A stretch of DNA of 64,000 nucleotides, taken from NCBI GenBank assembly GCA_963662405.2, contig CAXXKT010000001.1:32001-96000 (forward strand). The letters are read 5' to 3'. Both the position numbers and the translations under genes were made by a program. The notes under the pieces are model-generated. The model saw only the letters and a program-made list of their open reading frames with translations. It did not search any database and had not been told where the DNA came from. This DNA comes from Syntrophales bacterium (GTDB lineage: Bacteria > Desulfobacterota > Syntrophia > Syntrophales > UBA2210). Shown here piece after piece: positions 1 through 64,000 of this stretch (position 1 is its first letter; each line of letters opens with the position of its first letter).

Positions 1-296
1 ATCGGGGCGACCGCCAGTAACCCGCTCTGTATCGGATTCTGGAACTCGTTCATGGGGAATACGAAATACAGGGTCCCGATGCATATAAGCGGAACGGACC
101 ACGCGATACACTGCTTCCCGCCGTACCGGTTGATCGCGTACCAGTTCTCATCGGATTCGAACGCCTGGGACAGCCGGAATCCGTACAGCCTGTTCATCGG
201 CACCTTCTTCGCCACAAGGGGGACACTGACGAGGATAAACACCACCCCGCAGGTAATGTTTGCGATGCCCAATAGTGTCGCCTGGCTTTCCATCAT
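1..296 (-). CDS. SdpI/YhfL family membrane protein (3' end runs off window)
   Basis: Not in the ORF track. Hand translation: MMESQATLLGIANITCGVVFILVSVPLVAKKVPMNRLYGFRLSQAFESDENWYAINRYGGKQ..., a TM helix followed by the N-x-x-YG-x-R...W...NR-x-x-G pattern. Confidence 0.75.
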   Translation of the reverse strand, partial: MMESQATLLGIANITCGVVFILVSVPLVAKKVPMNRLYGFRLSQAFESDENWYAINRYGGKQCIAWSVPLICIGTLYFVFPMNEFQNPIQSGLLAVAP

Positions 297-327
297 TGCT
301 CTCTTCTCCGATTCGAAAGGCCCTCCA

Positions 328-920
328 TCAGCACCGTGGATCGGGCGACCGGAAGGACACCATGAACCAGGTGATAACCGAGCCGAGACACGCGCCCGCT
401 ATCACATCGCTCGGGTAATGGACCCCCAGGTAGACCCGGCTCAACGCGACCAGGGAGGCCACCCCGAAGATCGCCCATCGTCCCCGTCGAAACCGCCCCG
501 CCAGAACGACCGCGATCATGAACGCGTTGTTCGCATGACCCGAAGGGAATGACCCGCTATGGTGCAGATGCCGGGTTTCGTCCGACAATAGCCGCACGGT
601 TTCGGCCTGCGCCGCAAAGGGCCGGGGTCGCTGAATCAGGTGTTTGAGGCCGCCATACACCCCGACGTTTACCACATATATCACAGCCATAAAGAGGCAG
701 AAGGATCCGGCCGCCTTTATCATCGCGCTCCGGGGCCTGTTTCTGAAGCGGGGGCCAGCTGGAAGGACATGACCAGGCCGATACCGCCAATCCACAGCCA
801 CACGACAGACAAATCGCCAAGATGCGTGACGAGAGGCATGATCACATCAAGAACGGGATTCGAGCAGTCCCTGTTGATCCAGGAAAGGACTGTTCTGTCA
901 AGCTGGAGAATATTGATCAT
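328..920 (-). pseudogene. PAP2 family phosphatase split by an apparent frameshift
   Basis: ORF 720-920 carries the N-terminus (LD...WIN...LD..MP..THLG). ORF 328-801 carries KxxxxRPRP, SFPSGH and SRVYLGVHYPSD in another frame. Confidence 0.75.
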
Positions 921-988
921 ATAGCCTCATCCTTTTGATATCGTGACGCGATTTCTACACGCGCATAATGGTGAACAGTCGTGTTCAC

Positions 989-1276
989 TCAGCACCCTTC
1001 AACGGCGATCAGCAGGCCGGTTGCCGCTCCCGTTCGCAGCTTTTTGACCTCCCGGTACTCCGGGGAGTTATACCAGTCCTGTGCCTTCCGAAGCGAAGGA
1101 AACTCTATCAGGACAATCCGTTTGCCTTGATCTTCACCTTCGAGAACGACGGTCTCCCCGCCACGGGCTCGATACCGGCCCCCGTGCGCGGCGATCACCC
1201 CCGGAGACTCTTTGAGATAGTCTTGAAATTTTTCCCAATCGGTCACTTCCACTTGGACAATAACGTATGCCGGCAT
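989..1276 (-). CDS. DUF1330 family protein
   Basis: MPAYVI...HGGRY.ARGG...LEG...RIVLIEFPS...WYNSPEY. Confidence 0.9.
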   Translation of the reverse strand: MPAYVIVQVEVTDWEKFQDYLKESPGVIAAHGGRYRARGGETVVLEGEDQGKRIVLIEFPSLRKAQDWYNSPEYREVKKLRTGAATGLLIAVEGC

Positions 1277-1311
1277 GTCATAGCTCCTTCCGTGTTACAA
1301 ATAAATTCTGA

Positions 1312-2190
1312 TCACCGTGTATGTATAGCTTTTTTGGCGACAATTGCAATATCGGGAGACTCGGGAGAAAAAGGTGCCCCCGCGACATCAGAGTAGAACT
1401 CCGCGACCTCAAATCCGCTCTGTTCAAACTCTTCCCGCAACGTGTCCCGGCTGAAATACTGGAGCCAGTTATATATGACGCGGGCTCGCGCCTCTTCAAT
1501 GATCGTATATTTATCGAGCGTGACCTTTTCCTGTTCGTATTTGAATATGTTCATGAACCCGTAATACTCTTCGGGAGACCAGAAGTGATCGAGGAGATTG
1601 CGCTCGCACAGGACGGCCTCCTTTCTGCGGTTGAACTCATTGAACGAATGAACATCCAGGAGAACCGCTCCTCCGGGCTTCAGGAATGCGTGAAACCGGG
1701 CAAGGAGCGTTTTCCTCTGTGACGGGCTGAGCGCGCAAAAATCGCAGAAGATCATCGTAATGAGATCGAATCGTTTCTCCGTTTCAAACTCCAGATAGTT
1801 CCGCTGGCAATAGTCAATATTCAATCCTCTCTGTTCGGCGACCTCCCGCGCGTACCGGATCGACCGCGCGGAGAAATCGATCCCGGTTACTTCGGCACGA
1901 TGCTCCGCGAAGGGGGTCGTATAGAGCCCCGGACCACACCCGAAATCGGCGATACCGGTATGGGCGCCGATGCCAAAGTGCGACACGACCCATCGGACAG
2001 AACGGTCGATGAACCCTTTATTGCGGGATGAAAGATCGATGTTCTCATCCAGATGATACGCAAGCATCTTCTGCGACGTATACTCGTCCGTCCAGAGCTG
2101 ATCCGCGGTGTAGAACTCGAACGGCGCGGGGCGCGCGTTTATGGTTTCCAGGGCATCGATCACAGATGGCTTCACTGTATTTTTTCGCAT
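1312..2190 (-). CDS. class I SAM-dependent methyltransferase
   Basis: DFGCGPGLY motif I, GIDFS, FDLI. Start is ATG 2190 or GTG 2163. Confidence 0.9.
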   Translation of the reverse strand: MRKNTVKPSVIDALETINARPAPFEFYTADQLWTDEYTSQKMLAYHLDENIDLSSRNKGFIDRSVRWVVSHFGIGAHTGIADFGCGPGLYTTPFAEHRAEVTGIDFSARSIRYAREVAEQRGLNIDYCQRNYLEFETEKRFDLITMIFCDFCALSPSQRKTLLARFHAFLKPGGAVLLDVHSFNEFNRRKEAVLCERNLLDHFWSPEEYYGFMNIFKYEQEKVTLDKYTIIEEARARVIYNWLQYFSRDTLREEFEQSGFEVAEFYSDVAGAPFSPESPDIAIVAKKAIHTR

Positions 2191-2286
2191 AACGGGTGGA
2201 TGGCTTGCCTTAAAGGGGTTCAGACTATCCCCAGGTTCAAGATACGCTCCGCACAAAGGGCAGTCGGCGAGAGCGGCTGGTATCCG

Positions 2287-2604
2287 CTAGAGATAATCCT
2301 TTCGCGGAGGGCTGAAGAAATCCAATACTTCGCCAGGTTCTATGATTTCAATGCTATGCGCAACGTCGCGAGGAATAGAATATGAATCTCCCGGACCAAT
2401 CTCGGCCACGACATTATCTATGATAATTCTGTACCTTCCAGAAATCACATACCCGCTCTGTTCGTTCGGGTGCTTATGTAACGGGGGATTGTCCCCTTTC
2501 TTGTAAAGCATTTTTGTTACCATTGACTCCGGGCCATGAGAGAGCAAAACAAAATCCACCCCCAGGAAACTCCTCCGCTGTGCCTCGTTCGATTGAACTA
2601 TCAT
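2287..2604 (-). CDS. cupin domain protein
   Basis: HKHPNEQSGYVISG...GDSYSIP..VAHS...FFSPPRKDY. Confidence 0.9.
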   Translation of the reverse strand: MIVQSNEAQRRSFLGVDFVLLSHGPESMVTKMLYKKGDNPPLHKHPNEQSGYVISGRYRIIIDNVVAEIGPGDSYSIPRDVAHSIEIIEPGEVLDFFSPPRKDYL

Positions 2605-2713
2605 CTCGCCTCCCTATTGGTGTTCCAAATCATTTGCTGCGGATGACCTACCCCGACAGAGTCGATTCAATCAAGAGGATTTATGTGTTTGGGCACACTC
2701 TGAGCCGCCTCGA

Positions 2714-3205
2714 TCAAACCGTGTCGGCATACAACGTGCGCCCCAGGACAAACAAGACCGGAATAGAGGCCGCGATCCCCAGCGCGACTGCCGGGCCGGC
2801 CCAGTAGAAAGTAGGCAGTTCGATCCGGCCCTCGGAAAGGGCGCGGCTCAGATATAAAATGCCAAGGGGCAGGTTCAGGACGAGCGCCGTGGCGGTTCCG
2901 GGCATGTACCGCCGCAGAAAGACCGATCCGAAAACGTGGGGAATGAAGACATTGAGAACCATGGCCAACACACAGCCAGCCATCAGATACGCGCTGACGC
3001 TCCCGGCGGCCGTAAGAGACGAGGAAACCATAAAGATAACCAGCAGCGCGGAAAGGACAATGACGGCAAAGCGAAACACACGAGGGGCCACCGGTGTATG
3101 CCACCTGCCGGCATGGACCGACCAGGCCGGAAGCCACATCGCCTCCTCCGTGTTGTGAATCAATACCCCCACGGTAAACAACCATCCCAATTGTGTCAGA
3201 GACAT
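2714..3205 (-). CDS. HXXEE domain membrane protein
   Basis: HNTEE motif, later PH and Y.PG.ATA, multiple TM segments. Confidence 0.85.
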   Translation of the reverse strand: MSLTQLGWLFTVGVLIHNTEEAMWLPAWSVHAGRWHTPVAPRVFRFAVIVLSALLVIFMVSSSLTAAGSVSAYLMAGCVLAMVLNVFIPHVFGSVFLRRYMPGTATALVLNLPLGILYLSRALSEGRIELPTFYWAGPAVALGIAASIPVLFVLGRTLYADTV

Positions 3206-3285
3206 ATGCAACCGGACCTCTCAATCACCTGAAACCGTTCACCCTTCCCGACGCCCCACCGCTTTCTCATTCTCGTTATATCCCA

Positions 3286-3900
3286 TTATCTGTCGGTCAT
3301 CGCAAGCTTCACTCCCAGTATGGCAAAGGTCGCTGCGAAAGATCGCTGCAGCCAGCGTATGAACCGGGGAGAGTTCACGACGTATCGTCTGATACTATGT
3401 GCCGAGATGCCGTACATGATAAAAATGATCAACGTCATGGCCATGAACACCATGCTGAGGAGGATCATCTGCGCGGTTGGCGACAAATCGTGGGGGGAGA
3501 TAAAAAGGGGTAGGAACGCCACGAAAAATATGGATAATTTGGGATTCAGGATATTGATCAGGAATCCCCTTCGGGCAATCCGCCATAATCCGTTTCCTGA
3601 AGGAGGGGCGTCGAACCGCAATGCGCCCGTTTCGTGCCACATGGACCAGGCAAGGTACAGCAGATAGAGCGCCCCCGCATATTTGAGCGTCTGGAACGCC
3701 ACGGCACTCATGTGCAGTATCGCGGACAGCCCGAGGATACTCGCCGACAGATGGGGGATGATCCCCGCCGTACAGCCGCAGGCGGCGGCAAGGCTCGCCC
3801 GCCAACCTAAAAAGAGACCATTCGAAACCGTATAGATCACCCCGGTCCCCGGTACCAGGACAACGATCAGCGAAGTTATCAGAAATTCCGTATTCCACAT
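3286..3900 (-). CDS. LysE family translocator
   Basis: PGTG, KYAGALYLLYLAW, NILNPK motifs. Confidence 0.92.
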   Translation of the reverse strand: MWNTEFLITSLIVVLVPGTGVIYTVSNGLFLGWRASLAAACGCTAGIIPHLSASILGLSAILHMSAVAFQTLKYAGALYLLYLAWSMWHETGALRFDAPPSGNGLWRIARRGFLINILNPKLSIFFVAFLPLFISPHDLSPTAQMILLSMVFMAMTLIIFIMYGISAHSIRRYVVNSPRFIRWLQRSFAATFAILGVKLAMTDR

Positions 3901-3937
3901 CGCCGTCTTCCCTTTTTCCTGTTCACAAGGCGTCCCC

Positions 3938-5023
3938 TTATTTCTTCCAATCCGACGCTGCAGGGTAGTCGGGAACTGAGGTCGCGTGCTTCACGGCGTT
4001 GATAATGGCTGTTTTCATGGCCTCTGCCGCGGCCGTTCCCGCCAGATTCACGATATCCGCCGATGCAGCCCTCGAAGCACCCTCCTGAGAGGGAACCGAA
4101 ACGGCAAAAATCGTATCCCCGTCATACATGGTATGGGCCGGGTTGATGGCACGCGCCATCCCGTCATGCGCCATCCGGGCAACCTTTTGCAACTGGGCTT
4201 TCCCAAGCGGGATATTGGTGGCCACCATCCCGATAGTGGTGTTGGTCCCGGGAAAGATATCCTGTATCTCCTGGGCAAGGACGACTTTAACCGATGACTG
4301 AAACGTTCCTGCCTCGTCCCCCCGGACACCGGCTATGATTCGATCACCCTCAATCACATCGCCCAGCGCATTCACCGCCACCAGCGCTCCCACCAGTACG
4401 CCTCCGGGCAGACGAAGCACGGCGGATCCCAACCCGGATTTCATGGCCCTGCTTTTACCCAGGAATTTCCCCACGGTGGCGCCGGTCCCCGCGCCGACAT
4501 TCCCCATTTTCACCGGTGAATGGTCCGCCTTCTCACAGGCCTGGAATCCCCACTGTGCCGACGGCCTGACCGTGGGGTTTCCGATGTCGAGGTCAAAAAG
4601 GACGGCCGCCGGTACAATGGGCACCACGATCCCCTCTCCCACGGGAAAACCGATATGCTCCCGTTCCAGACAGGCCATGACGCCGGATGCGGCATCCAGA
4701 CCGTAGGCGCTGCCTCCGGCAAGGACGATGGCATGAACTTTATCCACCAGGTTCACCGGATCCAGCAAATCCGTTTCGCGGGTCCCCGGCGCGGAGCCCC
4801 GTACATCCACCGCCGCGGTGGCGCCCCCGGTCGCGAACCGGACCACGGTGCACCCCTTCAGGCTTTTCGTATCCGTGTAATGCCCCACGCGGATACCCGG
4901 GATCGCGGTGATGGTGCAATTTTCCGATTCACTGCCCGCCGCCGCTACGCCCCGGAGCGGCACGCACAGGAGCAGGAGGATCAACAGGACAACACTCAGA
5001 TTGTTACCAAGATATCGATTCAT
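3938..5023 (-). CDS. P1/DmpA family peptidase (S58) with signal peptide
   Basis: GIRVGH, VDVRGSAPGTRETDLL, GGSAYGL, NTTIG, DGDTIF, plus a hydrophobic N-terminal signal. Confidence 0.9.
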   Translation of the reverse strand: MNRYLGNNLSVVLLILLLLCVPLRGVAAAGSESENCTITAIPGIRVGHYTDTKSLKGCTVVRFATGGATAAVDVRGSAPGTRETDLLDPVNLVDKVHAIVLAGGSAYGLDAASGVMACLEREHIGFPVGEGIVVPIVPAAVLFDLDIGNPTVRPSAQWGFQACEKADHSPVKMGNVGAGTGATVGKFLGKSRAMKSGLGSAVLRLPGGVLVGALVAVNALGDVIEGDRIIAGVRGDEAGTFQSSVKVVLAQEIQDIFPGTNTTIGMVATNIPLGKAQLQKVARMAHDGMARAINPAHTMYDGDTIFAVSVPSQEGASRAASADIVNLAGTAAAEAMKTAIINAVKHATSVPDYPAASDWKK

Positions 5024-5247
5024 TATCTTCCTTTCTCGACACGAATCCCTTCAGACCGGCCCCTTCGAACACCCTGGTGATCATCCCTTCACCGGACCGG
5101 ACCGCGTTCATAGAATCAGGTATCGTAAATCATTTAAAACGTTTTCGCTATCGTTTTAGCAGCAATCGGCAAGGAGTTTCAAGAAATACCGATGTTCCCG
5201 GTCGAGAACCGTTTCGGGAACAAAAGGATATCCATGGCATGCGCCCT

Positions 5248-5877
5248 TTAGCCGCCCGAGTCCCGGTTCGCAGCCAGGGCACGCATACAGGACTTCAGTG
5301 AGGCTATCGTATCTTCCGCGCTGGTGAAGAGGAGGGCACGGATACCGACATCCCAGGCGCCGTTCAGGGCTTCTTCATCATCATCGATCAGCAGTGCCTC
5401 GGCGGGGGCGACATCGAGCCTCTTCAGGGTGAGTTCATAGATCTCCCGTTCCGGTTTGACGGTCCGTTCCATGCATGAGAAGGTGAAGACGTCAAACATG
5501 GGATAGTTCAGTTCCCGGCAGTAACGGGCGGCCGGTTCCTCCGCGTTCGACAGGAGCGCCGTCCGGAATCGGTTTCCCTTCAGGAGGGCGACCATGTCGA
5601 ACATCTCCGGTCGGGGAACGTACGCCCTGCGGAACGCCTCACCCCAGAGAGAGGGAACACGCGGAGGGGACACCTGCAGGTCACCGCACGCCCTCCGCCA
5701 GAATTCTTCCTCCGAGATCTGTCCTCGGAGAAAGGGAGGATAGTGTGTCTCCCGCACCTCGGCGAACCGCGCCGCCGGGACACCCAGGGTGGCGCTGCAG
5801 TATGCAACCAGCGCGGGAGTGGGATTGTCGATCAGGACCCCTCCCCAATCAAAGATGACCGCCTTGATACCATTCAT
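5248..5877 (-). CDS. HAD family phosphatase
   Basis: VIFDWGGVL, LSN, KPEREIY, LLIDD. Confidence 0.9.
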   Translation of the reverse strand: MNGIKAVIFDWGGVLIDNPTPALVAYCSATLGVPAARFAEVRETHYPPFLRGQISEEEFWRRACGDLQVSPPRVPSLWGEAFRRAYVPRPEMFDMVALLKGNRFRTALLSNAEEPAARYCRELNYPMFDVFTFSCMERTVKPEREIYELTLKRLDVAPAEALLIDDDEEALNGAWDVGIRALLFTSAEDTIASLKSCMRALAANRDSGG

Positions 5878-5943
5878 GACCCGATCCCCCGGGGTTCACG
5901 ATATTCGTTCCTTCAATCCCGGCTCTCATCCGGGAGCATTTCG

Positions 5944-6186
5944 TCAGCCCACGATGCGCAGGGCGAGGTAAGGGACGAGGTTGAACAGGATGATCCCGAG
6001 TTTAAACAGGCCCATTCCCGCATAGTGGATGGTATCGAATCGGTCGACCGGGATGGCAAACCACCTGCCGTGCAGCCGGTACATCCAATCGTGGGCCAGG
6101 ATATAGATCAGGGACCACAACAGCAAAAGGCCGATATTGATGACCGAACACCACGCCAGCATGCTCCGTGTCAGTTCCATGGTCAT
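5944..6186 (-). CDS. small membrane protein (DUF6868-like)
   Basis: MLAWCSVINIGLLLLW...HGRWF...HYAGMGLFKLGIILFNLVPYLALRIV. Confidence 0.75.
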   Translation of the reverse strand: MTMELTRSMLAWCSVINIGLLLLWSLIYILAHDWMYRLHGRWFAIPVDRFDTIHYAGMGLFKLGIILFNLVPYLALRIVG

Positions 6187-6211
6187 GATTTCATCCCCCC
6201 CAGGCACACAG

Positions 6212-6386
6212 CACAAAACCCCGCCTCTGTGTGAGAAACGGGGTTCTGGTATAATTCGTCCATATGCTCCTCTTTCCATGAAATGAAAAGAAGCAAGCCA
6301 CGATTCCGTCATATACTTCCGATAACACTTTTTTCCATACTACATTGCCGAAAGGGTTGTCAAATTGTTCGTGTTCTCTTTCCGCC
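6212..6386 (-). repeat. copy 1 of a ~175-bp diverged repeat (promoter-like, hairpin, terminator-like)
   Basis: Aligns colinearly with 7279-7454 through GGCGGAAAGA-N12-TTTGACAAC, TTTCGGCA.TGTAGTA, GGAGCAT.TGG and CCCCGTTTCTCA.ACAGAGGCGGGGTTTTGTG. Confidence 0.85.
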
Positions 6387-6513
6387 GTCCTCCCGAACGG
6401 CACTGACCGAACTTCATGCCCGGGGGATTCGATCCGACGGGGTTCCTCTCAGGGAGAAAAGGGTGGCGAATCGGGGGTCAATGCCTTAAAAGGACTTCCT
6501 GCCTAAGAAGATC

Positions 6514-7140
6514 TCAATCTTTTTCCAATACGAAGAATCGGTGATAGGTATTCTGAGGTACTGTGCGATTGACGATGATCCGGAACCCCGCACGCTCAAT
6601 ATCCGCCACGATTCTCTTCAGCGGATATCCCCGGACACCGATTTCCCAATAATGATTCCGTCCCGCCGGTTTTTCATACGGCGGATATCGACCGATATCC
6701 CGGAATATACCTATGTAGGCATCTTTTTTCATCCAAGGCAGATGTAACTGAAAATCAAGATACTTCCTGCCCTGGGGAAGCGAGAGGAGAACATGCTTCC
6801 GGGCTACCCGGTAAAACGATCGAAGGCAGGGGAGAAACTGATCGTATTCCAGGTGTTCGAGCACCTGAAACGATGCGATCAGATCAAACGACTCTTCCTT
6901 GAACGGCAGTGTCCTGATATCGGCCGTAATATCGGCGGCGACATCTTTGGATATGTCGCAGGTCAGCATAGAGTATCCCAGTGCTCGCAGGGTGGACGAC
7001 ATGATCCCGTCGCCGACACCCAATTCAAGGATGGTATCCGGCCGGCATTCCGAAATATACTGCATCTGCCAGTAGTAACTGACCCACCGGTTGTATTTGA
7101 TCCGTTTGTAGTATGTATCATCACTTCTGGAGAGGATCAT
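6514..7140 (-). CDS. class I SAM-dependent methyltransferase (type 11-like)
   Basis: ILELGVGDG, LPFKEESFDLI, QVLEHL. Confidence 0.88.
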   Translation of the reverse strand: MILSRSDDTYYKRIKYNRWVSYYWQMQYISECRPDTILELGVGDGIMSSTLRALGYSMLTCDISKDVAADITADIRTLPFKEESFDLIASFQVLEHLEYDQFLPCLRSFYRVARKHVLLSLPQGRKYLDFQLHLPWMKKDAYIGIFRDIGRYPPYEKPAGRNHYWEIGVRGYPLKRIVADIERAGFRIIVNRTVPQNTYHRFFVLEKD

Positions 7141-7278
7141 CGTTATTGCCTCAATACCGTTGAAAATCGATGGCGACCGTTCTCCTCGCACATCTCATAC
7201 CGAAAGTCGGTACGTATCCGTTGATAGACAGCCTTGACACCAACAACTCCCCTGACATTAACAGCCCCGGTCCCACGA

Positions 7279-7454
7279 CACAAAACCCCGCCTCTGTCTG
7301 AGAAACGGGGCCCCGATATCCCCAAACCACATGCTCCCCTTCTCGCAAGATGAAGAGGGGCACGCCAGGATTACGACGCGTACGCACTAAAACGATTAGT
7401 TTTCTTACTACAGTGCCGAAACAGTTGTCAAACTCTTCATATCTTCTTTCCGCC
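7279..7454 (-). repeat. copy 2 of the ~175-bp diverged repeat
   Basis: Same blocks and near-identical spacing as copy 1 (176 vs 175 bp). Confidence 0.85.
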
Positions 7455-7500
7455 AATTTCTCGAGTTCTCGATTGGGTTCAATACCGCATATACAACGAA

Positions 7501-7521
7501 AGCCGGGACTATATCCCGGCT
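7501..7521 (-). terminator. probable terminator downstream of gldA
   Basis: AGCCGGGA-TATAG-TCCCGGCT followed by TTCGTTGT on the minus strand. Confidence 0.55.
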
Positions 7522-7597
7522 CACATCGGCAGTGCAGGCCTTTCGGGAAAATCGCCCGTACGGAAACGCCCGGCACTGTGTAAAATAATTGTTGCTC

Positions 7598-8689
7598 TTA
7601 CCCTTTTCGGCGAATGCCTTCCGCATTCGCCATTTTCAACGAAGCGACCACATCTTGCGCGGTTACCGGGATCAATTCATTGTGAACGGATTGCTTCGCC
7701 CCGCAGGCAATCTCGGCAACCTTCATCAGATCATCGTCCGACACGCCGTCGAGGCCGATATCGGCGAACGTCGAGGGCAGACCGACCGATCGACAGAAAG
7801 AATAGACCTCGTCGATGGTTTCCTTCGGCTTGTCGGTGAGGAAAAGAGAGGCAAGGACCCCGAGGGCGACCTTCTCGCCGTGATAATACCCATGGCACTG
7901 CTCAAGCGCCGTCAGGCCGTCATGGATTGCATGTGCCGCGGCAAGACCACCGCTTTCAAATCCCAGACCGCTCAGGAGGGTATTGGCCTCCGTGACGTGT
8001 TCCAGCGCGGGGGTAACGACCTTCGCTTCACATGCCATTTTGGCCGCCATGCCATGTTCGATAAGGAGATCATAACAGAGACGCGCAAGGGTGAAGACCG
8101 CCGCCGACCCGGCGCCCCCGGCCATATTCCGGGCATGTTTGATCATACACGATTCCGCCTCGAACCACGTGGCCAGCGCGTCACCCATCCCCGCCACCAG
8201 GAGTCTCACGGGCGAACGGGCGATGATGTCCGTATCGACCAACACGACATCGGGGTTTTTCCGAAGGACCAGAAGGCGTTTAATGCGTCCCGTCTCACGG
8301 TAGATCACCGACAGGGCACTGCACGGGGCATCCGTCGAGGCAATGGTCGGGACCACGATGACCGGACACGAGAGATTGTGGGCAACCGCCTTGGCCGTAT
8401 CCAGGGTCTTTCCCCCGCCGATCCCGATGATTACGTCACATGCCGCGTTCTTCGCCAGATCACCCAACCGGTCGATCTCTTCATCCAGACATTCACGCCC
8501 GAACCGCTCGGCGACAATCGGAACGGCGGCCTCCAGCTCTTCCCTGAGGGGGGGAAGAACGGTGTCAAAGGATGAGGGACTGCAGATGAGAAACCCCTTC
8601 GTCCCATAGCGGGGGATCAGTTTGGTCAGACGCGCGATAGCGCCGCTCCCTTGTACATATCGTCCGGGGAAAATAGTGGTCGTAATCAT
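7598..8689 (-). CDS. gldA: glycerol dehydrogenase family alcohol dehydrogenase
   Basis: FPGRYVQG, GIGGGKTLDTAK, PTIASTDAPCSAL, AAHAIHDGL, HGEKVA. Confidence 0.9.
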   Translation of the reverse strand: MITTTIFPGRYVQGSGAIARLTKLIPRYGTKGFLICSPSSFDTVLPPLREELEAAVPIVAERFGRECLDEEIDRLGDLAKNAACDVIIGIGGGKTLDTAKAVAHNLSCPVIVVPTIASTDAPCSALSVIYRETGRIKRLLVLRKNPDVVLVDTDIIARSPVRLLVAGMGDALATWFEAESCMIKHARNMAGGAGSAAVFTLARLCYDLLIEHGMAAKMACEAKVVTPALEHVTEANTLLSGLGFESGGLAAAHAIHDGLTALEQCHGYYHGEKVALGVLASLFLTDKPKETIDEVYSFCRSVGLPSTFADIGLDGVSDDDLMKVAEIACGAKQSVHNELIPVTAQDVVASLKMANAEGIRRKG

Positions 8690-8804
8690 ACCGTATACCT
8701 TTCCTGTGAGATGATTGTGGGCGGAGCATACCATCGGTCCGCTTCGAAAGCAATCACCTCGGATTCACCTCAACCGGCACGAGAAGATACTGTCTCTCCC
8801 GTCC

Positions 8805-9944
8805 CTATTTCAAGAGCTCCCGCGATATGACCAGCTTCATGATCTGGTTGGTCCCCTCGTAGATCTGGGTGATCTTTGCATCCCGCATCATCCGCTCGAA
8901 GGGATATTCACGCATGTATCCGTATCCGCCGGCAATCTGAAGGGCATCGGTGGTGACCTTCATGGCGACATTCGAGGCAACCAGTTTCGAGGAGGCGGAC
9001 AGGTAGCTCTTGTTCGGATCGTTATTATCAATCAGGCGTGCGGCCTGATAGACGAGGCTCCGTGCCGCATCCAACTCCGCCGCCATGTCGGCCAGCATCC
9101 AGCTGATCCCCTGAAAAGCGGCGATCGGTCTGCCGAACTGGACCCGCTCTTTGGCATATTTGGCGGCCAGTTCCAAGGCCCCCTTGGCGACGCCGCAGGC
9201 CTGTGCCCCGATGACGGGGCGTGAGGTATCGAGGGTCTTCATGGCGTAGATGAACCCCTTCCCCTCCTCGCCGATGAGGTTTTCCGCCGGGATCTCGACA
9301 TCTTCAAAGAGCAACTCTCCCGTGGGGGACCCCTTGATCCCCATCTTCTTCTCCCACTTCGCCACGGAAAAGCCGGGCGTGTCGGTGGGAACGATGAAGG
9401 CACTGATCCCTTTAACACCTTTCGAGGAATCGGTCATGGCAAAGACCGTCAGGAGATTTGCCACGGGACCGTTGGTGATGAAACACTTGCTCCCGTTGAT
9501 GACGTAGGTGTCACCCTTCTTCACCGCACGGGTCGACATGGCACCGGAATCGGAACCGGCCCCCGGTTCGGTCAGACAGTAAGAGATCAGGACCTCCCCC
9601 GAGGCGACGAGGGGACCATATTTCTTTTTCTGTTCTTCGGTCCCGCCGATGAGGATCGGCTCCCATCCCAGCGATTGTCCCTGGACGATGAGCGACGAAC
9701 TGACGCAGGCACGGGCGATTTCTTCGACGGCAAGGCAGGTATAGAGATGTCCCTGATCGGCACCGCCGTACTGCTCGGGGACGGACAGGCCCAGGAGCCC
9801 CATATCCTGAAATATCTGTTTCAGATCCCAGGGGAATTCTTCTTTTTCATCGATCTCGGCAGCACGCGGCGCGACCTTCTCATCAACCATTCGCCTGAGC
9901 TGCTCGACAAACATCTTTTGTTCTTCGTTATCTAATAGATACAT
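8805..9944 (-). CDS. acyl-CoA dehydrogenase (butyryl-CoA dehydrogenase-like)
   Basis: LTEPGAGSD, NGSKCFITNG, KMGIKGSPT, ERVQFGRPI, QIYEGTNQI. Confidence 0.95.
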   Translation of the reverse strand: MYLLDNEEQKMFVEQLRRMVDEKVAPRAAEIDEKEEFPWDLKQIFQDMGLLGLSVPEQYGGADQGHLYTCLAVEEIARACVSSSLIVQGQSLGWEPILIGGTEEQKKKYGPLVASGEVLISYCLTEPGAGSDSGAMSTRAVKKGDTYVINGSKCFITNGPVANLLTVFAMTDSSKGVKGISAFIVPTDTPGFSVAKWEKKMGIKGSPTGELLFEDVEIPAENLIGEEGKGFIYAMKTLDTSRPVIGAQACGVAKGALELAAKYAKERVQFGRPIAAFQGISWMLADMAAELDAARSLVYQAARLIDNNDPNKSYLSASSKLVASNVAMKVTTDALQIAGGYGYMREYPFERMMRDAKITQIYEGTNQIMKLVISRELLK

Positions 9945-10024
9945 GTTAACTCCCTTCTCAACACCGGCCGTTCGTACCCGACCTTCGCATAAAAATCGTT
10001 TTTACTGATTATCGATCTCTCCGT

Positions 10025-10498
10025 TTACACCGACAAGGTCCAACCCGTAACCGGCGCCCGTTTCATCATGAGTTTTTTGTATCCGGACTGAACGACCACG
10101 TTATCCTGATTCATGACTTCCAGGTAGAGGGTAATGATCCCTCTGTCAAGTTTGCTCGTGCTCTCTTTCTTCTCTGTAACCCTGAAATGGACCTGGATGG
10201 TATCGCCGAAGAAGACCGGTGCACGAAATTTCCATTCGTCAACGCTCAAAAAGGCGATGGCCGTTCCTTCCAGGTATCCCGTCCGGAAAAGGAGACCGTG
10301 AGAGATCGCCAATATCAGAAGTCCATGAGCGATCCTCTTGCCGAACTGATTCTGTTTCGTAACCTCGGCACTCGTATGGAGTTCGTTGTAATCGCCGCTC
10401 ATGGCCGCAAACATGACCACGTCGGTTTCGGTTATCGTCCGGGTCGGGGTGACATACCCCTCATTTTCAACCCATTCGTCAAAGTACTTTCCACTCAT
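10025..10498 (-). CDS. MaoC-like dehydratase
   Basis: RTITETDVVMFAAMSGDYNELH, IAHGLL, PVFFGDTI. Confidence 0.9.
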   Translation of the reverse strand: MSGKYFDEWVENEGYVTPTRTITETDVVMFAAMSGDYNELHTSAEVTKQNQFGKRIAHGLLILAISHGLLFRTGYLEGTAIAFLSVDEWKFRAPVFFGDTIQVHFRVTEKKESTSKLDRGIITLYLEVMNQDNVVVQSGYKKLMMKRAPVTGWTLSV

Positions 10499-10562
10499 CT
10501 ATCTGCTGTTTCCTTTCCAGCGTCAGCACCGCGCATCACCCCGCCGCGTTCGCAGGGAATGC

Positions 10563-11270
10563 TTATCCGACACCGAGAAGCTGCTGTTGAAGTTCCGCAT
10601 CATCTCGTAATACGTGCGGATCTCCCTCGAATATAATCCGTCCCATCTCCATAACGTAACAGACATCGAGAAACTCCAGGAACTGGGGCGAAAACTGTTC
10701 CACGACAATCATGCTGATGTTGTGTTCCTTTTTGATCTTGAAGATCATCGAAATCAGGTGTTCCGCAATCAGCGGCGCCAGTCCCTCCGTCGGCTCGTCG
10801 AGGAGGATCAGGTCGGGATCACCCATCATGGTTCGGGCGACCGTGAGCATCTGTTGCTCGCCGCCGCTCATCTCGCACCCCAGGTTGTTTTCGAGGATCT
10901 TGAGTTTGGGGAAATAGTCATAGACCTCCTTGAGATCCCATTTAACCGTATCCTTCTTCGCCTTTTTCCCGACGATCAGGTTCTGTTTGACCGTCAGATT
11001 GGGAAATATGGCCCGGTCCTCGGGGACAAAACCGACCCCCTTATTCGCTATCTGGTATGCCGGAAGTCCGCTGATATCCTCGCCGCAGTACAGGATCTGC
11101 CCGTCATACCGGGGCGGGTTCAGTCCCATGATGCTCCTGAGCACCGAGGTCTTGCCGGCGCCATTGCGACCGAAGAGCCCGATCAGTTGTCCCTCTTCGA
11201 TCTTCAGGTTGATATCAAACAGGATATGGGCATCGCCGTAGAAACTATTGACATTTTTAAGCTCAAGCAT
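10563..11270 (-). CDS. HAAT ABC transporter ATP-binding protein (LivF-like)
   Basis: GRNGAGKT, MSGGEQQML, LLDEPTEGL. Confidence 0.92.
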   Translation of the reverse strand: MLELKNVNSFYGDAHILFDINLKIEEGQLIGLFGRNGAGKTSVLRSIMGLNPPRYDGQILYCGEDISGLPAYQIANKGVGFVPEDRAIFPNLTVKQNLIVGKKAKKDTVKWDLKEVYDYFPKLKILENNLGCEMSGGEQQMLTVARTMMGDPDLILLDEPTEGLAPLIAEHLISMIFKIKKEHNISMIVVEQFSPQFLEFLDVCYVMEMGRIIFEGDPHVLRDDAELQQQLLGVG

Positions 11271-12015
11271 TGTCTCTCTCCCCTAGATACGCCTTCTGAA
11301 CCTGCGCATTATTCGAAATCTCATCTTTCGTCCCCAAGGCGAGGACCGCACCCTGGTTCAGGACCAGGATCTTGTCCGAGATGGTGAAGACCGCGTCCAT
11401 ATCGTGTTCGACGATGATCAGTTTCATATCTTTTTTGAAATCTTCCGTGATCAACTGAATGATACGGACCCGCTCACCCTTCGCCAGGCCGCTCATGGGC
11501 TCATCGAGGAGGAGAACATCCGGCTCGGTGGTCAACGACATCGCCAGGTCCAGGATCTTCCGGTCGCCGTGGGAAATGGCCGTTACCACCTGATCCTTGA
11601 TGTCGATCAGGTGGACCCGTTCCAGGATCGCCAGTGCCTTGTCACGGACCGTTTTGTTGTTCAGAAAATTACGGAAGAGATTTCCCTTGAATCCCAGATT
11701 ACTCTGGACACCAATGCGCATGTTATCGAGGACGGTCATCTCCTCAAAGAGACTGACCACCTGGAATGAGCGGGATATCTTGTGCCGGATAATCTTCTCG
11801 GGGGGCAGTCCCGTAATATTCGTCCCTTTATACAGGATCTTCCCTTCATCCGGTTTGTGAAAGCCGGTCAACAAATTGAAAAACGTCGTCTTTCCGGCCC
11901 CATTTGGTCCGATGATTGAAAGGATACCCTCTTCTTCTATTTCGAGATCCACATGATCAGTCGCCACCAGTGAACCGAATCGCTTTGTCAAGCCTGTGAT
12001 GGAAAAGAGTGACAT
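11263..12015 (-). CDS. HAAT ABC transporter ATP-binding protein (LivG-like)
   Basis: GPNGAGKTT, SHGD, LLDEP, EHDM, VQKAYLG. Confidence 0.92.
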   Translation of the reverse strand: MSLFSITGLTKRFGSLVATDHVDLEIEEEGILSIIGPNGAGKTTFFNLLTGFHKPDEGKILYKGTNITGLPPEKIIRHKISRSFQVVSLFEEMTVLDNMRIGVQSNLGFKGNLFRNFLNNKTVRDKALAILERVHLIDIKDQVVTAISHGDRKILDLAMSLTTEPDVLLLDEPMSGLAKGERVRIIQLITEDFKKDMKLIIVEHDMDAVFTISDKILVLNQGAVLALGTKDEISNNAQVQKAYLGERDNA

Positions 12016-12078
12016 TGTCTTTTATCCTCTTGTCTGTATCGTGCATTATCCCGGCATGGCCATGGTAATGCATGAAAT

Positions 12079-13014
12079 CTATTTATTTTTAAACATCCCC
12101 AGCAAACCCGTCGGGAATGCAAGGATAATCACGACAAAGGACAGGCCGTACAGGAGTGCCCAGTGGTCCCAGAATGCGCTGATCAGTTCTTTCGCCAACA
12201 GGAATATGATGCTGCCGACGATGGGACCGTAAAAGCTTACCGTACCGCCACCCAGAAGGGTCGCAATCACGACATCTCCGGACTTCGTCCAGTCCAGAAT
12301 ATCGGCAAAAGCCGATTGAGTCAGGAAACAGTAGAGGCTCCCCGCCAGACCGGCGAAAAGCCCGGAGATGAGATAGACCCTGAATTTATAACTTCCCGTA
12401 TTGTACCCGAGATACTGCGCGCGAACAGGATTCTGGCGAATCGCCTTCAATGACATCCCGAAGGATGAATCGGCGATCATGCGGATAATGATCGCACAGA
12501 CAACAAACACCGCAAACACCAGATAATAGTAGGTGGTCGAATCGCTTATGTCGAGCCCCATGGCCGATGTTCTTTTAATACCCATCAACCCCGACTCACC
12601 GCCGGTCACCTCGTCCCAGCGCCAGCAGATGCCGAAGAGTACCTGTGTAAAGACAACCGTCAGGAGGGCAAAATAGGTGCCCTTTTTATTCCTGATCACA
12701 TACCCCAATACCCCGGCAAAGAGACAACCCGTCAGCGCCCCGATGATAACCGGGATGACAAACCCGCCGTTATCGAAAAAACGCAGGAACACAATAGCCG
12801 CGCCGTACGACCCCACGCCGTAGAAGGCACCGTGCCCGAACGACGGCAGACCGGTATACCCGAGACACAGGTTAAAACTCAGGGTAAAGATAAACCACAG
12901 AAGCAGCTCCGTCCCCAGCGATGTGAAATTCCCGATGTAGGGCAGCACGGGGTAAAGAAGGAATATGAGAAAAATCCAGAGATATGGATCTTTAAGTATC
13001 TTATTCATGTGCAC
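12079..13014 (-). CDS. HAAT ABC permease (LivM-like)
   Basis: GYTGLPSFGHGAFYG, TGGESG, AIRQN. Confidence 0.9.
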   Translation of the reverse strand: MHMNKILKDPYLWIFLIFLLYPVLPYIGNFTSLGTELLLWFIFTLSFNLCLGYTGLPSFGHGAFYGVGSYGAAIVFLRFFDNGGFVIPVIIGALTGCLFAGVLGYVIRNKKGTYFALLTVVFTQVLFGICWRWDEVTGGESGLMGIKRTSAMGLDISDSTTYYYLVFAVFVVCAIIIRMIADSSFGMSLKAIRQNPVRAQYLGYNTGSYKFRVYLISGLFAGLAGSLYCFLTQSAFADILDWTKSGDVVIATLLGGGTVSFYGPIVGSIIFLLAKELISAFWDHWALLYGLSFVVIILAFPTGLLGMFKNK

Positions 13015-13085
13015 GTAACCTCCAATTGAGCATCATCGAATGCGTCATATATCGCCGACAATGCCGTACCCACCATTTGATCTTT

Positions 13086-13958
13086 CTAGTCGGCGATATT
13101 CTGTTCGCCGAAAAATCCCCGGGGCCAGAAATAGATGACCACACCGAGGAGCACATAGGGGACGATGTCGACGAAACGCGGAAAGACCAGCGTCATCAAC
13201 GCCGATGTGACCCCCACGAGCAGGCCCGCAACAACGGTTCCGGGGATGCTCCCAAGCCCACCCATCAATACGATCAAAAAGGAGGGCATGAGCACCGAGG
13301 ATCCCATCCCCGACTTGATGCTCCATATGGGGGCGGCCAGGATGCCGGAGAGGCCCGCCAGCGCGGTGCCTAATATAAAGACCGTTGTCCTCAGTTTCGG
13401 CAGGTTATGCCCCAGGGCCCCGATCATCTCACCGTTGAACATACCGGCCTTGACAATGGCCCCGAATTTCGTCTTACTGATCAGGAGCCAGGTGCCTCCG
13501 ACCATGACGGCGGCGAAGATGCCGATAAAGATACGGTATTCCGAATATATGAAGTCCCCTATGATAATACAGCCGTTTGCAAAGTCAGGGGCACTGACGT
13601 TATGGGCGGCCGGGCCGAAGATCATCCTGATAAGCTCTTCAAGGGCGATGGAAAAACCCAGCGTTATCAGCAGGCCGAAGAGGGGATCCAATCCGTAGAC
13701 CCTCCGTATCAGGAGGCGTTCTATGAGAAATCCGATGGCGGCGACGAGGATGGGGACAACGACAATGGTCGGCCAGAACCCGATAGCATCCTTGAGCAGC
13801 CAGAAAAAGTAGGCGCCGAAGGCGAACATGACGCCATGGCAGAAATTGATGACACCTGAAACACCGAGTACCAGGCTGAAGCCCAGCGCTACCGCTGCAT
13901 ATACGAGGCCGAGAACGACACCGTTCAGGAGAAGGGATATGATCAGTACACTATTCAT
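13086..13958 (-). CDS. HAAT ABC permease (LivH-like)
   Basis: NG...G.VYA..ALG.SL..G..GVINFCHG, GGLGSIPG. Confidence 0.9.
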   Translation of the reverse strand: MNSVLIISLLLNGVVLGLVYAAVALGFSLVLGVSGVINFCHGVMFAFGAYFFWLLKDAIGFWPTIVVVPILVAAIGFLIERLLIRRVYGLDPLFGLLITLGFSIALEELIRMIFGPAAHNVSAPDFANGCIIIGDFIYSEYRIFIGIFAAVMVGGTWLLISKTKFGAIVKAGMFNGEMIGALGHNLPKLRTTVFILGTALAGLSGILAAPIWSIKSGMGSSVLMPSFLIVLMGGLGSIPGTVVAGLLVGVTSALMTLVFPRFVDIVPYVLLGVVIYFWPRGFFGEQNIAD

Positions 13959-13983
13959 GGTGTAACCTCTGTTCGCGGTTGCA

Positions 13984-14023
13984 GGGTGAGTCCCCGGAGC
14001 TTACGGTACCGGGGCCCTCACCC
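13984..14023 (-). other. stem-loop between binding protein and permease (stabiliser or partial terminator)
   Basis: GGGTGAG-TCCCCGG...CCGGGGC-C-CTCACCC inverted repeat. Confidence 0.5.
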
Positions 14024-14037
14024 ATACAAACGACACG

Positions 14038-15276
14038 TTATTTTTTACAGCTTACATCGACAGGATTCTCTTCCTTCGTCCGAGCAACATCGATCGCGGG
14101 GACAACAGCCTTGATTTCCATGATATCCGTTCCCTCGGCCTCGGTATTTCCCTTACCCAGGACAACCGACGTCATGAACTGGTGGTCCCACGGCCTGACC
14201 CACGTGGGGGTCGCGCGCATATTATCCTTAAGGGTCAGACCTTCCATTGCGCAGATAACCTTTTCCACATCATCAGCCGTCCCCGCCTTCTTGATTGCCT
14301 CAAGGAGAACCTTCATGGAAAGCCACCCGTTATAGCTTCCGTTATCCAGCACGGGGCAGGCGGCGGCAGGGTACTTCTTTGCGAAGGTCTCGGTCCACGC
14401 ACGGGTCTCAGGAGTCTCGTTCCAGCAGACCTCGGTCATGAAGTAGGGTTGGCGCTCCTTCTTGTCCAGCGGCCACATATCGACATACTCCATCAGGGTA
14501 TACCAGACATTCATCTTGTCGTAGATCTTGTATTCGGCAAGCTGCTTCATCAAGGCAACGTTGTCGAACCCGGCGCAGGTGATGACGAGGACATCGGCCC
14601 CGGAATTCCGCACCTGCAGGAGCTGGGAGCTGAAATCACGCGTTCCCAACGGAACCTTGATCTCACCGACTTCCTTACAACCCAGGTCCTTCATGGCATT
14701 CCGTGCCCACCTGGTTCCCGAATGGCCCCATGAGTAATCATGGGTAATGAAGTACCACTTTTTTCCGAGATTATCAGAGACATACTTGGCACCACCCCGA
14801 ACGAGGATAGCCATACTGGGGGCGGAACGGAAGACGTTGTGCCGTGCATTCTGTCCGGTCAGTGTATCGGAATTACCGTTGGTCGCGATGTACAGGACAT
14901 TCTTTTCCTCGGCAACGGCACCGATTGCGGTTGCAACCGAGCTGCTCACCGCACCCATCATGAACTTGACACCATCCACCTCGATCAATCTTCTGGCGCG
15001 CCTGGCTGCCGTATCAGGATTTGTTTCGGAATCCGCCGTAATCAGCGTCACGGGACGTCCCAAAACCTCTCCACCGTACTCATCGAGGGCAATCTGCATA
15101 CCGGCCCTTTCAAGGGCCCCATGATCACCATAGTTTCCCGAAACGGGACTTACCAGACCGATCCTGATGGGTTCCACCCCGAAGGCAGGGGACACCAGCA
15201 ACCCGCCAATGACCAATGCACACAGCACCAATACAAACGCGCCACCCAATCTCATACTTCCCTTTGCTTTCATCAT
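14038..15276 (-). CDS. ABC substrate-binding protein (LivK-like, PBP1 fold)
   Basis: Signal peptide, IRIGLVSPVSG, GGEVLGRPV...DSE, DYSWG, DFSSQL. Confidence 0.9.
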   Translation of the reverse strand: MMKAKGSMRLGGAFVLVLCALVIGGLLVSPAFGVEPIRIGLVSPVSGNYGDHGALERAGMQIALDEYGGEVLGRPVTLITADSETNPDTAARRARRLIEVDGVKFMMGAVSSSVATAIGAVAEEKNVLYIATNGNSDTLTGQNARHNVFRSAPSMAILVRGGAKYVSDNLGKKWYFITHDYSWGHSGTRWARNAMKDLGCKEVGEIKVPLGTRDFSSQLLQVRNSGADVLVITCAGFDNVALMKQLAEYKIYDKMNVWYTLMEYVDMWPLDKKERQPYFMTEVCWNETPETRAWTETFAKKYPAAACPVLDNGSYNGWLSMKVLLEAIKKAGTADDVEKVICAMEGLTLKDNMRATPTWVRPWDHQFMTSVVLGKGNTEAEGTDIMEIKAVVPAIDVARTKEENPVDVSCKK

Positions 15277-15501
15277 ACACTCCTCTTTCCCTAAAGGTAT
15301 TCGTAACATCTGTTACCAGCATACCGGCATTGGTTGTTCCCAATCCCGGCAACTCACCGTTGAGCATATCCAGCATCTTAAAAGGCGGACAATCCCGAGA
15401 TCGGGAACCCTCTATCCGCAGCATTCATCTCCCGCAGACCGCTTGGCCTGCGTATACAATTACAAAAGGCGCCGGAGCCATGTATAACGTCGGTGAGACA
15501 T

Positions 15502-15517
15502 TGCAATATTGATACCA
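15502..15517 (-). promoter_or_regulatory. sigma54 (-24/-12) promoter of the ABC-maoC-acd-gldA operon
   Basis: TGGTATCAATATTGCA on the minus strand, GG-N10-GC. Confidence 0.7.
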
Positions 15518-15790
15518 CGCCAGAGAGATGTTCAATAGAAATTGTAATTCCGGTATGTTAGAGAAACTTCCGCGTGAGAGGATCCGTAAACAGCTTCAAT
15601 TCAGCTGAGGATTTATCATAAAACAGGAAACAATAACAGATGGTTATACAGCACTTCCTCTTTGTACCCACCGGGTGTTCAGACCGGCCCGGATGCAGAT
15701 TATCAACGGCCCCATCACGCCGGGGCATTCATTGATTATCCTTTATGTGCGGCAGGTTAGGGCAAAGAGTGAAAACCGCCGCATCCTTCT

Positions 15791-15887
15791 GGTGCGATAA
15801 TACACCGGAGGGTGCGCATGCCGATAACATGCCGTATTTAAGGTGATTATTATGATCTTCCCGTATCACATGGTGCATATTGTCACC
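15791..15887. promoter_or_regulatory. paired palindromes, candidate bEBP upstream activating sites
   Basis: GGTGCGATAATACACC (15791-15806) and GGTGCATATTGTCACC (15872-15887). Confidence 0.45.
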
Positions 15888-16214
15888 GATACACCGTGTC
15901 GACGCATCACCGCACAGGAGTAACAGGCGGATCACGTGATACCTGCAAAGCGGTGAGTAGGGTGATGCCGGTACGGCGCTGAACGGCCCGATACCCCCTT
16001 TTTATCTCGCTTCCAGCCGTGGCAAGAATCAAAACATGAGAGGCCCTTCTCACCCGCTTTACCACAGCGTCACACACGATACCCTCCCCGCTCCGTCGAA
16101 ACCACGTTTACCAACAGGCCCTTTAATTACAATCACATTGAACGATATTCCGCCTCAATCCACGGGAGAAAGGCCTGCCGCTGAATCGTTACACCGCTGC
16201 AGCATATATTCCCG

Positions 16215-16231
16215 TTGGCATCAATTGTGCA
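16215..16231 (+). promoter_or_regulatory. sigma54 promoter of the crt-CoA transferase-adh operon
   Basis: TTGGCATCAATTGTGCA, GG-N10-GC, about 80 nt before the crt ATG. Confidence 0.65.
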
Positions 16232-16310
16232 GAAGGAGGCATGTCAATGGATATCCCGGGTATGGGGATGAAAAACGCACGCTCCCTTTGCGGAGCAGGG
16301 AGAATAGCAG

Positions 16311-17093
16311 ATGTCTTATCACTACGTACTATTAGAGAAGGAAAGTGGAATCGGGGTGCTTTCCATAAACCGCCCTGAAGCACTCAATGCCTTGGACATC
16401 AACGTCATGAAAGACCTGAAACGGGCAATCGGTGATATCGCCGAAGACGATGAGATCCAGGTCCTGATTATCACCGGGGTTGGGGATAAGGCCTTCGTAG
16501 CCGGGGCGGATATCAAGTTCATGCAGAAGCTCACTTCCCTCGAGGGGCGGGCATGGGGGATGCTGGGACAACAGATTTTCAGGGCGATTGAAACACTGGA
16601 GAAACCCGTCATCGCAGCGATAAATGGATTCTGCCTCGGAGGGGGGTGCGAGCTTGCCATGGCTGCCGATATCAGGATCGCCTCGGAGAAGGCACGATTC
16701 GGGCAACCCGAGGTGGGGCTGGGTATCATCCCGGGACACGGCGGAACACAACGACTGCCAAGACTGGTAGGAGAAGGGAGGGCCATGGAGATCTGCCTGA
16801 CGGGAGAGATGATTGATGCCCAAGAGGCCTATCGTATTGGCCTCGTCAACCACGTCTACCCACCCGAAGAACTGATGGAAGCGGCAACGGTAACGGCCCG
16901 ACGCATCATGAAGAACGCCCCTGTCGCCGTCCGGCATGCCAAGGTCGCCATCAACAGAGGTATGCAGGTCGACATCGATACGGCCATGACCATCGAGGCC
17001 GATCTCTTCGGCATCTGTTTTTCCACCCTGGATCAAAAAGAGGGAATGGATGCCTTTATCACCAAGAGAAAGGCCGCATTTCAGGGGGAATAG
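16311..17093 (+). CDS. crt: short-chain enoyl-CoA hydratase (crotonase)
   Basis: NRPEALNAL, AFVAGADI, GGGCELAMA.DIR, GQPEVGLG, GGTQRL. Confidence 0.9.
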   Translation: MSYHYVLLEKESGIGVLSINRPEALNALDINVMKDLKRAIGDIAEDDEIQVLIITGVGDKAFVAGADIKFMQKLTSLEGRAWGMLGQQIFRAIETLEKPVIAAINGFCLGGGCELAMAADIRIASEKARFGQPEVGLGIIPGHGGTQRLPRLVGEGRAMEICLTGEMIDAQEAYRIGLVNHVYPPEELMEAATVTARRIMKNAPVAVRHAKVAINRGMQVDIDTAMTIEADLFGICFSTLDQKEGMDAFITKRKAAFQGE

Positions 17094-17203
17094 GAACAGG
17101 GTGCCGGAAAAGACGGGCAAGATCTCGCGCCCCGAACAGGGCACCGAAGCACCACCGGTACGTGTGGGAGGATCGGACAAAATACTTTCGTGGAGGATAT
17201 TCA

Positions 17204-18499
17204 ATGAATTGGGAGAAGATATATCAACAACGCGTCGTCACTGCCGAAGAGGCGGTTTCTCATATCAAATCGGGCGATCGGGTCGTCGTGGAACATGCCG
17301 CCGGAACCCCCGAATTATTGTTGAAAACAATGGTCGATCACAAAGAGGCATACCGGGATGTCGAGATAGCCCACCAGATTGCCATGGGGCATTCGCTCTA
17401 CTGCCTGCCGGAATGTCAGCCTCACTTTACGCACAACTCCCTCTTCGCCGGGGCGACATCCCGCGAGGCGATCAAGGAGGGACGGGCCTTTTTTACCGCC
17501 GTGCACAACAGTGATCTTCCGCGGCTGTTCCTGGAAAATATCCTGCCCGTGGACGTGGCCCTCTGCATGGTCTCTTCGCCCGACGAGCATGGGTACTGCT
17601 CCTTCGGTGTTTCCATCGACTATACCAAGGCGGCCGCCGAGAGTGCAAAGCTCGTGATCGCGGAGGTCACGCCGAATATGCCCCGGACCCTGGGGGATGG
17701 ATTCATCCACGTATCAAAGATCGATTACATCGTGGAATGCGACACGGCGCCCTTGATCCTCGAACCCCCGACGATCACCTCCATCGACGAGGCCATTGGC
17801 GGGTACTGTGCCGAGTTGATACGAGATGGGGATTGCCTCCAGCTTGGTATCGGTGCGGTTCCTGATTCCGTCCTCGGATTTTTGGAAGAGAAGAAGGACC
17901 TGGGGATACATACCGAGATGTTCTCAGACGGTGTCGTTGATCTGGTGGAAAAGGGAATCATCACCTGTTCCCGAAAAAACCGCCACCGGGGGAAAATGGT
18001 GGCCTCCTTCTTTATGGGAACTGAAAAGCTGTATCAGTTTATCAATAACAATCCCACGGTCGAAGCCCTCCCCTTTGATTACACGAATGCCCCCGAGATC
18101 ATCGCGAAGAACGACAACATGGTCTCGGTCAACTCGGCGCTACAGGTCGATTTTACCGGGCAGGTTGCATCGGACACGATCGGCTACCGGCAATACAGCG
18201 GCATCGGAGGCCAGGCCGATTTTGTACGCGGGGCCACTCATTCACGGAACGGTCGCTCCATCCTGGCATTCCATTCCACCGCGGCAGGAGGCACGGTATC
18301 CCGGATCGTATCCCACCTGGACGAAGGTTCCTGCGTCTGCACAAGCAGGGCCGATGTTCACTACATCGTGACGGAGTATGGCATTGCCGATATGCGGGGG
18401 AAGACGGTGCACCAGCGGGCAAAGGCGCTTATTTCCATTGCCCACCCCGACTTCCGAGATGAACTGAGAAAAGAATTTGCGGGTATATACAAGGGCTAG
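17204..18499 (+). CDS. 4-hydroxybutyrate CoA-transferase family (Cat2/AbfT-like)
   Basis: MNWEKIY, DEHGYCSFG, LQLGIGAVP, HTEMFSDG, SGIGGQADF; strong GGAGG RBS. Confidence 0.88.
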   Translation: MNWEKIYQQRVVTAEEAVSHIKSGDRVVVEHAAGTPELLLKTMVDHKEAYRDVEIAHQIAMGHSLYCLPECQPHFTHNSLFAGATSREAIKEGRAFFTAVHNSDLPRLFLENILPVDVALCMVSSPDEHGYCSFGVSIDYTKAAAESAKLVIAEVTPNMPRTLGDGFIHVSKIDYIVECDTAPLILEPPTITSIDEAIGGYCAELIRDGDCLQLGIGAVPDSVLGFLEEKKDLGIHTEMFSDGVVDLVEKGIITCSRKNRHRGKMVASFFMGTEKLYQFINNNPTVEALPFDYTNAPEIIAKNDNMVSVNSALQVDFTGQVASDTIGYRQYSGIGGQADFVRGATHSRNGRSILAFHSTAAGGTVSRIVSHLDEGSCVCTSRADVHYIVTEYGIADMRGKTVHQRAKALISIAHPDFRDELRKEFAGIYKG

Positions 18500-18534
18500 A
18501 AAATACTCGATTTGAAACAAGGAATACCGCGCAG

Positions 18535-19683
18535 ATGAAACAGATGTTCAGTACGACACCACGGATTATCATGGGGCTCGGGTCGATCAGCGATACCGGG
18601 GATGAGATCAAGCGACTCGGGATCGAAAAGGTCCTTATCGTCACGGGGACGAGCGCCACCGCCGGCAGGGCAAAATCTCTCGAGGCCTCCCTCAGGAAAG
18701 CGGATGTGAAATTCGCCTTCTTCGACGGGGTGGAACCTGAGCCCCGCTACGAGACGGTAGCCGACTGTGTCGATATGATCGCGCAAGAACGGGCACAGCT
18801 CATTATCGGCATGGGGGGAGGCAGTCCCATGGACCTGTGCAAGGTCGCGGCCGTGATGACCACCAACCCCGGACCGGTGATGGATTACGTAGGGGTCGAT
18901 CTGATCCCCAACCCGGGATTGCCGACCTTCCTGGTCCCGACAACCGCCGGGACAGGGAGCGAAGTAACACCGATCGCCATCCTCTCAGACGAAGGGGAAA
19001 AACTGAAGATGGGAATCGTCAGCCCCTATCTCTATCCATCCGTTGCAATCCTGGACCCCGAACTCACCATCGGACTCCCCCCCCCTGTCACAGCCGCCTC
19101 CGGCATAGACGCCCTGATTCATGCCGTTGAGGCCAGGACCTCGATCAACGCGAGCGGGATAACGGATCTATACGGTGACCGAGCCATACGCTTGATCATC
19201 GATAATCTGAGAGATGCCTACGCGAACGGGGGCGACATACAGGCACGCTCTGCGATGATGGAGGGGGCCCTCCTGGCGGGGATGGCCTTTGCCAATGCGG
19301 GGGTAACGGCGGTCCATGCATTTGCATTCCCGATCGGGGCCGGTTTCCACATCCCCCATGGTATTGCCAATGCCCTCATGTTTCCCCATGTCATTCGCTT
19401 CAATATGGTGGGGAATCTGTCGATATTTGCATCCTTAGCGGCGCCGCTCGGTATTCCCCGAGAAGGACTCGGTGACCGCCAGGTAGTCGAGCGGGTCATT
19501 GCCGCGATCGATCACTTGGCGGAAGATCTTCACATCCCGCGCCACCTGGCGGATTTTGGCGTCACGGAAAAGGATATTCCCTCTTTGGCCCACGGGGTCA
19601 TGAAGGTGACGAGGCTGCTGGCCAATAATCGAAGACCGGTGTCCTACGAAGATGCACAGATGATCTATACCGCCGCCCTCTAA
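18535..19683 (+). CDS. iron-containing alcohol dehydrogenase
   Basis: GGGSPMD, PTTAGTGSEVT, DALIHAVE, HAFA, IPHGIAN. Confidence 0.92.
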   Translation: MKQMFSTTPRIIMGLGSISDTGDEIKRLGIEKVLIVTGTSATAGRAKSLEASLRKADVKFAFFDGVEPEPRYETVADCVDMIAQERAQLIIGMGGGSPMDLCKVAAVMTTNPGPVMDYVGVDLIPNPGLPTFLVPTTAGTGSEVTPIAILSDEGEKLKMGIVSPYLYPSVAILDPELTIGLPPPVTAASGIDALIHAVEARTSINASGITDLYGDRAIRLIIDNLRDAYANGGDIQARSAMMEGALLAGMAFANAGVTAVHAFAFPIGAGFHIPHGIANALMFPHVIRFNMVGNLSIFASLAAPLGIPREGLGDRQVVERVIAAIDHLAEDLHIPRHLADFGVTEKDIPSLAHGVMKVTRLLANNRRPVSYEDAQMIYTAAL

Positions 19684-19695
19684 TACTCCTCCCCC

Positions 19696-19724
19696 TATGG
19701 CCGGGCGCTATGCGCCCGGCCATA
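19696..19724. terminator. hairpin between convergent adh and abfD
   Basis: Perfect 13-bp stem TATGGCCGGGCGC-TAT-GCGCCCGGCCATA. Confidence 0.7.
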
Positions 19725-19735
19725 ATAATCCACGG

Positions 19736-21190
19736 TTACTTACCTTGCTCGACACCGCTGAGCTTCTTGGCAACCTTCTTCTTCTCCTCCAGATTCACCT
19801 GCCGTGAGATCATGATCCGCTGCGCCTGCGGCGAACCCGCACCGTGCATCGACTCGGTCAGATACCCCACCGCAGCCGTCCCCAGCGTGATGTTCTCGAT
19901 CAGACGCAGCATCCGCATCCGGTCTTCCGTGGAGACGGCCGTGCTGGCCCGGTAGTATTTCTCAATCCATTTCCCGATCTCGGGGGATCGGAAGTCTTCT
20001 TCCGAGGGAAGGGTCACCATCAGACCGCCCGCAATGTCCTGCGCCAGACGCGCGATCTCGTAGGGAAACCGCGTCACGTTCTGCTTGCACACGTTCGCCA
20101 GGAGGGTGTTGACGTAGTACGTCCCGCTCGGCTCCTTGTGCCCTTCGGACGCACAGGCAATCGATCCACAGAAGAGGGTCTCATTGAGATGGTTCATCTC
20201 GATGATCTTGTCCTTCACGTGGGAGGCCTTCTGGGCACCGTTGTACTCGGCGATACACTGGGTCGCGCCGATGAGGACATCGCCCACACCCGCCTTGCAG
20301 GCGTAGCTCTGACGATGGTAGGAGGCGAACTGCTCCACCAGCTGGCCGGCGAATTCCCATTCCTTGTACATGAAGACCCGCTCCCAGGGGACGAAGACAT
20401 CATCGAAGACGACCAGGGCCTCATGGCCGCCGTAGAGCTGGTTCCCCCGGTCCATGGTACCCGCTTCCAGTTTCCGCGTGTCGCACGACTGACGCCCCAT
20501 GATGTAGGTGATCCCCTCGGCATCGGCGGGGAGCGCAAAGGAGATGGCATAGTCCTTGTCCTCCTCGCGCATGCTGATGGTCGGCATGATGATGATCTCG
20601 TGGGAGTTGACCGCACCGGTCTGGTGGCACTTCGCACCCCGCACCACGATCCCGTCTTTCTTCTCTTCCACCACGTGCATGAACATGTCCGGATCGTCCT
20701 GCTGGTGCGGGGCCTTGCCCCGGTCTCCCTTCGGATCGGTCATGGCGCCGTCGCAGGTCAGGTCGCCCTCCTGGACGTATTCCATGTATTTCAGGAAACG
20801 CTTGTTGTACTCGGTCCCGTGCTTCTGATCGATATCGTAGGTGGTCATGGACAGGGCGTTCATCGCGTCCATCCCCACGCACCGCTGAAAACAGCAGCCC
20901 GTCAGGGAGCCCAACAGCCGCCCCATCTTGGACTTCTTCACCAGGTCTTCCGTGCTCTGGTGGATATGCGTGAACCGGTTGACCTTCTTCCCCGTAATAT
21001 GAGAGGTCGCCGTCATCAGGTCCTCGTACTCCGGATAGTGGGCAAATTCATACGTCGCCGCCACCGCGTTCATCGACGGACGGATGATCGGATTGTCCAC
21101 CACGTTCTCCACCTTCTTCCCGAACATCCACACATTAAAATGCAACTTCCTCAAACTCTCCTCGTACTGCTTCGCGTTCATCATTGACAT
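19736..21190 (-). CDS. abfD: 4-hydroxybutyryl-CoA dehydratase
   Basis: CFQRCVG.D Fe-S ligands, MTDPKGDR, YHRQSYACK, ESMHGAGSPQAQ. Confidence 0.92.
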   Translation of the reverse strand: MSMMNAKQYEESLRKLHFNVWMFGKKVENVVDNPIIRPSMNAVAATYEFAHYPEYEDLMTATSHITGKKVNRFTHIHQSTEDLVKKSKMGRLLGSLTGCCFQRCVGMDAMNALSMTTYDIDQKHGTEYNKRFLKYMEYVQEGDLTCDGAMTDPKGDRGKAPHQQDDPDMFMHVVEEKKDGIVVRGAKCHQTGAVNSHEIIIMPTISMREEDKDYAISFALPADAEGITYIMGRQSCDTRKLEAGTMDRGNQLYGGHEALVVFDDVFVPWERVFMYKEWEFAGQLVEQFASYHRQSYACKAGVGDVLIGATQCIAEYNGAQKASHVKDKIIEMNHLNETLFCGSIACASEGHKEPSGTYYVNTLLANVCKQNVTRFPYEIARLAQDIAGGLMVTLPSEEDFRSPEIGKWIEKYYRASTAVSTEDRMRMLRLIENITLGTAAVGYLTESMHGAGSPQAQRIMISRQVNLEEKKKVAKKLSGVEQGK

Positions 21191-21302
21191 AGCTTTTCTC
21201 CTGTTTCTGTATTCTGCCACGACGCCCAAGTCCCCTCGAGCAGGCAGGGCAACTGCACTGCAATCAGGAGGATACGCATCCGCATCCTCCGAGAGAGAGA
21301 CC

Positions 21303-21318
21303 TACAATTTCCGTGCCA
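21303..21318 (-). promoter_or_regulatory. sigma54 promoter of abfD
   Basis: TGGCACGGAAATTGTA on the minus strand (perfect -24 box, TTGT at -12). Confidence 0.65.
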
Positions 21319-21402
21319 TAACCCCCATGTCCCCCGAGACAAAGCCGGGCCGCGGGATCGCGGCCTGAGACAATCGATCCCCGTACGATCCAACCCGTTT
21401 CG

Positions 21403-23151
21403 TTATGACGGATCGCATCGCTTCAGCTTACGGGTAATGGTGGAATGATCGAGGCCTAATGCAGCCGCGGCCTTACGCGCGCTGCCATGTACCTTGATCG
21501 CATTTTGGATGATAGCCGTCTCTATCCGCTCGATATGCTCCTTTAAGGTAACCCCGGGTTCGATGTCCGTCAACTTCATGGCATTTGCCTGGATCTCATC
21601 GGGGATATCCTGCGGGATAATTCGGTCATGGAGGGAAACTACCACCAGACTCTCGATAACATTGGCGATTTCCCGAACATTCCCCGGCCAGGAATACGAA
21701 AGCAATGCCTTCATGGCCTTATTGTCTATAACCCGCTTCTTGTTATATTTTTCGTTGAAATAATTGACGAAGAAGGTGATCAGATAGGGGATATCGTCTT
21801 TCCTCTCCCGCAGGGGAGGTATCTCTATGGAGACCACATTCAAGCGATAGTACAGATCCGCCCTGAATCGATTCTCGGCAACCATCTCCTTCAGATCCCG
21901 ATTGGTAGCACAAATGATCCTCACATCAACCTTTTTTGAACCCGTACCACCGACTCGCGTAATCTCGAGATCCTGCAACACCCTGAGGAGTTTCGGCTGG
22001 AGGGACGGCGGCATGGACTCCACTTCATCCAGGAAAATGGTCCCGCCGTCTGCAACCTCAAACATCCCCATTTTCCCCTCTTTTCTCGCTCCGGTAAAGG
22101 CACCCCGCTCATAACCGAACAGCTCGCTCTCCAGGAGGGTCTCCGGTATGGCACCGCAGTTGATCTTGACGAACAGACCCTTTTTAAACCGCAGAGACAT
22201 CTTATGGACCTCTTCCGCCAAACGGTCTTTTCCGACCCCCGTTTCCCCCGAAAAGAGAACGGTCGCATCGGTTTTACTGACTCGATTGACCAAGTCACAG
22301 ATATTCTGCATCGACTTGGATACGGCAATGAAGTCCTTCCCGAACGAAAAGGACTGCTGAATGGTTTTGAGCTTCTCCTTGTATGCGAGGGCCATCTCCA
22401 ATGAATCCTCCAACTGCTGCTGCAATTGTATCAACTGGGTCATATCACGATCGTTGGTCACCACCATGATGATGTTTCCCTCTTCATTGAAGACGGGGTT
22501 TCCCGTCACCAGCAATTCCTTTCCGGACCACAGTTTTTGCTTGAGTGTCTGTCTCTCTCCCGTCTCCAGGACCCTGAGGGTAACACTCTCGTTAAAATAG
22601 CCCTCCTTGACAAGGTCTCGCATATTATGCCCGACGACATCACTCCGGTTAATACCGGTCATCTCCTCATACGCCGAATTCACCATGAGCGTATTCGCCT
22701 CGCCGTCGGTGATATATATCCCGTCATACGATGACTCGATCACAGCCTCAACCGGTTTGAGGAGGTTTTTGTCTCGGGTGATGTCTTCGCTATCCATGGC
22801 GGTGTCATATAAAACGAAGATACCGACGATCTCTTTGCCCCATCGTATCGGCACCCGATCACATATGACAGCAACCCGCTTGATCTTCGTATATATGCGC
22901 GTCTGGGTCTTCCCCGTCCGCAGGGCATCCAGGATCTGCCCGGAGGATTCCTTGTCGAGCCGAGAGCAATGAAGGCGCTCGGGCGCACCCTCCCGTTTCA
23001 GATGGAAAAAGGAGCGGGCCATGCCGTTCGCGTAGATCAGATAGCCTTCTCTATCAAAGACGGTGACCGCCAGAGGGAAATCATACCACCCCTTCCTGAT
23101 CATATCCTCATTGGTGGGGAAACCATGTCCCGGTGGTTGATTTTCTTTCAT
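21403..23151 (-). CDS. sigma54-dependent activator (PAS-PAS-AAA+-HTH)
   Basis: GETGVGKD, ESELFG, GAFTGA, FLDEV, WPGNVRE, C-terminal HTH. Confidence 0.93.
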   Translation of the reverse strand: MKENQPPGHGFPTNEDMIRKGWYDFPLAVTVFDREGYLIYANGMARSFFHLKREGAPERLHCSRLDKESSGQILDALRTGKTQTRIYTKIKRVAVICDRVPIRWGKEIVGIFVLYDTAMDSEDITRDKNLLKPVEAVIESSYDGIYITDGEANTLMVNSAYEEMTGINRSDVVGHNMRDLVKEGYFNESVTLRVLETGERQTLKQKLWSGKELLVTGNPVFNEEGNIIMVVTNDRDMTQLIQLQQQLEDSLEMALAYKEKLKTIQQSFSFGKDFIAVSKSMQNICDLVNRVSKTDATVLFSGETGVGKDRLAEEVHKMSLRFKKGLFVKINCGAIPETLLESELFGYERGAFTGARKEGKMGMFEVADGGTIFLDEVESMPPSLQPKLLRVLQDLEITRVGGTGSKKVDVRIICATNRDLKEMVAENRFRADLYYRLNVVSIEIPPLRERKDDIPYLITFFVNYFNEKYNKKRVIDNKAMKALLSYSWPGNVREIANVIESLVVVSLHDRIIPQDIPDEIQANAMKLTDIEPGVTLKEHIERIETAIIQNAIKVHGSARKAAAALGLDHSTITRKLKRCDPS

Positions 23152-23206
23152 CGTGCCTCTCGTCGTGCTCATTTTTGCCCAGCCGACACACAAGAATGCG
23201 CGTCGT

Positions 23207-24277
23207 TCACCGTGCCGTGGGCTCGTAGATACAGAGCGGTTCCTCGGCCAGCCAGTCACCGGTGGCCTCGAACGCGCGGGCACGGCATCCCCCACACACC
23301 TTGAGAAACTGGCACCGGCCGCACTTTCCCTTATACTTGCTCAGGTCTCTGAGATCATTAAATATTTTAGAGTTATTCCAGATCTCCTCGAAACCCATTT
23401 CCGTGATCCGGCCGCAGTCGATCTCGAGAAACCCGCAGGGCTGAACCTGTCCGGTATGGGAGATGAAGCAGAATGAGCTCCCCCCCATGCACCCCCGGGT
23501 CATCGAGTGAAAGGGCTTCTCACCGTCCTGCGGTTTGAGCTTCCTTTCCTTGTTCCCCTGATGGAAGATCCGGTAGTACTGGGGGGCACAGGTGGCCTTG
23601 AGTTGAATGGGCGAGGTGAATCCCTGTTCGTAGAACCAGCCGAGCGCCTCTTCGTAATCTCCCGCCGAGATCTCCTGTTCGGCCATCTCCCGGCCGCGCC
23701 CCGTCGGCACCAAGAGGAAGATATGGTGCCCCGCCGCCCCCACCCTGATCGCGAGATCATAGATCTCCTCCATACGATCCAGGTTGAACCGGGTGATGGT
23801 GGTATTGATCTGGAATTCCATCCCCGCCCGCCTGAAGGCGTCTATCCCCGCCATCGCCCCTTCGAAGGCACCGGGAACCCCGCGGAAGGCATCGTGGCTG
23901 GCGGCATCGGGACCGTCGAGACTGATGCTGATCCGCTGCACCCCGGCATCGATCGTCCTGCGGGCGATCTCATCGGTAACGAGGGTGCCGTTGGTCGCGA
24001 GGACCATGCGAAGACCCTTCTCTGTCCCGTAGGACGCGATCTCAAAGATATCCTCGCGAAAATAGGGTTCCCCCCCGGTCAGGATAATCACCGGTGAGCT
24101 GAAGGCGGCGATGTCATCGATCAGTTTCTTACACTGAGCGGTATCGAGCTCTCCCTCATAGGGGCCGTATCTTGAGGAAGCACGGCAGTGGACACAGGAG
24201 AGGTTGCATCCCCGGGTCACCTCCCAGGCGATCATACGGAGCGTGTGGGGAAGGATGAGCGATTCGCGAGAAACCAT
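23207..24277 (-). CDS. ahbD: radical SAM heme b synthase
   Basis: WEVTRGCNLSCVHCRA, KATCAPQYYRI, SPASM cysteines; ahbC-hemB context. Confidence 0.88.
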   Translation of the reverse strand: MVSRESLILPHTLRMIAWEVTRGCNLSCVHCRASSRYGPYEGELDTAQCKKLIDDIAAFSSPVIILTGGEPYFREDIFEIASYGTEKGLRMVLATNGTLVTDEIARRTIDAGVQRISISLDGPDAASHDAFRGVPGAFEGAMAGIDAFRRAGMEFQINTTITRFNLDRMEEIYDLAIRVGAAGHHIFLLVPTGRGREMAEQEISAGDYEEALGWFYEQGFTSPIQLKATCAPQYYRIFHQGNKERKLKPQDGEKPFHSMTRGCMGGSSFCFISHTGQVQPCGFLEIDCGRITEMGFEEIWNNSKIFNDLRDLSKYKGKCGRCQFLKVCGGCRARAFEATGDWLAEEPLCIYEPTAR

Positions 24278-24280
24278 GGT

Positions 24281-25270
24281 CTATTCCGTCGAAGCGGCCG
24301 AACGCAGCAACTCGGCCGCCTCCTGTGCGAAGTAGGTAATGATGATGTCCGCCCCGGCCCGCTTGATCGAGAGCAGGGATTCCATCATGGCCCTCTTCCC
24401 GTCGAGCCACCCCCGTTCATCAGCCGCCTTGATCATGGCAAACTCACCGCTCACGTTGTAGGCGGCCACGGGGAGTTCAAACTCATCTTTCGCCAGCCGG
24501 ATAATATCGAGATAGGGAAGCGCCGGTTTCACCATGATGATGTCGGCCCCCTCCTCGACGTCGAGGGCGATCTCCCGGAGCGCCTCCCGGCTGTTGGGGG
24601 GATCCATCTGATAGGAGGTCCGGTCGCCGAACTGCGGGGCGCCCTCCGCGGCCTCCCGGAAAGGACCGTAAAAGGAGGAGGCATATTTGGCCGCATAGGC
24701 CATAATGGGGATATCACTGAAGCCGTCTTCATCGAGGGCGTCGCGGATCGCCAGGACCTGCCCGTCCATCATCGCCGAGGGCGCCACCAGGTCCGCCCCG
24801 GCCTGGGCGTGTGACCGGGCCGTCCGCGCGAGGAGTTCCAGCGTGGCATCGTTATCCACCGTCTCGCCGTCGAGGGCCCCGCAGTGCCCGTGGCTTGTGT
24901 ATTCACAAAGACACACATCCGTGATGACCAGGACACCCGGGACTTCCTCCTTGACCCGCCGGACCGCCTGCTGGATAATCCCGTCTTCGACCCAGGCACC
25001 GGAGCCCTCCGCGTCCTTCGTCTCGGGGATCCCGAAGAGGAGGATCGCGGGAATCCCCAGCCCCCTCACCCTCTTCGTCTCCTCTATAAGACCGTCGACA
25101 GACAGTTGGTAGTTTCCCGGCATGGAGGGAATGGGGTTCTTTACCCCGCTCCCGTGGGTCACAAAGAGGGGGAAAACCAGGTCGTCTACCGACAGTCGGG
25201 TCTCTCGGATCATCCTCCGGAGATTTTCATTTTTTCTCAGCCGCCTCGGGCGGTAATCAGGAAAGTTCAT
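24281..25270 (-). CDS. hemB: porphobilinogen synthase
   Basis: [29 protein letters not shown]. Confidence 0.97.
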
Positions 25271-26454
25271 ACGGCACCTCGTATTTCTTCATTAGTCAGG
25301 TAACAGGCCGGATCGGGAGCCCAGAGGTCCCCCGTCGCCGCCTCGGCGCGGGCGCGAAAGTTTCCCCCGCACACATCGAGCCACCGGCAGGTCGCGCAGC
25401 GACCCGTTACGTAGGTCTTTTTATCTTTCAGTTGTGCCATCAGCTCGTTGGAGGTGTCCGTCCATATCTCGCTGAAGGGACGGTTCTTCACATTGCCGAA
25501 GGAGATCTCCCGCCAGAACTGATCCGCATATACCTCGCCGTCCCAGCTGACACACCCGATCCCGCGTCCGGAGTTGTTTCCCTCGTTCATCTCGAGGAGT
25601 CTCAGGACCTCGGCCGCCCGCTGGGGGTCCTCCCGGAGGAGGCGCAGATAGAGGTAGGGGCCGTCGGCGTGGTTGTCCACGGTCAGGACCTCCGTCGGCA
25701 TCCCCCGGTCGAAGAGGGCACGCGTCCGGTCCATGATCAGATCGACCACCTCCCGCGTTTCGTTATGCGGCAGGTCCTTGTCCATCAGGGCCGAGCCCCG
25801 CCCCGAATAGACGAGGTGGTAGAAACAGACCCGGGGGATCTGTTCCTTCTCGATAAAATCGAATACCGCGGGGATCTCACCGCTGTTCTCCGCCGTGATC
25901 GCGAAACGGACCCCCACCTTGATCCCCACGTCCTGGCAGCTTCTGATTCCCCGAGTGGCGGCCTCGAAGGCCCCTTTTACCCCGCGGAACCGGTCGTGGA
26001 TCTCTCCGATCCCGTCCAGGCTGATCCCGACATAGGAAAGACCGAAACCGGCAAGGGTGGCGGCCGTTTTTGCGGTAATGAGGGTTCCATTGGTCGAGAT
26101 GACCGCCCGCATCCCCTGTCCCACGGCGAAGTCGATCAGCTCGGGCAGGTCTTTTCTCATCAGGGGTTCGCCCCCGGAAAAGAGGACCACGGGTGAACCG
26201 AAGGAGGCGAGATCCGCCAGCAAGGTCTTCCCTTCCGCGGTGCTCAACTCATCTTTATAGTGCCTGTTCTGGGAGTTCGAATAGCAATGGACACACTTCA
26301 GGTTGCACCGCCTCGTGGCATTCCACACCACCACCGGTCGCTTGTCCCGGGAGAACTGGAGGAGGTGCGAGGGGAGCCGGTCCGACTGTGCCCCGTATCG
26401 GAGGACATCGGAGGGTTCTACCGCCCCGCAGTACAGTTTCGAGATTCCTATCAT
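25267..26454 (-). CDS. ahbC: 12,18-didecarboxysiroheme deacetylase (radical SAM)
   Basis: [10 protein letters not shown]...[35 protein letters not shown]. Confidence 0.92.
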
Positions 26455-27995
26455 TGTCTTTGTTTCCCCTTCGCTAATTCGTTCTCGATCCCCTCGACCA
26501 GACCGGGGATCGAATAGGGCCCCTGCATGATATCCACGTGCAGGCCGACTTCCACGCAGGCACGCTCGGTGACGGGGCCGATACAGGCAACCCTGACATG
26601 ACCGGGGATCGCCTCCCGGCCACCGACGATATCGATAAAGTTATGCACGGTGGAAGGACTGGTAAAGGTCAGGGCATCCACCGCTCCCTTCGCCATCAGT
26701 TCACGGATCTCGCTGCCGTCTCCGCCCGGGGATACGGTCCGGTAGGCAACGGCGACGTCCACCCGGGCGCCCTTCGCCGAGAGTCCCGCGGGGATAACGT
26801 CCCCGGCGATTTCGGCGCGCGGCAGGAGGACCCTCTTGCCTCCCATATCCATCTCTCCGAACGCCGCGACGACCCCTTCTGAGAGATACTCGTCGGGGAC
26901 GAGGTCAACGGGGATATGGTATCCTTCCACGCAGGCCTGCGTGGCCGGTCCGATGGTGCCGATCCGGATTCCCCGGAGATCGCGTATGTCGCCCCGTACA
27001 GCCGAAAAACGGTCGAAGAAGGACCGGACCCCGTTCGCGCTGGTGAAGATGATCCAGTGGTACTGTTCGATACGACGGATGGCGCGATCCAGGTCGCCGA
27101 AGTCTTCCGGCGGGGCGATCTCGATCGTCGGAAAGGAGATGACCCGCGCCCCTCTTTCGCGCAAAAGGGTCGCAAACTCTTCCGCCTGCCTCTCCGGCCT
27201 CGTGATGACGATCCCCTTTCCGAAGAGAGGGCGTTTCTCAAACCACGCCAGGCGGTCCCTGAGACCGACGACCTCTCCCACGACACAGATCGCGGGGGGG
27301 GCAAAGCCATGCTCCTCGGCCCGGGCGGCGATATCGGCGAGGGTCCCCGTCAGGGTCTCCTGGTCCGGGGTCGTTCCCCACCTGATCAGGGCGACCGGTG
27401 TGGCAGGGTCCTTCCCTTCGTTCATCAGGGCGTCCGTGATCCGGGGGAGATTCCGCACCCCCATCAGAAACACGAGGGTCCCCACCGTGGATATGCCTTT
27501 CCAGTCGATACTGCTCCCGCCCTTTGTGGGGTCTTCATGCCCCGTCACGAAGGCGACCGTGGAGGTGAGGGCCCGGTGCGTGAGGGGAATTCCGGCATAG
27601 GCGGGCACGGCGATCGCCGATGTGATCCCGGGCACTACCTCGAATGAAACGCCCGCTTCTCTGAGAAAATCGGCCTCTTCCCCTCCCCGTCCGAAGACGA
27701 AAGGATCGCCCCCTTTGAGTCTGGCCACGGTCTGTCCTTTCATGGCCTCTTCCACGAGGACCCGGTTCAGGTCTTCCTGAGTGATACTGTGCCGCCCTCC
27801 GATCTTTCCGACGTAGATGAGGCGCGCAGCCTTCCCCGCCCGCCGCAGGATCTCGGCGCTCACGAGGTAATCGTACACGACCACATCGGCCTTCTCCAGG
27901 CACTCCGCCCCCCGCATGGTCATGAGGCCGGGGTCACCCGGTCCCGCCCCTATGATGTATACCATTCCCGGCTTTCCTATATCCGATTTCGACAT
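26451..27995 (-). CDS. cobA: uroporphyrinogen-III methyltransferase/synthase fusion (CobA-HemD)
   Basis: [25 protein letters not shown], then ITRP, FTSANGV, FTSPSTV. Confidence 0.93.
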
Positions 27996-28011
27996 CACGT
28001 CCCCAGTGGTT

Positions 28012-28989
28012 TTATGTATATACCTCATCCAGGACTTCCCGCCCCCCCCGGGAGAGGATCCGCTCCGCAAGCGTGAGACCCATCTCTTCCGCGTCTGAAC
28101 TGTCCCCCCTGATTTCGTCCATGATCATCACGGTTCCGTCAACGGAACCGACAAGACCTTTGACAATCAGCCTGTCCCCCTGTTTGTGAGCGATACCGGC
28201 AATCGGTACCTGGCACCCTCCGCCCAGGCGCCGGAGAAACGCCCGCTCGGCGGCACTTTCCACCACCGTATCCGGGTGATTGAGGGGATCGACCAGATCG
28301 CGGATCACCCTATCATCCTCCCGCACCTCGATCCCCAGGACCCCCTGGCCCACCGCAGGCATCATGATCTCTATGGGGATATACTGCGAGATATCCGCCC
28401 CACGGCCGACCCGTTTCATCCCGGCGGCCGCGATGATGATCCCTTCCAGGTCCTCTGTTGCGATCTTCCGTATCCGCGTATCGATGTTTCCGCGGATGGG
28501 AACCACCTCTATATCCGGCATCAGTTTCCTGAGCTGCATCCCCCGCCGGAGGGACCCGGTGCCGATCCTCGCCCCCTGGGCCATTCCCTCGATCTTCCGT
28601 CCCTCCCGTGAAACGAGTACATCCCGCGGGTCTTCCCGCTCCGGCACGGCAGCTATCATCATGCCGTCGAGGAGTTCCACCGGGACATCCTTCATGCTGT
28701 GAACTGCCAGAGCGATATCACCGTTGAACAACGACTCTTCGATCTCCTTGACAAAGATCCCCTTCCCGCCAATCTCCACCAGGGAGACATTCTGCATCCG
28801 GTCCCCGCGCGTTTTGATGGGGACGACTTCGATGAAAAGCTCAGGGTACATTTTTTTCAATCGATCCGCAACCATCTTGGCCTGGGCCAGGGCGAGATCA
28901 CTCCCCCGTGTGCCTATCCGTATCGTATCTATGGTACCGCTCCTTTCGCACTGTATAAGAATGTAACCATTCGCATCATCCGGCTCCAT
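28012..28989 (-). CDS. hemC: hydroxymethylbilane synthase
   Basis: IGTRGS.LALAQ, AVHSMKD, GTGSLRR, GGCQVP. Start uncertain (see findings). Confidence 0.96.
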   Translation of the reverse strand: MEPDDANGYILIQCERSGTIDTIRIGTRGSDLALAQAKMVADRLKKMYPELFIEVVPIKTRGDRMQNVSLVEIGGKGIFVKEIEESLFNGDIALAVHSMKDVPVELLDGMMIAAVPEREDPRDVLVSREGRKIEGMAQGARIGTGSLRRGMQLRKLMPDIEVVPIRGNIDTRIRKIATEDLEGIIIAAAGMKRVGRGADISQYIPIEIMMPAVGQGVLGIEVREDDRVIRDLVDPLNHPDTVVESAAERAFLRRLGGGCQVPIAGIAHKQGDRLIVKGLVGSVDGTVMIMDEIRGDSSDAEEMGLTLAERILSRGGREVLDEVYT

Positions 28990-29110
28990 CTCTCATCGAC
29001 CGTTACGTCGCGGTCTTTATAAAAAGGTCTATACCACACATTCCCCCCGATTTGGTCCACCCGTTGCATTCAAATCCAGCCATTCGGGTCCTTCTTGGAA
29101 ACAGACCCCT

Positions 29111-29929
29111 TCAGGAAAGGAACGGCAGTATGTCGTACAGCGTCACCCTTCCCGGATCTTTTTTCTTTTTCCTGCGGTCATTGAATCGGTGGATACCCTG
29201 AAACGGCCTTCCGGTAATCCCCTCCTCAATACCGTCATAGACGACGTCCTCCGTATAGGTCTCTCTGAAGGTCCGACAGACGGGTTCCGCGCATGATGTC
29301 CCCATGTCTTCAATGACAGACACAAGCAACTTGAGAACCTCACGCGAAGCGCATCGGACGGGTGATTCCCACGGCCTTCCCATCTCGAAATCGCAGTGAT
29401 ACAGGACACCCTGAGCAAGAATGATGTTCCGGGTATTCGCGTCGATATGAAAGAGCCGGTTGTCGCCGGTACGGAGTGCAACCCGGTGGCGGCCGCCGGT
29501 GTCCAGGAAGAGTGCGGCCAGTTGTTCCTGCTTTTCAGCCGCGCCGAACCGCTCCGACCGGATAAATTCCCTGATCGTCATCCCCTCGATATATCGCGTG
29601 GTCAGGACGGGGAGATGTGATAACTCAGCAAAAGGGTTCTCGGTGATGGCCGGGACGCCATAATCGTTTTTTTCCCAGTGCCGGAGGACCTCCTTCTCAA
29701 AGTCCCTCCGACGGGACGGTGATCGGTATTCAACGGGCTGTCTCATTCCGAGACCATCGAGAGCCCTCCTGATCTCATAGGACACCCGCGGTTCTTTCGG
29801 ACCGTACACCTTCACGAAAAGATGATCCCCGCCGAAGGGAATCTTGTACGCGGCGTTCGTGTGGGCAGACCGAATCCGGTACTGTTCAAATTCGTCCCGC
29901 AGATCGCGCCGGCTACTTCTGGAAGACAT
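29111..29929 (-). CDS. protein kinase-like fold protein (LPS/sugar kinase-like)
   Basis: LFVKVY, YGVP, HIDANTRNI catalytic loop, CDFE. Confidence 0.6.
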   Translation of the reverse strand: MSSRSSRRDLRDEFEQYRIRSAHTNAAYKIPFGGDHLFVKVYGPKEPRVSYEIRRALDGLGMRQPVEYRSPSRRRDFEKEVLRHWEKNDYGVPAITENPFAELSHLPVLTTRYIEGMTIREFIRSERFGAAEKQEQLAALFLDTGGRHRVALRTGDNRLFHIDANTRNIILAQGVLYHCDFEMGRPWESPVRCASREVLKLLVSVIEDMGTSCAEPVCRTFRETYTEDVVYDGIEEGITGRPFQGIHRFNDRRKKKKDPGRVTLYDILPFLS

Positions 29930-30545
29930 ATATCAAATCCTGACTGAATACCGTCGGCCACAGTTTGGCACGGATGGTATGCTTGGGGGTGGTTAAACGG
30001 TGCAACCGAAAACCGGCACGCGCAACCATCCGCTGAAAGTCGGGACCGGTCTGGAAGTTCACGTGAGCCCCCGATATGGGCGGAAAGGTGCCGAAGAGAA
30101 ATTTCAGACGGTGGTGATAGTAACAGATGTTCGGGATCACCCCGATAAACCAGCCGCCATCCGTGAGCAGCTCCCGCACCTGTCCGACAAACCGCTCCGG
30201 GTCCTGGAGATGATGAACGATCCTGCTGGCGATGACAAGATCCATCGGCTCCGGGTAAGAGGGGAGCCCTTTGTTGAGATCACATACCGTGATGGTGCTC
30301 GTATCGAAATCGTACAGTTCGAACGCCTTCTTCGATATCTCTATACCGTATGCATGATACCGTTCCCCAAGCCTTTTGAAGACATGTCCCGGACCGACAC
30401 CACAGTCCAGGATCCGTGCCTCCTCTTCCCCGAGAAGACCGGCCGCCGTTTCAATGATCGAACGGTGGACATCGGTAAACTGATAGTGTCCCTTATCCAC
30501 CCGATCTTCCCAGTATTTGTCATATCCCGAAGCGATGTCCGTCAT
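29913..30545 (-). CDS. class I SAM-dependent methyltransferase
   Basis: ILDCGVGPG, GIEIS, DLNKGLP, HHLQDP; ATGA overlap with the upstream gene. Confidence 0.85.
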   Translation of the reverse strand: MTDIASGYDKYWEDRVDKGHYQFTDVHRSIIETAAGLLGEEEARILDCGVGPGHVFKRLGERYHAYGIEISKKAFELYDFDTSTITVCDLNKGLPSYPEPMDLVIASRIVHHLQDPERFVGQVRELLTDGGWFIGVIPNICYYHHRLKFLFGTFPPISGAHVNFQTGPDFQRMVARAGFRLHRLTTPKHTIRAKLWPTVFSQDLIYVFQK

Positions 30546-31561
30546 CTTTTTCCTTTCAGTTCGCCTAAGACCCATTCGAATATCTTACGCATCTGCTGTT
30601 CATATGTATAGTCGGCCAGGACCCGTCTCTGACCCGCAAGGGCGATTGTTCTCCTCTCCTCTTCGTGATCCAGGTAATATCGCACCTTTTCCACCATCTC
30701 ATCATCCGTATCGAACACATCCATCTCTCTCCCGACATCGTATATACTCTCGATACCGGATGTCCTCCTGCAGAGATAAAAACCTCCGCACCCCATCACG
30801 GCAAAGCTTCGATTGCTCAGGTATTTCCCTTTGAAAGGGGTATCCGCATCCTGGCCGACAAAGATCTTGCTGTGCCGAATGACATCCGCAAAATCCTTCA
30901 TATACGCCTCGCCCCCCGTCCATGAACGATGCACGCCCCCGTAAAAATATTTTAAATTCCTCATCTGTCTGCAGAGTCGCGGCCCCCACCACTTGACATC
31001 GATCCCCTCTTTCCTGAGCCGGGCAATCAACTGGGACCGCTTTGTATAGATCGGTTTCCCCATGGAGCCAATCATGGCGGCATCCGCATAATATGAGGAA
31101 GGTACCGGTATACCGGGCACATCCGTCAATCCGAAAAACTCGGGGGCAAACCCCTGGTGTATCCAGGTGACATGCTTTATCCCCTTGTCCAGGAGGGAAA
31201 ACATATTGTGGTCCGCGTTCACCACCACACAATCAAAGGCCCGCGCCAGGGGAACCATCCACTCCTCAAGCGAGAGCATGGTAAACCAGAGGATGGTAAC
31301 ACACCCGCATTGTTTTACCTTTGCGGCAAAATCAGGCGAAAACCTTTCTCCCTTCAGGGTAAAGAAAAAATCCGGTTTTTCGGCTGCAACGATGCGCAGG
31401 ATATCGTGTTCATAATCGGGGTGTGTCCGGTAATCGTATCCGATCACCTTATATCCGAGTCGTTCTATCCCCGCAATCATGTATCTGCCCGAGTTCAAAG
31501 GTTCATCGATAGGACCGCAGAACAGGACCTTCCCGGACCGTTTCACTCCATCCGTCATCAT
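30542..31561 (-). CDS. glycosyltransferase (CgeB-like GT-B)
   Basis: KGE, SKI, SNRSFAVMGCGGFYL, KVRYYLDH.EER..IA.AG. Confidence 0.8.
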   Translation of the reverse strand: MMTDGVKRSGKVLFCGPIDEPLNSGRYMIAGIERLGYKVIGYDYRTHPDYEHDILRIVAAEKPDFFFTLKGERFSPDFAAKVKQCGCVTILWFTMLSLEEWMVPLARAFDCVVVNADHNMFSLLDKGIKHVTWIHQGFAPEFFGLTDVPGIPVPSSYYADAAMIGSMGKPIYTKRSQLIARLRKEGIDVKWWGPRLCRQMRNLKYFYGGVHRSWTGGEAYMKDFADVIRHSKIFVGQDADTPFKGKYLSNRSFAVMGCGGFYLCRRTSGIESIYDVGREMDVFDTDDEMVEKVRYYLDHEEERRTIALAGQRRVLADYTYEQQMRKIFEWVLGELKGKR

Positions 31562-32160
31562 ACCGGTTTTACCTTCTTCATTCCTTCCTTCCGAGATGAA
31601 AAGATCCGTCTGATCGCCCACATCCAATGCCACCGCGTCATCCCCCGGGAATCATTGACGAGGGTCATGACACGCGGACAGGTGAACGGCTCTTCCAGGG
31701 GAATCTCGTTTTTACCCTTCTGTATCAGAAACTTCTCAGGGGCCTTTTTCTCTCTTCGTTTCAACCGGCGTATGCGTTCGTCTTCGCTCAGCTGCACGGT
31801 AACGTAGATGTCCGCACAGTCCAGGAAACGGCTCGGTATCCAGTTGGAAAAGATAATAACCGGTGCATCGGTGGACTCCAGGGCACGACCAGCCATGCCC
31901 TTCGCAATCCGGATCTTTTCCCATTCCAGTCGCCAGAACCGGGTCGAATAGATCGTATTGTCATCAATGACCAGAATGTCTCTCCGGCGAATGGGGCCGA
32001 ATCCCAGTCGTACCCATCTCTTGACCAGATACGTTTTCCCTGCGCCGGGGAGACCGGCCACGGCAACCACGACCCTCTCCTTGCGGCGAAGGACAGACCG
32101 TATCTCCTGCAGCAACCTTTCCAGACCCCGGGGTCCCGTATACGTACCGATATCTTTCAT
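31558..32160 (-). CDS. P-loop protein (nucleoside kinase-like fold)
   Basis: VAVAGLPGAGKT Walker A, ERIRRLKRRE lid-like motif; ATGA overlaps on both sides. Confidence 0.65.
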   Translation of the reverse strand: MKDIGTYTGPRGLERLLQEIRSVLRRKERVVVAVAGLPGAGKTYLVKRWVRLGFGPIRRRDILVIDDNTIYSTRFWRLEWEKIRIAKGMAGRALESTDAPVIIFSNWIPSRFLDCADIYVTVQLSEDERIRRLKRREKKAPEKFLIQKGKNEIPLEEPFTCPRVMTLVNDSRGMTRWHWMWAIRRIFSSRKEGMKKVKPV

Positions 32161-33248
32161 GCACTCGCTTCGCTCGGCTTCTTGTCCCGTGCCGACAGGA
32201 GGGCCCGAATCTTCGGTCCCAGGACCGCGATGACCTCTTCGGCGGAAAGCTCATCAAGACACCTGCTCGTGCCGGATCCGTCACACCCCTTCTTGCCACA
32301 CGGCACACAGGGCCAGTCTTTTTGTATGACCTCGTGTCCCTCGCCCCACGGTCCCCACCGAAACCGACGCGACGGTCCGAAGATCGCCACGACAGGCGTC
32401 CCAACCGCCGCAGCGACATGCATGGGACCGGAATCGATCCCCACGAACAACAGCGAGCGCGCGGTTATAACAGCCAATTGGTTCAGGGATAGCTGTCCTC
32501 CGAGATCGGCAGGGGGACTGTCCGCGAGCCGGACTACCCGATCGCACAGTGAACGTTCCACGGGGTTATTCCCGCCGACGAGCACCGTCCTGATCCCGTA
32601 TTGTTTTGACACATAATCACAGATCGCCGTGTAACCGCCGATCCGCCATGCCTTATGCCCATCCCGGGAACAGGGGTGAATCACCACAAAATCGTCGTTT
32701 CGGGATATCCCCTTCTCCTCCAGGATACCCGCACACACATCATCTTCGAACCGGTCCAGGGAGAAGGTAATCTCTTTACCGGGAATTGACAATCCCAGTT
32801 TTTTAACCATCTCGAGATGATGATCGACGATGTGCTGCACCCCCGGCGGGGTCACGACATCGGTATACAATAGATGACGGTCGATGACCTTTCTCTGCCT
32901 CGTTGCGAACCCCAACCGCGTTTCCGCACCCGTCACAAATCCGTAAAAGGCCCCGCGGTCACTCCGGCTCAGATCCAGTACAAGGTCAAAACGTTGTTTT
33001 CGCAGCTCCGCAATCAGTTGCATCTGTCGAAGGACGCGGCGAATCGGGTTCGTGGCTCTCGGAAGCGTAAAAACCCTGTCGATAGACGGATTATGGCCAA
33101 GGACGGGGGCAGCATCCTCATGGACCAGAGCGGCGATATACGCATCGGGGTGGTGGTATCGGAGGGCCGCAAAGACCGGTGTCGTCAGGATCACATCACC
33201 GATATGACGCAGCTTGATAACGAGGATATTGTCTCTCTTCTCATACAT
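32157..33248 (-). CDS. GT9 heptosyltransferase (WaaQ-like)
   Basis: KLRHIGDVILTTP, GIDSGPMHVAAA, FGPS...WGPW. Confidence 0.88.
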   Translation of the reverse strand: MYEKRDNILVIKLRHIGDVILTTPVFAALRYHHPDAYIAALVHEDAAPVLGHNPSIDRVFTLPRATNPIRRVLRQMQLIAELRKQRFDLVLDLSRSDRGAFYGFVTGAETRLGFATRQRKVIDRHLLYTDVVTPPGVQHIVDHHLEMVKKLGLSIPGKEITFSLDRFEDDVCAGILEEKGISRNDDFVVIHPCSRDGHKAWRIGGYTAICDYVSKQYGIRTVLVGGNNPVERSLCDRVVRLADSPPADLGGQLSLNQLAVITARSLLFVGIDSGPMHVAAAVGTPVVAIFGPSRRFRWGPWGEGHEVIQKDWPCVPCGKKGCDGSGTSRCLDELSAEEVIAVLGPKIRALLSARDKKPSEASA

Positions 33249-34395
33249 GCCGGGCCATTCCCATCACAATCTCATCATAGATATGGAATACTTTTTTCAT
33301 ATGCTCTTTCCACGAGAATGCAGTCAGGAGTTCAGAGTTATACCCCCTGAGGGAGGAACGACTTAATGCCAATCCCTTCAGGATCTTGGCCGCTATTTCT
33401 TGGGAATCAACCGGATCTTCCACTATGAATCCGTTTCGGCCTTCCGTGATCGCTTCCGACGCACCGTTGATCCGGGAGGTCACGATCGGCAGGCCCGATG
33501 CCATCGCCTCAAGACAGACATTGCTGAAGGGCTCATAGATAGTCGGGAAAACAAATAGATCGCTTGCGTTATAATATTGCTCCGGATGAACCACCGGTCC
33601 GACAAAATGGACCCTCTCTTCGATATCCAGTTTTCGGGCCAATGTCCGGTATGGTCGAAGACGATCTTTCCCGACCACGAGCAATCGAATGGTGGGATCG
33701 AGTTGAGAGAGCGCTTCCATGGTAGCACGAAGTCCCTTCCTTCGAAATCCGGACCCGACAAAGATCAGTACGGTGTCGGTTAATGGGATGAAAAGGGATT
33801 CCCTCAGCTGAATCCTTGACTCGTCATCATTATCAATCATATAGAGGCTCGGATCTACGGGGTTGTATATAACCCGTATCTTCTCCGATGGAACGCCGTA
33901 GTGATGCATGATCTCCCGTTTCCCCCGCTCGGAGTTGGCGATGACCACCCGGCAGTTGCCCTCCGCAAATATCCTTTTTTCTATCGAGAGCAGGGCGATA
34001 TGGAGGGGATTCAGCCGATTGATAATCCGTTTCGGCCAAGGATCGATCTTTTCTCTCTGCACGAGCCACTCACGGTGGCATCCGTCGCCCGCGCGATAGA
34101 CATCCTGGCAGGTGGTGCGTTCAAAACTGTGTATGATATCGAATCGTTCCTGCTTCAACAACCGACGCGCATTAACGGCGAACGAAATCACTTCGAGGAC
34201 GGAGAGGCCCGAGATCACCGGGACCGGGTGAAAGACGACTCCCCCGCCTTCCGATTCATCCGGCCGTCCCCTCCATTCATGAGCGAAAACGTGCACTTCG
34301 TGTCCCGCTTCGAGAAGATGCCCGGCGAGAGCCGCCGTATAACGCTCTGCGCCGCCGAAGTCGGTATATCGTTGTCTGACCATCGCGATCTTCAT
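33241..34395 (-). CDS. GT4 glycosyltransferase (WaaG-like)
   Basis: FGGAER, FVGSGFRRKGL, YEPFSNVCLEAMASG. Confidence 0.9.
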   Translation of the reverse strand: MKIAMVRQRYTDFGGAERYTAALAGHLLEAGHEVHVFAHEWRGRPDESEGGGVVFHPVPVISGLSVLEVISFAVNARRLLKQERFDIIHSFERTTCQDVYRAGDGCHREWLVQREKIDPWPKRIINRLNPLHIALLSIEKRIFAEGNCRVVIANSERGKREIMHHYGVPSEKIRVIYNPVDPSLYMIDNDDESRIQLRESLFIPLTDTVLIFVGSGFRRKGLRATMEALSQLDPTIRLLVVGKDRLRPYRTLARKLDIEERVHFVGPVVHPEQYYNASDLFVFPTIYEPFSNVCLEAMASGLPIVTSRINGASEAITEGRNGFIVEDPVDSQEIAAKILKGLALSRSSLRGYNSELLTAFSWKEHMKKVFHIYDEIVMGMARHV

Positions 34396-35162
34396 AGCTC
34401 AGCATCCTGCAGTTCGCGGAGTTTGATATATTTCAGAAAGGTGTAGAATGCGTAGAGACCGGAAAGGATGAAGCCGTAATACCCCTCAAGAAAACCACCA
34501 CGAATCACGTACATGTTGATGAAGGTATAGAGGGGGCGAAAGAGGATGTGGTGGACACCGTATCTCCTCTGCTCCTTTAACAGCTCCTGCGCCGCGAGGG
34601 TGGAATACCGGTCGAGTCGCTCCATAAAATCACCCAGTGACGTATAGGTGTGATGCTCCATCGGACAGGCAAGACGTCCGGCACCTCCGTCAAGCTCTAT
34701 CGCTTCGTGCACTTCCCGTATCCCGAATCGGCCCTTTCCCCTCTTGAAAAGCCGTAAGGTGTGATCGGGGTACCACCCGCATCGTCTGATCCATCGCCCC
34801 AGAAAAAAATTTTTCCTCGCTATGAAATACCCGTTCTCCGGATAATCGCTCCCGAGAACGGTGATGATTTCCTCTCGTAATTGAGGGGTCACCCTCTCAT
34901 CGGCATCAAGGCTCAATATCCACCCTCTCGTCGCCTTCTCGATGGCACTGTTCTTCTGACGGGCGAAGCCTTTCCACGGTTCTCGGTAAAAATCGACCCC
35001 GAATCGGCTGCATATCTCCTCTGTTCGGTCAACACTGTCCGAGTCAACGACAATAATCTCATCGGCCCACCGGACGCTTTCGAGACACTCCCCGATATTG
35101 TTTTCTTCATTATGGGTAATAATAACAACGGATAGATCCGTTGAACGATTTTTGTCGATCAT
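34392..35162 (-). CDS. GT2 glycosyltransferase (KdtX/WaaE-like)
   Basis: IITHNEE.NI..CLESV.WADEIIVVDS, LDADE, WYPD, VHE. Confidence 0.9.
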   Translation of the reverse strand: MIDKNRSTDLSVVIITHNEENNIGECLESVRWADEIIVVDSDSVDRTEEICSRFGVDFYREPWKGFARQKNSAIEKATRGWILSLDADERVTPQLREEIITVLGSDYPENGYFIARKNFFLGRWIRRCGWYPDHTLRLFKRGKGRFGIREVHEAIELDGGAGRLACPMEHHTYTSLGDFMERLDRYSTLAAQELLKEQRRYGVHHILFRPLYTFINMYVIRGGFLEGYYGFILSGLYAFYTFLKYIKLRELQDAEL

Positions 35163-35314
35163 CTCTGTATCACCGTTTACAGTGCGTCAGGATTGCGGTC
35201 TGAAAAACACCTGGTAATGCGGGCAAGGCCGGTTCGAACCGCCATTGATACTGATCGACTGCTGCCGCCCTATCGCAAAACCAACCGAATATGGCCGCGG
35301 GTATAACCCTGATT

Positions 35315-36583
35315 TCAAGATTGATTATACCCTCTCTCCTTTTCCTGCGCCAGTTTCCATAAAATGGTTATCATGGCAAGTAATATATATACATTCCAAC
35401 CGGCGGCGCCATGAAGGATAGAACCGAAAAACCCCGCGATCAACATCCCCGTCAGTGAAGCCAGGAGGTACGCCCCCCATCTCATGACGGCCGGATCACG
35501 GCAATTCATGATCATCCGATTGAGCTGTAAGGCCTTGAGTATGATAAGCCCGAAGAGGATGAGACCGACGAGTCCCAGACGCACGACGAGATCAAAGACG
35601 AAGCCATGGGGAGAAGACGCGGGCTCAGGGCTCTGCAACCGTTCAGGCACTTTGGGATTGTATTTGGTCCACATATGTTTTTCAAAGGTCTTGCCTCCGA
35701 ACCCGACTCCGGCAATCGGATGATCCTTACATATTTCCACACAGGTATAATAAATCCCGATTCTCGGGTCTTTGCAAAGCGCCTCCGGCCTGAGAAGCTT
35801 CAGGTGGGGAGAGCACAGGTATCCCCCCCCGACGATCAACGACAAGGCCACGAGCGCGGGGATGATCCACCTCCTGTAGACCTTGTTTGCAAGAAGCAAG
35901 ACAAGGGCGGAGATGACGAGGGCAATCAAGGCGGCTCGCGAGTATGACAGGAGCATCGCCGTCAATGTCCCGGCGAAACAGACGAAAAGAAGGACCCTGA
36001 GAGGCCATCGTTTCTCCCATGTAAGGAAAAAGAAAGACAGAAATGCACAAAAAAGATTGAGGATAGCACTTGAATTAACCGGAGCACCGGTTGAATGAAT
36101 CAGTCGTTGATTGAGAGGAATGTCCATCACGATATAAAAATGCACTATACCCCTGAGAGCGAAGATGGATGTGGAAACGATAAGAATCCACGTGAGGATA
36201 ATCAGCTTTTTTTCCGAACTGAAATAATTGACTATCACATAATATATCACGACACATTTGATCACATGGGCGTACACATCATGGATAGTGTTCGGCACAT
36301 CAATCGCCCAGAAGGTACTCGCACCGGCCCAGAGGACAAAAAGGGCAAAGGGGACTGTCAAGGGAGAGCGCAATGAAAACGCAGATCTTCCGGAAGCAAT
36401 GAGAGCGATAATAGTTATAACGATAACATAGAAAGATATTTCTTTGATGGCGGTCGTGTGCGGGAAGGGGTTAAAGAATACCATCACCCCTGCCAGCACA
36501 AAGACAAATTGATCGAGGAATGCACCTGCTCCCCTTTGGAACACACGATTTGTAATGAATTTGTTTCTAAGAGTATTCATCAT
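35315..36583 (-). CDS. waaL: O-antigen ligase family protein
   Basis: Many TM helices, SYSRAA, R..IY......HPIAGVGFG, PH..VFDL. Confidence 0.8.
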   Translation of the reverse strand: MMNTLRNKFITNRVFQRGAGAFLDQFVFVLAGVMVFFNPFPHTTAIKEISFYVIVITIIALIASGRSAFSLRSPLTVPFALFVLWAGASTFWAIDVPNTIHDVYAHVIKCVVIYYVIVNYFSSEKKLIILTWILIVSTSIFALRGIVHFYIVMDIPLNQRLIHSTGAPVNSSAILNLFCAFLSFFFLTWEKRWPLRVLLFVCFAGTLTAMLLSYSRAALIALVISALVLLLANKVYRRWIIPALVALSLIVGGGYLCSPHLKLLRPEALCKDPRIGIYYTCVEICKDHPIAGVGFGGKTFEKHMWTKYNPKVPERLQSPEPASSPHGFVFDLVVRLGLVGLILFGLIILKALQLNRMIMNCRDPAVMRWGAYLLASLTGMLIAGFFGSILHGAAGWNVYILLAMITILWKLAQEKERGYNQS

Positions 36584-36763
36584 TTATCAGCCAAAAACAC
36601 AGGCCATTGAAATTACCGATGGGATATTCCCCGTAATTCTTCTCAAATATCTTTCATGATCGTGGCAACGACAGCAAAGAACTCATCAAACCATCTAATG
36701 GAATCTTCGAGTTTTTATATAAATCGCTCTTCCGAATCATGAAACGGGCTTCAACCTCACCCG

Positions 36764-37759
36764 TCACTGAATACCGTACAAAACATGTCCGTTGACCCTT
36801 GACTCTACAGCTGCCCCCTCACGCCTCAATTCAACGAGGTGGACATATGTTTCATTCAGGGCGAGGAACCTGTCGAATCCGGGCAGGTCCACCCCAAAGA
36901 TCTCCCCGGATACCTGCAATGCCGTCTTGCCTTCCCGAGTCAGGGATGAGCGGATGTTTCGTTTTTTCTCTTCGTGATGTCTTCTGATCTCTGCGACTAT
37001 CGGTTTCAGGTCTGAAAAGGGGGCCCCGTGGGACGGCAGGACACGGGAAACCGGCAGATCCTCTATGCACGTCAAGGAATCAAGCATGGCCTGGGCGGGG
37101 CGGAATTCGGGACAGAACAGATCCGGGCGGAGATTGAAGACGCTATCAGGCAAGATATGATCACCGGAGAGAAGGATCCCTTCCTTTCGGAAGAAATAAC
37201 AGACATGGTCTCGGGCGTGGCCGGGACTCGGGATAACCTCTACCGTTGTATGGCCGAACTGATACACCTTTCCAAAATCCAGAAATTCGTCGACCTGAAA
37301 GGGCGTGGTCGCCTTTCGAAAATATCTGAGAAAGATCACATAGGAGTCCACCGTTTCTTCGGCAATTCCCTGTCGCGTATAGAATTTCTTTACCGTATCC
37401 GCCACGATCCGCTGATCGTGATTATCGTCCAGGATCTGAGTACCGATCTCGGACATGTGGATCGTCGCGCCGGATATCTCCTTGATCGTTCCCGCCAGAC
37501 CGCAGTGATCGGCGTGATAGTGGGTGATAAAGATATGTCCTATATTGCGGACCGACCGGCCGATCTCCCGCAAGGCCTCTTCAAACCGCGCAAACGTCCC
37601 CCCCAGATTCAACCCCGTATCAAAGAGGATCACACTCTCCCCATCGACAAGCACGACGATATTGACGGGCCGGAGGCGAAAGGGCATGGGGAGGGTAATC
37701 AGATACAGAGTATCAGTAATCTTTTCAACTGATGCTGACGGGTCCCGAGCGATCGGCAT
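36764..37759 (-). CDS. MBL-fold metallo-hydrolase
   Basis: DTG, THYHADHCG, PGH, SGDH, PSHG. Confidence 0.88.
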   Translation of the reverse strand: MPIARDPSASVEKITDTLYLITLPMPFRLRPVNIVVLVDGESVILFDTGLNLGGTFARFEEALREIGRSVRNIGHIFITHYHADHCGLAGTIKEISGATIHMSEIGTQILDDNHDQRIVADTVKKFYTRQGIAEETVDSYVIFLRYFRKATTPFQVDEFLDFGKVYQFGHTTVEVIPSPGHARDHVCYFFRKEGILLSGDHILPDSVFNLRPDLFCPEFRPAQAMLDSLTCIEDLPVSRVLPSHGAPFSDLKPIVAEIRRHHEEKKRNIRSSLTREGKTALQVSGEIFGVDLPGFDRFLALNETYVHLVELRREGAAVESRVNGHVLYGIQ

Positions 37760-39486
37760 TACAGGTTCGTCCCTTTGAACTGCATATTGTGGAGCCTCGC
37801 ATACTCGCCTCCCTGCGCCATCAGGGTATCATGGTTCCCCTCCTCAACGATTTCCCCGTCAGCCAGGACAACGATCCGATCGGCATGACTGATCGTCGAG
37901 AGCCGATGGGCGATGACCAGGGTTGTTCTTCCTTTCATGAGGTTTTCAAGGGCCCCCTGTACCTCCATCTCCGATTCCGTATCGAGGGAAGACGTGGCTT
38001 CATCGAGGATCAGAATGGGTGCATCCTTCAAGAGTGCCCGCGCAATGGAAAGGCGTTGTTTTTCACCCCCCGATAGACGCGCTCCCTGCTCCCCGATGAT
38101 CGTATCGAATCCCTTCGGCAGGTTCCGGATAAACTGATAGGCATTGGCCGACCGGGCGGCCCGGATGATTTCCTCTTCACTCTTCCGTATATCGCCATAA
38201 GCAATATTGTTCCTGACCGTGTCATTGAACAGTATCGTCTGCTGTGTCACGATCCCGATCTGTCCTCGAAGCGACTCGATGGTCACATCCCGTATGTCAT
38301 GACCGTCGATCAGGATCCGCCCTTCGGTCACATCATAGAACCGCGGTATCAGATTCACCAGGGTCGTCTTTCCTCCCCCGCTCATACCGACAAAGGCCAC
38401 CACCTCACCGACCCTGACTTCAAGATTGATATTTTTGAGAACCGGTTCATCACCATAACTGAAGGTGACCTTTTTGATTTCGATCCCCCGTGAAATCCGC
38501 GACAGCGGCAGGGCATTCTCATCGTTACGTATCGTCGGCGTCATATCCATGATCGCGAACACCCTGGTGGTTGCGGCGATCCCCTTCTGGATCGTGTTGT
38601 TGACGTTGGTAAGCCTCTTGACCGGTTCATAGAGCATAATCAGGGCGGCGAGGAAGGAAAAGAAGGTGCCCGGCGTAGAGATACCGTTGATGACTTGATA
38701 TCCCCCGTAAAAGATGATCGCGGCGATTCCCAGGCCACCCAGAAATTCCATGAAGGGGGAGGACAGGGCCCGGATGGATACCGACTTCATATACAGTCTG
38801 AAAAGCTTTTCGTTCTCTTTTGAAAATCTCCTCCCCTCATATCCCTCCATCCCGAAGGCCTTGACGATCCGCGTCCCCGATATCGTCTCCTGCAGCAGAC
38901 TGGACAGGCTCCCCATGGTCACCTGGGTCCCGGTGGCCACCTTCCTCATTTTCTCACCGAATTTGGCGATGGGATAGATGGTCAGAGGAAAGACAAAGGC
39001 GGCAATGATAGCCAATTTCCAGTCACGATAGAAGATGACGAAGATGAGACCGATGAGCGTGAAGGAATCCTTGAAGAGACTCGATACGGCTTCCGAAACG
39101 GCCCCCTGGATCTGGTTCACATCGTTTGTGATGCGTGACATCAGTATCCCCGTCGGGTGCTTGCCGAAAAAGGAGAGGGCCTGCTTCTGGATGTGGTTGT
39201 ACAGGTCACTCCTCAAATCGGTGATGACCCGCTGGCCGATAAAGTTCATCAGGACCGTCTGCCCGTAGCTGCAGGCACCTTTGATAAAATACACGGCAAT
39301 GATGACGACCGGGATCCACTTCAGTTTGCTGCTATCTTTCGCGAGGAAGATCCCGTCCAGAGCGGGCTTGACCAGAAAGGCCAGTGCGGATGTCGTAGCT
39401 CCCACGGCGAGCATGCACACCATGGCACCGAGAAATTTCGGTATATGCGGCTTCGCCAGCCGTAAGATACGCTTGAATTCGTTCAT
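37759..39486 (-). CDS. msbA: lipid A export ABC transporter
   Basis: TMD plus GMSGGGKTT, LSGGEKQR, DEATSSLD; LPS locus context. Confidence 0.92.
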   Translation of the reverse strand: MNEFKRILRLAKPHIPKFLGAMVCMLAVGATTSALAFLVKPALDGIFLAKDSSKLKWIPVVIIAVYFIKGACSYGQTVLMNFIGQRVITDLRSDLYNHIQKQALSFFGKHPTGILMSRITNDVNQIQGAVSEAVSSLFKDSFTLIGLIFVIFYRDWKLAIIAAFVFPLTIYPIAKFGEKMRKVATGTQVTMGSLSSLLQETISGTRIVKAFGMEGYEGRRFSKENEKLFRLYMKSVSIRALSSPFMEFLGGLGIAAIIFYGGYQVINGISTPGTFFSFLAALIMLYEPVKRLTNVNNTIQKGIAATTRVFAIMDMTPTIRNDENALPLSRISRGIEIKKVTFSYGDEPVLKNINLEVRVGEVVAFVGMSGGGKTTLVNLIPRFYDVTEGRILIDGHDIRDVTIESLRGQIGIVTQQTILFNDTVRNNIAYGDIRKSEEEIIRAARSANAYQFIRNLPKGFDTIIGEQGARLSGGEKQRLSIARALLKDAPILILDEATSSLDTESEMEVQGALENLMKGRTTLVIAHRLSTISHADRIVVLADGEIVEEGNHDTLMAQGGEYARLHNMQFKGTNL

Positions 39487-39577
39487 ATCTGTTCTCTACT
39501 GATGGTCGTTCCGGTCGTCTGCATGGACCGTCCCGACGCTTTCTCCGACTTAGTGAAAGACGGCCCGGATACGCCGC

Positions 39578-39748
39578 TCATTCCAGCGGCCTTGCCTCCT
39601 CGACGAGCATGATGGGGATACCATCCCGGATCTCATAGAAAAGCCTGCACGCGTCACAGATCAGCCCCGTCTCGTCTCCCGCCAGGCGAATAGCCCCTTT
39701 ACACCGCGGGCAGACAAGGATATCCAATAATTCCTCATCCATCTTCAT
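39578..39748 (-). CDS. Trm112/YcaR family protein (56 aa)
   Basis: Below the ORF-track cutoff. Hand translation: MKMDEELLDILVCPRCKGAIRL...LICDACRLFYEIRDGIPIMLVEEARPLE. Confidence 0.9.
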   Translation of the reverse strand: MKMDEELLDILVCPRCKGAIRLAGDETGLICDACRLFYEIRDGIPIMLVEEARPLE

Positions 39749-39837
39749 TATCGATCCCTCCTGTTCGCACGGGAGTCTCCACGCACGTGGCCTCTATACC
39801 ACTCACCGTGTGCCATGTAAACCTCAACGCCCGATCC

Positions 39838-40439
39838 CTAAAAAAATACCGAATAGCCGACCACTCCGACACAGGAATTGATCCCTCCGTTGGGCAACTT
39901 CAGACCGGCATTCGAGAGATGCCTCCCCCGAAATTCCAGATCTATTGCCGACCGCTCCGTAATCAAGATCGAAAGTCCCACACCGGCCATATCGGAGAAG
40001 AGAAACCCGTCTGCCTGTTTTTCGTCTGTAAAGACATCCACTGGGGGCCGACGGAGACCATGCAATAGGCCGATACCCTCTCCGTGATATGGTGTCTGTA
40101 TTTCAGCCCGCATCCGATCCCGAATTCGACGTTGGTCGCGGGGGAGAAAGAAGGATTGACCTGCGGTTCCAGGAACAGGGAGAGGGTGTCTCGCTTGGCT
40201 TCCGGTTCTCGCGAAGAAAATTGTTTCAGCTTGAATCCGATGTGCCATACCATGAGCAAGGGGCGGTATTTCCCTTCCGGAATATTCCCGACTCCATAGC
40301 CGGCCATAACCCCCGTCTCAAATAGAGGGCACGCAGTTTGGCCGGTACCGGTATCGGCATTCGCCGGGATTACAGGCGCCACAACGGCCACAAGGATCAC
40401 CAGCGCGCACACGACCTTCCAGATCTTTTTGAATCTCAT
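39838..40439 (-). pseudogene. PagL-like acyloxyacyl hydrolase (lipid A 3-O-deacylase), frameshifted
   Basis: Signal peptide and beta-strands in ORF 39963-40439. Catalytic RHLSNAG...PNGGIN and the terminal Phe are in ORF 39838-40248. The frames join at the T5 run 40018-40022. Confidence 0.78.
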
Positions 40440-41479
40440 GATATCGTTTCTTTCATCCTGTGCCGCACCGCATCAAATGTATCCCCCACGGAGATGTCCT
40501 TCATGCACTGCTTCGTAACGCACCGCTTCATGAAACAGGGGCTGCAGGGCAAACCGGCACGGACAACGGTGTGTCCCGTTCCATATGGCCCTGTTCGCGC
40601 GGGATCGGTCGGGCCGAAGAGGGCCACCGTCGGCGTACCGATGGCGGCCGCCACATGCATGGGCCCGCTGTCGGTCGTGACGACGAGGGCCGCTCGTTCA
40701 TACAGATAGGCCAGGTCCCTCAGGGAGGTCCTCCCCGTCATATCCGCCGAGGGATGGTGCATGAGCGACCGAATGTGTTTCACTGTTTGATCGGCGTGTC
40801 CTCCGGTAAAGACCACTCTCCGTTTCAATTCTCCAACGATCCGGTCACACAGCTCTGCAAATTTTTCGTCTTCCCACATCTTCGTATCCCAGAGGGCCAC
40901 CGGATTGATTGCGACGAATCGATCTTCCGCCTTGATCCCATCTTTCTCCAGAAGCCGCTCGACCCGTTTCCGGTGTTCTTCTTCAATGTGAATATGGAAC
41001 TCCGGGGTCTCCGTATCCGCCCCGAGGTAATCCGCGATATCGAGATACCGGTCCACGGCATGCTTGTCCATATCCTCGAAGACCTTCTCGTTCAGGAAAA
41101 GGCCTGACAGTTCCTGCATACTGTCGTACCCGATCTTGCGCCTCCCCCTGCTCAGGAAGACAAGGATGGAACTCTTGAAGAGCCCGTGGAAATCGACAAC
41201 GAGATCATAGGCCCTGTCTCTGAGAGCCATCACGAAGAGACGGATCTCCCGGACCGTCCTGCGCACATCGCGCCGTGCCTTCAGATCGCTGAACCAGCGT
41301 TTCCTCCGGGATATGATGATTCGGTCGAGGCAGGGGTGTCCCGCGATGATATCCGATGCACCTTCTTCTATCACCCACGTGATGTGGGCGGCAGGGTAGC
41401 GCCTTCTGATTGCCGCCAGTGAGGGGATGGTGTGCACCACATCGCCGATGGCGCTCAGTTTTATGATGAGGATATTCAA
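40436..41479 (-). CDS. GT9 heptosyltransferase (WaaC-like)
   Basis: TTG start overlapping the gmhB stop; NILIIKLSAIGDVVH, DSGPMH, FGPTDP.RTGP. Confidence 0.88.
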   Translation of the reverse strand: MNILIIKLSAIGDVVHTIPSLAAIRRRYPAAHITWVIEEGASDIIAGHPCLDRIIISRRKRWFSDLKARRDVRRTVREIRLFVMALRDRAYDLVVDFHGLFKSSILVFLSRGRRKIGYDSMQELSGLFLNEKVFEDMDKHAVDRYLDIADYLGADTETPEFHIHIEEEHRKRVERLLEKDGIKAEDRFVAINPVALWDTKMWEDEKFAELCDRIVGELKRRVVFTGGHADQTVKHIRSLMHHPSADMTGRTSLRDLAYLYERAALVVTTDSGPMHVAAAIGTPTVALFGPTDPARTGPYGTGHTVVRAGLPCSPCFMKRCVTKQCMKDISVGDTFDAVRHRMKETIS

Positions 41480-42069
41480 CGGCCCGCATCCTCCGTTATC
41501 CAGCGCGCTGCATCCAGGATATCGTCCGCCACATATGCCGGCTGTATTTCGGAAACAACCATATCCTTCCCGTAGCCCGTTCTGACCAGTATCCCTACGG
41601 CCCCGCACCGCCGTGCCAGTTCGATGTCCCTTGCCGTGTCACCCACCACATACGAGGCGGAGAGGTCGATATTCAGCTCCCCCGAGGCCCGCAGGAGCAT
41701 GCCGGGTTTGGGCTTCCGACAGTCACATACCATGCGGTAGGGCCCGCCCCCCTCGGTGGGATGATGGGGGCAATAGTAGAAACAGTCGATAACGGCACCC
41801 TGCTCCCGGAAAAGCTCCCGTATCCGTTCATGGACCGCATCGACAAACCCCTCGTCGAACAATCCCCGCGCCACCCCCGACTGGTTCGTGACCACCACGA
41901 CCTTCATCCTCGCCTCATTGATGGCCCTGACGGCATCGAATGCCCCGGGGAATATGTGCAGCTTATCAAGGCTGTCAAGATACCCGACCTCTTCATTGAT
42001 GGTCCCGTCCCTGTCCAAGAATACCGCAGCGTTCTTTGTGTCCATCCTTTTCATCCCTTCGGCGGTCAT
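41476..42069 (-). CDS. gmhB: heptose 1,7-bisphosphate phosphatase
   Basis: FLDRDGTIN, TNQSGVARG, CPHHP...CDCRKP. Confidence 0.95.
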   Translation of the reverse strand: MTAEGMKRMDTKNAAVFLDRDGTINEEVGYLDSLDKLHIFPGAFDAVRAINEARMKVVVVTNQSGVARGLFDEGFVDAVHERIRELFREQGAVIDCFYYCPHHPTEGGGPYRMVCDCRKPKPGMLLRASGELNIDLSASYVVGDTARDIELARRCGAVGILVRTGYGKDMVVSEIQPAYVADDILDAARWITEDAGR

Positions 42070-43154
42070 CTCCCGGTGACGGGCGCCTCCAACAGCCTCC
42101 TTGCGGCATCATAGACATCATCCTCCCGTATCAGGTCCATACACTTGAAATCGGTGGGGCACACCTTTTTCAGGCAGGGGCTGCATGAAACGCCCTTGTA
42201 CAAGACTCGGCTCCGCTCACCTGGCGGGGACGTCGTTACGGGATTCGTCGATCCGAAGACCGCAATCAGAGGGACATCGAGGGCGCCGGCAAGATGCATG
42301 AGCCCCGAGTCGTTGGATATGAAGAGTCCGCACCGGGAGATCAGAGCCATCGCCTCATTGAGGCCTGTCTCACCCGCCAGATTGATCAGATCCCGTTTCG
42401 CGTGCCGCTGCACCGAATCCGCCCGTTTCCGGTCTCCGGCACTGCCGAAGAGCACAATTCGCGCCGAAAACCGGTCCGCAAGTCGGTCCGCCACGGCGGC
42501 GAACCGATCAGGAAACCACATTTTTGCCGGTCCATAACTGGCCCCCGGGGCGATACCGATCAGGGTATCTCTCCCCTGGACACCGTGACTCGCAAGGGTC
42601 CTGTCCGCCGCGGTGCGTGCATCGGCATCGGGAACGAGTCGGATATCCCTCCCCGCCACGGTACACCCCAGCGTCCTTACCATTGCCAGGTAGTAATCAA
42701 TCTGGTGGACCCTGCGTATCGCCCGCGTTCGGTGAACCGCATGGGTCAGAAACACCCCCCTGCAGTCTGAATCATACCCGGCTCTCAGCGGAATCCGCGC
42801 ATGCCATGCAATCAGGGCGGCCTCTATCGCGTTCTGAAGGAGGAGGGCCAGCTCGAACTCCTCGCCCCGCAGTTCACGGGCGAGGCGTACCTTTCCGCCG
42901 ACTCCGTCGTGTCTGCCGGGGCTCTGGAACACAATGACTTCATCGACATCGGGACAGGACCGGTAGAGATCCGCTACCCACGGTTTTGCCAGGACACAGA
43001 TCCGCGCGTGAGGGAAGGTGCTCCTGACGGCCGACACCGCCGGGAGGCTCATGATGACGTCTCCGATCCAGTTGGTCCCCCGGATCAGTATCCGTTCGAT
43101 CCGCTCGGGAACGATATCTCCTGATTTTATCAGTTTCAGGCGGTTATTCGTCAT
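42066..43154 (-). CDS. waaF: LPS heptosyltransferase II
   Basis: NWIGDVIMS.P, APGASYGPAK.W, NDSGLMH. Confidence 0.9.
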   Translation of the reverse strand: MTNNRLKLIKSGDIVPERIERILIRGTNWIGDVIMSLPAVSAVRSTFPHARICVLAKPWVADLYRSCPDVDEVIVFQSPGRHDGVGGKVRLARELRGEEFELALLLQNAIEAALIAWHARIPLRAGYDSDCRGVFLTHAVHRTRAIRRVHQIDYYLAMVRTLGCTVAGRDIRLVPDADARTAADRTLASHGVQGRDTLIGIAPGASYGPAKMWFPDRFAAVADRLADRFSARIVLFGSAGDRKRADSVQRHAKRDLINLAGETGLNEAMALISRCGLFISNDSGLMHLAGALDVPLIAVFGSTNPVTTSPPGERSRVLYKGVSCSPCLKKVCPTDFKCMDLIREDDVYDAARRLLEAPVTGR

Positions 43155-44062
43155 GGTCGCGAGGTCCGTTTTTTTGTCTTGTCCACGACCTGTGTCTTCT
43201 TGGTCTTCCATCGTTGATGGAGCCAGAACCACTGTTCGGGATGTCTCCGAACGTGTCCTTCAAGAATATTCGTGAATATCTTTGTGTTTTCGTAAATATC
43301 CCGGTCATAATCACCGGTCCTCACCATCTCAAGGACCGGCCCGAGAACGACCTTGTATTTTCCGTTCGGTATCCGGTACGCAAAGGCGGGAAGGACCGGC
43401 GCCCCCGTCTGAAGGGCGATAGCGGCGAGACCGCTGGTGGTCGATGCCGGTCTCCCGAAGAAATCGACGAAGACTCCCTCCTTCCACGACACATTCTGAT
43501 CGATGAGGATCCCGATACTCTGCTTCTTCCCGAGGAGTCTGATGATCTTTCTGGCCGCCCCTCCCTTGGGAATGAGCTTGTTGCCCGTATAGCTCCTGAC
43601 CCTGTCGACGATGTTTCTCATGAAGGGGTTATCCAGCTCACGGTACACGATATGCACCGGATCGAATATGACGGCGCAGGCGGCGGCCATGATCTCCCAG
43701 TTCCCGAAATGCCCGGTAAAGAGGAGAATTCCCTTGTTCTGCGCGTAGGCCTTCACATAGTGTTCCAGGCCTTCGGGAACAAACCAGTCAAAGATGGTAT
43801 CCATCGTCAGGGAGATGATATCGAAAAACTCCGCGGCGACGATCCCCAGATGCCGGTAGGAATCCTTGGCGATTCTCTTCAGCTCGGGCATATCCTTTTC
43901 GGGAAATGCACGGGCAAGATTGTGAAGGACGATCATCCTGTTCTTTTCGGAAAAGTGATAGAATAAGATAAACGCCGCCTTGAACAGCCTTTTTCGCACG
44001 TTAAGTGGTATCGCCCTGAACAGGACAAAGATCGTTCGTGTCATCACTGTTATCTGTTTCAT
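43151..44062 (-). CDS. lipid A late acyltransferase (HtrB/LpxL family)
   Basis: NL..AFPE, GHFGNWE, DQ, FFGR, PEQWFWLHQRWK. Confidence 0.9.
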   Translation of the reverse strand: MKQITVMTRTIFVLFRAIPLNVRKRLFKAAFILFYHFSEKNRMIVLHNLARAFPEKDMPELKRIAKDSYRHLGIVAAEFFDIISLTMDTIFDWFVPEGLEHYVKAYAQNKGILLFTGHFGNWEIMAAACAVIFDPVHIVYRELDNPFMRNIVDRVRSYTGNKLIPKGGAARKIIRLLGKKQSIGILIDQNVSWKEGVFVDFFGRPASTTSGLAAIALQTGAPVLPAFAYRIPNGKYKVVLGPVLEMVRTGDYDRDIYENTKIFTNILEGHVRRHPEQWFWLHQRWKTKKTQVVDKTKKRTSRP

Positions 44063-45132
44063 CGCTTCAGCCGTGCCCTGATATCATTTTCAAATATCCC
44101 TTGTTGATCCATTATTTCCATCTCAATTCTGAGCAGATATATCCCTTCAAAAAAATCGTCAAATCGTCTCAATTTCATACCATCCTTCTCCGTCGTCACC
44201 AAGACCTCAGCCCCGCTGTCACCAAAGGCCTTCCGGATATAATCAATATCCGCCGCCGTATAGATATGGTGATCCGGAAAAGGAAGAAACGATGTTATCG
44301 CACCGCACAGGGGGACCAGTGTATCCCGAAAGCTCCGGGGATGAGCTATGCCCGAAAAGGCGCATACCCGTTTCCCCGAAAGACAGTCAGTCGTGCAGGT
44401 CTCATGCGCCCGTCCTCTCACAAGCCCCACCGGCCTCCGCCGGGCCGTAAAGACGGGACCGGAATAATACCTCCCAAGAACGGGATCATCCGATCTCCCC
44501 GCTGCCGTCAATATTACCACATCGGCCCTTCGGAGCCCGCTTCGCGGCTCACGCAACCCACCCCGCGGCAGCAGGAAACCGTTCCCGAACGGTTGGACCC
44601 CATCCAGGAGAACAATGTCGATATCGCGAGCCAGGCGACGATGCTGAAATCCGTCATCCAGCACAAGAACGTCCGTTCCGTAGCGTTCCACGGCAACCCT
44701 TCCCGCACGGACCCGATCGGTCGCGACAATGACGGGTACAGCGGGAATACTGCGTGCGATCAGGACGGGCTCGTCCCCCGCCTCATGAGGGTCCATCAGG
44801 ATCTGACGTCCATCCGAAACAATCCCGACTTCTTCTTTTCTCTTTCCCCCGTACCCCCTGCTCAGTACCGCCGGTCTCCATCCACATTCCTTCAGCATCC
44901 GGGCCAGCATGATCACCATGGGGGTCTTCCCGGTGCCGCCGATCATGATATTTCCGACACTGATGACCCTGCATGTCACCTTTTGCGTGCGGAGCGCACC
45001 TGTATCATATAACAGATTACGAAGTTCGACACCGGCGCGATAGAGGAAAGATGCACCCACGAGCGGCGCATACCGCATCAGTCTCCGGTGATCGTACAAT
45101 ATCCTGGAAGCAATGTCGCTGAGTCGTATCAT
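44059..45132 (-). CDS. lpxK: tetraacyldisaccharide 4'-kinase
   Basis: SVGN...GGTGKTP, SRGYG, GDEP, LDDGFQH, TEKD. Confidence 0.95.
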   Translation of the reverse strand: MIRLSDIASRILYDHRRLMRYAPLVGASFLYRAGVELRNLLYDTGALRTQKVTCRVISVGNIMIGGTGKTPMVIMLARMLKECGWRPAVLSRGYGGKRKEEVGIVSDGRQILMDPHEAGDEPVLIARSIPAVPVIVATDRVRAGRVAVERYGTDVLVLDDGFQHRRLARDIDIVLLDGVQPFGNGFLLPRGGLREPRSGLRRADVVILTAAGRSDDPVLGRYYSGPVFTARRRPVGLVRGRAHETCTTDCLSGKRVCAFSGIAHPRSFRDTLVPLCGAITSFLPFPDHHIYTAADIDYIRKAFGDSGAEVLVTTEKDGMKLRRFDDFFEGIYLLRIEMEIMDQQGIFENDIRARLKR

Positions 45133-45264
45133 TTCCCTCTGATTACCAACGTCTCCCGGGATTCCCGTCCCCGACGTGCGAGGGGCATGAGGGAATGCTG
45201 CGTATAGCAACCGGGCATGGGGAACCACGGGGTCCCAGATCTTTGCCCGTTCATTCGGCTCGAC

Positions 45265-46425
45265 TCACGCTATCAGATCACACGCCAGTCGCGCCGCCCT
45301 GAGGGACGCCCCCTCTTCCCCCAACCGCTCCCGTACCTCACGGAAGCCCTTCCGTATCTCATCCACCCTGAAACGATCGGCAAGGATATCGTACACCTCA
45401 TCAGCCATCCTCTCCGCGGTTGCCTCCCCCTGAATCAGTTCGGGGACAACCGCTCTTTCCGCTATCAGATTGACGAGACCGATATAATTCACATGAATAA
45501 AGATCTTTCCGATCCGATAGGAGAGGGGGGACATCCGGTACACAATCACCATCGGCACATCAAGGAGGGCCGCCTCCAGGGTCGCCGTACCCGAAGCCAC
45601 AACAGCCACATCGGCCAGCCCCACGGCATCGTACACATCTCCCTGCGTGATGCGTACATCCACGGTATACCCCTTGACCAATTCCTCCACTACATGAAGG
45701 GGAAGCGTCGAAGCCTGTGGGAGAACGAATTGAACGGCCGGAAGCTTCTCCGCCAGGATTTCGGCCATCTTCATCATTACGGGCAGGAGCCGTGTCACCT
45801 CCCCCCGTCTGCTTCCGGGGAGCATGGCAACCGTTGTCGGCCCTTTCTCCAGGTCAAACCGCTTCAGTGCCTCATCGCGCGAACAGCTCCTCTTGACGGT
45901 ATCCCGGAGCGGATTACCGACAAACCGGGCATCAAGATCCAATCCCCGGTAGATTTCCTCTTCAAAGGGAAGTATCAAGGCCATGCGATCGACATATTGT
46001 TCGAGAGCGTATATCCGCTTTCTCTTCCACGCCCATACCTTGGGACTAATATAATAGAAGACTGCGATCCGATTTTCATGGGCAAATCGAGCGAGGGGCA
46101 GATTGAACCCCGGATAGTCGATCAGGATCAGCAAGGCCGGATGAGACTCGATGAGCAATCGTTTGAGCCCGCGCCTGACCTTCAGGATAAAACCCAACCG
46201 GGGCACCACCTCGGTAATCCCCATGACGGCCATTTCGGCGGAATGAGCAACCAAACGGACACCGGCCGCCTCCATCGCATCTCCCCCCACCCCTGAAAAA
46301 CGAAGGGCGGGGTTGATGCCGAGCATCTCCCTCACCAGGGTCGCGCCATGCAAGTCACCGGAGGCCTCTCCGGCAACGATCACTATGTCGGGGTTTTCAA
46401 GTTGCATGATCCCGGAATTATCCAT
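45265..46425 (-). CDS. lpxB: lipid-A-disaccharide synthase
   Basis: AGEASGDLHG, IDYPGFN, PKVWAW, PGSR, SGTATLE. Confidence 0.96.
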   Translation of the reverse strand: MDNSGIMQLENPDIVIVAGEASGDLHGATLVREMLGINPALRFSGVGGDAMEAAGVRLVAHSAEMAVMGITEVVPRLGFILKVRRGLKRLLIESHPALLILIDYPGFNLPLARFAHENRIAVFYYISPKVWAWKRKRIYALEQYVDRMALILPFEEEIYRGLDLDARFVGNPLRDTVKRSCSRDEALKRFDLEKGPTTVAMLPGSRRGEVTRLLPVMMKMAEILAEKLPAVQFVLPQASTLPLHVVEELVKGYTVDVRITQGDVYDAVGLADVAVVASGTATLEAALLDVPMVIVYRMSPLSYRIGKIFIHVNYIGLVNLIAERAVVPELIQGEATAERMADEVYDILADRFRVDEIRKGFREVRERLGEEGASLRAARLACDLIA

Positions 46426-46595
46426 GTGGGGATATGATAACGTGACAGAACTCCGAAATCGCCGGTAAAACCCGATTGCCCGGTATCTCCACCTGCATAC
46501 TTCCCATCACCCTGTTTTCTGCCCCGGCACCTCGTACATTCGGGCCTCTCGATACAGAACGGATGATCCGTCACAGGCAGCGACACGCCTCCGGG

Positions 46596-47369
46596 CTACC
46601 GGCAGACTCCCCTTTCGGATTTCTCGATGAATGCGATAAAATGACCCACCTCGGGGGAATCCGGGATCTCCTCACGTATTTTCTCCGCAGCGGCGGAGAC
46701 ACGCAGTGAAGACCGGAAGACGATCCGATATGCCTTCTTCAACTCCCCAATGGTCTCCTCAGGAAACCCCCGCCTCTTCAGACCGATCAGATTCAGGCCG
46801 TATGGCCGTGCATGATTCCCTGCAACGGTCACATAGGGGGGCACATCCTGGGTCACCGCGGATGCGCCGCTGATCATCGCATGACATCCGATCCGGGTAA
46901 ACTGATGAACGCCGGACATACCACCGATGATAGCGTAATCTTCAACGTGGATGTGTCCCGCCAGATTGGTTGCATTCGACATGACGATATGGTTTCCCAG
47001 CTTGCAATTGTGGGCCACGTGGCAATACGCCATGAGAAGATTGTCATCTCCGATACAGGTCATCGCTATATCGGCAGCCGTCGCCCGGTGTATCGTCACG
47101 AACTCCCGTATCGTGTTGTTGTTCCCGATAATAACCTCGCAACGCTCTCCCTCGAACTTCAAATCCTGCGGAGGCGCCCCGATGGAGGCAAATTGGAATA
47201 TCCGACAACCGGTCCCTATCCGCGTGGGCCCCTCTATCACCACGTGGGAACCGACAACGGTCCCGCTTCCTATCCGTACATCCGGACCGATGACGGTATA
47301 TGGTCCGATCTCAACGTCGCTGTCGATAAACGCCTCTGACGACACAATCGCCGTGGGATGAATTCCCAT
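46596..47369 (-). CDS. lpxA: UDP-GlcNAc O-acyltransferase
   Basis: [37 protein letters not shown]. Confidence 0.96.
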
Positions 47370-47378
47370 CCTTACATA

Positions 47379-48446
47379 TTACTCCTTTGCAATATATCCC
47401 TTGCTTTGAGCGTCTCTCACGGTTGTTTCCAGGTGTTCGACCCTCTTGAGCATTGAATTGATTGACTTCCTCATTTCCGGCAGATGCGGCATACATGCCT
47501 GGGCACGGAGCCATGTCTGGTGCGGCATGTGGAGTGTCCCTGAGACGATTTGGGCCGAAGAGACACTCTCATGAACACCAGATTGCGCGCCGACCATGAC
47601 ATGGTCGCCGATGGTCAAGTGACCGGCAACGCCGACCTGTCCGCCCAGTACAACACCCCGGCCCAGTTTCGTGCTGCCGGCAATCCCGACCTGAGCGACG
47701 ATGACGGAATTTTCCCCGACGACGACATTATGGCCGATCTGCACCAGGTTATCGATCTTGACCCCCTTTTGAATCCAGGTCTTTCCCAGGGTCCCCCGGT
47801 CTATCGTCGTATTTGCTCCGACTTCGACATCATCGTCTATCTGCACGGTCCCTATCTGCGGAACCTTTCTATTATCGGCACCCGGATTCGCGAAACCGAA
47901 TCCGTCCGCCCCGACAACAACCCCCGCGTGGAGGATCACCCGCTTCCCGATGGTGCACCCCTTATACACGACGACGTTCGGATACAGTATGGACCCCTCT
48001 CCGACAACGACGTCATGACAGACAACAACCCCCGGATACAGCACCACCCCCCGTTCGATCCGTGCCTTTTTACCGACGTATACGCCGGGATACAGGGTGG
48101 CACCTTCATCGATGTCGGCATCGTCTTCGACAACGGCCCGGCCACTGATCCCCGCAGGGATCTCCTCATCCGGGTATAACAGGGTGAGACTCTCCGCCAG
48201 GGCGCTGTAGGGATCGTCGGTGACGATCAGGTTTTTCCCGGGAGTTGTCACGCCGGGGGAAACAATAATCGCGGATGCTCGGGTTGTTTCGATGCGATCC
48301 TTGTATTTCGGATTTGCAATAAAGGTCAGGTCACCCTCACCCGCCTCATCGATCCCCCTGATATTGCAGACGCGCACGTCGGCATCCCCCACCACCGTGC
48401 CGCCTACGTGTCTTGCGATCTCTCTCAGCTTCGTACTGACTGCCAT
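47379..48446 (-). CDS. lpxD: UDP-3-O-acylglucosamine N-acyltransferase
   Basis: GADGFGF, KVPQIG.V, TIDRG, KIDNLVQIGHN. Confidence 0.96.
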   Translation of the reverse strand: MAVSTKLREIARHVGGTVVGDADVRVCNIRGIDEAGEGDLTFIANPKYKDRIETTRASAIIVSPGVTTPGKNLIVTDDPYSALAESLTLLYPDEEIPAGISGRAVVEDDADIDEGATLYPGVYVGKKARIERGVVLYPGVVVCHDVVVGEGSILYPNVVVYKGCTIGKRVILHAGVVVGADGFGFANPGADNRKVPQIGTVQIDDDVEVGANTTIDRGTLGKTWIQKGVKIDNLVQIGHNVVVGENSVIVAQVGIAGSTKLGRGVVLGGQVGVAGHLTIGDHVMVGAQSGVHESVSSAQIVSGTLHMPHQTWLRAQACMPHLPEMRKSINSMLKRVEHLETTVRDAQSKGYIAKE

Positions 48447-48449
48447 AGC

Positions 48450-48974
48450 TTACTTTTTGGAATAGTCCTTGTTGTATGCCTCTATAATCTTGTCGGTGAC
48501 ATCCTTTTCTTTGGCATAGTATACAAGACCACTACTGCCGATATCCATGATACCGGCATACCCCTCTTTTTTCCCGATGGTTTCCGCCACCTTGAGCACC
48601 TCGGGGATCAGTTTCCGAGAAAGCTCCTGGTCTTTCAGTTTCATCTCCGCATTGGTATCTTCGATGAACCGCTTATAATCCCGGTATTCCTTCTGGTAAT
48701 CGAGTTCCTTTTCCTTATAGGCGCTTTCCGTCAATACCGGGGCCTGCTTCTTCAGGTCGGCCTGCATCTTTTTCAGCCGACCTTCAATCTCTTCTCGTTC
48801 CGCCTTTTTCCCCTCAATGAACTTCTGCAGATCAAGCCCCGCGGCCTTTCCTGGTTCAGATTCCAACACAATCTTCTTCATGTCCATAAAGACGATCTCC
48901 CCCGCCTGGGCAACCGTGCAGATACCGGCGAGCAGAAAAACGGCAACGATTAAAAAACTTATACCCTTTCTCAT
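48450..48974 (-). CDS. skp: OmpH/Skp chaperone
   Basis: Signal peptide and coiled-coil, DVTDKII; lies between bamA and lpxD. Confidence 0.85.
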   Translation of the reverse strand: MRKGISFLIVAVFLLAGICTVAQAGEIVFMDMKKIVLESEPGKAAGLDLQKFIEGKKAEREEIEGRLKKMQADLKKQAPVLTESAYKEKELDYQKEYRDYKRFIEDTNAEMKLKDQELSRKLIPEVLKVAETIGKKEGYAGIMDIGSSGLVYYAKEKDVTDKIIEAYNKDYSKK

Positions 48975-49015
48975 GAATAACTCCTCCTCGTGTAAAATAA
49001 TATCTCGTGACCTCC

Positions 49016-51655
49016 CTACATAAACATGCCGATGGTAAATTCCCATCTGTTCGCGGCCTCATCCCCTTCTCTGTCGAGAACATATCCCCACTCAAGCCTC
49101 AAGGGACCAATCGGAGAATACCAGCGCACGCCCGCACCCGCCGTTTTTCGCATATCATCAAAATGATATCCGCTGTTCCACGCATTTCCGGTATCAAAAA
49201 ATACCACCCCCTTGATCCCGGCATCCCTTATGAGCGGAAAAACAACCTCGGCAGTGAAATTCAGCATGGTTTCACCTCCCATGGGATCACCCGCCTCGTC
49301 CACAGGGCCGACATCCCTCAAGCCCCTGAGAGAGTTCATACCGCCCAGGTAAAACCGCTCGTAGACAGGGATCTCCTTCCCCTCATTCGGGTTTATATAC
49401 CCGGCTCTTCCTCGAATCCCGAAGACATTATCCATCGGCAGCGGGAAAAACCAGCTCGATGTAACGGTGTATTTCGTAAAACTGGCGTCTCCCTGCAAGA
49501 TGCTCCCGGTATGCTCGACGGCGATGCTGTTCTTCGACCCTTTCGAGGGAAACATGGCGTCATTTGTCGTATCCCGTGACAGTGTCAGGGTGACGCCGCT
49601 CGAGGTAAGCTCTCCCTCCTGTTTCCTGATATAGTTCGATGCATCATCCTCAATATCATACACGTTATTGGTTTTCAGCTCGTATCCCACGTACCCGGTC
49701 ACCTTCTCAAAAAGGTGGTACCCCAGCGTCGTGCCGAACCCCTTGGTATCGACATTATACGAGTCATAATCCCGTTCCATGTTCCACAGATCGAACTTGC
49801 TCCACAGAGGAATATCAAAGAGCCATGGATCCACAAAGGAGAGCTCATAGTTCGTTTTCGTCCCTCCCAGGTAAGCGGAAAGATTAAGGGTTTGCCCTCT
49901 TCCGAAGAGATTCTGCTGTGAGATCTGGGCCATAAGCACCATATGGTCGACGGCGCTGTATCCGGCCCCGACACTGATCATATTGGTTGCCTTCTCTCTG
50001 ACATTCACCGTGATATCCATCAGACCCTCGTCGGGTCCCTTCTCCGTCTGGAAATTGATCTCCTCAAAATATCTGAGGCTGTTGAGTTTCATGTAACTTG
50101 TCTTGAACTTACTACTGTCATACAGATCTCCTTCTATGCTTTTAAGCTCCCTCCGAATCACCTTGTCCCGTGTCTTCGTGTTTCCCGTTATGGAGATCCT
50201 GTTGATATATACAAGGCTACCTTTTTCCATATGGTAGACAACATTGATCTTCTGCTCTTCGTTTCTGGGCACCGTCCGCGGAACGACGGTAGCATAGGCA
50301 TACCCCTCGTCCCTGCAGGCTTCAGTCAGGATATCGACATCTTTTATGATGGCCTCCCGATCGAAATAGTCTTTCCCGGTAATTTGAAGTCGTTCCATCA
50401 ATTCCGCCTGAGGGATATCGATCGCATCACCCGTGATCGTCACCTCGCCTACTCTGAATTGTTTTCCTTCGGTTATCGGTATCTTGAGATATATCCATTT
50501 CCTGTCATGGGTGATCTCGGGCTCCCCGATTGCGGCATTGATATAGCCGTTGTTCAGGTAAAAGACGGTTAGTCGATTGATATCCTGCTTCAGCAGGGTT
50601 TCGTTGAAGGACCCGGACTTCGATACAAAATGGAATACTCCCCATTCCGAGGTTTCCATCATTTCCTTCAAATCTTTGTCTCTATACGCCCTGTTTCCCT
50701 CAAAGGTGATCTCCTTTATATACAGTTCTTTGCTCTCTTGTATGTCGAAGACCACCCGTACGCCTTTTTGTTGTTCATCCAATCGGTACGTTACCTGGGA
50801 ATTGAGGTAACCCTCATTTTTGTAAAACGTTTTTATCTGTTCAAGGTCGGACCGTACCTTATCAAGGTTGAGGATCTGCCGCTCCTTGACCGTAATCAAT
50901 CCCTCGATATCCCCCTTATTTATCCTGTCGGTTCCCGTGATTTCTATTCCCGTAACCAGAGGGAGTTCTTCTAGTGTAAAGGCGATAATCTTTCCTTCCG
51001 AGCTTTCGGTCACCTTCGCCTTGACATCCTTGAAGTATCCCATCTTGTAAATGGCTTTTATATCGCTGGAGAGGCGCTCCTTTGAAAAGAGTGATCCCCT
51101 CGTACCTTTCAAGACATTATAGATAGCGTCGTTTTCTATTCTGGTGTTCCCCACCAGTCGTACCTCAGCTATCCTTTGACCGGTTAATATCTTCAGAAGT
51201 ATGTCGTTTTTTAACCGGGCGATCAGGGCATTGATGCTCTTCCCCTGTGCAAAGAACGTGGAACGATGACCGCTCTTGTTGTCCGTCACGTTTACGTCCG
51301 CGCTGAACATGTCACCCAACTTGGTAACGCTCCCGGTAATGACGAACCCGGCACCGGTCCGTTCCCCGACAAGGAGAGCCAAGCGACCATTTCCTTCTTC
51401 CCCCTCAATCAACCCCCGGAAAGATCTCTCGTCCACCAGTTCGATGTACCCTGATTCCGTCAAACCGGCCGCCAACTCGACCCCTATCTGTTCTTGCAGT
51501 GTTCGGACACCCTGGCTGCTGTATATCTCAAAGGGAAGGATGGCAACTTTCGCGACATTTCTTTGCTCAGCAAGAGTATCGGCCACCGCACCAGAGAGCG
51601 GACACCATATCATAATGAAAAGAGCGACAAGCAGGCAGGTTCTGTATCTATACAT
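49016..51655 (-). CDS. bamA: outer membrane protein assembly factor with extra N-terminal domain
   Basis: POTRA repeats (GN..T.D.VIRRE), RFYLGG..SLRG, SPIGPLRLEWG. Confidence 0.95.
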   Translation of the reverse strand: MYRYRTCLLVALFIMIWCPLSGAVADTLAEQRNVAKVAILPFEIYSSQGVRTLQEQIGVELAAGLTESGYIELVDERSFRGLIEGEEGNGRLALLVGERTGAGFVITGSVTKLGDMFSADVNVTDNKSGHRSTFFAQGKSINALIARLKNDILLKILTGQRIAEVRLVGNTRIENDAIYNVLKGTRGSLFSKERLSSDIKAIYKMGYFKDVKAKVTESSEGKIIAFTLEELPLVTGIEITGTDRINKGDIEGLITVKERQILNLDKVRSDLEQIKTFYKNEGYLNSQVTYRLDEQQKGVRVVFDIQESKELYIKEITFEGNRAYRDKDLKEMMETSEWGVFHFVSKSGSFNETLLKQDINRLTVFYLNNGYINAAIGEPEITHDRKWIYLKIPITEGKQFRVGEVTITGDAIDIPQAELMERLQITGKDYFDREAIIKDVDILTEACRDEGYAYATVVPRTVPRNEEQKINVVYHMEKGSLVYINRISITGNTKTRDKVIRRELKSIEGDLYDSSKFKTSYMKLNSLRYFEEINFQTEKGPDEGLMDITVNVREKATNMISVGAGYSAVDHMVLMAQISQQNLFGRGQTLNLSAYLGGTKTNYELSFVDPWLFDIPLWSKFDLWNMERDYDSYNVDTKGFGTTLGYHLFEKVTGYVGYELKTNNVYDIEDDASNYIRKQEGELTSSGVTLTLSRDTTNDAMFPSKGSKNSIAVEHTGSILQGDASFTKYTVTSSWFFPLPMDNVFGIRGRAGYINPNEGKEIPVYERFYLGGMNSLRGLRDVGPVDEAGDPMGGETMLNFTAEVVFPLIRDAGIKGVVFFDTGNAWNSGYHFDDMRKTAGAGVRWYSPIGPLRLEWGYVLDREGDEAANRWEFTIGMFM

Positions 51656-52316
51656 CGCAAATCCTTCCATCCGCCAGATTGAGGATCCGAGACATCCCAT
51701 CGGCTAGCAATCTGTTATGGGTAACAACGATAAGAGTGGTATTTTGAGCCCTACCAAGGGCCAACAGCAGGCCTTGGATCTTTTCCCCCGTTCCCGAATC
51801 AAGATTTCCCGTGGGTTCATCAGCCAAGATCACATCCGGATTCATCATCATGGCCCTCGCTATGGCAACCCTCTGTTGCTCACCCCCGGAAAGCTCACCC
51901 GGTTTGTGCGTCAACCTACCACTAAGGCCTACTTCCGTCAAGACAATCTCCGCCCTCCGGTATGCATTCCGTTTGGTTACACCGCTCACCAGAGCAGGCA
52001 TGGCGGTGTTTTCCAGCGCGGTAAATTCGGGAAGAAGATGATGAAACTGAAAGACAAACCCGATTTTTTTGTTTCTGAATTCGGCACGCCTCGCTTCATT
52101 CCAGGCAAAGATATCCGCACCATCAAAAAAAACATGGCCGGAGGTCGGATGATCAAGAGCACCGAGTATCTGGAGGAGAGTCGTCTTGCCGGTCCCGGAA
52201 GCACCCAGAATTGCGACGGATTCTCCACGCGAAATGGTGCAGTCAACCTGCCTAAGCACCTCGATCCTGTTGCCGTCCTTTACGAAGGTCTTGGTCAATT
52301 GGGCTATTTCGATCAT
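51648..52316 (-). CDS. lolD: lipoprotein-releasing ABC ATP-binding protein
   Basis: [31 protein letters not shown]. Confidence 0.92.
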
Positions 52317-52331
52317 TACACCCCCCGCCTC

Positions 52332-53585
52332 CTATTCATACCGGAGCGCCTCGGCCGGATCGAGCCGGGAGGCCCGCCACGACGGATATATCGCCGCTAG
52401 AAAACAGATAAGCATCGCGACACAGGCAATGGCGCCAACATCCCCGTAATTCACCTGGGAGGGAAGCTCGTTTAAATAATAGACATCCTTGGGGAGGATC
52501 TTGAACCCGAAAAGGTCTTCAATATAACGACTGATCCGTTCCAGATTCAGGGCAATGGTAATACCGGTCAGACACCCCAGTATCGTGCCGATGGCACCGA
52601 TCACCATGCCCTCTATCATAAATATCTTCATGATACTCCGCGAGGTGGCTCCCATCGACTTGAGAATGGCAATATCCCGAGCCTTTTCCATCACCGTCAT
52701 AATCAGCGTCGTGATAATGTTGAAGGCGGCAACCAGGACAATCAAACTGAGGATGATGAACATAACCCTCTTCTCTAACTTCAGAGCCGAAAAAAGATTC
52801 TTGTTCATCTCCATCCAACTCCGTGCCCAGTAGGGATATCCGAGGGCCTTTTCGATGGCATTCGCGATCTTCCGTGCCCCGTAAATTTCATCCACCTTGA
52901 TCTCTATCCCGGTGACCGTCCCCTCCATATTCAGGAACTTCTGACAGTTTTCAAGAGACAGAAAGGCGAGTGTCGAGTCATACTCGTACGACCCCGAATC
53001 AAAGATACCGACGACCGTGAACTCTTTGATCTTGGGGATCACCCCCATCGGGGTGGGAATCCCCATGGGAAGGAGAATCTCAACCGTATCGGAAAGGGAA
53101 AGACCCAGATTCTGTGCGAGCTCTTTTCCAATGACGACACCGGGCAAGTTCGCCGTATCCTCGCCTCTCGAAAGAGAGGCGATATCCCCTGACTGCATCT
53201 TCCCCAGCGTGATAACGGCGGCCGACGTTTCGGTCGACATGCCGCGCAGGACTACACCGGTGACTCTTCCTTCGTGCTTCAGCATCGCCTGTCCATATAT
53301 GAACGGTGTGGTGGCCACTACGCCGTCGATCGACTCGACCCGCTTCATCACCTCGGCATAATCCTCCATCCCCCCATCATACTGCATCAAGACGATATGA
53401 GAATTGACCCCCAGGATCCGGTCACGCAGTTCCATCTCAAACCCATTCATAACCGCCAAGACAATGATGAGCGCGGCAACCCCCAGGAAAATACCCGCCA
53501 CCGAGATAACGCTGTTAACGGATATAAAGGTCTGTTTCCTCTTCGCCCTGAGATACCGGAGACCTATGAAGAATTCATATGACAT
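52332..53585 (-). CDS. lipoprotein-releasing ABC permease (LolC/E)
   Basis: IGLRYLR, VMNGF, VAAFNI, DIAILKSMGA, PAEALRYE. Confidence 0.92.
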   Translation of the reverse strand: MSYEFFIGLRYLRAKRKQTFISVNSVISVAGIFLGVAALIIVLAVMNGFEMELRDRILGVNSHIVLMQYDGGMEDYAEVMKRVESIDGVVATTPFIYGQAMLKHEGRVTGVVLRGMSTETSAAVITLGKMQSGDIASLSRGEDTANLPGVVIGKELAQNLGLSLSDTVEILLPMGIPTPMGVIPKIKEFTVVGIFDSGSYEYDSTLAFLSLENCQKFLNMEGTVTGIEIKVDEIYGARKIANAIEKALGYPYWARSWMEMNKNLFSALKLEKRVMFIILSLIVLVAAFNIITTLIMTVMEKARDIAILKSMGATSRSIMKIFMIEGMVIGAIGTILGCLTGITIALNLERISRYIEDLFGFKILPKDVYYLNELPSQVNYGDVGAIACVAMLICFLAAIYPSWRASRLDPAEALRYE

Positions 53586-53644
53586 AGCAGGAAAACCTAC
53601 ATGGTGCGAAAGAAATGATCGTCTTTTACCAGGGCCGGCTTTGA

Positions 53645-55138
53645 TTACCGGACATCTCTCTTCGCCCGCATATGGGGAAAGAGTATCACGTCCCTGATGG
53701 ATGAAGAATCCGTGAAGAGCATAACGAGCCGATCGATACCGATCCCTTCGCCCGCCGTTGGCGGCATGCCGTATTCCAGGGCACTGATGTAGTCTTCATC
53801 CATCTCATGGGCCTCCTGGTCTCCCGCCTCCCTCTCTCTCAACTGCATCTCAAACCTGGCCCTTTGGTCCTCAGGGTCATTGAGTTCCGAAAAGGCGTTG
53901 GCCAGTTCCCTCCCGTAGATGTACAACTCGAACCGATCGACAAACCGATCGTCCGCGGCGCTTTTTCGTGAGAGGGGCGACACCTCCAGGGGATAAGTGG
54001 TCACAAAAGTCGGCTGAATCAGCTTGGCTTCCGCAACCTCCTCGAAGATCGCCACGATGATCTTCCCCAGCGGTTCATCGTCTTCGACGGGAAGTCCCAG
54101 CTCCGTGGCGAATCGTACGGCCTGTTCCCGGTCCTCCAGGACATCGGCCGTCACATCCGAGTACTTCAGAATGGCCTCCTTGACCGTCAGGCGTTGCCAG
54201 GGACGGGTCAGGTCAATCTCGGTCCCCTGATACTGAAACTGCAGAGATCCGAACATCTCCTGAGAAATCGAGGTGAATATCTCTTCCGTCATCACTATCA
54301 GGTCCTCGTACGTGGCGTAGGCTTGATAGAATTCCATCATCGTAAATTCGGGGTTATGAGAGGTCGATATCCCCTCGTTCCTGAAGCTCCGGTTTATCTC
54401 GAAGACCCGCTCGAACCCCCCGACAATCAGACGTTTCAGGTACAGCTCCGGCGCGATACGCAGATAGAGATCCATATCCAAGGTGTTATGATATGTCTTG
54501 AAAGGGCGGGCCACCGCACCGCCGGCCATGGGGTGCATCATGGGCGTTTCCACTTCCAGAAAGTCCCGCTCCTGCATAAAATCACGGATCAGCTTGAGGA
54601 TCCTGCTTCGCGCATAAAAAACCTCTTTGACCCCCGGATTCATGATAAGATCAAGAGGTCTTTGCCGGTACCGGGCCTCGACATCGGTCAGCCCGTGCCA
54701 TTTCTCAGGCAAGGATCGCACCGCCTTTGAAAGAAGCCTGATCTCATCGGCATCGACGGTCAATTCACCGGTCCTCGTCTTCAGAAGCCCTCCCGAGATA
54801 AAAACAATATCGCCCACATCAAACTTCTTGAAGACAGCATAGCCGTCAGTGCCGACCTTCTCCCGTGCAATGTATCCCTGAATTCTTCCTGCCCTGTCCT
54901 GAATGTTTATAAATGCGGCCTTTCCGAAATTGCGGACCGCCATCAACCGACCGGCCAGCGCCACCTTTTCCTCAATCTGAGACAGCTCATCGTTATCCAT
55001 CTCCCCGAACCGGTTGATTACGGACCCGGTGGTCGCGGTTACCCTGACGTCATTCGGATACAGGGCAATCCCCATTTCCCGAAGAGAATGCATCTTCTCC
55101 TTGCGTTTTCTCAATAGCTCATTTTTCTCGTCCATCAT
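53645..55138 (-). CDS. lysS: lysine--tRNA ligase (class II)
   Basis: LPEKWHGL, YLRIAPELYLKRL, FRNEG, GIGIDRL. Confidence 0.97.
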   Translation of the reverse strand: MMDEKNELLRKRKEKMHSLREMGIALYPNDVRVTATTGSVINRFGEMDNDELSQIEEKVALAGRLMAVRNFGKAAFINIQDRAGRIQGYIAREKVGTDGYAVFKKFDVGDIVFISGGLLKTRTGELTVDADEIRLLSKAVRSLPEKWHGLTDVEARYRQRPLDLIMNPGVKEVFYARSRILKLIRDFMQERDFLEVETPMMHPMAGGAVARPFKTYHNTLDMDLYLRIAPELYLKRLIVGGFERVFEINRSFRNEGISTSHNPEFTMMEFYQAYATYEDLIVMTEEIFTSISQEMFGSLQFQYQGTEIDLTRPWQRLTVKEAILKYSDVTADVLEDREQAVRFATELGLPVEDDEPLGKIIVAIFEEVAEAKLIQPTFVTTYPLEVSPLSRKSAADDRFVDRFELYIYGRELANAFSELNDPEDQRARFEMQLREREAGDQEAHEMDEDYISALEYGMPPTAGEGIGIDRLVMLFTDSSSIRDVILFPHMRAKRDVR

Positions 55139-55368
55139 GGCCTCTTTCGCTGACAGGCATATCCATCTGCCGATGTATTTCCCGAACTACCGGTACGGAT
55201 TCGGTTTTCATTCAAAAACAAGCAATTCACCGCATGTTCACAAAAAAATCAAGGGATTGATACAGAGGTTGCGGGGAAGGACCCTTTTTGAACAGAAATT
55301 AATTACCATATAAGGCAGTCCTAACTATATCCTTTTGCCTGTTTAGTCAAGGATTTTGAGAAAAAGCA

Positions 55369-55397
55369 TTGACAAAAAAGCGCTATAATAATAGCAT
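55369..55397 (+). promoter_or_regulatory. sigma70-type promoter upstream of rfaE1
   Basis: TTGACA-N17-TAGCAT; a divergent TTGACT (55345-55350, minus strand) faces lysS. Confidence 0.55.
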
Positions 55398-55473
55398 CCT
55401 CGCCTGTTCGGAGAGAAGGAACGGACACGGGCATTGATCACCGCCTTCGTTTCTCGACATTGCAAGGGGTGAT

Positions 55474-56460
55474 ATGGCGAAAAACACCATAAGCAGGAAG
55501 AGGGCGCTTGAGATTATCGATCGTTTCGATCGTGCCAAGGTACTGGTCGTCGGCGATTTGATGGTCGATCAGTTCATCTGGGGAAAGGTGTCGCGGATAT
55601 CGCCGGAGGCCCCGGTGCCGGTGGTCAATGTGACCTCCGAAAGCCTCCTGCTGGGCGGGTGCGCCAACGTGTTGAACAACGTCTTCTCCATGGGGGGACA
55701 GGTCGCCGTCTCCGGCATCGTCGGTTCGGACCCCATGGGGAGATGGCTCGTGGATGCACTGCAACAGATGAAAATCGACACGGCAGGGGTAATCGTCGAA
55801 GAGAAACGTCCCACCAGCATCAAGACCCGAATCGTCGCCCACAATCAGCAGGTGGTGCGATTCGACAAGGAAGACAAGAGCCCGGTAACCAACGATAGTC
55901 TCAACAAAATAATAACGTACATACAGTCCATACAGGATGACCTGGGGGCGATCATTATTTCGGATTACAACAAGGGGGTCTTTTCGGAACAGCTCGTCAG
56001 GGAGATCCGTCAAATCACGACACGGAGAGGAATCATCCTGTGCATTGACCCCAAACAGAGCGATTTTACTCCCTATCGCGGGTGCGATCTTCTCACTCCC
56101 AATCGTCAGGAAACGGAACGAGCCCTCGGCAGAGAGATCGAAGTGGGGGATGACCTCATCCGAAAGGGGGCATCACTCCTCCAAGATTTCGGTTTGAAGG
56201 CCCTTCTGGTGACAATGGGCGAGGACGGGATGATTCTCTTTCAAAACGGCGGCTCCGTCACCCATATCCCGGCCGTTGCCCGGGAGGTGTTCGATGTGAC
56301 CGGCGCTGGTGACACGGTGATCGGTGTCTTTGCCCTCTCAGTCGCCGCCGGAGCGACATTCACGGAAGCCGCAGTTCTCGCTAATCATGCAGCCGGCATT
56401 GCGGTTGGCAAGATAGGAACGGCACCGGTTCGCCGGGATGAATTGAAAAAGGCACTATGA
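55474..56460 (+). CDS. rfaE1: heptose-7-phosphate kinase (stand-alone HldE kinase domain)
   Basis: GD.MVD...G.V.RISPEAPVPVV, SDYNKG, DVTGAGDT. Confidence 0.92.
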   Translation: MAKNTISRKRALEIIDRFDRAKVLVVGDLMVDQFIWGKVSRISPEAPVPVVNVTSESLLLGGCANVLNNVFSMGGQVAVSGIVGSDPMGRWLVDALQQMKIDTAGVIVEEKRPTSIKTRIVAHNQQVVRFDKEDKSPVTNDSLNKIITYIQSIQDDLGAIIISDYNKGVFSEQLVREIRQITTRRGIILCIDPKQSDFTPYRGCDLLTPNRQETERALGREIEVGDDLIRKGASLLQDFGLKALLVTMGEDGMILFQNGGSVTHIPAVAREVFDVTGAGDTVIGVFALSVAAGATFTEAAVLANHAAGIAVGKIGTAPVRRDELKKAL

Positions 56461-57002
56461 GCAGACCAACCCACCCCGAGCCGGTCAAGATCGTATCCAG
56501 CATCTTCTCCGGGGATACGGATATGTTGCACGCAGCCGTAAACGCTCTATCCGAGGAGTGGGGAGCTATTGACTACATCAGTGCCGTCTCTCCCTTTGCA
56601 TATACAGATTATTACGAAACAGAATTAGGGAGCAGTCTCGTCAGGCGCTTCGTTTCCTTCGAGACCCTTGTGCCACCCGAAACGCTCCCGGATATGAAAC
56701 TTTTTACCAACAAGATTGAAGAGGTATACACGTGCAACGATGACAGGCTTGTCAACATCGACCCGGGATATCTGTCTCAGGCCCATCTGATCCTCGCCAC
56801 GGGAAAGGCCTATACACATCGTCCCTATCTCCGGGACGGCATATATGCCGATTTGACCCTTATTTTCACGAATCATTCCTTTCGGAGACTCGAGTGGACC
56901 TACCCCGACTACGCACACCAAGAGACGATCGCGATGTTTAACAACATCCGTGAAAGATATATGATACAACTGGTCCGGGAGCGAAAGCACCCAATCAGGT
57001 AG
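56457..57002 (+). CDS. DUF4416 family protein
   Basis: TDYY..E.G, K.FTN.IE, R.VNIDPGY, LATGK...HRPYL..GIY, WTYPDY. Confidence 0.85.
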   Translation: MSRPTHPEPVKIVSSIFSGDTDMLHAAVNALSEEWGAIDYISAVSPFAYTDYYETELGSSLVRRFVSFETLVPPETLPDMKLFTNKIEEVYTCNDDRLVNIDPGYLSQAHLILATGKAYTHRPYLRDGIYADLTLIFTNHSFRRLEWTYPDYAHQETIAMFNNIRERYMIQLVRERKHPIR

Positions 57003-57065
57003 CACGTGCTACCAAAAGCAAGAGCGGGACAATCCGTTGTCCCGTCTTATCCAGGAGACGCATCT

Positions 57066-57950
57066 ATGATACGAAGCATGACCGGTTATGGAAGGATCGA
57101 TTCCGTCTATGCGGGGAAGAAACTGACCGTAGAAATCAAATCTCTCAACCATAGGAATCTCGAAAGTTGTGTAAGACTTCCCCTCATTTTGGCCCCACTG
57201 GAGATGAATGTCAAAAAGAGAGTAGCGGAGCGAATCTCCCGGGGAAGAGTTGAAGTGAATATCAGGATCGAGTCAGACCCGAGTACGAACGGCGGAGACA
57301 GGTTGGAGGCGAACCGCCCTCTCCTGAACAGCTATTATGCCCTCCTCACCAGCTTGAAAGAATCGTTTAATCTCTCCGATGATATAACGCTGGATACCTT
57401 GATCGGCCTGAAGGGAAGCATCTACACGGCGGAAACGGAGATCGACCCGGAGGGGATATGGGTTACCGTCGAAAAGATACTGGACGATTGCCTCGATTCC
57501 CTCATCCAGATGAAGGAAACCGAGGGCAAACTCCTTTATGAAGACTTCACCACGCGCCTTGAAACGATCACGACCGCGATAGGAACCGTGAAAGAAAGGG
57601 TCCCTGAGGTGCTCAGAAATTACCGGGACAGACTTGCAATGCGCATTCGAGAATTGACGGAAGATACGGGGTGCGACGAGTCGCGACTGATCCAGGAAGT
57701 TGCGATCATGGCTGAAAAGAGCGATATCACCGAAGAGATTGTTCGTCTTGAAAGCCACGTGAAACAGTTCGGCACGATGTTGGACAGCAAAGAGGCGATC
57801 GGCAGGAAAATGGATTTTCTGCTGCAGGAGATGCACAGAGAGATCAATACGATCGGATCCAAGAGCAGCGACCTTGCCATATCCGGTACGGTCATCGAAA
57901 TTAAGACGGAACTTGCTAAATTAAGAGAACAGGTTCAGAATATCGAGTAG
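57066..57950 (+). CDS. yicC: YicC/YloC family endoribonuclease
   Basis: MIRSMTGYGR, NHR, DITEE..RL.SH, QEM.RE.NTIGSK, REQVQNIE. Confidence 0.93.
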   Translation: MIRSMTGYGRIDSVYAGKKLTVEIKSLNHRNLESCVRLPLILAPLEMNVKKRVAERISRGRVEVNIRIESDPSTNGGDRLEANRPLLNSYYALLTSLKESFNLSDDITLDTLIGLKGSIYTAETEIDPEGIWVTVEKILDDCLDSLIQMKETEGKLLYEDFTTRLETITTAIGTVKERVPEVLRNYRDRLAMRIRELTEDTGCDESRLIQEVAIMAEKSDITEEIVRLESHVKQFGTMLDSKEAIGRKMDFLLQEMHREINTIGSKSSDLAISGTVIEIKTELAKLREQVQNIE

Positions 57951-57995
57951 CGCGGTGTGATTTGGACTGAACGGTTCCACCATGGATGAGAAGAG

Positions 57996-58625
57996 ATGCA
58001 ACAAATCGATACAAAAGGCATCGTTATGGTCATCTCCGCACCGTCGGGAGCGGGGAAGACCACATTGTGCAAACGGCTTTTTGCTGAATTTCCGGCACTC
58101 CGTTTTTCAGTATCATGCACCACGCGTCCGCCGCGAAGGGGGGAAGTGGACGGGAAGGACTACCACTTCACCTCCTTGGAAGAATTCAAACGAAGAAAAA
58201 CCGCGGGCGAATTTGTCGAGTGTGAGGAGATCTATGGTCATTTTTACGGGACCTCCAGAGAGGACATCGATGAGATGATCAACCGAGGATATGACGTCGT
58301 TCTGGATATAGATACCCGGGGCGCACGGAACGTCAAGAAGATATACCCGGACGCTGTCCTCGTTTTCGTCATGCCGCCATCCGTGCAGATCCTCAAGGAA
58401 CGATTGAGAAAACGTGGCTCCGAGACCGAGGAGGTTATAGAGATGCGTTTCAACAAGGCGATGGAAGAGATAGAAGTGAACGAGTGCTATGATTATGTGA
58501 TATTTAATGATATAATAGCAGATTCTGTAGTGGTACTGAGCTCTGTATACAGGGCCGAAAAGAACAGGCGTAATCGGCTCCAGAGCAGGATAGACGACTT
58601 TTATCGAACAGCCGGAGGTATATAA
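57996..58625 (+). CDS. gmk: guanylate kinase
   Basis: SAPSGAGKTT, SVSCTTR.PR.GEVDG.DY.F, YGT. Confidence 0.96.
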   Translation: MQQIDTKGIVMVISAPSGAGKTTLCKRLFAEFPALRFSVSCTTRPPRRGEVDGKDYHFTSLEEFKRRKTAGEFVECEEIYGHFYGTSREDIDEMINRGYDVVLDIDTRGARNVKKIYPDAVLVFVMPPSVQILKERLRKRGSETEEVIEMRFNKAMEEIEVNECYDYVIFNDIIADSVVVLSSVYRAEKNRRNRLQSRIDDFYRTAGGI

Positions 58626-58629
58626 AATT

Positions 58630-58917
58630 ATGGCGCGAGTTACCGTGGAAGATTCTCTGGAGAAGGCAAAGAACAGGTTCGCCCTGACGCACCTGACAAC
58701 CCTGAGAACCAAGCAACTTCTGAAAAATGCGAGACCCCTCAGCGAAAAGAAAAACAACCGGGAGATCGTCACCGCCCTGCGTGAAATAGCGGAAGGTAAA
58801 GTGGCCTATGTCCACCCCGAAATTCTCGACATGGATCCCATCGAGATAAAATTGGCTCAACTAACCGATGATACGAATCACACAAACGAAGATGCAGACA
58901 GCGAAAAGATGCCGTGA
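58630..58917 (+). CDS. rpoZ: RNA polymerase omega subunit
   Basis: MARVTVED....NRF.L...R..QL, VTALREIAEG. Confidence 0.95.
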   Translation: MARVTVEDSLEKAKNRFALTHLTTLRTKQLLKNARPLSEKKNNREIVTALREIAEGKVAYVHPEILDMDPIEIKLAQLTDDTNHTNEDADSEKMP

Positions 58918-59632
58918 CAAATTGATATTTGCCCTTGATCTGGGAGACGAAATGGATGAGGCTCTCAGATGGGTTGACCTGTTGAAGGACCACGTGGGGA
59001 TATTCAAGGTAGGGAAAGAAGCCTTCACCCGTTTCGGTCCGGATATCGTATCGAAGATCCAAGGAAGGGGAGGAAATGTCTTTCTCGACCTGAAATTTCA
59101 CGATATTCCGAACACGGTGGCGATGGCCTCCCGGGCCGCGGCAGGAATGGGGATTTCTATGTTCAACATCCATGCCCTGGGAGGGCGTGAGATGATGGAG
59201 CGGGCAGTTGATGCGGTCAACACAACCGCCCGCGATCGAGGCATCGTTCCTCCGATACTCCTTGCGGTTACCGTTCTCACCAGTTTGAGTGATTCCGACA
59301 TCAACGATATCGGTTTCGGAGGCACCACGAAGGAGCTGGTCCTGAAGCTTGCCGTGTCGGCCAGGGATGCCGGTGTCCCGGGAGTTGTGGCATCGGCACA
59401 GGATGTAATCCCCATACGAGAGGCCTGCGGAAAAGACTTCATCATTGTGACCCCGGGGATACGTCCCGGTAGCAAGGTGACGAATGATGACCAGAAGCGG
59501 GTATTGACGCCGCAAGATGCGATTGCTATGGGAGCGGATTACCTGGTGGTGGGAAGACCCATACGGTTGGCTGACGATCCCGTCGCCGTGGCTGACGGCA
59601 TCACCGAGGACATCGCCAGAGGGTTGCTCTAA
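58892..59632 (+). CDS. pyrF: orotidine-5'-phosphate decarboxylase
   Basis: IFALD, FLDLKFHDIPNTV, VTVLTS, PGIRP, DDQ.R, VGRPI. Start uncertain and overlaps the rpoZ end. Confidence 0.95.
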   Translation: MQTAKRCRDKLIFALDLGDEMDEALRWVDLLKDHVGIFKVGKEAFTRFGPDIVSKIQGRGGNVFLDLKFHDIPNTVAMASRAAAGMGISMFNIHALGGREMMERAVDAVNTTARDRGIVPPILLAVTVLTSLSDSDINDIGFGGTTKELVLKLAVSARDAGVPGVVASAQDVIPIREACGKDFIIVTPGIRPGSKVTNDDQKRVLTPQDAIAMGADYLVVGRPIRLADDPVAVADGITEDIARGLL

Positions 59633-59663
59633 AGATACTCATTCCCTACTTCGAGGAAGATCG

Positions 59664-60416
59664 ATGCAGGTAGTCTATGGCGTTCATCCGGTTGCGGAAG
59701 CCCTGAAGGATGGCGGCGGGATAGAAAAGGTTTTCCTGATCAGAGGGGACAAACGAGGTGGCGTCCGGGAGATTACAGACCTTGCCTCTCGTAGAAAGAT
59801 TCCCGTCGTCTTTACGGACAAAGAACATCTGAGCACCGTCGCCGGCACCCATCACCATCAGGGCGTCCTCTGCATATGCGAAGAATTCCGGTATACGGAT
59901 ATCGATGAAATCCTTGCCGGCTGCAGCTCACAAACGAAGACTCTCCTCTTAATCCTTGACGAAATTACCGACCCTCAGAACCTTGGCGCTCTTATGCGGA
60001 CGGCCTTTTGTTTCGGCGTCGCGGGCCTGATCATTCCGGTGAATCGAGCGGCGTCCGTCACCTCTTCGGTCATCAAGGCATCGGCCGGCGCGGCCCTTCA
60101 TCTCCCTGTCGCAAAAGTCGTGAATATTGCAAGAACCATCGATCGCCTGAAAGAAGAGGGGTTTTGGGTATACGGTACCGTTGCCGGATGTGAAAAAGAG
60201 ATATCTTCCCCTGATTATAGCGGTCGTGTCGCCCTTGTCCTGGGAAGTGAGGGAAAGGGGATCCGACCACTCGTCAAGAAAAAATGTGATATCCTGGTTT
60301 CCATCCCCATGAGCGGCCCCCTCGATTCCCTGAATGTATCCGTAGCGGGTGGCATTATCCTCTATGAAATAACCCGCCGGATGAATACGTCGAGCACAGA
60401 GGGGGAAAGGAGGTAA
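59664..60416 (+). CDS. rlmB: 23S rRNA Gm2251 methyltransferase (SpoU family)
   Basis: YG.HPV.EAL, HQG, DPQNLGA..R, GSEGKG, SLNVSVA. Confidence 0.92.
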   Translation: MQVVYGVHPVAEALKDGGGIEKVFLIRGDKRGGVREITDLASRRKIPVVFTDKEHLSTVAGTHHHQGVLCICEEFRYTDIDEILAGCSSQTKTLLLILDEITDPQNLGALMRTAFCFGVAGLIIPVNRAASVTSSVIKASAGAALHLPVAKVVNIARTIDRLKEEGFWVYGTVAGCEKEISSPDYSGRVALVLGSEGKGIRPLVKKKCDILVSIPMSGPLDSLNVSVAGGIILYEITRRMNTSSTEGERR

Positions 60417-60418
60417 AC

Positions 60419-61630
60419 ATGTCGGTATATTTGTGGGAGGGAACAACCAGAAGGGGGGAAAAGAAAAAGGGTGAAATGGAGGCAGCGGATGAAAGCAGTG
60501 TGAGGATCCAGCTCCGCCGTCAGCGAATCAAACCCGAGAATATAAAGAAAAAACCCAAGGATCTCTTTGAGAACATTCCTTTCCTTCAGCAGAAGGTCAA
60601 AGAGCATGATGTGGTGGTCTTCGCCAGGCAATTCGCCACGATGATCAACGCCGGGCTCCCCATCATTCAGTGTTTGGACCTCCTCGGTGAAGAGGAAAAA
60701 AATCCTTCTTTTGCAAAGATCATCAAAACGATCAAAGATGATATCGAAGGAGGATCTTCGCTCACGGATGCCCTCAGCCAATATCCTGACGTCTTTGACG
60801 AACTGTTCGTCAACCTGATCACTGCCGGTGAAGCGGGCGGCATCCTGGATGTGATCCTCAATCGTCTTTCCGCATATATGGAAAAAGCGATAGCACTGAA
60901 ACGGAAAGTCAAGGGAGCTATGACGTACCCGGTTACCGTTCTCATTGTTGCCGTAGCGGTGGTCATCCTCCTCCTTTACAAGGTTGTCCCTGTTTTCGAG
61001 GAAATGTTTTCAAGCATGGGATCGGCCCTCCCGGGCCCGACACAGTTTCTTGTCGATCTGAGCCGTTTCGTTCAAAACAATATCCTCTATATACTGGGGG
61101 GAATCGCCCTCTTCGTCTTTGTCTTTCGGAGATATTACAAAACCCGGCGGGGGAGACTTCAGGTAGATCGTTTTGTCCTCAAGCTACCCGTATTCGGCAT
61201 CTTACTAAAGAAAGTCGCCGTAGCAAAATTCTCACGGACCCTCTCCACGATGATGAGCAGCGGCGTTCCCATCCTTGACGGACTTGAGATCGTCAGCAAG
61301 ACAGCGGGGAACAAGGTGATCGAAAAGGCCCTGATGAACACCAGAAAGAGCATAAGTGAAGGGAGGACGATCGCCGCGCCCCTTGCGGAAGCGGACATCT
61401 TTCCTTCCATGGTCGTCTCCATGATAGCGGTGGGTGAAAACACCGGCGCCCTCGATGCCATGTTGGAAAAGATAGCCGATTTTTACGATTCCGAGGTGGA
61501 TGCCGCGGTGAGTGCCTTGACATCACTGCTTGAACCCATCATGATGGTGTTTCTGGGAGGTGTTGTGGGGGGGATGATCGTCGCCCTCTATCTGCCCATC
61601 TTTTCGATGGCAGGAGCCGTCGCCGGGTAG
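60419..61630 (+). CDS. pilC: type IV pilus platform protein (GspF/PilC family)
   Basis: RQFATMI.AGLP, AGE.GG.LD, A.TYP, VGE.TG.LD.ML, LYLPIF. Confidence 0.9.
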   Translation: MSVYLWEGTTRRGEKKKGEMEAADESSVRIQLRRQRIKPENIKKKPKDLFENIPFLQQKVKEHDVVVFARQFATMINAGLPIIQCLDLLGEEEKNPSFAKIIKTIKDDIEGGSSLTDALSQYPDVFDELFVNLITAGEAGGILDVILNRLSAYMEKAIALKRKVKGAMTYPVTVLIVAVAVVILLLYKVVPVFEEMFSSMGSALPGPTQFLVDLSRFVQNNILYILGGIALFVFVFRRYYKTRRGRLQVDRFVLKLPVFGILLKKVAVAKFSRTLSTMMSSGVPILDGLEIVSKTAGNKVIEKALMNTRKSISEGRTIAAPLAEADIFPSMVVSMIAVGENTGALDAMLEKIADFYDSEVDAAVSALTSLLEPIMMVFLGGVVGGMIVALYLPIFSMAGAVAG

Positions 61631-61642
61631 CAATTCATAAAA

Positions 61643-61719
61643 TGGTCGGGATGGCGCGATTTGAACGCGCGACTCCTGCGTCCCGAACGCAGTGCCCTAC
61701 CAGGCTGGGCCACATCCCG
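61643..61719 (-). tRNA. tRNA-Pro(CGG), CCA encoded
   Basis: CGGGATG/CATCCCG acceptor stem, CTGCG-TTCGGGA-CGCAG anticodon arm, GTTCAAATC T-loop, ACCA end. Confidence 0.97.
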
Positions 61720-61871
61720 ACAGCCCCATTGACTATATAATTTATCTCGAAATGTCCATAAAAAAGTGAACCATGCCGTGTGCAATCTGCGTTAAAGGTG
61801 ATGTCACGACTTGTCTGATGCGGATTTTCATGATATTGGTCAGCCAACGCTCTACAGGAGGAATCGGTTCC

Positions 61872-62288
61872 GTGATCATTTATGACCTCAAGTGTGAAAA
61901 TAGCCACACTTTCGAAGGCTGGTTCAACGACAGAAATGCCTTTGAAAATCAGCGAAAGAAAAATCTCGTCACCTGTCCGGTGTGCGGCAGTTCGAGCATA
62001 GATATCGTCCCTTCAACCATTACGGTCATGGGAAAGGGGACCGAGCGACTCAATGATTCACGTAAACGAGAACTCTCCCCCCTGAAGGCCCTCCAGATGT
62101 TCCACGAGTATGTCGATAAGACATTCGAAGATGTGGGAAGCCGGTTCGCCGAAGTTGCCCTGCGGATCCACGCCGGCGAGGAAGACCACAGAAACATCAA
62201 GGGAACCACGACGGAACGGGAAGAAACCGTCCTCACTGAAGAAGGCGTCCCTTTCGTCAAGATCCCCGTACCGAAGTTCGACAGCTGA
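61872..62288 (+). CDS. DUF1178 family protein
   Basis: AGGAGG then GTG; IYDLKC...HTFEGWF, CPVCGS, EDVG.RFAE.A..IH. Confidence 0.88.
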   Translation: MIIYDLKCENSHTFEGWFNDRNAFENQRKKNLVTCPVCGSSSIDIVPSTITVMGKGTERLNDSRKRELSPLKALQMFHEYVDKTFEDVGSRFAEVALRIHAGEEDHRNIKGTTTEREETVLTEEGVPFVKIPVPKFDS

Positions 62289-62313
62289 CTCCGATGCAAT
62301 CGGGGGGCTCCCC

Positions 62314-64000
62314 ATGAAAAAACGCTATAACAATATTCTTGATCTGATCGGGGGTACCCCTCTCGTTGAGATCCGCCGTTTAAATCCCCACAAACACGTC
62401 ACCATCTATGCCAAAATGGAGGTGATGAATCCCGGTGGATCAATCAAGGACCGAACCGCTCTCGCTATGATAGAGAGGGCCGAGGAGAGGGGGGACCTCA
62501 CTCCTGGAATGATCATCCTCGAGGCAACCAGCGGCAACACCGGCATCGGTCTTGCGATGGTCGCGGCAGCAAAGGGGTATCGCCTGACCCTGATCATGCC
62601 CGAGTCGGCCAGCGAAGAGCGGAAAAAAACAGTAAAGGCCATGGGCGCCCACCTGCATCTGACCCCGGCCGAGCTGGGAACCGACGGCGCGATCGAGGTG
62701 GCGTACGAGATGCTCCGTGCTCATCCCGAACTATATTTCGCCACCGATCAGTTCAACTCCGAAGACAACATCATGGCCCACTACCACGGAACGGGGGAAG
62801 AGATCTGGGAGCAAACCGACCATCAGGTTACCATGGTCGTGGCAACCCTCGGGACATCCGGGACCGTTATGGGCATCTCCCGGAGGCTTAAAGAATACGG
62901 CAAAGATATAAAAATCGTCGGGGTTGAACCCTATCTCCACCACAAGATTCAGGGGCTCAAGAACATGAAGGAGTCATACCGGCCGGGTATCTTCGATAGG
63001 AACCTCCTGGATGAAAAGGTCAACATCCTGGATGAAGACGCCTTTGAGATGGCCCGGGCCCTGGCACGCACCGAGGGACTCTTCGTCGGCATGAGCTCCG
63101 GTGCGGCCATGCACGTGGCCCTCGAAAAGGCCCGGGAGATGAACGAGGGGGTGATCGTGGTCATCTTCCCCGACGGCGGTGAGCGGTATCTCAGCACATC
63201 CCTCTTTTCGGACCGTGAAGAGGTTTCTCTTCACCTGTACAACACGCTCACCCGGACCAAAGAACCCTTCAAACCGCGCAACGCCGATCAGATCCTGATG
63301 CACTCATGCGGACCAACCATGCACGAGGTGCCGCACATCGGGACATACCGCCGCTTCATCGTGGCGGACATGGTCGTCCGCTATTTGGAATTCAAGGGAT
63401 ATACGGTCAAACATGTCTCCAACATCATAGACCTGGCCGACCGATCCGTCCGCGGAGCCGAGAAGGCAGGCATGGATATCGGGGCCTTTACCCGCGGGCA
63501 CACCGAGACCTTTTTCAACGATCTCGCCACGCTCAATATCAATCATGATAATACCTACCCAACGGCGAGTGAAAACGTCGACGCTATGATCCAACTGACG
63601 GAGCAACTCGTGGAGAGAGGGTATGCTTACGAAAAGCTGCGGTCCGTGTATTTCGACATATCACGGCTCGAAGGCTACGGGACTTTGTCAAATATAGACT
63701 TGGCACACGTCCGCCATTCTCAGACAATCGACCAAGACGATTACGCAAAGGACAGCCCCGTCGACTTCAATCTTCTCAAGCGGTCTACTCTGGCTGAGCT
63801 GAAGGAGGGAATCTATTTTAAGACAAAGTGGGGAAACACCAGGCCCAGTTGGCACCTCGAGTGCGCAGCCCTCTCCATAAAGTATCTGGGGGAAACCTTT
63901 GATATCTACCTCAGTGGTACGGACATCATCTTCCCGCACTGCGAGAACGTCATGGCGATCGGCAAGGCCGCAACGGGGAAAAATATCGCGAACTACTGGC
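62314..64000 (+). CDS. cysteine synthase fused to a divergent cysteinyl-tRNA synthetase-like domain (runs off window)
   Basis: Uninterrupted frame of at least 562 codons, translated by hand. IGGTPL, NPGGSIKDR, EATSGNTG, GTSGT and ERYLS are followed by LYNTLTR.KEPF.P, CGPT, HIGT, RPSWHLEC and FPHCEN. Confidence 0.92.
   Translation, partial: MKKRYNNILDLIGGTPLVEIRRLNPHKHVTIYAKMEVMNPGGSIKDRTALAMIERAEERGDLTPGMIILEATSGNTGIGLAMVAAAKGYRLTLIMPESASEERKKTVKAMGAHLHLTPAELGTDGAIEVAYEMLRAHPELYFATDQFNSEDNIMAHYHGTGEEIWEQTDHQVTMVVATLGTSGTVMGISRRLKEYGKDIKIVGVEPYLHHKIQGLKNMKESYRPGIFDRNLLDEKVNILDEDAFEMARALARTEGLFVGMSSGAAMHVALEKAREMNEGVIVVIFPDGGERYLSTSLFSDREEVSLHLYNTLTRTKEPFKPRNADQILMHSCGPTMHEVPHIGTYRRFIVADMVVRYLEFKGYTVKHVSNIIDLADRSVRGAEKAGMDIGAFTRGHTETFFNDLATLNINHDNTYPTASENVDAMIQLTEQLVERGYAYEKLRSVYFDISRLEGYGTLSNIDLAHVRHSQTIDQDDYAKDSPVDFNLLKRSTLAELKEGIYFKTKWGNTRPSWHLECAALSIKYLGETFDIYLSGTDIIFPHCENVMAIGKAATGKNIANYW

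Follow-up and report, generated by a model that had tools for sequence, protein, structure and literature searches.

The locus considered here raises the question of what a protein does that unites, in one reading frame, an enzyme making cysteine with a relative of the enzyme that attaches cysteine to tRNA. It lies on the plus strand at the end of the window, which is the whole 64,000-nucleotide stretch of DNA analysed (G000:C1:32001-96000). The fusion is one genuine, conserved gene, composed of a complete CysM-type PLP cysteine synthase and a full-length CysRS-like half.

From position 62314 to the end of the window at 64000 the frame is open, with no stop in its translation, and it extends beyond that end to complete a protein of 769 amino acids. 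The first-pass annotation had described the frame as missing from the list of open reading frames because it has no stop in the window; the lack of a stop was correctly observed, but the list does include the frame, solely as an ORF that is open at its 3' end and begins further upstream, at the in-frame ATG of 62110. The ATG at 62314 coincides with the position of homologue starts, follows a G-rich stretch located 6-12 nt upstream, and stands 25 nt past the stop of the preceding gene. The union of both domains through about seven residues was borne out, and the positions assigned to the SIKDR lysine, to YLSTSLF and to LHLYNTLTR proved exact (Table 1).

The possibility, raised at the same stage, that the junction is an assembly artefact and that relatives carry two genes was ruled out. 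The 120 database relatives listed align across 89-100% of the query, 119 of them being at least 740 aa long, and of 401 genomes sampled from the phylum, 150 yield a single-frame, stop-free match with 46-67% identity. In a separate study, two runs produced short contigs that span the domain boundary (L003 5109-5284 and 5100-5294, where L003:6623 is G000:C1:96623), with two base differences and no indel, linker included. The junction is regarded as real because these phylum genomes carry the fusion in one frame and the contigs of the other study cross it. Confidence of the AlphaFold2 model dips around the linker (pLDDT 67-77 in the 10-residue blocks covering 291-310), and a Foldseek fold search found no solved chain spanning both halves, the best query-normalised TM-score being 0.50. 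Docked as separate chains, the two halves reached a score of 0.28 (mark 0.32), which counts neither for nor against contact between them. Database sources label the relatives 'cysteine--tRNA ligase', in line with the expectation that similar fusions were already annotated in deltaproteobacteria, and a literature search found no published study of a CysM-CysRS-like fusion.

Table 1. Features of the fusion locus (window positions unless another coordinate system is given).
Feature	Position	Strand	Basis or remark
DUF1178 zinc-ribbon gene, upstream neighbour	61773..62288	+	Pfam DUF1178, 137 bits; 25 nt before the fusion gene
Fusion gene	62314..64000, then outside the window to G000:C1:96623 (L003:4314-6623)	+	window part is codons 1-562 of 769
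PLP-dependent cysteine synthase domain, CysM type, residues 9-287	62338..63174	+	Pfam PALP, E 2e-73
Lys45, PLP Schiff-base lysine in SIKDR (62440-62454)	62446..62448	+	position checked
TSGNTG loop, residues 72-77	62527..62544	+	position checked
GLKNM, residues 214-218, family-specific active-site loop	62953..62967	+	alignment to CysM
YLSTSLF, end of PLP half	63187-63207	+	position checked
Linker SDREEVS, seven residues (299-305)	63208..63228	+	translation
CysRS-like half, residues 306-562 in the window, ending at 769 outside	63229..64000	+	alignment, fold
LHLYNTLTR, start of CysRS-like half	63229-63255	+	position checked
Cys332 (E. coli Cys28)	63307..63309	+	alignment
HIGT replacing HIGH	63334..63345	+	alignment, position checked
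Ile372 at the E. coli Thr68 position	63427..63429	+	alignment
WHLEC: Trp513, Cys517 (E. coli Trp205, Cys209)	63850..63864	+	alignment, position checked
HCENV replacing HHENE (His234 kept, His235 to Cys, Glu238 to Val)	63937..63951	+	E. coli numbering via alignment
KMSRS replacing KMSKS	L003:6033-6047, outside the window	+	sequence

Conservation was followed across 48 fused proteins, set against 31 canonical CysRS enzymes, and it marks the PLP half as intact and as the most constrained part of the fusion protein. Lys45 is kept in 48/48 fused proteins and in 120/120 listed close relatives; all 48 also retain TSGNTG and the phosphate-binding GxSSG motif (GMSSGAA), with conservative substitutions in a few places. 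Within TSGNTG, which is identical to the E. coli CysM loop and which we take to be the loop holding the free substrate carboxylate in O-acetylserine sulfhydrylases, Ser-Gly-Asn-Thr-Gly is invariant and the first residue is Thr in 44 proteins and Ser in 4. The CysM character proposed earlier was upheld: the best solved matches are the E. coli and Salmonella CysM chains 2bhs, 2v03 and 2jc3 (267-268 bits; Foldseek TM-score 0.96, relative to the solved chains), and Lys216 of the GLKNM loop aligns with CysM Arg210. This half scores 364.5 bits with the NCBIfam cysKM subfamily model (TIGR01136, cut-off 344.15) and 370.2 bits with the CysM equivalog (TIGR01138), which is still its best-scoring model and whose cut-off of 394.2 lies above it. 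The Gly, Leu, Lys and Asn of GLKNM are each present in 48/48 fused proteins, and CysK from this genome has GIGDG instead (context IQGIGDGF), which agrees with the contrast between IQGIG and IQGLKNM drawn in the first-pass annotation.

A basic residue in this loop had further been linked to O-phosphoserine use. That lead fits the absence of serine acetyltransferase described below, but the role given to the basic residue found no support. A 36-residue query with the GLKNM loop matched only enteric CysM among solved structures, and a likeness of GLKNM to the M. tuberculosis O-phosphoserine enzyme was therefore dropped; the CysM-type O-phosphoserine sulfhydrylase of that species (3dki) reached 215 bits, compared with 268 for enteric CysM.

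The second half possesses the full-length class I CysRS architecture: a Rossmann fold interrupted by the CP insertion, then a helical domain, and the anticodon-binding domain at the C-terminus. Pfam places tRNA-synt_1e at 319-562 (E 8e-61), DALR_2 at 658-710 and CysS_C, the anticodon-binding domain, at 720-766. The half can be aligned over its whole length with E. coli CysRS 1li5 (2-463 vs 2-459) and also with 8qhp, gives Foldseek TM-scores of 0.92 (8qhp) and 0.80 (1u0b), and obtains 382.5 bits with the NCBIfam cysS model TIGR00435, whose cut-off is 340. The HIGH and KMSKS signatures are not intact, reading HIGT and KMSRS instead. The fourth His of HIGH occurs in 31/31 canonical enzymes and 3/48 fused proteins, its position being Thr in 66, Ser in 34 and Asn in 20 of the 120 listed close relatives, and the second Lys of KMSKS occurs in 31/31 canonical enzymes and 2/48 fused proteins.

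Work by Newberry et al. from 2002 reportedly assigned Cys28, Cys209, His234 and Glu238 to the zinc site, and Thr68 and Trp205 to the pocket that receives cysteine. This set is incomplete here, with Cys28, Cys209, His234 and Trp205 kept, Glu238 changed to Val and Thr68 to Ile. The Cys28 equivalent is present in 42/48 fused proteins, 117/120 listed close relatives and all 31 canonical enzymes, that of Trp205 in 45/48 and 119/120, and that of Cys209 in 44/48 and 120/120. The Thr68 position is Thr in 31/31 canonical enzymes, Ile or Val in 13/13 same-order proteins and Ile in 116/120 listed relatives; HHENE is found in 31/31 canonical enzymes, with Cys235 in 119/120 and Val238 in 113/120 listed close relatives. 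All of the same 120 listed relatives keep His-x-Gly, Lys-Met-Ser-Arg, Cys209 and His234, and 119-120 keep Asp229. The changes to HIGT, KMSRS, Ile68, Cys235 and Val238 are fixed in 113-120 of them, and the altered pocket residues are hydrophobic, not basic.

Beyond this order, decay of the catalytic site is more pronounced in some lineages. The first His of HIGH is absent in 12/48 fused proteins and Cys28 in 6/48; catalytic motifs are gone in some other lineages, yet the anticodon-contact residues and the CysM motifs are kept in 48/48. According to PMC13449415, Arg427, Trp432, Asp436 and Arg439 contact the anticodon and belong to the anticodon-binding domain; the equivalents of Arg427, Asp436 and Arg439 are each present in 48/48 fused proteins, and the Trp432 position is aromatic in all 48. 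The CP1 motif, tied to the first acceptor-stem base pair by Mukai et al. 2016 (PMC5389517), differs from the canonical form in 48/48 fused proteins, and at 18 of 151 columns invariant among canonical enzymes the canonical residue is kept by none of the 48. In several other lineages HLGN and KMSRS occur alongside a cysteine pocket that is canonical throughout, and the pocket changes are limited to this order, Thr68, His235 and Glu238 being retained elsewhere. Because it is catalytically degenerate in several lineages, the fused half is not an ordinary CysRS.

Purifying selection acts on the CysRS-like half, which is strongly constrained. Compared pairwise across 31 genomes, it averages 50.4% identity, where the canonical CysRS of these genomes averages 56.0%. 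Six pairs have dS below 1.4, lineages with a KISQA or KMSYA motif among them, and their dN/dS values are 0.04-0.16. Twelve pairs were compared, with dS saturated or not computable in five, including both near-relative pairs and one dead-lineage pair; one further pair, outside the six used, gave 0.37-0.42 for both halves.

The genome also carries a separate canonical cysS, which scores 555.8 bits with TIGR00435, 173 bits above the fused half, to which it is 33% identical, and a stand-alone CysRS accompanies the fusion in 47/47 other carriers. Judged by these comparisons, the CysRS-like half is a paralogue, not the housekeeping enzyme, and is never the sole CysRS of a carrier genome. The earlier description of a class I CysRS catalytic domain therefore fails in its ordinary sense, the domain being a paralogue beside canonical cysS with changes at positions invariant in 31/31 canonical enzymes. 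The proposed check of carriers for cysS, cysE and SepRS was answered: canonical cysS is present in this genome and in the 47 others, and neither cysE nor SepRS was found here. No cysE or other serine acetyltransferase occurs in this complete genome; cysE above cut-off was found in 1/47 carriers and 20/47 non-carriers, genomes that are related and not independent, and a weaker serine-acetyltransferase-like gene in 20/47 carriers. Searches of the genome for SepRS and SepCysS found neither (best scores 28.8, cut-off 380.65, and 37.7, cut-off 365.25).

A single ordinary tRNA-Cys with G1:C72 and U73 is encoded in the genome, which contains no extra tRNA-Cys and no tRNA-Sec-like tRNA; the tRNA-Sec model gave 19 matches with E no greater than 1, all of them on tRNAs already called by ARAGORN. 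The DUF1178 gene upstream is probably co-transcribed with the fusion gene. Of the 12 fused loci nearest in the tree, which come from 11 same-order genomes and from G004, 10 have DUF1178 upstream, and no locus further away does. Synteny, consisting of DUF1178 and a T2SS-F gene upstream, holds at order level only, and no phylum-wide conserved neighbour was found. Apart from the tRNA-Pro, a leader and riboswitch scan upstream returned only SAM-II at 19 bits, below its threshold of 44, and promoter and terminator scans at the fusion gene gave no usable signal.

The reading tentatively favoured, at somewhat under an even chance, is a cysteine synthase in which an integral module, derived from a CysRS paralogue, binds tRNA-Cys and cysteine and couples synthesis to tRNA-Cys. 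The PLP half would convert sulfide and an activated serine into cysteine, the activated serine probably being O-phosphoserine, because the genome lacks serine acetyltransferase. The CysRS-derived half would dock tRNA-Cys through its GCA anticodon, and in this lineage the remodelled pocket probably also binds zinc, ATP and cysteine. Through this occupancy, cysteine production would then be adjusted to tRNA-Cys status. Cysteine supply is probably tied to tRNA-Cys because the altered copy keeps the anticodon-reading residues, and a domain kept whole even where catalysis has been lost would imply a benefit that needs no catalysis. The absence here of the usual feedback-controlled step, cysE, is likewise counted in favour of coupling. 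Slow charging activity may persist in this lineage, although the family as a whole would not be kept for charging. Counted against this reading are the strict retention, in this clade, of the ATP motifs and of three of the four zinc positions, for which a pure tRNA sensor would have no need, and the score of the CysRS-like half above the curated cysS cut-off; crosstalk of the halves is putative, a phylum-wide regulatory neighbour is absent, and the cysE contrast comes from related genomes.

Those same retained features suit a bifunctional protein whose CysM half makes cysteine and whose CysRS-like half both activates this cysteine and transfers it directly to tRNA-Cys. In addition to the housekeeping CysRS, the cell would then have another, supply-coupled way to Cys-tRNA-Cys, which could help when free cysteine is scarce or its level is held down. 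Channelling of newly made cysteine to tRNA, already proposed in the first-pass annotation, is a live rival that ranks below the coupling module, and we consider it unlikely. It draws on the 382.5 bits, the complete fold with its anticodon-binding domain, the single ordinary tRNA-Cys with G1:C72 and U73, the canonical cysteine pocket with HLGN and KMSRS in several other lineages, and the retention of His-x-Gly, Lys-Met-Ser-Arg, Trp205, Cys209, His234 and Asp229 in 119-120 of the 120 listed relatives. His40, Thr68, Glu238 and Lys269, invariant in 31/31 canonical enzymes, are however changed here, the CP1 motif associated with the first acceptor-stem pair in PMC5389517 is altered in all 48 fused proteins, a canonical cysS makes charging redundant in 47/47 carriers, and the domain is retained in lineages without catalysis. 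Two plain enzymes, a cysteine synthase and a second CysRS acting independently with ordinary specificities, would agree with curated cut-offs exceeded by both halves and with a short linker of low model confidence; this is nonetheless highly improbable, given an architecture held in 150/401 genomes at 46-67% identity and the 18 of 151 canonical-invariant columns that lack the canonical residue in every fused protein.

Fixed pocket changes may alternatively signal changed chemistry, in which the pocket loads a CysM-made derivative on tRNA-Cys or the PLP half acts on a held aminoacyl-tRNA; cysteine persulfide, S-sulfocysteine and selenocysteine are candidates. Ile68 (116/120), Cys235 (119/120) and Val238 (113/120) of the listed relatives indicate fixation and not drift, and these relatives also preserve the ATP motifs, which is the usual pattern for a paralogue switching substrate; CysM is an isozyme also taking thiosulfate as sulfur donor, according to PMC9855970. 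The reading is nevertheless improbable: the pocket changes occur in this order only, with Thr68, His235 and Glu238 kept elsewhere, the genome holds no additional tRNA-Cys or tRNA-Sec-like tRNA and neither SepRS nor SepCysS, and no result points to a candidate substrate. TSGNTG, kept in 48/48, argues for a free amino-acid substrate if the loop binds a free carboxylate. The earlier suggestion of a SepRS/SepCysS analogue is unsupported, in view of the missing SepRS and SepCysS, the retained TSGNTG loop and pocket changes that are hydrophobic and not basic. One specific form, in which the fixed pocket (His-x-Gly-[Thr/Ser/Asn], Ile68, Cys235, Val238, KMSRS) handles a sulfur-rich derivative such as persulfide or S-sulfocysteine, not plain cysteine, and loads it on tRNA-Cys, is quite improbable.

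To our knowledge, synthetase paralogues with regulatory or biosynthetic roles are few, HisZ, GCN2, MshC and GluQRS among them, and every one has brought fresh insight. Here, a CysRS paralogue is joined to the enzyme making its own amino acid, and about four in ten of the genomes sampled from a major anaerobic phylum carry the fusion; the anticodon-reading head of the paralogue is retained even in lineages without catalysis. If the coupling module senses tRNA-Cys, it would connect the state of a tRNA directly with a bacterial enzyme of amino-acid biosynthesis; if instead a derivative is loaded, a single protein would be dedicated to making a non-canonical aminoacyl-tRNA. The label 'cysteine--tRNA ligase' probably misstates the function of the fusion genes, and, from gene content, many of these anaerobes appear to make cysteine without the textbook CysE step.

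Among known systems, SepRS/SepCysS likewise links cysteine formation with tRNA-Cys and includes a PLP enzyme, SepCysS, which is of fold type I; SepRS belongs to class II. Unlike that pair, neither gene of which is in the genome, the fusion keeps TSGNTG, a loop for the free carboxylate, in its PLP half. CysM (E. coli 2BHS/2V03, Salmonella 2JC3) shares the PLP lysine, TSGNTG, GMSSGAA and a basic residue at the Arg210 position, whereas the fusion has an invariant GLKNM in place of GIRRW, adds a 465-residue C-terminal extension, and resides in a genome without cysE to provide O-acetylserine. MshC (3C8Z) is also a CysRS paralogue, has a non-translational role and possesses no anticodon domain. The fused half differs in having that domain, in matching solved MshC chains only up to residue 318 of its 465, and in scoring 124.5 bits with TIGR03447 (cut-off 485.1). 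PMC2922099 describes the mycothiol cysteine ligase MshC as tRNA-independent.

CysRS* of Desulfobacterales, described by Mukai et al. 2016 (PMC5389517), is a second CysRS with changed CP1 and without anticodon-binding domain, adjoins selB* and a tRNA-Sec-like tRNA-Cys (selC*), and has no fused PLP enzyme. On that description, both are second deltaproteobacterial CysRS copies with a changed CP1 acceptor-stem motif, but the present protein keeps its anticodon-binding domain and its genome has no tRNA-Sec-like tRNA-Cys, which sets it apart from CysRS*. With canonical CysRS (E. coli CysS 1LI5/1U0B; 8QHP; TIGR00435) the fused half shares the full-length fold, DALR and CysS_C, the anticodon contacts, and Cys28, Trp205, Cys209 and His234; it differs in being joined to a PLP enzyme and in HIGT, KMSRS, Ile68, Cys235, Val238 and the altered CP1.

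HisZ, a HisRS paralogue, regulates HisG, and GCN2 contains a HisRS-like tRNA sensor; in both, a synthetase paralogue outside translation is attached or fused to another enzyme as a ligand or tRNA sensor, the partner of HisZ being a biosynthetic enzyme for the same amino acid. The fusion differs from HisZ-HisG and GCN2 in synthetase family and partner, and in the ATP and zinc positions kept by its lineage, and regulation here is putative. By this analogy, what they would have in common is a synthetase paralogue as a candidate sensing module.

The reading frame that opens at window position 62314 is a real fusion of a CysM-type PLP cysteine synthase with a CysRS-like half. The window spans C1:32001-96000; the frame continues without a stop to the window end and closes beyond it, at C1:96623, encoding 769 residues in which a 7-residue linker joins the two halves. 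The first-pass annotation had described such a single-frame fusion, with coordinates that were all exact when checked, and the single frame is borne out by one-frame relatives across the phylum. Independent contigs, which come from another study (two of its runs), also span the junction, differing at 2 bases and showing no indel. Of 401 genomes sampled evenly across the phylum, 150 (this genome included) have, among the matches listed, one that spans both halves in a single frame without stops at 46-100% identity, and a further 15 are probably carriers, judged by E-value alone. Within the same order, 11 of 14 further genomes carry the fusion; in G138, a genome of the same genus, and two same-order genomes, no fusion was found, only ordinary CysRS genes. 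Both Pfam domains occur in all 120 database relatives among the matches listed (119 of them at least 740 aa long), which carry the name 'cysteine--tRNA ligase' where the source gives one; those named come from Syntrophales, Syntrophus aciditrophicus, and other deltaproteobacteria. No paper on a CysM/CysK-CysRS fusion was found in the open full-text literature, and the available portions of PMC5389517, PMC8762117, PMC5424206, PMC2922099, PMC1779556, PMC5388404, and PMC9855970 mention none.

Four marine sediment metagenome runs from one other study contain 21-37% of the sampled words of the gene at L003:4200-6700 (L003 being the locus stretch with the whole fusion gene). In three of these runs, some pieces match the fusion gene with an identity of at least 99%, and marine sediment is thus apparently home to a very close relative of this organism.

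Positions of the fusion protein domains, neighbouring genes, and separate CysRS genes
Feature	Position	Strand	Remark
PALP	residues 9-287 of fusion protein		Pfam
tRNA-synt_1e	residues 319-622 of fusion protein		Pfam
DALR_2	residues 658-710 of fusion protein		Pfam
CysS_C anticodon-binding domain	residues 720-766 of fusion protein		Pfam
T2SS-F/PilC-like gene	window 60419-61630
tRNA-Pro (CGG)	window 61643-61719	-	~600 nt upstream of fusion gene, opposite strand
DUF1178 zinc-ribbon gene	window 61773-62288	+	Pfam, 137 bits
Endonuclease III-like gene	L003:7041-7751		Pfam match
fdhE	L003:7755-8588		Pfam match
Formate dehydrogenase cluster	L003:8746-11998	-	after fusion gene, just past window end
Canonical cysS, this genome	C1:1913903-1915369
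Short CysRS-like gene, carrier G362	G362:C34:19103-20071
Short CysRS-like gene, carrier G187	G187:C140:52369-53493
Short CysRS-like gene, carrier G316	G316:C281:12279-13397
Extra CysRS-like stretch, G364	G364:C1:1072239-1073235		two frames, 193 and 246 aa

The PLP half scores above the cysKM subfamily cut-off and slightly below that of the CysM equivalog, with CysM from E. coli and Salmonella as its closest solved relatives. The CysRS-like half can be aligned over its whole length to E. coli CysRS and to 8qhp. An AlphaFold2 model built from 62 family members (pLDDT 90.3, pTM 0.76) is less confident at the linker and residues 461-480; each half superposes on its own solved family, and no solved chain spans both. 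The DUF1178 gene ends 25 nt 5' of the fusion gene, and the true start of its 171-aa ORF is probably later because the Pfam match begins at residue 35. Among the 12 fused loci nearest to this one, which belong to 11 same-order genomes and to genome G004, 10 have both the DUF1178 gene and the T2SS-F/PilC-like gene upstream; a link between DUF1178 and the fusion is possible. The formate dehydrogenase cluster comprises cytochrome b-like, iron-sulfur, and large catalytic subunits, named from translations read by eye.

The CysRS-like half is not the housekeeping CysRS. It scores 382.5 bits and shares 33% identity with the separate canonical enzyme of this genome, which has intact HIGH and KMSKS motifs and reaches 555.8 bits. 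The check for a separate CysRS in addition to the fusion was positive here and in all 47 genomes of fused homologues taken from the phylum survey, with a stand-alone match at E <=1e-152 in 46 and a more divergent one (1.3e-85, 469-aa frame) in the other. Three carriers have a third, short CysRS-like gene in a frame of 413-429 aa, which lacks the anticodon-binding domain, since the matches end near residue 318-386, and which may correspond to the CysRS* described by Mukai et al. 2016. The extra stretch in G364, a single-contig genome of the same order, looks like a broken third copy.

Residues were compared, in E. coli numbering, between 31 canonical enzymes (this genome and 30 carriers) and the 48 fused proteins. 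Cys28, Cys209, His234, and Glu238 are reported as zinc ligands of CysRS, and Thr68 and Trp205 as cysteine-pocket residues (Newberry et al. 2002). Eight positions kept in 31/31 canonical enzymes are retained unevenly in the fused proteins: the first and fourth His of HIGH in 36 and 3 of 48, the second Lys of KMSKS in 2 (Arg in 28), Cys28 in 42, Cys209 in 44, His234 in 47, Glu238 in 27, and Thr68 in 29. One fused clade has lost Cys28, HIGH, Cys209, and KMSKS altogether. At 18 of 151 (near-)invariant canonical columns, no fused protein has the canonical residue, and at most of these the fused proteins have a different, family-specific one. An example is the CP1 motif, linked to the first acceptor-stem base pair in the available portion of Mukai et al. 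2016 (PMC5389517), which changes from M-x-A-G-A-R in the canonical set to I-x-x-G-K-T in the fused set. All 48 fused proteins have the equivalents of E. coli Arg423, Arg427, Asp436, Arg439, and Asp451, and all have an aromatic residue at the Trp432 position; according to the accessible part of PMC13449415, Arg427 of CysRS bonds G34, and Arg427, Trp432, Asp436, and Arg439 are anticodon-binding-domain residues mutated to alter anticodon recognition.

All 13 same-order fused sequences have Ile/Val at position 68, Val/Ile/Leu at 238, and KMSRS, and 12 have Cys for His235. Among the matches listed, 120 close relatives (66-100% identity) invariably keep His-x-Gly (followed by Thr in 66, Ser in 34, and Asn in 20), Lys-Met-Ser-Arg, Cys209, and His234, with Ile68 in 116, Cys235 in 119, Val238 in 113, Cys28 in 117, and Trp205 in 119. 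Judged from these alignments, the pocket in this clade is remodelled and conserved, not decaying.

Pairwise identity, averaged over 31 genomes, reaches 68.3% in the CysM half and 50.4% in the CysRS-like half, compared with 56.0% in the canonical CysRS of those genomes (78.0, 59.7, and 63.3% within the order). In six pairs with dS <1.4, including lineages with KISQA or KMSYA in place of KMSKS, dN/dS is 0.04-0.16 for the CysRS-like half, similar to 0.06-0.13 for the CysM half; of 12 pairs, five gave no usable value because of saturation or because none could be computed, and in one both halves came out at 0.37-0.42. In the clade that has lost the catalytic motifs, the CysRS-like half evolves faster than the canonical enzyme (identity 43-60% versus 60-72%, L061 pairs left out), yet it is clearly still constrained.

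In their PLP half, all 48 fused proteins share the PLP lysine as well as the residues Ser-Gly-Asn-Thr-Gly (TSGNTG loop) and Gly-Leu-Lys-Asn (GLKNM loop); GMSSGAA is conserved apart from conservative variants at a few positions. Lys216 aligns to Arg210 of enteric CysM; the separate CysK of this genome (366.3 bits, TIGR01139 cut-off 350.95) reads IQGIGDGF there. No serine acetyltransferase was found in this genome, rated 100% complete (best cysE 39.6 bits, cut-off 210.65), its three weak matches being other hexapeptide transferases. Compared with the first 47 non-carriers in numerical order of handles, 47 carriers have cysE above the cut-off in 1 versus 20 genomes and a serine-acetyltransferase-like match at E <=1e-25 in 20 versus 35, a contrast that is descriptive only because the genomes are related. 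Those 20 carriers have a ~330-aa gene at 145-169 bits, below the cut-off; one of them, G187, has an additional match above it. CysE is the usual feedback-regulated step, and its absence would fit a need for another control point. Because CysE is absent, O-phosphoserine is the likely acceptor substrate.

What stays constant across the family is that the cysteine synthase and the tRNA-Cys anticodon head are both intact. The catalytic residues of the synthetase half are dispensable in several lineages, and yet selection maintains this half of 465 residues, which implies a benefit without need of aminoacylation; hence the tentative reading, which we hold at somewhat below even chances, of a tRNA-Cys-binding accessory module of cysteine synthase. 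The CysRS-like half would bind tRNA-Cys, in most lineages probably cysteine and ATP too, and this binding would couple cysteine synthesis to tRNA-Cys. That it instead charges tRNA-Cys directly with nascent cysteine is rather unlikely, yet this stays a serious rival because this order strictly conserves the ATP motifs and three of the zinc positions. A changed substrate is distinctly improbable. The earlier proposal of a SepCysS-like conversion is disfavoured: neither SepRS nor SepCysS was found in this genome, the TSGNTG loop, which binds the free carboxylate of the substrate, is intact, and the change in the pocket is towards hydrophobic, not basic, residues. Besides one ordinary tRNA-Cys (GCA, G1:C72, U73), this genome has one tRNA-Sec; a further tRNA-Cys of the tRNA-Sec-like kind was not found in it.

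The accessory module would resemble in spirit the pairing of HisZ with HisG, and also the HisRS-like domain of GCN2. CysRS*, as described in the available portion of Mukai et al. 2016, is distinct from the fusion protein: it lacks the anticodon-binding domain and has selB* and selC* as its partners.

Follow-up and report, generated by a model that had tools for sequence, protein, structure and literature searches.

A cysteine synthase fused to a remodelled cysteinyl-tRNA synthetase paralogue in Syntrophales

Results

The fusion gene and its surroundings

At the 3′ end of the window (the whole 64,000-nt stretch of DNA analysed) lies a gene that encodes a 769-aa fusion protein, in which a CysM-type cysteine synthase is followed by a full-length paralogue of cysteinyl-tRNA synthetase (CysRS). 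The frame at 63301-63963, singled out in the preliminary description, is part of this ORF, which exits the window at 64000; the complete gene is G000:C1:94314-96623 (also L001:814-3120), and its product is P0001 (769 aa). Judging from the reading frame and from orthologues of ~769 aa, the ATG at 62314 (MKKRYNN...) is most likely the start codon. A G-rich stretch is found 7 nt 5′ of this ATG, and the TGA stop of the gene upstream occupies 62286-62288. The main features are as follows.

62314..64000, + strand: fusion gene (ORF and translation), cut by the window end
62314..63213, + strand: CysM-type PLP cysteine synthase domain (residues 1-300), Pfam PALP 246.7 bits
62941..62973, + strand: synthase loop HKIQGLKNMKE (residues 210-220), nearly invariant in near and distant fusions
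63223..64000, + strand: CysRS-like catalytic domain (Rossmann and CP), residue 304 to the window end, continuing to residue 625

The neighbours of the fusion are a DUF1178 gene, a pilC-like gene and nth. The DUF1178 gene was considered as a functional partner and rejected: it precedes the fusion in all 19 loci of the order, as against only 1 of 23 loci of distant fusions, and its position therefore reflects local synteny. A search of 61000-64000 with Rfam for a leader RNA gave only a tRNA-Pro and a chance snoRNA match.

The same genome carries a canonical cysS at G000:C1:1913903-1915369, which scores 556 bits with TIGR00435 and has every motif in canonical form. The preliminary description had asked whether the fusion could be the only cysS of the genome, and the presence of this gene rules that out. 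The CysRS-like half shares 34% identity with the product of this canonical gene and is a paralogue of the housekeeping enzyme, not its replacement. A stand-alone cysK and one tRNA-Cys(GCA) are also present. CysE was not found in this genome, nor in any of the 8 genomes sampled from its family. This absence was rejected as an explanation, since CysE and the fusion co-occur in many families of the order (f7, 8/8; f24, 5/5) and there is thus no clean anticorrelation.

The synthase half

The N-terminal domain passes the cut-off of the NCBIfam cysKM subfamily model TIGR01136 (363.5 bits, cut-off 344.15) and falls under both equivalog cut-offs (cysM, 369.2 versus 394.2; cysK, 320.1 versus 350.95). 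Among solved structures, the best match is to E. coli CysM (2bhs_A, E 6e-79; Foldseek TMt 0.93), and the motifs GSIKDR, TSGNTG and GMSSGAA (K45, T72-G77 and S261-A265) are invariant in a 49-row synthase alignment. Of 56 stand-alone synthases retrieved, about a dozen also have the HKIQGLKNMKE loop, and residues 208-224 around it have a pLDDT <50 in the predicted model. Within this loop, K216 aligns with R210 of E. coli CysM, as counted by hand on the printed alignment.

A PLP-dependent beta-replacement enzyme joined to a scaffold that reads tRNA-Cys could be pictured as forming cysteine on the tRNA, with the CysRS-like part holding an aminoacyl-tRNA-Cys whose residue is converted by the PLP domain in the manner of SepCysS, and the lack of CysE in the genome and its family would fit such a route. 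However, neither SepRS (best match 28.8 bits, cut-off 380.65) nor SepCysS was found in the genome, which does have a stand-alone CysK and a canonical CysRS, and the PLP domain is of the normal CysM type that uses free substrates. We regard this route as highly improbable.

Retained and altered residues of the CysRS-like half

The C-terminal half matches Pfam tRNA-synt_1e (271 bits) and passes the cut-off of TIGR00435 (cysteine--tRNA ligase, EC 6.1.1.16; 380.6 bits, cut-off 340). Residues were numbered by hand from a HMMER alignment to E. coli CysRS (1LI5, chain 1li5_A), and columns were counted in 114 fusion orthologues of 740-800 aa, which are 61-99% identical and in which the derived states are fixed. 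The motifs within the window are listed below.

63307..63309, + strand: Cys332 (E. coli Cys28), zinc ligand retained; codon TGC; C in 111/114 orthologues
63334..63345, + strand: HIGT (E. coli HIGH, residues 37-40); H341 and G343 in 114/114
63427..63429, + strand: Ile372 in place of E. coli Thr68; I in 107/114, V in 6/114
63763..63780, + strand: DFNLLK (E. coli DFVLWK; V182N, W184L); L488 in 113/114
63841..63864, + strand: RPSWHLEC; G204S, with Trp205 (W513) and Cys209 (C517, codon at 63862) retained
63901..63924, + strand: DIYLSGTD; H224Y, G225L and G226S, with G227 and D229 retained
63934..63963, + strand: PHCENVMAIG; H234 (H542, codon at 63937) retained, with H235C, E238V, Q241I and S242G

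Every substitution that the preliminary description had listed in these motifs is present where it was placed, and Cys28, Cys209, His234 and Trp205 are retained, as it had claimed. The motif NIIDLADR contains D71A and K73R in addition to T68I, and Y33H is likewise present. Further changes relative to E. coli, absent from the preliminary description, are Y26H, W194F, G201T, S210A, M212L and H256A. Residue 344 (E. coli 40) is T in 67, S in 30 and N in 17 of the orthologues. Within DIYLSGTD, residue 532 is Y in 55, H in 54 and F in 5, while S534 is found in 112, G535 in 113 and D537 in all 114; within PHCENVMAIG the counts are C543 113, V546 107, I549 114 and G550 114. Position 184 is L, F or M across the whole paralogue family.

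It had also been suggested that the KMSKS motif and the anticodon-binding domain be sought past 64000. The former reads KMSRS (K269R, with Arg in 114/114 orthologues); the DALR_2 and CysS_C anticodon-binding domains were found there by Pfam, with their conserved residues intact. Little or no variation is seen among the 114 orthologues at H341, G343, K574-M-S-R-S578, D537, C517 and H542. Three of the four zinc ligands (Cys, Cys and His) are thus retained, and the fourth, Glu238, is Val in 107/114. A three-ligand zinc site of Cys, Cys and His is used by MshC, an active ligase. From the E. coli CysRS structures we take Thr68, His235, Glu238 and their neighbours to be contacts to the cysteine substrate or the zinc, and Trp205 likewise; no open-access paper stating the roles of Thr68, Trp205 and Glu238 was found.

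Comparison with canonical CysRS

The substitutions were compared with 131 canonical-type CysRS representatives, picked by eye on the motifs W184, Q241 and KMSKS. T68, H235 and E238 played no part in picking this set. Six changes (T68I, H235C, E238V, G204S, G226S and Y26H) occur in 0/131 sequences, so these substitutions are not common among active CysRS, a point that the preliminary description had left to be checked. Thr68 and Glu238 are each found in 131/131. The fusion states C235, V238 and G242 occur in 0/131 and I241 in 1/131, while W184 and the second Lys of KMSKS are each present in 130/131; the counts at W184, Q241 and KMSKS are partly circular because the set was picked on them. The residue at E. 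coli position 40 is N in 96, H in 35 and T in none of the 131, position 225 varies among G, T, A, C and S, and P is common at positions 30 and 36. The view that the motifs are abnormal was overstated for HIGT and G225L, which are weak indicators alone, since HIGN is the commonest canonical form, so that a change of the fourth HIGH residue is tolerated, and position 225 is variable in canonical-looking enzymes.

The changes are confined to one part of the protein. Of 71 positions conserved at ≥90% in the 131 sequences, the fusion-clade consensus departs from the conserved residue at 18, all of them within the catalytic core (residues 330-577). By comparison, the conserved positions of the C-terminal region (residues 599-763) are retained in 10 cases out of 10.

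Could the fusion be an ordinary second CysRS that channels fresh cysteine onto tRNA-Cys and tolerates its substitutions? It does exceed the TIGR00435 cut-off, HIGN-type and DIH(T/A/C)GG variants are normal in CysRS, and one other PALP-CysRS fusion (P0134) has fully canonical motifs and groups with canonical sequences. Against this, the six substitutions, one of them at a zinc ligand, are absent from all 131 canonical-type sequences, and no reasonably complete genome with the fusion as its sole CysRS was found. Among five candidates for such a genome, canonical fragments lay at contig ends or the assemblies were 75-93% complete, and one that is 99% complete (G029) has a split canonical gene. 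We consider an ordinary second CysRS quite unlikely.

Predicted fold and domain contact

The AF2 model of the fusion has a pLDDT of 84.2, and its CysRS-like half matches 1u0b_B (TMt 0.83) and 8qhp_A (TMt 0.91) by Foldseek. When the synthase and CysRS-like domains were modelled as a complex, the score was 0.35 and the best of three controls 0.00; in the calibration the mark was reached by 116/157 solved complexes and 2/215 mismatched pairs, and a score of ≤0.60 was seen for only 18/157 solved complexes plus both mismatched pairs that passed. The runs share ≥93% of contacts, and the pLDDT of the partner is ≥88. The models hint weakly that the synthase domain may contact the CysRS-like domain.

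Selection and distribution

We compared dN/dS in the CysRS-like core (0.092-0.114) with that in the core of the housekeeping cysS (0.082-0.104) using 3 of 15 same-genus pairs, the other 12 having dS near or above 1 or being saturated. The value is ~0.1 in both halves of the fusion. In a fold that stays intact, the changes are clustered, fixed in the lineage and subject to purifying selection, which is not the pattern of decay; with 114 orthologues fixed for them and dN/dS of 0.09-0.11, the preliminary description was right to set random decay aside. Some family members do lack every catalytic motif, as a functionless relic of a duplicated cysS might. However, the selection on both halves, the fixed derived states, the absence of stop codons and the intact predicted fold make such a relic scarcely credible here.

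In a survey of the order, 103/121 genomes had at least two matches to the cysS model; a typical genome has one match of 550-590 bits and one of 390-410 bits in a frame of 770-800 aa. In two relatives, 100% and 96% complete, a canonical cysS is present and the search for the fusion gave nothing at E ≤1e-100, which would fit a fusion that these two can do without. Across the phylum the family was found in 98/301 sampled genomes, a lower bound, and 96/99 phylum matches are in frames of ≥740 aa. The paralogues form one side of a branch with an SH-aLRT of 99 (17 rows).

The wider family differs in how much of the catalytic site is left. Among 19 fusions that are distant but full-length, the ATP motifs are eroded (H341 9/19, G343 8/19, K574 10/19, S578 2/19), while the anticodon-domain residues R599, D665, R731, D744, R747, G754 and D759 are present in 19/19. 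This loss of ATP motifs family-wide, with retention of the anticodon-domain residues, favours a role in tRNA binding. Cys209 (L059, P0162, P0184) or HIGH (L056) is also missing from relatives with the same E238V and T68I/V changes. Better-preserved fusions of the phylum have T68 in 30/30 and retain E238, C28 and C209, with KMSRS, and so may be active.

Discussion

The fusion pairs a cysteine synthase with a CysRS paralogue whose amino acid pocket has changed and whose conserved anticodon-domain residues have been kept. HisZ and GCN2 are examples of aminoacyl-tRNA synthetase paralogues that do not charge tRNA, are tied to the economy of the same amino acid, and read the amino acid or the uncharged tRNA. 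By analogy with these, the reading that we tentatively prefer, while giving it somewhat less than even weight, is that the CysRS-like half is a module that binds tRNA-Cys and a ligand and couples the synthase to tRNA-Cys. The fusion would no longer be a general Cys-tRNA ligase. Its CysRS-like half would bind tRNA-Cys, as the conserved residues suggest, and probably also ATP and a thiol, and the state of tRNA-Cys would set the activity or the targeting of the fusion's own synthase domain. The parallel would be the control of HisG by HisZ and the reading of uncharged tRNA by the HisRS-like domain of GCN2.

In the clade of this fusion the ATP and zinc residues are strict, and they have decayed where the domain is plainly dead, which argues that ATP and a thiol are still used, possibly catalytically. 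The main rival reading, for which this conservation speaks, is a ligase with altered chemistry, in which cysteine or some other thiol amino acid would be adenylated in the remodelled zinc pocket and the product passed to tRNA-Cys or another acceptor; candidate substrates from a CysM-type domain would be S-sulfocysteine and cysteine persulfide. The dN/dS on par with the housekeeping core, the alteration of the amino acid pocket while the parts for ATP and tRNA are retained (as is usual when specificity switches), the basic residue aligned to CysM R210 and the possibly active, better-preserved fusions also speak for it. On the other side, Glu238 and Thr68 are invariant in canonical-type CysRS, Cys209 or HIGH is further lost in the nearest relatives with E238V, Arg replaces the second KMSKS lysine throughout the orthologues, the catalytic motifs are not among the features conserved family-wide, and no gene for an alternative acceptor is conserved beside the fusion outside the order. 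We judge a ligase of this kind doubtful, although it deserves to be kept in view. The more specific proposal, that the Syntrophales paralogue is a working synthetase loading a non-cysteine thiol amino acid, the product of its own CysM domain, onto tRNA-Cys, seems to us very unlikely. If true, such a new specificity would give modified cysteine its own way into proteins, or serve sulfur chemistry on the tRNA.

A persulfide synthase of the CARS type, for which four PLP-binding lysines have been named (PMC10655014), was also considered for the CysRS half. Among the 114 orthologues, Arg replaces K73 in 103 and K269 in all 114, and K76 is variable (K in only 38). With at least two of the four lysines replaced, this activity is unlikely.

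The fusion occurs in about a third of the sampled genomes of a major phylum of anaerobes. All named database records seen are labelled 'cysteine--tRNA ligase' or 'cysteinyl-tRNA synthetase', so this annotation and the metabolic models that depend on it may be wrong. If the coupling to tRNA-Cys proves true, the fusion would be a bacterial tRNA reader, derived from an aminoacyl-tRNA synthetase, that is wired to the enzyme making the same amino acid. The family offers a natural series, from near-canonical pockets through the remodelled pocket to fully dead copies, of a synthetase retiring into a new role. We found no paper on a synthase-CysRS fusion in the portions of the open-access literature available to us (including PMC8762117, PMC5424206, PMC9437257 and PMC2922099), and this widespread family is apparently unstudied.

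Comparison with known systems

The N-terminal half is 45% identical to CysM (E. coli 2BHS, Salmonella 2JC3) by Foldseek and retains its PLP-lysine motif, TSGNTG loop and SSGAA motif. It differs from CysM in carrying the HKIQGLKNMKE loop, in the 470-aa CysRS-like extension and in scoring under the cysM equivalog cut-off. With E. coli CysS (1LI5, 1LI7, 1U0B) the fusion shares the Rossmann core, the CP insertion, DALR_2 and CysS_C, and it retains the equivalents of R423, R427, W432, D436, R439 and D451; unlike that enzyme, it is a synthase-linked paralogue in a separate clade, found beside a real cysS.

MshC (Cys:GlcN-Ins ligase; 3C8Z, 8HFM) is also a paralogue derived from CysRS with a non-translational role, and its core is related to that of the fusion (E 7.5e-34; Foldseek TMt 0.81 for structure 8hfn against the fusion model). 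The fusion scores 177.5 bits with the MshC model TIGR03447 and does not reach its cut-off of 485.1. The MshC match in the PDB ends at residue 323 of the 470 of the CysRS-like part, and the anticodon-binding domains belong to the fusion only. MshC is found in Actinobacteria, the fusion in Desulfobacterota.

A second divergent CysRS of the same phylum, CysRS* of some Desulfobacterales, is described in the review PMC9437257 as charging a SelC-like tRNA with Cys, lacking the anticodon-binding domain and being genetically coupled to SelC*/SelB*. The fusion differs from CysRS*, as there described, in having an anticodon-binding domain and a synthase, and SelC*/SelB* genes are absent among its neighbours.

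The likeness to HisZ, the HisRS paralogue that serves as the regulatory subunit of the ATP phosphoribosyltransferase HisG, and to the HisRS-like domain of GCN2 would be one of function, by analogy, with no sequence relationship. These proteins differ from the fusion in synthetase class and family. In the fusion, moreover, the partner is covalent and is the last biosynthetic enzyme, and the ATP motifs are still conserved in the fusion clade.

Fusion gene and its domains

The fusion gene is a single long open reading frame on the forward strand that extends beyond the window end; the window corresponds to C1:32001-96000 of the genome. Its most likely start is the ATG at 62314 (MKKRYNN...), which matches the orthologue length and has a G-rich stretch 7 nt upstream; the stop codon of the upstream gene is at 62286-62288, and an earlier ATG at 62110 would run into that gene. 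The genome sequence gives a protein of 769 residues (P0001), in which domain searches located the following.

Domains of P0001
residues 9-287, PALP family match (Pfam)
residues 319-622, class I CysRS catalytic domain
residues 658-710, DALR_2
residues 720-766, CysS_C anticodon-binding domain

The C-terminal half scored 380.6 bits against the NCBIfam cysS equivalog (cut-off 340). The N-terminal half scored 363.5 bits against the cysKM subfamily (cut-off 344.15) and stayed below the cut-off of the cysM equivalog (369.2 versus 394.2 bits). Across the wider fusion family, the loop HKIQGLKNMKE of the synthase domain hardly varies. A loop of the form H.IQGLKNM.E, which differs from those of E. coli CysM and CysK, was also seen in about a dozen of 56 fetched stand-alone cysteine synthases (L071-L084, named MAG records) of Nitrospiraceae, Methanosarcinales, Bacteroidales, Bathyarchaeia and others.

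Genes upstream of the fusion
61643-61719, minus strand, tRNA-Pro(CGG) gene, between a pilC-like gene and the DUF1178 gene
61773-62288, plus strand, DUF1178 zinc-ribbon gene (Pfam, 137.4 bits), ending 25 nt ahead of the fusion start

A DUF1178 gene lies directly upstream of the fusion at 19/19 loci of the order. Of 23 distant loci carrying the fusion, just one has this arrangement, which we take as local synteny.

Comparison with canonical CysRS

The C-terminal 470 residues of P0001 were aligned by HMMER to E. coli CysRS (1li5_A, E 2.7e-83) and sites were counted by hand. Every residue that the preliminary description had listed as kept or changed was confirmed. Cys28 (C332, TGC at 63307-63309), Trp205, Cys209 and His234 are retained. 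The replacements are Y33H, H40T, T68I, D71A, K73R, V182N, W184L, G204S, H224Y, G225L, G226S, H235C, E238V, Q241I and S242G, to which the alignment added Y26H, W194F, G201T, S210A, M212L and H256A. Thr68, Glu238, His235 and Trp205 are sites of substrate and zinc binding in CysRS. Past the window, where a KMSKS motif and an anticodon-binding domain had been sought, the motif is present as KMSRS, followed by DALR_2 and CysS_C. By hand count, R731, R735, W740, D744, R747 and D759 correspond to E. coli R423, R427, W432, D436, R439 and D451, and these conserved residues fall in the domain that Pfam names CysRS anticodon-binding domain.

In order to determine how rare these changes are, we searched exhaustively, obtained 20,316 proteins with E <= 0.001, and aligned the best 150 cluster representatives together with P0001 and the source genome's own CysRS. 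Twenty rows were removed by eye as paralogue-type (W184 lost, Q241 lost, KMSRS or worse), giving a canonical-type set of 131 sequences, the genome's own CysRS included. The fusion residue occurred in none of the 131 at Y26, T68, G204, H224, G226, H235, E238 or S242, in 4/131 at Y33, and in one each at Q241 and K269, counts at W184, Q241 and KMSKS being partly circular because the split was made on them while the others are not. At position 40, 96 sequences have N and 35 have H, position 225 varies freely (G/T/A/C/S), and Pro is often present at positions 30 and 36, so HIGT and part of DIYLSG are not abnormal alone. In treating those two as abnormal the preliminary description went too far. Conservation within the canonical-type set reaches 90% or more at 71 positions, of which the fusion-clade consensus keeps 53 and alters 18. 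All 18 lie within residues 330-577, and all 10 conserved positions in residues 599-763 are kept.

Conservation, selection and predicted fold

A word-indexed search listed 120 relatives with 61-99% identity. Among the matches listed, those with names are annotated 'cysteine--tRNA ligase' or 'cysteinyl-tRNA synthetase' and come from Syntrophales, Deltaproteobacteria and Thermodesulfobacteriota MAGs. In the 114 relatives of 740-800 aa, I549 (E. coli position 241), G550 (242) and R577 (269) are present in all; H337 (33), L488 (184) and C543 (235) in 113; and V546 (238) in 107. Position 372 (E. coli 68) is I in 107 and V in 6, and position 344 (E. coli 40) is T in 67, S in 30, N in 17 and never H. 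Position 532 (E. coli His224) is divided (Y 55, H 54). dN/dS was calculated (NG86, codon alignments) for six same-genus genomes; dS was near or above 1 or saturated in 12 of 15 pairs, and the three with dS of 0.3-0.5 were used.

dN/dS in three same-genus pairs
synthase half (fusion only): 0.066-0.097
core: 0.092-0.114 in the fusion (CysRS-like), 0.082-0.104 in the housekeeping cysS
C-terminal part: 0.18-0.20 in the fusion, 0.19-0.26 in the housekeeping cysS

The matching ranges indicate that the fusion paralogue is constrained as strongly as the essential CysRS. Together with the derived states being fixed among the 114 relatives, this bears out the earlier view that the changes are not random decay.

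An AlphaFold2 model built from 49 sequences had a mean pLDDT of 84.2 and a pTM of 0.65, confidence being low only at residues 208-224, in the linker (299-303) and at residues 467-481. Foldseek matched it to the CysRS-tRNA structure 1u0b_B (TMt 0.83), 8qhp_A (0.91) and CysM 2bhs_A (0.93). The co-fold of the synthase and CysRS-like halves scored 0.35 (best of three controls, 0.00), where the mark is reached by 116/157 solved complexes and 2/215 mismatches and where scores of 0.60 or under hold only 18 of those 157 complexes plus both passing mismatches. At least 93% of contacts agreed between runs and partner pLDDT was at least 88; the modelling hints at a defined interface between the halves.

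Other cysteine genes in the genome and the order

The possibility that the fusion is the genome's only cysS did not hold. A canonical cysS (556 bits) lies at C1:1913903-1915369 on the first contig, with the motifs HIGH, NFTDVDDK, DFVLWK, RPGWHIEC, DIHGGG, HHENEIAQS and KMSKS. ARAGORN found 49 tRNA genes, including one tRNA-Cys(GCA) and one tRNA-Sec. A stand-alone cysK is on contig 3 (L008:5945-6832, minus strand; TIGR01139, 366.3 bits, cut-off 350.95), about 3 kb from an IS110-family transposase gene (L008:1624-2787, minus strand). No match in the genome exceeded the cut-off for SepRS (best 28.8 versus 380.65 bits), SepCysS (37.7 versus 365.25) or CysE (39.6 versus 210.65). CysE was likewise found in 0/8 sampled genomes of the family; where CysK stands without it, O-phosphoserine is possibly the activated serine. 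Across the order CysE is patchy (62/121 genomes at E <= 1e-20), and a simple mutual exclusion of CysE and the fusion was rejected on this distribution.

The cysS model matched in 119 of 121 genomes from the order, with at least two matches in 103, typically one of 550-590 bits and one of 390-410 bits in a 770-800-aa frame. At E <= 1e-100 the fusion was found in 23/25 relatives; the two giving no match are 100% and 96% complete. In five genomes the fusion was the best cysS match; these had pieces of a canonical cysS at their contig ends, had a split canonical cysS, or were 75-93% complete. Consequently, we met no genome that has to rely on the fusion for charging. One relative has its canonical cysS broken into two frames, and in two relatives a third CysRS-like copy is interrupted by in-frame stops (298-310 bits), at loci L043 (G029:C54:5523-6849), L048 (G029:C44) and L044 (G075:C155).

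The wider family of fusions

A quick tree of 63 rows, built by maximum likelihood under LG+G4, set 17 paralogue-type rows including P0001 apart from the others at a branch with an SH-aLRT of 99. P0134, a 768-aa PALP-CysRS fusion with a fully canonical CysRS half (HIGN, NITDVEDK, DFVLWK, RPGWHLEC, KMSKS), was placed among canonical rows; it may have arisen by a separate fusion event or may reflect the ancestral form. Across the phylum, 98/301 sampled genomes matched the paralogue type at E <= 1e-110. Most of these copies are fused, since 96 of 99 matches lay in frames of 740 aa or more. The best 30 of these matches form a near-canonical group (T68 30/30, E238 29/30, C28 and C209 30/30) with family-wide changes only (W184 to L/F, G226S, Q241I and an extra Arg after HIGx); 18 of them have exact KMSRS. 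The opposite extreme is represented by 19 full-length fusions, taken from named records of Desulfobacterales, Desulfobulbaceae, Desulfovibrionales, Caldimicrobium and others. Their ATP motifs have decayed (H341 9/19, G343 8/19, K574 10/19, S578 2/19) and some have lost zinc cysteines (C332 kept in 15, C517 in 14), with R599, D665, R731, D744, R747, G754 and D759 each in 19/19. T68I/V and E238V occur together with a small residue at position S242 only in this Syntrophales clade and in L056, L059, P0162 and P0184, four relatives that additionally lack Cys209 or HIGH. Three same-genus fusion loci (L136, L137 and L138, in G318, G403 and G376) have one in-frame TAG in the reported open frame.

Possible function

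No account of a cysteine synthase-CysRS fusion was found in open-access full-text literature. It is unmentioned in the consulted passages of papers on cysteine-encoding systems (PMC8762117, PMC5424206) and aaRS-like proteins (PMC2922099), and of a review on aaRS paralogues from 2022 (PMC9437257), where the CysRS paralogues named are CysRS* and MshC only.

A CARS-type persulfide synthase on the CysRS half is unlikely. PMC10655014 names four PLP-binding lysines for CARS, among them K73, K76 and K269; in the 114 relatives K73 is Arg in 103 and K269 in all, and K76 is Lys in only 38. K73 and K269, which head or close two E. coli CARS PLP-binding motifs, are Arg at P0001 residues 377 and 577 (window 63442-63444; L001:2542-2544 on the fusion locus), where charge is retained and a Schiff base is impossible.

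Judged from its sequences, the whole family keeps its CysM-type synthase intact and conserves a CysRS scaffold still expected to read tRNA-Cys, and adenylation is apparently not needed by the family as a whole. This combination points to a role in which the CysRS-like half would bind tRNA-Cys and couple to cysteine synthesis. The Syntrophales clade appears intermediate, its cysteine/zinc pocket rebuilt at sites never varied in real CysRS, yet it strictly retains the ATP signatures and zinc cysteines, so an enzyme of altered chemistry in this clade remains a serious rival. For the putative tRNA-Cys-binding role, the closest working parallels would be the HisZ-HisG pair and GCN2 with its HisRS-like domain.
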